DNA from: a bacterium
GTDB lineage: Bacteria; SZUA-182; DTGQ01; JAFGSM01
Length of the DNA: 20,038 bases
Assembly: GCA_049472355.1 (NCBI GenBank)
Contig: JBLIRP010000069.1
Span: forward strand, 1 to 20,038
Direction of reading: 5' to 3'
The translations under genes and the position numbers were made by a program. Under the pieces are notes generated by a model. It was not told the origin of the DNA, ran no database searches, and saw only the letters and a list, made by a program, of their open reading frames with translations. Positions 1 to 20,038 of this stretch are shown piece after piece; position 1 is the stretch's first letter, and each line of letters opens with the position of its first letter.

Positions 1-298
1 TGCCCCCCGGGCTGTACCCCATTCCACCCATCAAGGAGACGTATTCGAGGAGGGAAAACTCGCCGTTGATGCCCAGATACCCGTAGGGTATACCATATCC
101 CGCTGCATAGCGAAGAAAGGGACCGCTCAATGATCCCTCGCGCTGATAGGGTGAGGAGGGATAGTAGGATCCCCGTTGCGGGTACCGTTGGGCCATGGAT
201 ACTGCGGGAACAAGGCACTGAAGGGACACCTGGAACACAAAGGCACACACGAGCACGATAACGGGATGAATGATTGTTATTGACGATGGTCTCCGCAT
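1..298 (-). CDS. Secreted/outer-membrane protein, partial (runs off the left edge); possible beta-barrel
   Basis: Not in the ORF track. Manual translation from ATG at 298 (GAGGGG SD 6 nt upstream) is open to position 1: MRRPSSITIIHPVIVLVCAFVFQVSLQCLVPAVSMA-QRYPQRGSYYPSSPYQREGSLSGPFLRYAAGYGIPYGYLGINGEFSLLEYVSLMGGMGYSPGG. Signal-peptide-like N-terminus followed by Gly/aromatic strand-like segments. Confidence 0.75.
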   Translation of the reverse strand, partial: MRRPSSITIIHPVIVLVCAFVFQVSLQCLVPAVSMAQRYPQRGSYYPSSPYQREGSLSGPFLRYAAGYGIPYGYLGINGEFSLLEYVSLMGGMGYSPGG

Positions 299-363
299 AT
301 CCGACCCCTCACCTTTCCCTTTTTGTCGGTAGTATGGGCCTGCATCTTTTCACCTGGTGATCC

Positions 364-1425
364 CTATTCACTCTCGAGTATCTTGAGCATCTCCTCATCC
401 ATATAGGGCTCGGTCTCATACTTGTCGATTTTTTGAAGTTTTTCGGTGATATCCTGGACGATATCGCACTGGATGAGTATCTGCTCCAGGTATTCCAGGA
501 CCACGTGCCGCTCCTTGGGTTCCTTGAGCATGATCTCGGTGAGCCCCCTGACGCAGGTGATGGGCTGGTTTATATGATGTGCCGTGGCAATCGCCAGGTC
601 CTTTGCCGCCTTGATCCGTTCGATCTCCCGCTCCTGCTCCTGGATCTTCAAATGCTCCGTGATGTCATGGAGGAGAAGGAAGATGAGGGGTTTTTGTTTC
701 AGCCCGCTCTTCGGCGAAAGCATATATCCCTTGAAGGTCTTCGTGATATTGTTGTTCCCGCTCAGTTGGATCTCGAATTCCTGGTTTTGGTCCCGGTGAT
801 CAGAGAGGGATCGAAACGCCCGTTCGATTCGTTTCTTGTCCTCAACGGTAAGGAGATCAATCCAGTTTTTTCCCACCAGGCTGCTCAGGGATAATCCGAA
901 CTGGGTCTCCCAACTCGGGCTTGCATACAGACAATTTGTATCCTCGTCCAGCAGGAGAAGCAGATCGTGGATATTCTCGACCACGATGCGGTAGCGATCC
1001 TCCGATTCCCTCAATCCCAGCTCCGCCTTCTTTTGTCCCTCCACGATCCTCATTTCCTTGATCGCCCGGTCGATCCTCAACTTCAGGACATTATAGTCGC
1101 AGGGTTTGAGGATGAAATCGTATGCCCCCTTGTGCATCGCCTGCATGGCCATCTGCAGGGATCCATATCCGGTAAGCACCATGACGATGACACCGGGCGC
1201 CCTCTGGAAGATTGCGGAGAGCAATTTCTCGCTCCCCATCTCTTCCATGATCAACTCGGTGAGCACGATGTCGAAGCTGTCCCGCTCCAGTGCCTTGAGT
1301 GCCCTCGACACCGTGGATACGCCCACCGCCAGGTACCCGTCGAAATTGAGAAGGGAGATAAAGCTCTTCAGCACGAGGGGGTCGTCATCGATAATGAGGA
1401 TCTTCCATCGTTTCTCATCGGGCAT
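364..1425 (-). CDS. Atypical receiver (D->E) + PAS + HisKA-like DHp domain protein, no HATPase domain
   Basis: REC motifs ILIIDDD, DIVLTELIM, VLTGYG, DFILKP; coiled coil LRESEDRYR; PAS ending HDITE; H-box AHHINQPI; the protein ends ~70 aa later with no N/G1/F/G2 boxes. AGGAGG SD; overlaps the upstream kinase by 11 nt. Confidence 0.9.
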   Translation of the reverse strand: MPDEKRWKILIIDDDPLVLKSFISLLNFDGYLAVGVSTVSRALKALERDSFDIVLTELIMEEMGSEKLLSAIFQRAPGVIVMVLTGYGSLQMAMQAMHKGAYDFILKPCDYNVLKLRIDRAIKEMRIVEGQKKAELGLRESEDRYRIVVENIHDLLLLLDEDTNCLYASPSWETQFGLSLSSLVGKNWIDLLTVEDKKRIERAFRSLSDHRDQNQEFEIQLSGNNNITKTFKGYMLSPKSGLKQKPLIFLLLHDITEHLKIQEQEREIERIKAAKDLAIATAHHINQPITCVRGLTEIMLKEPKERHVVLEYLEQILIQCDIVQDITEKLQKIDKYETEPYMDEEMLKILESE

Positions 1426-3040
1426 GACAGACCTCCTGCGAAATCGTTTCAGGGACGGGTGAGCCCGTGTACAAGGGGAGGGTGACGATGACGGTCGTTC
1501 CTATTCCGTCAAGGCTGTTGATACGGATATCTCCTCCCATGTCATTGATGATCCAGTAGGAGACCGTGAGCCCTAGTCCGGAGGCATTGGTTTTTTTCTT
1601 GGTGGTGTAGAAGGGATTGAAGATACTGGGAAGGTGCTCAGCCGGAATCCCGCGGCCGGTATCGGTAAACTGTATCTCGATGTATGCCTCTTTGTTGAGG
1701 CTGGAAAGGGAGATCTTGCCTCCCCCTTCCATTGACTCGATGGCGTTGACGATGATGTTGAGGAATGTCTGGTAGAGCAGCTTCGAGTTGGCGAGCACCA
1801 TTGCGCTATCGGGGCTGAACGCGAACTTGATCTGTATTTGATCGAGCTTCATCTGGTGCTTGGTCAGGGAGACCACCTTTTGGAGAAGCTGGTGCACATC
1901 CACCAGGCCCTTTTCTGAGGTGTCGAACTGGGATATCTCGATAATCTTTTGCATGATATTCTCGATACGGTGCTCGCTCTCTCTGAGCATATCCAATGCA
2001 TACCGGTGCGTCTGGACGAAGTTGCTGTTCTTTTCAAGGATCGTTATGACGTTCTTGACCGCCTGGAGGGGATTGTTTATCTCCAATGCCATGCCGGAGG
2101 CGAGTTTTCCCATGGACATCGTCGATTCGGAGCGCATGATTGCATGCTGGGTTTCCTTCAGATCGGTTACATCCCTGATGGAACCCTGCACGCCGCACAG
2201 CATCCCTTTCTTATCCCGTGTCGGCGAATAGGTCATCTGAAGCCAGCATACCCCCCTGGCGGGATGGTTGATCTTGAATTCAAATTTTCCCTGATCGGGT
2301 GTTTCGACGAGATTGTTCATCAACGCCATCATCTTCCCCTTATGTTCGGGGAGGACCAGATCGTAGAACCGGTCAGGTTCCGACATGAGGGCACTTGCGG
2401 ATTCCCCAACCACATATTTGCAACTGGGGCTGACAAAGGTGAATTTCCCCTTTGTGTCGAGAGAGAACACCATATCATGGATACTGGTGAGGATCAGGTG
2501 GCAGGTTTCCGAAAGGTTCTTGATCGCCCGCATGTTTCTCTTGACAATGATGATGACGCTTCCGAAATAGAGCGCGACAATGAACAGGAAGGGGAGCCTG
2601 AGGAGGTAGTCCTCCTTGTAGATGAAGTTCCTTTGGAGGTGATGGATGAGAAAAAACCCGTAGATGGTGCAGAAAATGAACGCACTGAGGATGACGCTCT
2701 TCAGGCTGTGGGCAATGCTGATAATAATGATCTCGAGAAAGAATACCACATAGAAATCGGCCTCGATGACACCCGCCGTATAGATCCCCAGCGAGATCAT
2801 GGTGGTGTCGAAGAAAAACAAAGCTATGTCAAAGGTCTTATGATCGAAGAAGGACTCCTTTTGAAAGCTGAGTATAACATTGGAGATGACGTAGATGATG
2901 ATGAGCAGGGATTCGGGTGAAATGAGCGAGAAAAGATTGAGCCCCTGACCGAAAATGATAAGGTACGAGATGACAATAACGACCAGCCATCGTGTCAGGA
3001 GTACGATTCTCTTTTTTGACCAATCCACACCGAAGTTCAT
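1415..3040 (-). CDS. Membrane-bound PAS sensor histidine kinase-like protein (NtrB/PilS-like) with His->Leu H-box
   Basis: About 6 N-terminal hydrophobic segments; PAS-PAC (...RDVTD); DHp MGKLASGMALEINNPL; HATPase N box (LNIIVNAIES), G1 (DTGRGIP), F (FNPFYTTK), G2 (SGLGL). Start placed at ATG 3040 (MNFGVDW) because the track start at 3160 overlaps the upstream gene. Confidence 0.9.
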   Translation of the reverse strand: MNFGVDWSKKRIVLLTRWLVVIVISYLIIFGQGLNLFSLISPESLLIIIYVISNVILSFQKESFFDHKTFDIALFFFDTTMISLGIYTAGVIEADFYVVFFLEIIIISIAHSLKSVILSAFIFCTIYGFFLIHHLQRNFIYKEDYLLRLPFLFIVALYFGSVIIIVKRNMRAIKNLSETCHLILTSIHDMVFSLDTKGKFTFVSPSCKYVVGESASALMSEPDRFYDLVLPEHKGKMMALMNNLVETPDQGKFEFKINHPARGVCWLQMTYSPTRDKKGMLCGVQGSIRDVTDLKETQHAIMRSESTMSMGKLASGMALEINNPLQAVKNVITILEKNSNFVQTHRYALDMLRESEHRIENIMQKIIEISQFDTSEKGLVDVHQLLQKVVSLTKHQMKLDQIQIKFAFSPDSAMVLANSKLLYQTFLNIIVNAIESMEGGGKISLSSLNKEAYIEIQFTDTGRGIPAEHLPSIFNPFYTTKKKTNASGLGLTVSYWIINDMGGDIRINSLDGIGTTVIVTLPLYTGSPVPETISQEVCHAR

Positions 3041-3066
3041 TACGTACGTCCGTATTCCATGGCAGC

Positions 3067-3480
3067 CTAATGTGTTGCGTTGATATTCAGCAACCTGGTC
3101 ACCTTGCTCAAGAGCGCATCCATCTTGAAGGGCTTTATCATATAAGCATCCGCTCCGCACTCCTTGGCCTGGTAATAGAACTTCATCTTTGTATACACGG
3201 CTGTCATGATTAGAATGGGTATCTTTTTCCCCTCCTCCATTTCCCTGATGGAGGAGCAGACATAGAAGCCATGCCTGCCAGGCAGTAAAACATCCAGTAT
3301 GACGAGGTCGATTACATTCCCCTTGACGATATCCAGTGCCTCGCTGGCATTGCCCGCATGCATTATGCGACAGCTCAAAGGCTTTAGCATCTCCGCAATG
3401 GTCATCCGAATTGCAGGCTCATCATCAACGATCAGAATAGTATGCGGCTTTTGAGGAAAATCGGAATTGCTGTCAATCAA
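3067..3480 (-). CDS. Single-domain response regulator (CheY-like receiver)
   Basis: ILIVDDE, phospho-Asp in DLVILDVLLPG, IMTA, AYMIKPF. Start placed at TTG 3480 (AAAGGAGGG SD 6 nt upstream); the track start is ATG 3576. Confidence 0.9.
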   Translation of the reverse strand: MIDSNSDFPQKPHTILIVDDEPAIRMTIAEMLKPLSCRIMHAGNASEALDIVKGNVIDLVILDVLLPGRHGFYVCSSIREMEEGKKIPILIMTAVYTKMKFYYQAKECGADAYMIKPFKMDALLSKVTRLLNINATH

Positions 3481-3622
3481 CGTAATCCCTCCTTTGCCTT
3501 CGATAGTGAAACCGCTCTTCAGTGGGAACGCTGACCGGATAAACAGCCTATCGGTGAATGTATTCATTCCCTCCATTTCTTATCGGTGTCAAAGGGTATT
3601 CCCTTTGTGGTCAATCCCGATA

Positions 3623-3638
3623 AGCATATCCCATGCCA
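3623..3638 (-). promoter_or_regulatory. Putative sigma54 (-24/-12) promoter for the signalling operon
   Basis: Minus strand TGGCATGGGATATGCT versus consensus TGGCAC-N5-TTGCW; exact GG-N10-GC spacing; AT-rich tract upstream. Confidence 0.55.
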
Positions 3639-3747
3639 TAATTTTTATGATATCGGCGGGATAAAAAGAATAATATATTTTAAAAAAAGTTATAAAAAAA
3701 TAAGATACTAAAAAAATGCCGGAATGGCAGGGAACGGGCACAGGAAG

Positions 3748-3789
3748 ATGATCAAATTTTCAACAGAGGCATCCCCAAAAAATGATCAT
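3748..3789. promoter_or_regulatory. Inverted repeat, possible activator-binding site
   Basis: ATGATCAAATTTT (3748-3760) and AAAAAATGATCAT (3777-3789) match 11/13 as an inverted repeat, 110-150 bp upstream of the -24 element. Confidence 0.3.
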
Positions 3790-3853
3790 TTGGGCAACCG
3801 CTCTCTGCTCAATACATTAATAGCTGCGATGCGCCCGGGAGGGTCGGGTTACA

Positions 3854-3932
3854 GGTAAAGTCGTGGGGCCTTCAGGTGAACGGAAGGGGTTCATAGTGGC
3901 TCCGCTTCGCTTCGCCCTAGCAAGCTTGGATT
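3854..3932 (+). repeat. ~78-bp intergenic repeat, copy 1 (tandem with copy 2)
   Basis: ggtaaagtcgtggggcc...catagtggctccgcttcgcttcgccctagcaagcttgga; 79-bp period with the next copy. Confidence 0.85.
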
Positions 3933-4010
3933 GGTGAAGTCGTGGGGGTTTTGGTAGTTCGAAAGAGTAACATAGTAGCTTCGCTGCGCTTCGCTCTGGC
4001 AAGCTTTGTT
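3933..4010 (+). repeat. ~78-bp intergenic repeat, copy 2
   Basis: ggtgaagtcgtggggg...catagtagcttcgctgcgcttcgctctggcaagctttgtt; abuts the TAA of the menA-like gene. Confidence 0.8.
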
Positions 4011-4903
4011 TATGGGGCGGCCAGGAAAAATCCCACCGCCAGCAGCGCCTGGGTCAACAGGACCATTGCGACGTTCGCGCCCTGCGCGGGGACAAGCCGT
4101 TCCCCCTGATCGTAATCCATGAGCGCGCCCTTGATCGCCCTGATTGCAAAGGGGAGGGTGAGGAGGCTCAATAAGGTCCAGGAAGGAAAGATCCCCATGA
4201 GGATGCCGAAGGGTACCCACAGGTAGGTAAGGAGGGTGATGAATGTATAGAGTATTCCCGCCTTCCTCTTTCCGAGGCGGATGACGATATGCCTGCGGCC
4301 GCCCATGCGGTCGGCCTCTGCGTCGGGGAATTCATTCAAAAAGAGAAGGTTGAAGGTGAGAAGGAAGGGAGGGACCCCTGCGAAGAATGCCAGTGGGGTG
4401 ACCTTTCCGGTGATGATGAAGTAGATCCCCACGACCGGCAGGAATCCCAGGCCGAGTCCCGCGGACATTTCGCCGATTGCCAGCGTGCTGAGCAGCGGAT
4501 TGTAGGCATAGATCATAAATATCCCGGGCAGGAGGATCATCAGAAACTCCCACCCCGCCGTGAAGGTGAAATAGATGCCGATCATGCAACCGATTCCAAG
4601 GCTTGTAAGGCCGATCCGCCTGGCCGTTTCCGGGGGGATGCGTCCGATGGGGAGAAGTCCGCTTCCCCCTGAAAATGGTGTGCGGGTGGTATGCAGATCG
4701 ATCCCCGTTTTGAAGTCGTGGTAATCGTTCAATACGTTTACACTGATATGGAGGGCGACAAGGCCGATTAACGCAAGGATCGTGTGAGTGATATGTCGAT
4801 ATCCGGAAAGATACGCCGCGCCGGTGCCGACCATAACCAGGACCACGGAAAGAAGCAGGAACTGAGGCCTCGTCTCCAAAAAGGCTGTCTTCAGATTGGT
4901 CAC
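4010..4903 (-). CDS. menA: UbiA-family prenyltransferase, MenA/UBIAD1-like (1,4-dihydroxy-2-naphthoate polyprenyltransferase)
   Basis: Motifs TRPQFL, NVLNDYHDFKTGID, TPFSGGSG, NEFPDAEADRMGGR; ~9 TM segments; GTG start with GGAGG SD. Confidence 0.8.
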   Translation of the reverse strand: MTNLKTAFLETRPQFLLLSVVLVMVGTGAAYLSGYRHITHTILALIGLVALHISVNVLNDYHDFKTGIDLHTTRTPFSGGSGLLPIGRIPPETARRIGLTSLGIGCMIGIYFTFTAGWEFLMILLPGIFMIYAYNPLLSTLAIGEMSAGLGLGFLPVVGIYFIITGKVTPLAFFAGVPPFLLTFNLLFLNEFPDAEADRMGGRRHIVIRLGKRKAGILYTFITLLTYLWVPFGILMGIFPSWTLLSLLTLPFAIRAIKGALMDYDQGERLVPAQGANVAMVLLTQALLAVGFFLAAP

Positions 4904-5075
4904 GCGTATCCTCCAGGGGATGAAACAGGATGAGTTGGCCGAATAGAAAGATATATTAAAGATATGTTATCGTATACGCGATACGTTTGCAAAGGCCCCC
5001 TACGTTTTATCCCGGTTATGGTATACAGGGGTGCATATCCGTTACCAGCAAAGAAAGTCCATGCGGAGAGAGGAA

Positions 5076-6077
5076 ATGTCGGAGATAAGACAGAATATTG
5101 CCATCAGGGAGTGGGTGATCATCGCCAGTGAGCGAGCCCGTCGCCCTCATGAATTCATCCAAAAAAAGCAGGTCGATAAGGAAACCCCGGACTACATGGA
5201 AACATGTCCCTTTTGCCCGGGAAATGAACACCTTGCCCCCCCTGAGGTCTTTTCCTTGAGGGATGACCGTAATGAATGGCTGGTGCGCTGCATTCCGAAC
5301 AAATTTCCTGCGGTCAGTGCCCAGGGGACCCTCATTCATCAGGATGAGGGGATCAAGCGGAGGTTGAGCGGGGTTGGCCTGCACGAGGTCATCGTGGAGA
5401 CACCGCATCACAGCCTTGCCACTGCGCTCATGGATGAACAACAGGTGATCAAAATTCTCGAGACTTACAAGTGCCGTTACCTGGAGGCACTTGGTGACAA
5501 GCGGATCGAGCTCGTCATCATCTTCAAGAATCATGGTCAATCAGCAGGAACGTCACTCGAACATCCTCATTCGCAGTTGATCGCCATTCCGGTGGTCCCG
5601 CAGCACGTGCGCGACAGGATGGAGGAGGCGATGCGTTTTTATGACGACCATCGGCGATGTGTGTTTTGCGAAATGCTGAAGGAGGAGATCAAGCTCCAGG
5701 AGCGCGTCATCCTGGAATCCGCCGATTTTGTTGCCTTCACACCCTATGCTGCCCTGTCGCCCTTTCATACCTGGATCCTGCCGAAACGGCACATGTCGAG
5801 TTTTACCCAGATCGACGAAACGGAGATGAGGGATTTCGCCGGTATCCTTAGGAAGGTGCTCAAAAAGATTTATGTCGGGCTCAATGATCCCGACTTCAAT
5901 TATGTCATCCGCTCCATTCCCGCCCCGTACGGCGATACCTCCTTTTTCCACTGGTACCTGAGCATCGTTCCCAGGGTTTCCCTGGCTGCCGGGTTTGAAT
6001 TGGGCTCGGGTATGTTCATCAATACCTCCATCCCCGAGGAGAATGCGGAATTCCTGAAGGGGATCGCGGTCGATTGA
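5076..6077 (+). CDS. galT: Galactose-1-phosphate uridylyltransferase (GalT family)
   Basis: WVIIASERARRP, CPFCPGNE, NKFPA, GLHEVIVETP, FKNHG..AGTSLEHPHSQ (HxHxQ active site), AGFELGSG. Start at ATG 5076 (MSEIRQN). Confidence 0.92.
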   Translation: MSEIRQNIAIREWVIIASERARRPHEFIQKKQVDKETPDYMETCPFCPGNEHLAPPEVFSLRDDRNEWLVRCIPNKFPAVSAQGTLIHQDEGIKRRLSGVGLHEVIVETPHHSLATALMDEQQVIKILETYKCRYLEALGDKRIELVIIFKNHGQSAGTSLEHPHSQLIAIPVVPQHVRDRMEEAMRFYDDHRRCVFCEMLKEEIKLQERVILESADFVAFTPYAALSPFHTWILPKRHMSSFTQIDETEMRDFAGILRKVLKKIYVGLNDPDFNYVIRSIPAPYGDTSFFHWYLSIVPRVSLAAGFELGSGMFINTSIPEENAEFLKGIAVD

Positions 6078-6116
6078 CCTGCCGTTGCAGCCCGATTCAA
6101 GCCGGACAGAGGGGTT

Positions 6117-6563
6117 TTATTCGGGGGTGGCAGGGCCCTCGCCAGCAAGGGACGACAACGCCGTATGGATTGGCGTGGGGGGGCGGGTGCATCGAAACTC
6201 GTGGTCCACAAAGGCATTGGTGGTTTCTCCGAGGGCAATCAGGGCATGATCGGCCTTTCTTATAATCTGGTAGCCGAAGATAATGCTGCCGCGTCTGAGC
6301 TCTTCGATCCATGTGATTACCTCGAGTAGTTCATCATACCGAGCCGGTTGAAGGTACCTGCACCTGACCTCCACCACAGGGGAGAGGATGCCGGACTTTT
6401 CGATCTCGGAATAGGTGAGCCCTGCGGAGCGCAAAAGCTCGGTCCTCCCCATCTCAAACCACCTGAGATAGGTGCCATAGTAAACGGCACCGCCATGGTC
6501 CGTATCGGCGTAAATGACGCGGACCTCCAGCTTGTTGTAGTATCCTCCAGGGGAATGCCCCAT
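6117..6563 (-). CDS. Acyl-CoA thioesterase, YbgC/FadM (4HBT hotdog) family
   Basis: RVIYADTDHGGAVYYGTYLRWFEMGRTE and YLQPARYDELL motifs. Start uncertain (6563 or 6587; track start 6647). Confidence 0.88.
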   Translation of the reverse strand: MGHSPGGYYNKLEVRVIYADTDHGGAVYYGTYLRWFEMGRTELLRSAGLTYSEIEKSGILSPVVEVRCRYLQPARYDELLEVITWIEELRRGSIIFGYQIIRKADHALIALGETTNAFVDHEFRCTRPPTPIHTALSSLAGEGPATPE

Positions 6564-6746
6564 TATCGATCGCCGGTGTTCCTTCATCGCGTAATACGAT
6601 TCCTCAGAAGCCCTGCCTTGTTCCATGCATAAGGAGGGTGGATTCATCCGATATATCGCGTATAAACAGGATCAGGATAGCAGGAATGGGCTGCAGATGC
6701 AAGAATCGGCCGCATGGGTCGCGCGTGGGCATACATGTTTACTCGG

Positions 6747-8108
6747 TCATCCGCCCTCATCGGTTGAAGGCGATACCGTCTTTTTTGAGTGGGCCTGGGC
6801 GGCCTCTTCGTTGCCCAGGAGGGAGAAATAGCGGGCAAAATGGTGATGCGATTTTTCCTCGTCCCCCTTTTTATTGTAAAGGATGCCCAGAAAGTTGTGG
6901 CTCTCCGGGAATTCCGGGCAGATGCGAACCGATTCCAGGAACGCCTCAATTGCCTCATCAATCCTTTGATGATCCATCAGCGTCCTCCCCAGGTAGTGCT
7001 GGGCCAGCGGATCATCCGGTTTGATTGCTACGGCCTGTTTCAAAAATGATTCCGCATCTTCGATGCGGTCTCTCCGGTAAAGAAATATGGCGTAATCCCT
7101 TAACAGGTCCTCGTCCCTGGGGGAAAGGGTAAGCCCCTTTTTGTAGTATCCCTCTGCGTCCTTCGATGAGCCGAGCTTTTCATGGATGAGGGCGAGACTG
7201 TAGATGACATCGACATCGTTTGGATTATCCATGGACAGCGGGGTGAACTCTGCGAGGAGCCGGTCCGCCAGTTCCGTTTCAACCCGGCACCACAATTTAA
7301 GTCTCGAGAATCGTTCCATCGATCGCGAGGGGCATGAAGGGCATGCCTCGGCACGTTTTTTTATGTTGATGAGGCGGTCAACGGGCATCGGGTGGGTGGA
7401 AAGATATACCGGCGGCGAGATGGTGATCTGGGAGAGAACCCGCAATTTTTCCATGAACCGGGGCGCGCCCTCGCTGTTGAATCCGGATTGTGCGAGATAG
7501 CGCAATCCATAGCTGTCCGCTTCGTATTCCTGGATCCTGCTGTAGCTGAGGGCGAGATTCTGGTTGAGTCCCAGGCTGAGGGCCGGAATGCCTGCCTGGA
7601 GATCGCTGTCCCTGGCTATAAGCGCCCCCAGGACAATAAGGGCGAGGGTGGAGAGATCCACCTTTGCCTGCTGGGAAATGAAATTCATGAAGTGCCCCCG
7701 CATCACGTGGGCGGTCTCATGGCAGAGGACGAATGCCAGTTCATCCGCTGTGTCGCAGGTTTGGATCAGTCTGTTGGTGACGAAGATGTAGCCGTTCGGC
7801 AGGGCGAACGCATTGACGTCGCCGGAGATGATGGGAAAGAAGGTGAATTCGTAGGGATTGACTGGAAGATTACCCACGATCCTTTTCCCGATCCCTTCGA
7901 GCTCATGCCGGATGAGGGGATTCTTGGTAAAGGAGAGGTGCGGCCGTATCTGGGCGTAGACCTTCCTGCCGAGATCCACCTCGGGAGGAGTCTTCTGGGT
8001 TGATGCCCGGACAGAGCCTTGGCAGACGGTGAGCAGGAATATCCCTGAGACGATGCATGAGGCTGCAAAACGTATACAAACCTTTGGTATTTTTTCGTAC
8101 ATACTCAT
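6747..8108 (-). CDS. M48 zinc metalloprotease with C-terminal TPR repeats (BepA/YfgC-like)
   Basis: Signal peptide; VNAFALPNG, HETAH (HExxH), YSRIQEYEAD, YLSTHP; several TPR motifs in the C-terminal third. The start may be ATG 8102. Confidence 0.9.
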   Translation of the reverse strand: MSMYEKIPKVCIRFAASCIVSGIFLLTVCQGSVRASTQKTPPEVDLGRKVYAQIRPHLSFTKNPLIRHELEGIGKRIVGNLPVNPYEFTFFPIISGDVNAFALPNGYIFVTNRLIQTCDTADELAFVLCHETAHVMRGHFMNFISQQAKVDLSTLALIVLGALIARDSDLQAGIPALSLGLNQNLALSYSRIQEYEADSYGLRYLAQSGFNSEGAPRFMEKLRVLSQITISPPVYLSTHPMPVDRLINIKKRAEACPSCPSRSMERFSRLKLWCRVETELADRLLAEFTPLSMDNPNDVDVIYSLALIHEKLGSSKDAEGYYKKGLTLSPRDEDLLRDYAIFLYRRDRIEDAESFLKQAVAIKPDDPLAQHYLGRTLMDHQRIDEAIEAFLESVRICPEFPESHNFLGILYNKKGDEEKSHHHFARYFSLLGNEEAAQAHSKKTVSPSTDEGG

Positions 8109-8228
8109 ATTATAATCACTTGCAATGAAATAATCTAAATTTTTGAATCCTGGGGCGGGATCTCGGGAAATCGGTTTTATGCAGGACAGGGATTGAGGCA
8201 GGCATTTTCGCTGCGCATGGGAAGCATT

Positions 8229-8305
8229 GGTGAAGTCGCGAGCCTTTGGGTGAATGGAAGGGGTTCATAGTGGCTCCGCTTCGCTCCGCCTTAACGAAGT
8301 TTGGT
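8229..8305 (+). repeat. ~78-bp intergenic repeat, copy 3
   Basis: ggtgaagtcgcgagcctttgggtgaatggaaggggttcatagtggctccgcttcgctccgccttaacgaagtttggt; close to copy 1. Confidence 0.85.
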
Positions 8306-8323
8306 GTGTAGCTCCGCTGCGTC

Positions 8324-8400
8324 CTTATAAAGGTTGGCCTTAGGGGTTGCCGAGGGGCACCATAGTGGCTCCGCTTCGCTCCGCCCTAGCAAGCTTGGTT
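8324..8400 (+). repeat. ~78-bp intergenic repeat, copy 4 (5' half degenerate, start approximate)
   Basis: Core catagtggctccgcttcgctccgccctagcaagcttgg (8361-8398) differs from copy 1 at one position; abuts the TAA of the LysE gene. Confidence 0.8.
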
Positions 8401-9049
8401 ACAGAATGCCCATTTTTTGAAATCCGAACCAGAGGAAGGCGACGCCGAACAGGCACAGTATGCCCCCGCACGCGATCATGATCCCTCGATAGAGCCGGTT
8501 TGACAGGAATCGCTTTCCCCCGCACACGCCGAAGGATACCAGGGTGTACCATGCAAAGTCGGCGGCAATGTGGCCGGTGAAAAAGGTGAATATCCCTATC
8601 CAGCCGTATATGAGGCTCGCCGCCACATACCCGATGCCGATCGTTGCCCACCAGACGGACCAATAGGGATTGGAAATACTTGCCAGTATCCCGGTGATGA
8701 CCGGGCCGTAGGAGGAATGCCGTGGTTTATCCACACAAAAGGAGAGGCTGAGTCCCCTGGCCTTTGATAACGTGTCCCAGCCCATCCACAGGAGTATGCC
8801 CCCCCCGAGGATGCTGATGACCCCCACCACCTTGGCGATCGTGAAGAGGTGACCGAAGCCTGCGATAATGATGAGTATCAGGCCGAGCTCCAGTATGGCG
8901 TGTCCGATGATCAGGAAGAATCCGGTCCATTTTCCCCTTTTCATTGATTCAGTGATGGTGACGGTCAATAGGGGGCCCGGCATGAGGGCGCCCGAGAGTG
9001 CGACAATGAAGGCACTTATGAAGATACCGAAAAGCTTTACGATGTTCAT
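8399..9049 (-). CDS. LysE/RhtB-family translocator
   Basis: SGALMPGPLL N-terminal motif, GHAILEL, SNPYW; ~6 TM segments; 216 aa. Confidence 0.88.
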   Translation of the reverse strand: MNIVKLFGIFISAFIVALSGALMPGPLLTVTITESMKRGKWTGFFLIIGHAILELGLILIIIAGFGHLFTIAKVVGVISILGGGILLWMGWDTLSKARGLSLSFCVDKPRHSSYGPVITGILASISNPYWSVWWATIGIGYVAASLIYGWIGIFTFFTGHIAADFAWYTLVSFGVCGGKRFLSNRLYRGIMIACGGILCLFGVAFLWFGFQKMGIL

Positions 9050-9134
9050 TGCATGCTCCGCTTAGGGGATTCAGGCTGTTGATGATGCTCCACGACTCCG
9101 ACGGGGCATGTGTCGCCGGTTGTTCCACTCCTGC

Positions 9135-10517
9135 TCAATGGCATGAGGATGTATACGATCCTTCTATGATACTACGACGCACGGTGTTTGCAATGCCCTT
9201 TGTGTCGAGATGGTCCTGCCAGGTAAAGTGCTCCCATGCACAGGGAAAGATCGAGTTGTTGTGGAACAGGGGGTCGTGCTCCAGGGCGAACCTGGAGTAG
9301 TGCACGGCCTCTTCCCAGACAGGGGTGCCGGGGATCGGAGAGAATTCCGCCAGCACCGGCACCCCTCCCAGGGCCGCCACCCTGTGGATGCTCGCCTCCA
9401 CTTCCTTGACATGCTGACCGGGGAGCCCGGTGAGTATGTACACGCCGAGGTCGGCGGCTGAAAATCCGGCCTCTGCAAAATGGTGGAGCGCCATCTCGAG
9501 CTCCTCATCCCTCACCTTTCCCCCGGTGAGGTCCTGTCGCACGGTATTTGCCGTTTCATAGCCGAGGCGGATGGTCTTGAATCCCGCCCGGAACATGAGC
9601 TGTGCGAGTTCCCTGGTAACAAAGCGGGCGTGGAGCCCGTTGGGGGTATGGAGGGAGATGCCCTCCAGCCCCCGTTCCAGGACCCCATCGAGTATGGGCA
9701 TGATGTGTTCTTCAGGATCAAACAGGAGGGCATCGTCATAAAACACGATGTTCCTGATGCCGTATTCCCTGACCCAGTGTTCAATCTCCCTTACCACCCG
9801 CTGCGGTGATTGTCTGCCGATCCCCTGGTCGAGCAGGTGAGAGGCGCAGTATGAACACCTGAAGGGGCATCCCCGGGAGGTTTGAATGCATACATACCCC
9901 CGTTCGCTCAGAAGGTCGAAGGCGGGATAGGGCAATGCATCGAGATTGTCGTTGTCCGGGAGAAGTGGCACCTCTGTGCCGGTGAGCTCGTGAAGGAGGC
10001 CCAGCACCTTTCGCTCGGCGTGGCCGGAGAGCACGTAATCCGCGCCCAAGGTGACCGCATGCAGGGGACAGAGGGTCACATACGTGCCGCCGATGATGAT
10101 CGGTGCGTCCGGGAAGACCTCGCGCACGATTTTCATGGCATCCATGACCCCGGGATACCAATAGGTCATGCCTGTGGTCATCAGGATGGCCTCAGGGGAA
10201 TGAGATATGCCCTGCAACTCCTGCATGAAGATTTCAGGCGGGATGCCGTACCGCCCGTAGCGGCGAGGCACCGATGCCAACTGAAGCGGCTTTTTGATCT
10301 GCTGTTTGAGGTACTGACCGTGCCCGAACCCTCTGTCTCCCCGCGGCCTTTTTCCCCATCGCATACGGGGGTGATAGCGATCCAGGCAATCGATGACCTG
10401 CACCCTGAAATTGCTTTCTCTCAGCAGGGCGGCGATGGAGAGAAGGCCGTACGGTTTGAGCCAGCAATCGTAGGCGGCAAAATCGTAAATCCACGGATTG
10501 ATGAGGAGTACGCACAT
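9135..10517 (-). CDS. B12-binding-domain radical SAM protein
   Basis: N-terminal cobalamin-binding-like domain (LLINPW, PYGLLSIAALL, IIIGGTYVT); TSRGCPFRCSYC (CxxxCxxC); FYDDAL; RLGYET; GLPGQ. Confidence 0.9.
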   Translation of the reverse strand: MCVLLINPWIYDFAAYDCWLKPYGLLSIAALLRESNFRVQVIDCLDRYHPRMRWGKRPRGDRGFGHGQYLKQQIKKPLQLASVPRRYGRYGIPPEIFMQELQGISHSPEAILMTTGMTYWYPGVMDAMKIVREVFPDAPIIIGGTYVTLCPLHAVTLGADYVLSGHAERKVLGLLHELTGTEVPLLPDNDNLDALPYPAFDLLSERGYVCIQTSRGCPFRCSYCASHLLDQGIGRQSPQRVVREIEHWVREYGIRNIVFYDDALLFDPEEHIMPILDGVLERGLEGISLHTPNGLHARFVTRELAQLMFRAGFKTIRLGYETANTVRQDLTGGKVRDEELEMALHHFAEAGFSAADLGVYILTGLPGQHVKEVEASIHRVAALGGVPVLAEFSPIPGTPVWEEAVHYSRFALEHDPLFHNNSIFPCAWEHFTWQDHLDTKGIANTVRRSIIEGSYTSSCH

Positions 10518-10588
10518 GGATATGCAACTATACCGGACGGAAGGAAACCGTCAGCACTTCAGGTCCTTCAGGCAAGGTTCACGGATGA

Positions 10589-12280
10589 TCAAGGCGCATT
10601 CAGCACCGCCGCATAGGCATTGATCTCGCCCCATCCGAAGTACTGGTCCCACCCGATTGCACCGAGATCGATGGTGTTGGTCTCCATGATGTTTCTCACC
10701 TGGAGGGGCGTGAGGACAACCGTGGCCTTGTCGATGACAAGGGCTGCAACACCCGATGCCAGGGCACATGCAGGGGAGGTTCCTTCCATGAAATAGTAGA
10801 AGAAGGTGGAGAAGGTCGTGCCGTCGTGGGTCTGCTGCAGGATGCCGTCTGCGTAACCATCGAGGTTTTGATCCACGGTGATATTCCCCCCGGGTGCCAC
10901 CAGGTCAAGCTCGGCACCGTAATTCGAATAGCTCGGCCTGGTCCGGTCGTACTGCACCGCCCCGACGGAGACGCAGTTGGTATAGGCCGCGGGGTACTCA
11001 GGCACGCTTGAACCTGCATTGCCTGACGAACCGAACAGGATGACACCCTGGTTGAAGGCATAGACGACCGCAGCTTCTTCGGTCGCGGATACCCCGACAC
11101 CGCCGAGACTCAGGTTGATGACCTTGGCGCCGTTATTGGCGGCATAGTAGATACCGTCGGCCTCATCTGCAACCGTTACATTACCCAGACTGTCCATGAC
11201 CTTGACCGCCAATACGGTGGATGAGAAGGCCACGCCCGCCGTGCCCAGCAGGTTGTTGGTGGTTTGGGCGATACACCCGCACATGTGGGTTCCGTGACCG
11301 CTGTCGTCATCCGGCGTTGCATCGGCGTTCACGAAGTCCCATCCCGGTGTGATGAGGGTGCCGGCAAGGTCGGGGGCAAGGGCATAGGGGGCCGCATTGC
11401 GATAGGAAACCCCCGAATCGAGGAGCGCCACCACCACCCCCGTACCCCTGGCGAGGTCCCATGCCCAGTTGGTGAACATGTGGGGCAGGTGCCATTGATA
11501 CCGGTAGTAGGGATCATTGGGCACGAGGTGGGCGTGCCGGTAGTAATTGGGTTCTGCATAGAGCACCGCCGGTTCCATGGCAAGCGACTGCACCGTATCC
11601 ATGACGCTTGCTGTGGAGGGAATCGATGCGAGGGTGAACCCTGCATGGAGGCTGGTGCGGATTTCGGTGCACATGTGCCTGCTCAGGGCGAGGGCGCGGT
11701 CCTGGGGAGGGGCGCCGGGCTGAAACATGACGATCACCTGGCGGCTCACGTATCCCGGCACGAGCGGGGAATAGTTGACGCCGGCGACCTGTGTCGCTGC
11801 CCGCCCTATACGAAGCTCACCCGTATCGATGCCGGTTCCCGGGGTGGTTGCGGCCGGAGGAGGTGAAGGCACCACCTCTCTTCCGGTGCGCCATTGAGGA
11901 TCCGGTCTGTTATAGGCAAGGGTGAGGTTGAGGGTGTTGAACATGGTCGATAACGGGGTGGGACTCGCCGGTATATAGAAGGGGGCCTGTTGCCGGAAGG
12001 CGTAGGGATTGGGGTTAAACGATCCTGTCCTCCCGAAGGGGGGATAGAAGGGATACCCGGCATTCATCTGCGAAAAGCGCGGATAGGTCGAAGCGGGGAA
12101 AAAGTAACCGGGAAAACCGGAGGAGAAATTCGGCGCCGGAGACCACCAGGGTTGATAGTAGGGTGAAAAATAGGCTCCTGCTCGTTGAGCATGAAACGGT
12201 TGCATCAAGAAGAAGATGGCAAGTATGATAGCGCAGATGGTACAAAATGACACCTTTTCTCTGTTGCCCTGTGTAATCAT
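10589..12280 (-). CDS. Secreted S8 (subtilisin/thermitase-like) serine peptidase with prodomain and Tyr/Pro/Phe-rich N-terminal segment
   Basis: Triad motifs VALLDSG, DDSGHGTH, EGTS; oxyanion SSGN; prodomain ending YAEPNY; PNDPYY..QW; signal peptide ending AGA. Start at ATG 12280 (track start TTG 12301). Confidence 0.92.
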   Translation of the reverse strand: MITQGNREKVSFCTICAIILAIFFLMQPFHAQRAGAYFSPYYQPWWSPAPNFSSGFPGYFFPASTYPRFSQMNAGYPFYPPFGRTGSFNPNPYAFRQQAPFYIPASPTPLSTMFNTLNLTLAYNRPDPQWRTGREVVPSPPPAATTPGTGIDTGELRIGRAATQVAGVNYSPLVPGYVSRQVIVMFQPGAPPQDRALALSRHMCTEIRTSLHAGFTLASIPSTASVMDTVQSLAMEPAVLYAEPNYYRHAHLVPNDPYYRYQWHLPHMFTNWAWDLARGTGVVVALLDSGVSYRNAAPYALAPDLAGTLITPGWDFVNADATPDDDSGHGTHMCGCIAQTTNNLLGTAGVAFSSTVLAVKVMDSLGNVTVADEADGIYYAANNGAKVINLSLGGVGVSATEEAAVVYAFNQGVILFGSSGNAGSSVPEYPAAYTNCVSVGAVQYDRTRPSYSNYGAELDLVAPGGNITVDQNLDGYADGILQQTHDGTTFSTFFYYFMEGTSPACALASGVAALVIDKATVVLTPLQVRNIMETNTIDLGAIGWDQYFGWGEINAYAAVLNAP

Positions 12281-12667
12281 GATACGCTTCCTGCCTTCCA
12301 AGGGTTTTGTGTGAGTTAAACGATGGATTGGTACTATGAAGATACGATATATATTAAAATATTATATTACAACAAGATAAAAATAACAGGGTATAGTGTC
12401 CAATAATTTTATAGATTACACCATGATAATTATACATTAATGGATTTCAATGTCATTTGTCAAATGGAATGTGTACCTGCTTCACCATATCCGCTTCAAC
12501 CTCATTGGGGGATAATGCAATTGGCCGGGTTGGTGATGATCCCTTCATTCGAATGTGCGGAGGGACGTACTGCTGCATTTCCATCCCTTTCCTTGATTCG
12601 CCACATGCCTGTAAGGGGTTCCCTGTCTGTTCGTTGACACCATTACGATGGAGCCATGCCGCCTTCC

Positions 12668-12697
12668 TTGACAGCCCATGCACTCCAACCCTATAAT
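12668..12697 (+). promoter_or_regulatory. Consensus sigma70 promoter
   Basis: TTGACA (12668-12673)-N18-TATAAT (12692-12697), 7 nt before ATG 12705. Confidence 0.7.
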
Positions 12698-12704
12698 TTT
12701 ACGT

Positions 12705-13154
12705 ATGGATAAGGACTGCTATGATGATATGATTACCAGGTGCCCGCTCCTGGGTGGGGAGGTTCCCTTTCGTTATTGCAGGAAGGTGGACGGAGGATCG
12801 CCCTGCAGGAGGGCGCCGGTTTGCTGGTCGGAGCACTTCGACATTGCGGAGTATATACGGAGGTTTTGCGCAGCTCACGAGATTGATCGGTTCCTTTCCG
12901 GGCCTGGTCCCGGGCGATTGGGACAGATCATGGAGAATTTGGAAAGGGTCAAGAGAATGGAAGCGGAAAAGAACATACAGAACACAAGGGATGAACTCAT
13001 AGAGGAAATCCGCACACAGGCCCCCGAAGGCAAAATAACCTGTGCCAAGGCATGGTCCCTGGCGGATCGGTTCCATTATTCCAAGCGGGATATGGGGAGG
13101 CTCCTTGATGAGTTGAAGATAAAACTGACCGACTGCCAGCTTGGCTGTTTTTAA
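12705..13154 (+). CDS. Cys-rich conserved hypothetical protein, apparently two fused small domains
   Basis: N-domain RCPLLGGEVPFRYC-x8-C-x5-CW; C-domain GKITCAKA...KIKLTDCQLGCF; 6 nt upstream of the radical SAM gene. The track start (12678) lies inside the promoter spacer. Confidence 0.8.
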   Translation: MDKDCYDDMITRCPLLGGEVPFRYCRKVDGGSPCRRAPVCWSEHFDIAEYIRRFCAAHEIDRFLSGPGPGRLGQIMENLERVKRMEAEKNIQNTRDELIEEIRTQAPEGKITCAKAWSLADRFHYSKRDMGRLLDELKIKLTDCQLGCF

Positions 13155-13160
13155 GTCAGC

Positions 13161-14105
13161 ATGTCATCCATCATTTTCGGTCCTGTTCCATCCCGGCGCC
13201 TCGGAAGATCCCTGGGGGTTGATCTCGTCCCTTACAAGACCTGCACCTTCGACTGTGTCTATTGCGAATTAGGGCCGACCACCTGTCACATACGAACACG
13301 ACGGTCTTACACCCCGGTGGATGTTCTCTGTGACGAACTCGGAGAGCGTCTTCAGCAGCTCAAGGGGGAGGTGGACATCGTTACCCTGGCGGGATCGGGA
13401 GAGCCGACGCTCAACGCGGATCTCGGGGTCATTATTGAGAGGATCAGGGGTATGACCGATCGCCCCCTGGGAATCCTCACCAACAGCTCGCTCCTTTCCG
13501 ACAAAGCGGTGAGGGATGCATTGATGCCGCTCGATCTGGTGGTCCCCTCCCTGGACGCGTTGAGCGACGACGTCTTTCAGCATATCAATCGACCCGTTGA
13601 GGGGATCGGGATAGAGGAGATCCTCCATGGATTGATTCGATTGCGGGAGGAGTTCACCGGGAAGATCTGGCTCGAGGTGCTCGTATGTCAGGGCATCAAT
13701 GATAGTGAATCGGAGCTTGTCCGGATAAAGGAGGCAGCGGATTCGATACATCCGGACAGGATCGACATCAACACGGTATTCAGACCACCCTCGGTCGAGG
13801 GTGTCCGCGCGGTGTCCCCGGACCGTTTGGAGGAGATTGCCGCGTTCATGGGTAAGAACGCCCAGGCGGTGGGCGCCGCACGCACCAGAGAAGGGGCTGC
13901 TGGGGGTTCCCGCAGCGTGCGCACCCGCCTTGCCACCCTTCTCCGGAGGAGACCCTGCACCTCGGATGATATTGCAAGCGCCCTGTGCCTTGCACGCATT
14001 GAGGCGCTGAAACTCGTCGAACAGATGGTTTCGGAGGGTACGATCGAAAGGATCGAGCACCAAGGAACCACCTACTACAAGGCCCCTGTCCCCGACCGGA
14101 CCTGA
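13161..14105 (+). CDS. Radical SAM protein (COG0731-like, 'GPVPSRRLG' family) with C-terminal wHTH-like region
   Basis: FGPVPSRRLGRSLGVDL, CTFDCVYC (CxxxCxxC), GSGEPTL, LTNSSL, PSLDA. Confidence 0.9.
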   Translation: MSSIIFGPVPSRRLGRSLGVDLVPYKTCTFDCVYCELGPTTCHIRTRRSYTPVDVLCDELGERLQQLKGEVDIVTLAGSGEPTLNADLGVIIERIRGMTDRPLGILTNSSLLSDKAVRDALMPLDLVVPSLDALSDDVFQHINRPVEGIGIEEILHGLIRLREEFTGKIWLEVLVCQGINDSESELVRIKEAADSIHPDRIDINTVFRPPSVEGVRAVSPDRLEEIAAFMGKNAQAVGAARTREGAAGGSRSVRTRLATLLRRRPCTSDDIASALCLARIEALKLVEQMVSEGTIERIEHQGTTYYKAPVPDRT

Positions 14106-14259
14106 TCAGGTTTGCCTGTCTCGATAGAAATTTTGGCACCAGTCAATTGTCCAACTATGCCGAAGCATTTCCTCAAGCAGGGCACCGCCTTGAAGTTTGG
14201 ATTCTCCATATAGCGTTTGGTGAGTGAGTCGCATGGCTCTGTCCGACGAAGGTTCATGA

Positions 14260-14337
14260 GGTTCATTCGCGGGGATTTTTTGTACACTGAAGGACAACAT
14301 GTCGCTGCGCTTCGCTCCGCCCTAACAAAGTTTTGTT
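14260..14337 (+). repeat. ~78-bp intergenic repeat, copy 5 (more diverged)
   Basis: ggttcattcgcggggattttttgta...aacatgtcgctgcgcttcgctccgccctaacaaagttttgtt; same 38-nt offset from ggt to cat as copies 1 and 2. Confidence 0.7.
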
Positions 14338-14406
14338 GCCGATAGTAGATGGTAGAAGCCCTTTCTCGTGCAATGCTTATCTGATATGTCGGCAAAGGAG
14401 AACAGA

Positions 14407-14889
14407 ATGAAAAGTTATTTCAAGATTGGTCGCGACATTGTTGTCGGCAAGGGATTTAGTGCGAAACACTGGGCAGGTCCGATTGTTTTTGGCAAGGAAG
14501 CCATTTACCTCCTACCCAATGGCGTATCTGTAAAATCACTAAGGGCTGGATACGATTCAGCATCGGCAGCTGCAGGGATGCTTGGAGGCATTATTGGCGG
14601 CGCTATAGCAGGGGCTTTGCAGGGTAAAGACAAATCAAAGCCAACATGGCAAGAGAATATCGCCGAGATCAATAAGCTTCCGCCAGAGGTTCTCTCAGAT
14701 CCGGATTGGAGCATGAAGAAAGGCAAGAGGCCAGTTATTTTGATCAAAAAAGACGACATCGATAAGTTTGAGCGGTCTGGCGGTAAACTTATGGTCGAAG
14801 CTTATGGAGACACCTTCAAATTGGGGCTTAAGCTGTTCGGACGCGGCAAAGCAATCGAAGCCATGAGAAATCTCGGATGGGCGGTATAG
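14407..14889 (+). CDS. Hypothetical protein with glycine-zipper segment
   Basis: AAAGGAG SD 6 nt before ATG 14407; 160 aa, Lys-rich; AAGMLGGIIGGAIAGAL. Confidence 0.75.
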   Translation: MKSYFKIGRDIVVGKGFSAKHWAGPIVFGKEAIYLLPNGVSVKSLRAGYDSASAAAGMLGGIIGGAIAGALQGKDKSKPTWQENIAEINKLPPEVLSDPDWSMKKGKRPVILIKKDDIDKFERSGGKLMVEAYGDTFKLGLKLFGRGKAIEAMRNLGWAV

Positions 14890-15040
14890 TTGCCATTCAT
14901 CTTCTGAGGAAAGAACCTTTGCCAATCAATGCCTGCAGCGGATCGGCTGTGCCGACCGTTGAGACATAACGTTCATGCCTGATTTTTTGAGCATGCGATG
15001 CACTGACAGACACTACACATGCAAAAGGGGATTCACCACC

Positions 15041-16012
15041 ATGCCTTATCGGGCAATCAAGTCGATATTCACGCTGTTTGCCGTTTTCATCCTGCTTGCC
15101 TGTTTTCATCACCAGGTGGTTGCCTGCGTGGGTGCGCGTGCATTGTCACTCGGCGGGGCCTTTACCGGGATTGCGGATGATACCGAGGCGACCTACTGGA
15201 ATCCTGCCGGGCTTGCCAAGGCGTCCTCCGGAATCTATACCATGCATAATCTGAATCATCGGCGGGAATTCAACTACGACGACTATGTTGGGATATCCTT
15301 CAAACGGGGCGGCTGGGGGGTAGGTGGACAGTATATAGGAAAATCCACCTCCAGACGGGCCTGGGTGCTCACCTCGGGGCACGGGGTCCAGTTGGGGGAA
15401 ATCGATGACGAATCAACGTGGCTCCAGGTCGGTGCGGGTCGTGCATGGTCATTTATCCTGATCGGGGCGAACCTTCGCTATGTGAAGGAAACACAGGAGA
15501 TAACGGTTGACTCGATTGTTCCTCCCCTCCATACCCGGAGTGAGGATTCCGCCTGGGCATGTGATATCGGGCTTCTCACCGAATTCGGTCCCCTGCGAAA
15601 CAAGGGACGTTCCAGGATGTTTTCCGCGGGGGTCCTCGTACAAGACCTGAACAGTCCTGAAATCCTGGGGCAGGAGTACATCGTCAATGTGCGGCCCGGA
15701 GCCGGGTTCAGGCCCTCTGATGGTTTTCTGCTGAGCATTGAGATATACGATGCAGCCTGTCAATACTTCGACCAACCGCAGGTTCGCATCGGGGCCGAAT
15801 GGATCGTCTCCCCTCCCGCCTCCGTTGGGGAGTTTGTACTCCGGGGTGGGGTGTATCACATGAACGAGCCCGGTTATCGAGCGGTTACCGGAGGGTTGGG
15901 GTACCTGCGGCCGTTTTCCGGCAATTTCTCCCTGGGGATGGATTACGCCTTCATGAGCTGGGAGGAGGCGAACAAGGTCACCCATCTTTTATCACTCGTA
16001 TGCAAGTTTTAA
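15041..16012 (+). CDS. Outer-membrane beta-barrel, PorV/PorQ-OmpP1/FadL-like (UPF0164-like)
   Basis: Signal peptide; VGARALSLGGAFTGIADD..ATYWNPAGLA; amphipathic strands; C-terminal Phe (HLLSLVCKF). Start at ATG 15041. Confidence 0.82.
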   Translation: MPYRAIKSIFTLFAVFILLACFHHQVVACVGARALSLGGAFTGIADDTEATYWNPAGLAKASSGIYTMHNLNHRREFNYDDYVGISFKRGGWGVGGQYIGKSTSRRAWVLTSGHGVQLGEIDDESTWLQVGAGRAWSFILIGANLRYVKETQEITVDSIVPPLHTRSEDSAWACDIGLLTEFGPLRNKGRSRMFSAGVLVQDLNSPEILGQEYIVNVRPGAGFRPSDGFLLSIEIYDAACQYFDQPQVRIGAEWIVSPPASVGEFVLRGGVYHMNEPGYRAVTGGLGYLRPFSGNFSLGMDYAFMSWEEANKVTHLLSLVCKF

Positions 16013-16431
16013 AGGGCGATTAACGGATTTGGACAAATCAGCGGTGTGTCCCTCTTGAAGGAACTCGCTTGATTTTTTCTCACCTTTCCCGCCATTTCGG
16101 TCGGACCCGGAACAGATGCGCCATGCAATCTTCACCGGGCTCTGTGGCTGCCGAGACCTGTGAGACTCCGGATAGAAATACCAATATACGGCATGGATTA
16201 GGGGACAGTAATGCCGATTTTGACCCTGCACCATCGTGCGCAGACATGTTGACACTTCCGGCCTGAAGATTCACAATCGGCATTGCCGGAGCGGGGAAGG
16301 GGGATTTGAATTCTGTCAATCCTTCAGTATATAATAATATTACTGCTATGTGGATGTTCTCATGTGATGCATCGAGAAGGAGGTATGTACAGAAGGGCAA
16401 TGGTAGTGCGTGAGCACAGGCGATTTCTCCT

Positions 16432-16866
16432 ATGATCAAGAAGGGGTTCATGCTGGTTTTAGCCTCGCTTACGGTGTTCGCGATCGTTGCTGGTCATGCG
16501 GCGGCTCTGGCGGATTGTGTGGTTGATCCCCGTTTGGATTTCATTGTCATCAATTACACGGAAGACCACGGCTCAGACAAGTTTGCACCGGTTCCATTTA
16601 CCCACAAGAGGCACTATGTGGATTACGAGGTTCCCTGCCGTGCCTGTCACCATGCATGGAAGGTGGATATCAGGGATAATCCCCTCAAATGCAGGGAGTG
16701 CCATAAGGGTAAGGAAGTGAGCGGTGTAATTTTCTTACGGAACGCCTTTCATCGTTCCTGCCTCGTTTGCCACCGTGAGGTGCGCAATCGCAATAAGCCG
16801 ACCGGCCCAATAGGATGCAAAGACTGCCATGTTGTTCCGGATAGGGACTCACGGCGTTCACCGTGA
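16432..16866 (+). CDS. Tetraheme cytochrome c3 (class III) family protein
   Basis: Signal peptide; PVPFTHKRH; four CxxCH motifs (CRACH-H, CRECH, CLVCH, CKDCH); AFH distal ligand. Confidence 0.92.
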   Translation: MIKKGFMLVLASLTVFAIVAGHAAALADCVVDPRLDFIVINYTEDHGSDKFAPVPFTHKRHYVDYEVPCRACHHAWKVDIRDNPLKCRECHKGKEVSGVIFLRNAFHRSCLVCHREVRNRNKPTGPIGCKDCHVVPDRDSRRSP

Positions 16867-17276
16867 CGTGGTGTACCGAATGCATCCCGTGCATGGATCC
16901 TGTGGGTGACGCGGACCGGGCTATCCCCGGTTAATTTCCCGGGTTTCAATCCCTGAAAGCAATCTTCGTGCCCTTCGTTTTGTTCTGCTGTACAACGGAA
17001 TGGCTGCATGAAATATTTTTCACAGTAATGAATCCATGGTTTGCTCGTCTACTGTAAGGAAACAAAATCCTTGTTTTTACAAATATAAATTATTTTCGTT
17101 CATGGTACTTTTTTTTCACAGAGCCCTGATGGACCATTCATACAGAGTATTCAAGAAAATAAGCAATCGGCTTAGAATACCTTTTGAAGGGGGGTGAGAT
17201 CGTCGACATAATCCATGTGTGATCAATTCACCAATGAGGGTTAAAACACTATTCATCGTCTGGAGGATGATTTTTT

Positions 17277-17945
17277 ATGGTACGTCTTAGGTTGAGAACA
17301 GCTTTGATTTTGCTCGTTTCCCTTTGTCTTATCGGTGCGTTCCTCACCACGCAGTGCCTGCGCGCTGAGGAGGATGAACCGAATAGAACGGCTCAATGGT
17401 ATCAAGCACAATATGGCAGCACACCATGGGGCGGAACCTGGAGCATGGGGCAATTCGGACCGGATGTCGGATACGGAGAACAAGGCGTCCGCTACCAGTA
17501 CACTGATCCCATGAGCGGGGCCTTTGTCAGTTATTCCACCACCGGAATGGGAATGGGTGCAGGCGGTCCGTTGATGGGATATGGCGGGATGTACAGTGGC
17601 CTTGCCGGTGCATCGTACGGACCGTATGCATATGGCGGCAACGCAAACCCTAATCCGACACCCGGGTGGGCTACCCAGGGTTCTATGTCGGGAAGCCTCT
17701 TTGGTCCCCAATCCAGTTACTATCAAGCACAGCCGGGTCTGACGTGGCTGCTTGGCGGCGGCTTCGGCGGCTACGGCGGCTACGGTGGGATAGGCGGCGG
17801 TTACGGTGGCTACGGCGGCTACGGCGGTTACGGCGGCTATGGTGGGCTTGGCGGCGGTTACGGCGGCTACGGCGGCTATGGTGGGCTTGGCGGCGGCTAC
17901 GGCGGTTTTGGTGGCCTTGGTGGTTTTGGCGGCGGCTGGTGGTAA
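17277..17945 (+). CDS. Secreted Gly/Tyr-rich low-complexity protein with C-terminal (GGY/GGL/GGF)n repeats
   Basis: GGAGG SD; signal peptide ending LRA; synonymous third-position variation in the Gly/Tyr codons supports this frame; followed by an intrinsic terminator. Confidence 0.85.
   Translation: MVRLRLRTALILLVSLCLIGAFLTTQCLRAEEDEPNRTAQWYQAQYGSTPWGGTWSMGQFGPDVGYGEQGVRYQYTDPMSGAFVSYSTTGMGMGAGGPLMGYGGMYSGLAGASYGPYAYGGNANPNPTPGWATQGSMSGSLFGPQSSYYQAQPGLTWLLGGGFGGYGGYGGIGGGYGGYGGYGGYGGYGGLGGGYGGYGGYGGLGGGYGGFGGLGGFGGGWW
17754..17936 (+). repeat. Coding tandem repeat: 9-nt GGCGGCTAC-type units with a 39-nt higher-order period
   Basis: ggcggctatggtgggcttggcggcgg occurs at 17832 and 17871 (13-aa unit GGYGGLGGGYGGY). 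Confidence 0.85.
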
Positions 17946-18022
17946 TCGGCATCCTTATTCCCTGTGTGCCGCCTGATCGCATGGGCTGGCATAAGGATTC
18001 ATAAAAAACGCAGACAACATCG

Positions 18023-18063
18023 AAGGGCCGGAACTCTCGTGAAGGGTCCCGGCCCTTTTTTTT
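18023..18063 (+). terminator. Rho-independent terminator
   Basis: AAGGGCCGG/CCGGCCCTT stem with inner pairs and a T8 run (18056-18063); lies between convergent genes. Confidence 0.85.
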
Positions 18064-18102
18064 GTGCGCCCGGCAGGACGCCCTGCTATTCCAGGTGGAA
18101 GA

Positions 18103-18903
18103 TCATGACTTGAGGATCGTCAGTGCCTCGTCCACCGGGATATTCTCATGGACCAGGCTGCAAATGGCCTTGACCATGGCCCTCTTGTTCTCGTGCTGGA
18201 ACGCATTTCTCCCGATCGAGACCCCGGCCCCGCCCTCATCGATGGAATCCTTGATGATCTGGAAGACCTGCCGGTCATTGCCGGCCTTTTCACCGCCTGC
18301 AATCACCACCGGTATGGGGCATCCCCGGACCACCTCGGCAAACCCCTCCCGTGTCCCCGGATAACTCACCTTGACGATATCCGCACCCAACTCCGCCGCA
18401 ATCCTGGCTGCATGTTTGATTCCTTCCACTGACCGCTCGTCGCTGAATTTTTCGCCCCTGGTATACATCATGGCCAGGAGGGGCATGCCCCATTCGTGGC
18501 ACTTGATGGAAACCTCTCCGAGGTCCTTCAGCATGTCCGACTCGCTCTCCGCCCCGATGTTGATGTGGACGGAGACCGCATCGGCGCCGATCTTCAAGGC
18601 CATTTCCACGGTGTTGACGAGGACCTTGGCGTTGGGGTCCGGCGCCCACACCGTGCTCCCCGAGAGGTGGAGTATGAGGCCGATATCGCGGCCGTGCCTG
18701 CGATGACCATGCAGGGGCAGACCAATATGCCCCAGCACGGCGTTTGCCCCCCCCTCCGAGATTTCGTTCACCATATCCCGCATATCCACGATGCCCTTTA
18801 TGGGCCCCATGGTGACCCCATGGTCCATGGGTACGATCACCGTCTTGTGCGTGTTTCGATCGATGATCCTTTCAAGCCTGATGTTTTTTCCAATGCCGAG
18901 CAT
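18103..18903 (-). CDS. aroA': DhnA-type class I aldolase, most like 2-amino-3,7-dideoxy-D-threo-hept-6-ulosonate synthase (AroA')
   Basis: IVPMDHG, GRDIGLILHLSGST, GADAVSVHINIG, WGMPLLAMMY, AAELGADIVK (Schiff-base Lys), VVIAGG, SIGRNAFQ. Confidence 0.75.
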   Translation of the reverse strand: MLGIGKNIRLERIIDRNTHKTVIVPMDHGVTMGPIKGIVDMRDMVNEISEGGANAVLGHIGLPLHGHRRHGRDIGLILHLSGSTVWAPDPNAKVLVNTVEMALKIGADAVSVHINIGAESESDMLKDLGEVSIKCHEWGMPLLAMMYTRGEKFSDERSVEGIKHAARIAAELGADIVKVSYPGTREGFAEVVRGCPIPVVIAGGEKAGNDRQVFQIIKDSIDEGGAGVSIGRNAFQHENKRAMVKAICSLVHENIPVDEALTILKS

Positions 18904-19221
18904 AGGTGCCCCCCTTGAACCAAATTAAGAAGAATACTACTTAATAATAATAATAAAAATCATACACTTGACTTCTTTGCATTCTAAAAAAACAAGAATC
19001 CTGCTTGTATCCTTTTTACCCCCCTCGTATCCTCCAGCCGTCCAGCCCACACCGTGAAGACACGGCGCGGATGTCACCATGATGACCCAACCGTATAGCC
19101 GTCCAACGCGCACCCGGAAGACACCCTGAGGTGACGTAACACCCATCCATGGATATGGAAGTAGATTAGCACCTTTTTTTTCAAAGTTCCAGTAGAAACG
19201 GGTGACTGGCAGGCATGCCCA

Positions 19222-19249
19222 TTGACATGCCGATTTTTTGAGGTATAAC
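19222..19249 (+). promoter_or_regulatory. Putative sigma70 promoter for the peptide operon
   Basis: TTGACA (19222-19227)-N16-TATAAC (19244-19249). Confidence 0.5.
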
Positions 19250-19319
19250 TATATACAAGAGGGTTTTATAGCAGCCCATTCAATCTGCTCGCCTTGCGCG
19301 AAGAAAGGAGGATGCAAGG

Positions 19320-19382
19320 ATGACGATCAGAAAGGTGACAAAAAGGTCCAGGGGACTGTGTAAGTGCAAGAATTCCTGCTGA
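19320..19382 (+). CDS. 20-aa Cys-rich peptide MTIRKVTKRSRGLCKCKNSC, candidate RiPP precursor
   Basis: Below the ORF-track cutoff. AAAGGAGG SD (19304-19311) 8 nt before ATG 19320; promoter upstream; hairpin downstream; RRE-like gene two genes downstream. Confidence 0.7.
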   Translation: MTIRKVTKRSRGLCKCKNSC

Positions 19383-19400
19383 CGTTGTTTGTGTCGATTC

Positions 19401-19440
19401 AGGGGTCGGCGGTGTGAGCTGTCGGCCCTTTTTGCTTTTT
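19401..19440 (+). terminator. Hairpin with U-rich tail after the peptide gene (partial terminator/stabiliser; SECIS not excluded)
   Basis: 13-bp stem 19401-19413/19418-19430 with 5 G-U pairs, GUGA (GNRA) tetraloop, followed by tttgcttttt. Confidence 0.6.
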
Positions 19441-19453
19441 GGGAGAACGAGGC

Positions 19454-19816
19454 TTGGGAAAAGAGGGATTCAAGCGATATATCTGCCGTCCGTTCTGCAC
19501 GTTTTTTCGTGAGGGCGCAAAGGAGGATATGGCGTGTCGCGGGGCCCGGGTGGTCGAATCCTTGCTGCAGGCAGGGGTGTTCCGCGTCGATCATATCCCC
19601 ATAAACGGGAAGTCTCCCCATTTATGGGCACATCGCGACGAGGTCCTGGAACGGACGGTGTGCCGATCCTGTCCCTTTCGTGCAGAGGATTGCGATTTCC
19701 AATCCACGCATCCACCCCCCGGAACAGAACCGTGCGGTGGCTATATCCTACTGAGCCTTCTCAAGGAGAAGGGAATCATCACCACTGCGGATCTCGAGGA
19801 TTCGGGCGATGGATGA
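19454..19816 (+). CDS. Small 7-Cys hypothetical protein (possible metal/Fe-S binding)
   Basis: CRPFC, MAC, CRSCPFRAEDC, PCGG. Start at TTG 19454 (GGAG 8 nt upstream; track start 19439); overlaps the next ATG by 8 nt. Confidence 0.8.
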   Translation: MGKEGFKRYICRPFCTFFREGAKEDMACRGARVVESLLQAGVFRVDHIPINGKSPHLWAHRDEVLERTVCRSCPFRAEDCDFQSTHPPPGTEPCGGYILLSLLKEKGIITTADLEDSGDG

Positions 19817-20038
19817 TAACAGGCGTTTTTTACGACTGCATCCCCGGGCTGCGCTGAAACGGCTGGAGCGTCCCTTTGTCTATCACCTCGACCGGGACGA
19901 GCTCTATGAGATCGATGCTGCTGCGGAGTCATTTCTGGTTTCCTGTGACGGTACACTGGCCAGGGAAAAAACGGCCGCCGAGGAGGAATTCGTGGCATAT
20001 TGCCTCGAGGAGGGACTCCTGGAGGTCCTTTCGCAACC
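19809..20038 (+). CDS. Partial CDS: N-terminal RRE/PqqD-like domain, probably of a radical SAM(/SPASM) peptide maturase
   Basis: Not in the ORF track. ATG 19809 with GAGGA SD; open to the window end: MDDNRRFLRLHPRAALKRLERPFVYHLDRDELYEIDAAAESFLVSCDGTLAREKTAAEEEFVAYCLEEGLLEVLSQ. The three-strand-then-helix pattern with CDGT and EEGLL resembles PqqD/RRE. No radical SAM motif lies inside the window. Confidence 0.7.
   Translation, partial: MDDNRRFLRLHPRAALKRLERPFVYHLDRDELYEIDAAAESFLVSCDGTLAREKTAAEEEFVAYCLEEGLLEVLSQ

Follow-up and report, generated by a model that had tools for sequence, protein, structure and literature searches.

Whether the right end of this contig encodes a peptide-modification system, and if so of what kind, is the question raised by a small cassette of genes found there. 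The window, by which we mean the whole stretch of DNA that was analysed (20,038 nucleotides), is the entire contig C115, and the cassette lies at its right end on the + strand. The initial annotation had described a promoter, a Shine-Dalgarno sequence (SD), a small ORF, a hairpin with a U-tail and two overlapping genes, and had proposed that together they form a peptide-modification operon. All of these elements are present, as follows.

19222..19249, + strand: promoter-like site TTGACA-16-TATAAC, sigma-70-type, read from the sequence
19304..19312, + strand: Shine-Dalgarno of the peptide gene, AAAGGAGGA, read from the sequence
19320..19382, + strand: gene for a putative 20-aa precursor peptide, MTIRKVTKRSRGLCKCKNSC, with ATG at 19320 and a TGA ending at 19382; based on homologues and codon pattern
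19401..19440, + strand: GC-rich hairpin (stem 19401-19430) and U-tract; a terminator, an attenuator or an RNA-stabilising stem
19454..19816, + strand: partner protein (120 aa, 7 conserved Cys) made up of tandemly repeated helical units of ~50 aa with 3 Cys each
19809..20038, + strand: first 76 codons (RRE-like) of a radical SAM/SPASM enzyme of ~390 aa; the contig end cuts the ORF

The end of the partner gene (19816) and the ATG of the enzyme gene (19809) overlap by 8 nt. Because the window is the whole of C115, the final ORF is truncated after 76 codons. As encoded in the window, none of the three cassette products matched Pfam or NCBIfam. The proposal of a peptide-modification operon is nevertheless supported by our results, which identified a radical SAM/SPASM enzyme with an RRE-like domain and a conserved peptide gene.

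The 20-codon ORF

The ORF encodes 20 residues and ends with C-K-C-x3-C at the extreme C-terminus, with the core C14-K15-C16-K17-x-S19-C20. Across 102 loci, 71 distinct 20-residue homologues were collected. The homologue search demanded a terminal CxCxxxC, so the three Cys are conserved by selection of the set, and the pooled set of 71 was filtered on this motif, position 3 and charge. Within this filtered set, the length of 20, Ile3, Lys/Arg5 and Lys15 were invariant in 71/71 distinct peptides. In a set selected on CxCxxxC alone, the length of 20, Ile3, Lys/Arg5, Lys/Arg8 and Lys15 were nearly or fully invariant. The residues flanking the core Cys were variable among the 71 peptides, Lys15 excepted. 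The net charge of the peptide was +7.1, and it was at least +5 in all 71 forms.

Over 58 distinct coding sequences, pN/pS was 0.22/0.85, and it was 0.26/0.83 when Cys codons were left out. In the window's genome, CxCxxxC ends only 5 of 126,524 stop-to-stop frames, and the peptide frame is the only one with a Met 10-17 residues before the motif. One could suppose that the small ORF is a chance frame within a conserved leader RNA, given that no annotation or family model names it. This reading has virtually no chance of being correct and is already refuted by the codon pattern: entropy was highest at third codon positions (1.30 compared to 0.58 and 0.56), and the invariant residues are encoded by all their synonymous codons. 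The peptide gene also relocates as a unit, and a search of Rfam gave nothing at E 1. Judged from these sequences, the 20-codon ORF is a real gene under purifying selection, and what the initial annotation had picked out as a small ORF with a basic, leader-like half and a C-terminal CxCxxxC has 71 distinct homologues. That annotation had also found no likeness to precursors it recognised, which agrees with our search of NCBIfam, where no precursor family model or any other model matched the peptide.

The stop codon after the last Cys is TGA in 31 cases, TAA in 24 and TAG in 15. Selenocysteine read-through was ruled out by these mixed stops and by the lack of an in-frame Sec codon in the homologues.

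Some loci carry more than one peptide gene. Two different peptide genes stand in tandem in L052 and L053, upstream of the partner, and in G241:C80:20620-20842. Extra or sole peptide genes were seen on contigs apart from the enzyme gene in G009:C13, G012:C50, G021:C4, G145:C131, L129 and L131.

The radical SAM/SPASM enzyme

A genome scan with the partner protein returned 10 loci (Desulfobacterales, Syntrophales, a deltaproteobacterium and an unclassified bacterium), and in 10/10 the gene after the partner encodes a radical SAM protein of 383-398 aa. In the closest locus, L001, the enzyme has 391 aa, and over its first 76 residues it shares 99% identity with the window ORF. Residues 146-391 were located at the end of another contig of the window's own genome, C40, with 94% identity to L001, and residues 77-145, including the CxxxCxxC, are missing from the assembly between C115 and C40.

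As the initial annotation had anticipated, the ORF from 19809 continues into a CxxxCxxC radical SAM domain and then a seven-Cys SPASM-type tail. In an alignment of 72 distinct full-length enzymes (75 before duplicate removal), which are 41-75% identical to L001, the CxxxCxxC (C103, C107 and C110) was invariant in 72/72. The same was true of the tail residues C300, C316, C348, C351, C357, C361 and C376, all of which are encoded on C40. His292, just ahead of the tail, was also invariant in the full-length enzymes, and C334 was present in only 60/72. The L001 enzyme scored 78 bits with PF04055 against a cut-off of 29.5, which places it in the radical SAM superfamily. SPASM proteins are described as carrying two additional clusters, for which seven or eight Cys are conserved at the C-terminus (PMC9477430, excerpt). 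The number here is seven, and the JGI names retrieved agree with this subgroup (radical SAM/SPASM protein, nothing more specific). The Pfam SPASM model (PF13186) did not match the enzyme.

In NCBIfam, every cut-off shown was missed, and the best score of any model for the enzyme was 84-94 bits. L001 scored 84/400 with ScmE, 71/400 with ScmF, 68/265 with MftC and 61/381 with PqqE; AhbC, AhbD and NirJ were also among the top models. The sactisynthase models StsB (68-75/625) and AlbA (54/850) and the SbtM model TIGR04082 (53-62/350 bits) were missed as well. Since the best score was 84/400, no named family covers the enzyme. The clade gives no pointer to thioethers because the top scores are about equal and include decarboxylases. 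SkfB was the best Foldseek match (393 columns, 20% identity) and the best by HMM. This match says little about chemistry, since the enzyme model is poor (pLDDT 56, tail <40) and VIA-align ranked viperins above SkfB on the barrel.

The RRE-like N-terminal domain

The RRE-like sequence pattern that the initial annotation had quoted from the start of the 19809 ORF is present, and its assignment of an RRE is likely rather than proven: several signals converge, but each is weak and no HMM or PDB match was significant. With the window's 76 residues, the nearest ESM Atlas clusters were PqqD-family proteins and MftB chaperones (0.91-0.92), and 25/30 matches fell in the MftB set. Pfam PqqD was the commonest weak match among 65 aligned N-terminal domains (5/65, best E 0.039), and the NCBIfam search matched PqqD in 1 member of the set. 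The VIA-align rows did not span residues 1-85. An RRE has a three-stranded sheet and three helices; the model has strands within residues 7-34 and helices at 37-45 and 52-67, the only two that are clear.

The domain is acidic, with a mean net charge of -6.6 and a negative charge in 64/65 members. On the predicted third strand, D30, E31 and E34 are acidic in 64-65/65. In CteB, the leader extends the RRE sheet at the third strand (PMC6231123, excerpt). The domain also keeps Cys of its own, C46 in 69/72 and C65 in 71/72 enzymes, which correspond to 19944-19946 and 20001-20003 of the window.

The Cys-repeat partner protein

The partner gene starts with the TTG at 19454, behind GGAG, giving a length of 120 aa compared to 120-121 aa for its homologues. 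Alternative starts at 19439 and 19529 were rejected because L001 has an ATG at the position of 19454 and because of the homologue lengths; one RNA contig reads A at 19454. Seven Cys (C11, C15, C28, C70, C73, C80 and C94) are conserved in 129-130 of 130 aligned homologues. The two halves of the protein are homologous to each other (HHalign probability 94%), and a short form of the partner, a 50-residue half-protein of one unit, aligns to each half at 98%. The long form is thus a tandem repeat of a ~50-aa, 3-Cys unit, and the short form probably dimerises, since the halves are homologous and the short form equals one unit. The three Cys per unit suggest metal or Fe-S sites with a free position.

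The AlphaFold model of the partner is all helical with a pLDDT of 85. The protein belongs to no Pfam or NCBIfam family, its fold had no Foldseek match at E 0.001, and an HMM search of PDB sequences was empty. The top VIA-align rows were XpsE-N (Z 5.5, rmsd 2.3, 56 aligned), MshE (Z 3.2) and PilF. The likeness to the MshEN/XpsE N-terminal four-helix bundle is weak and consists of two tandem helix-Gly-helix units. The Z score is within the range of common helical arrangements, and each partner unit has a Cys-bearing insert instead of the c-di-GMP motif RLGxxLLxxG of MshEN (PMC5013675). A role as a c-di-GMP receptor was rejected since the RLGxx(L/V/I)(L/V/I)xxG motif, present twice in such receptors, is found in 0/130 members; a single member had a weak match (E 0.092) to the NCBIfam c-di-GMP motif model.

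In total, 225 clusters at 50% identity match the partner. Partner-enzyme fusions, with the partner on the N-terminal side, occur in 4 long representatives and 2 loci, and one protein joins the partner to the cupin-like neighbour described below. In L067 and L076 the partner does not adjoin the enzyme. Complex prediction of partner and enzyme gave a score of 0.00 and a mark of 0.32, which is uninformative either way. In P0104, the partner domain stands at the C-terminal end of a receiver-PAS-histidine-kinase-like protein, which is either a real sensor fusion or a chimera.

Linkage of the peptide to the enzyme

A metagenome scan with the enzyme alignment returned at least 493 related stretches, and the best 80 of them were kept. 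The pooled set comprised 97 loci with the enzyme (98 less L018, in which the enzyme is absent), of which 77 have the long partner. In 63 of the 67 long-partner loci with at least 350 nt of upstream DNA, the peptide was found 124-322 nt upstream of the partner, and the small ORF behind an SD is kept at homologous loci. The nine short-partner loci, which form one clade in a quick tree, have no peptide upstream; it lies right behind the enzyme gene in 8/9, and the ninth locus is cut there. Position 12 of the peptides of this clade is often Thr, Ala or Ser, not Gly. Six short-partner loci (L070, L080, L091, L093, L094 and L096) have the order partner, enzyme, peptide, hairpin and ATP-grasp gene. 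L130 keeps both the ATP-grasp gene and the peptide with their order swapped. The peptide also lies right behind the enzyme gene in L076.

When loci were chosen by the enzyme N-terminal domain alone, the peptide was within 1.5 kb in 24 of 27 (30 further loci minus 2 duplicates and 1 at a contig edge). The genomes of the three remaining loci, together with G010 from the window's own genus, each contain exactly one intact peptide gene with an SD elsewhere (4/4), and two of these four genes are on other contigs with unrelated neighbours. Three metagenome loci (L024, L025 and L086) have no local peptide. The link between peptide and enzyme survives changes in gene order, since the peptide is also found behind the enzyme or elsewhere in the genome.

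Among 401 genomes of the phylum of L002, the enzyme N-terminal domain was detected in 45 and the peptide pattern in 44, all within those 45, compared to 0/356 enzyme-less genomes, although these genomes are related and the counts are not independent. A reversed-pattern control gave 0. In the sole enzyme-positive genome without the peptide, the enzyme gene is at the contig start. The peptide is tied one-to-one to this enzyme clade.

The distribution is patchy (11% of the 401-genome sample and 4/11 near-complete genomes of the window's own phylum), so the system is accessory and not universal. In this small phylum, the partner was found in 7/20 genomes and the peptide in 8/20. The partner is also on record in Nitrospirota, and close DNA relatives came from marine sediment, estuary, mangrove and soil metagenomes.

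Expression signals

The promoter-like site consists of TTGACA (19222-19227) and TATAAC (19244-19249), separated by 16 nt. It was omitted by our consensus promoter scan, which demands a T at the last -10 position. Of 58 distinct homologous peptide genes, 38 have a promoter match of at least 10/12 in front of them, compared to 2.6 expected from mononucleotide shuffles. An SD-like core precedes 69/70 peptide genes. Read by eye, a hairpin of 4-5 bp directly abuts the peptide SD at 19294-19303 of the window and in several loci, where translational control would be possible.

The hairpin behind the peptide gene (19401-19430) has 13 pairs, a U-tail and a folding energy of -21.1 kcal/mol (z -2.14), which is only moderately better than chance, as 7/200 shuffles fold as well. 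In homologous spacers, a stem of at least 10 bp was found in 62/63, and a stem with a U-tract in 46/63 compared to 10% in shuffles. Metatranscriptome contigs from 4 runs in 2 studies cover only 19320-19964 at a depth of 2.5-6.3, and three of them span the hairpin. None of these contigs lies upstream of 19318, and there was no excess over the peptide gene. They are at most a hint of transcription, because the runs were picked as holders of the sequence and DNA carry-over is possible.

Neighbouring genes

Among the 97 loci, 49 of which have at least 1.5 kb of downstream DNA, the variable neighbours, of a tailoring type, were a cupin-like gene (31), a second radical SAM/SPASM gene (19), a methyltransferase gene (10) and an ATP-grasp gene (6). 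None of the four is present in the window's genome. No exporter or peptidase was found among the 28 most widespread neighbour clusters.

Elsewhere in the window, the ORF at 17277-17945 (+) encodes 222 aa that begin like a signal peptide and finish with a long tail of Gly/Tyr (GGY) repeats, the last residues being GGWW; it had no Pfam or NCBIfam match, and a counterpart is at the same place in L001. At 14975-16866 (+), a PorV/PorQ-like outer-membrane protein (weak match) is followed by a class III cytochrome c. Also present are genes for a B12-binding radical SAM protein (9135-10517, -), a subtilase (10589-12301, -) and a second radical SAM protein, HTH-like in its C-terminal part (13161-14105, +). 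None of these last three genes recurs beside the peptide cassette in other loci.

Proposed mechanism and alternatives

From sequence comparison, we favour a three-gene radical-SAM RiPP system that introduces C-S cross-links in the C-terminal core of the peptide, with a probability of about 0.55. That the peptide is the substrate of this enzyme is very probable by itself. If it is, analogy with known enzymes makes thioether-type chemistry a somewhat better than even bet. The basic residues 2-8 of the peptide would bind as a beta-strand to the acidic third RRE strand (DELYEID), with Ile3 and Val/Ile6 as the hydrophobic anchors of the leader. Residues 9-13 would act as a variable spacer of fixed length, placing the C14-K15-C16-K17-x-S19-C20 core in the barrel. 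With seven Cys for two auxiliary clusters, one site may be left open, or filled by His292, and a peptide Cys could bind there. Radical chemistry would then create at least one carbon-sulfur cross-link, for which the invariant Lys15 is one conceivable acceptor. The partner most likely holds a metal or Fe-S cluster at its two 3-Cys sites in the service of the enzyme, perhaps as a supply of clusters or electrons or as a shield for the peptide thiols. The hairpin may allow peptide mRNA to outnumber enzyme mRNA. The product is probably intracellular, since no exporter or protease recurs nearby.

C-S cross-linking leads because the three Cys are invariant, because a tail of seven Cys is able to leave one cluster site vacant, like the open Aux I site of CteB (PMC6231123, excerpt), and because enzymes of this kind tolerate many acceptor residues (PMC9389541 and PMC11002830, excerpts). 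Asp or Glu, the acceptors of PapB and QhpD, occurs in only 1/71 peptide cores. Lys15 is a candidate acceptor, as the core has no acidic one. The same three genes could instead turn Cys into thiooxazole-type heterocycles (-4 Da each), giving a soft-metal chelator whose metal the partner would handle. The radical SAM/SPASM enzyme SbtM makes a thio(seleno)oxazole by taking four hydrogens from Cys or Sec (PMC11002830, excerpt), and conserved Cys with flanks that vary except for Lys15 would suit a chemistry of Cys and backbone that needs no side-chain acceptor. We consider this unlikely, given the SbtM family score of 53 against a cut-off of 350, the absence of in-frame Sec codons with mixed stops behind the last Cys, and the lack of a metal-transport gene among the 28 most widespread neighbour clusters.

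Two further readings give the peptide another fate. It may be a scaffold for a small C-terminal cofactor or metabolite, as in mycofactocin and PQQ, with Cys20 oxidatively decarboxylated or cross-linked and the rest degraded. Cys20 is always the last residue of a peptide of fixed length, no exporter recurs, the nearest NCBIfam models include AhbD, NirJ, MftC and PqqE, and the RRE-like domain lies closest to MftB and PqqD-type clusters. Against this reading, the 28 most widespread neighbour clusters include neither a dedicated peptidase nor a client oxidoreductase, MftC scored 68/265, and the accessory genes occur in only some loci and not in the window's genome, which leaves the scaffold an outside chance. 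The peptide might also be a small subunit, a metal or Fe-S carrier or a regulator docked on the RRE-like domain, in which case the enzyme would act on the partner, in a QhpD-like manner, or on a small molecule. A subunit would explain the one-to-one co-occurrence just as well as a substrate would, antibiotic RiPPs are not usually so extremely conserved or so close to single copy, and the RRE-like domain has the conserved C46 and C65 of its own. We regard a subunit as quite improbable nonetheless: with its own promoter, a strong SD and a hairpin downstream, the gene seems set up to make an excess of peptide, additional copies stand in tandem or on separate contigs, and L076 keeps the peptide even though the partner is not beside the enzyme there or in L067.

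A further reading can be proposed only tentatively, at well under even odds. In this view, anaerobes would have a new class of RiPP: a 20-residue polycationic peptide converted to an intracellular product, through an undescribed linkage, by a radical SAM enzyme with an obligate Fe-S- or metal-binding Cys-repeat subunit. The linkage might, for instance, join Cys sulfur to Lys or close a sulfur heterocycle at the C-terminus, and the product might serve as a cofactor, a metal buffer or a nucleic-acid-binding regulator and not as an exported antibiotic.

Comparison with known systems

Radical-SAM peptide maturases are a main source of new enzyme chemistry. Here, the substrate was assigned by an unusually clean genomic test (44/45 compared to 0/356, in related genomes), and a 20-residue substrate is cheap to synthesise, so that the reaction is directly testable. 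The enzyme family is large and unnamed, with at least 493 related metagenome stretches and the 225 partner clusters. The partner is a new Cys-repeat domain and would, if it serves the enzyme as an additional metal-binding subunit, be a new mechanistic element. Our literature search found no description of the peptide system, which subscription atlases of radical SAM RiPPs could list. It is absent from the main text and two of the three supplements of Kostenko 2022 (PMC9062424).

The sactipeptide systems SkfA/SkfB, AlbA, GggB and QmpB share with this locus an architecture of RRE (a probable one here), radical SAM and auxiliary clusters and a Cys-containing precursor. SkfB, however, combines a Twitch tail with a precursor of 55 residues (PMC6231123, excerpt), compared to the seven-Cys tail and the 20-residue precursor with all Cys at its end found here. 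The identity to SkfB is ~20%, no exporter or protease recurs, and the Cys-repeat partner is extra. The ranthipeptide systems (CteA/CteB SCIFF, PapA/PapB and NxxcA/NxxcB) also have an RRE-radical SAM-SPASM enzyme of anaerobes, the RRE being a probable one here. As in CteB, a tail of seven Cys can leave room at Aux I for the binding of a peptide Cys (PMC6231123, excerpt), and the cross-link made by NxxcB runs from a late Cys to a residue further upstream (PMC9389541, excerpt). In contrast to ranthipeptides, the peptide has three Cys in 20 residues and no conserved Asp, Glu, Asn or Thr acceptor, and no family cut-off was reached. A SCIFF precursor has six Cys in about 45 residues, and the peptide, with its length, its three Cys and no NCBIfam match, is not of this type.

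The excerpted descriptions of SbtA/SbtM present a radical SAM/SPASM enzyme acting on Cys of a short precursor to give a thio(seleno)oxazole, but the score was 53/350 and no homologue has a Sec codon. Mycofactocin (MftA/B/C) and PQQ (PqqA/D/E) resemble this locus in their short, highly conserved precursor, their RRE (a probable one here), their radical SAM/SPASM enzyme and the lack of an exporter, and in the ESM Atlas the N-terminal domain falls nearest to MftB and PqqD-type proteins. The precursor cores of mycofactocin and PQQ are Val-Tyr and Glu/Tyr. The core here is made of Cys and Lys and is not aromatic, and the scores were 68/265 and 61/381. As far as its sequences indicate, the system works like known radical-SAM RiPP systems, yet it misses the family models tested and its partner domain is of no known family. 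It is most likely a new radical-SAM RiPP family.
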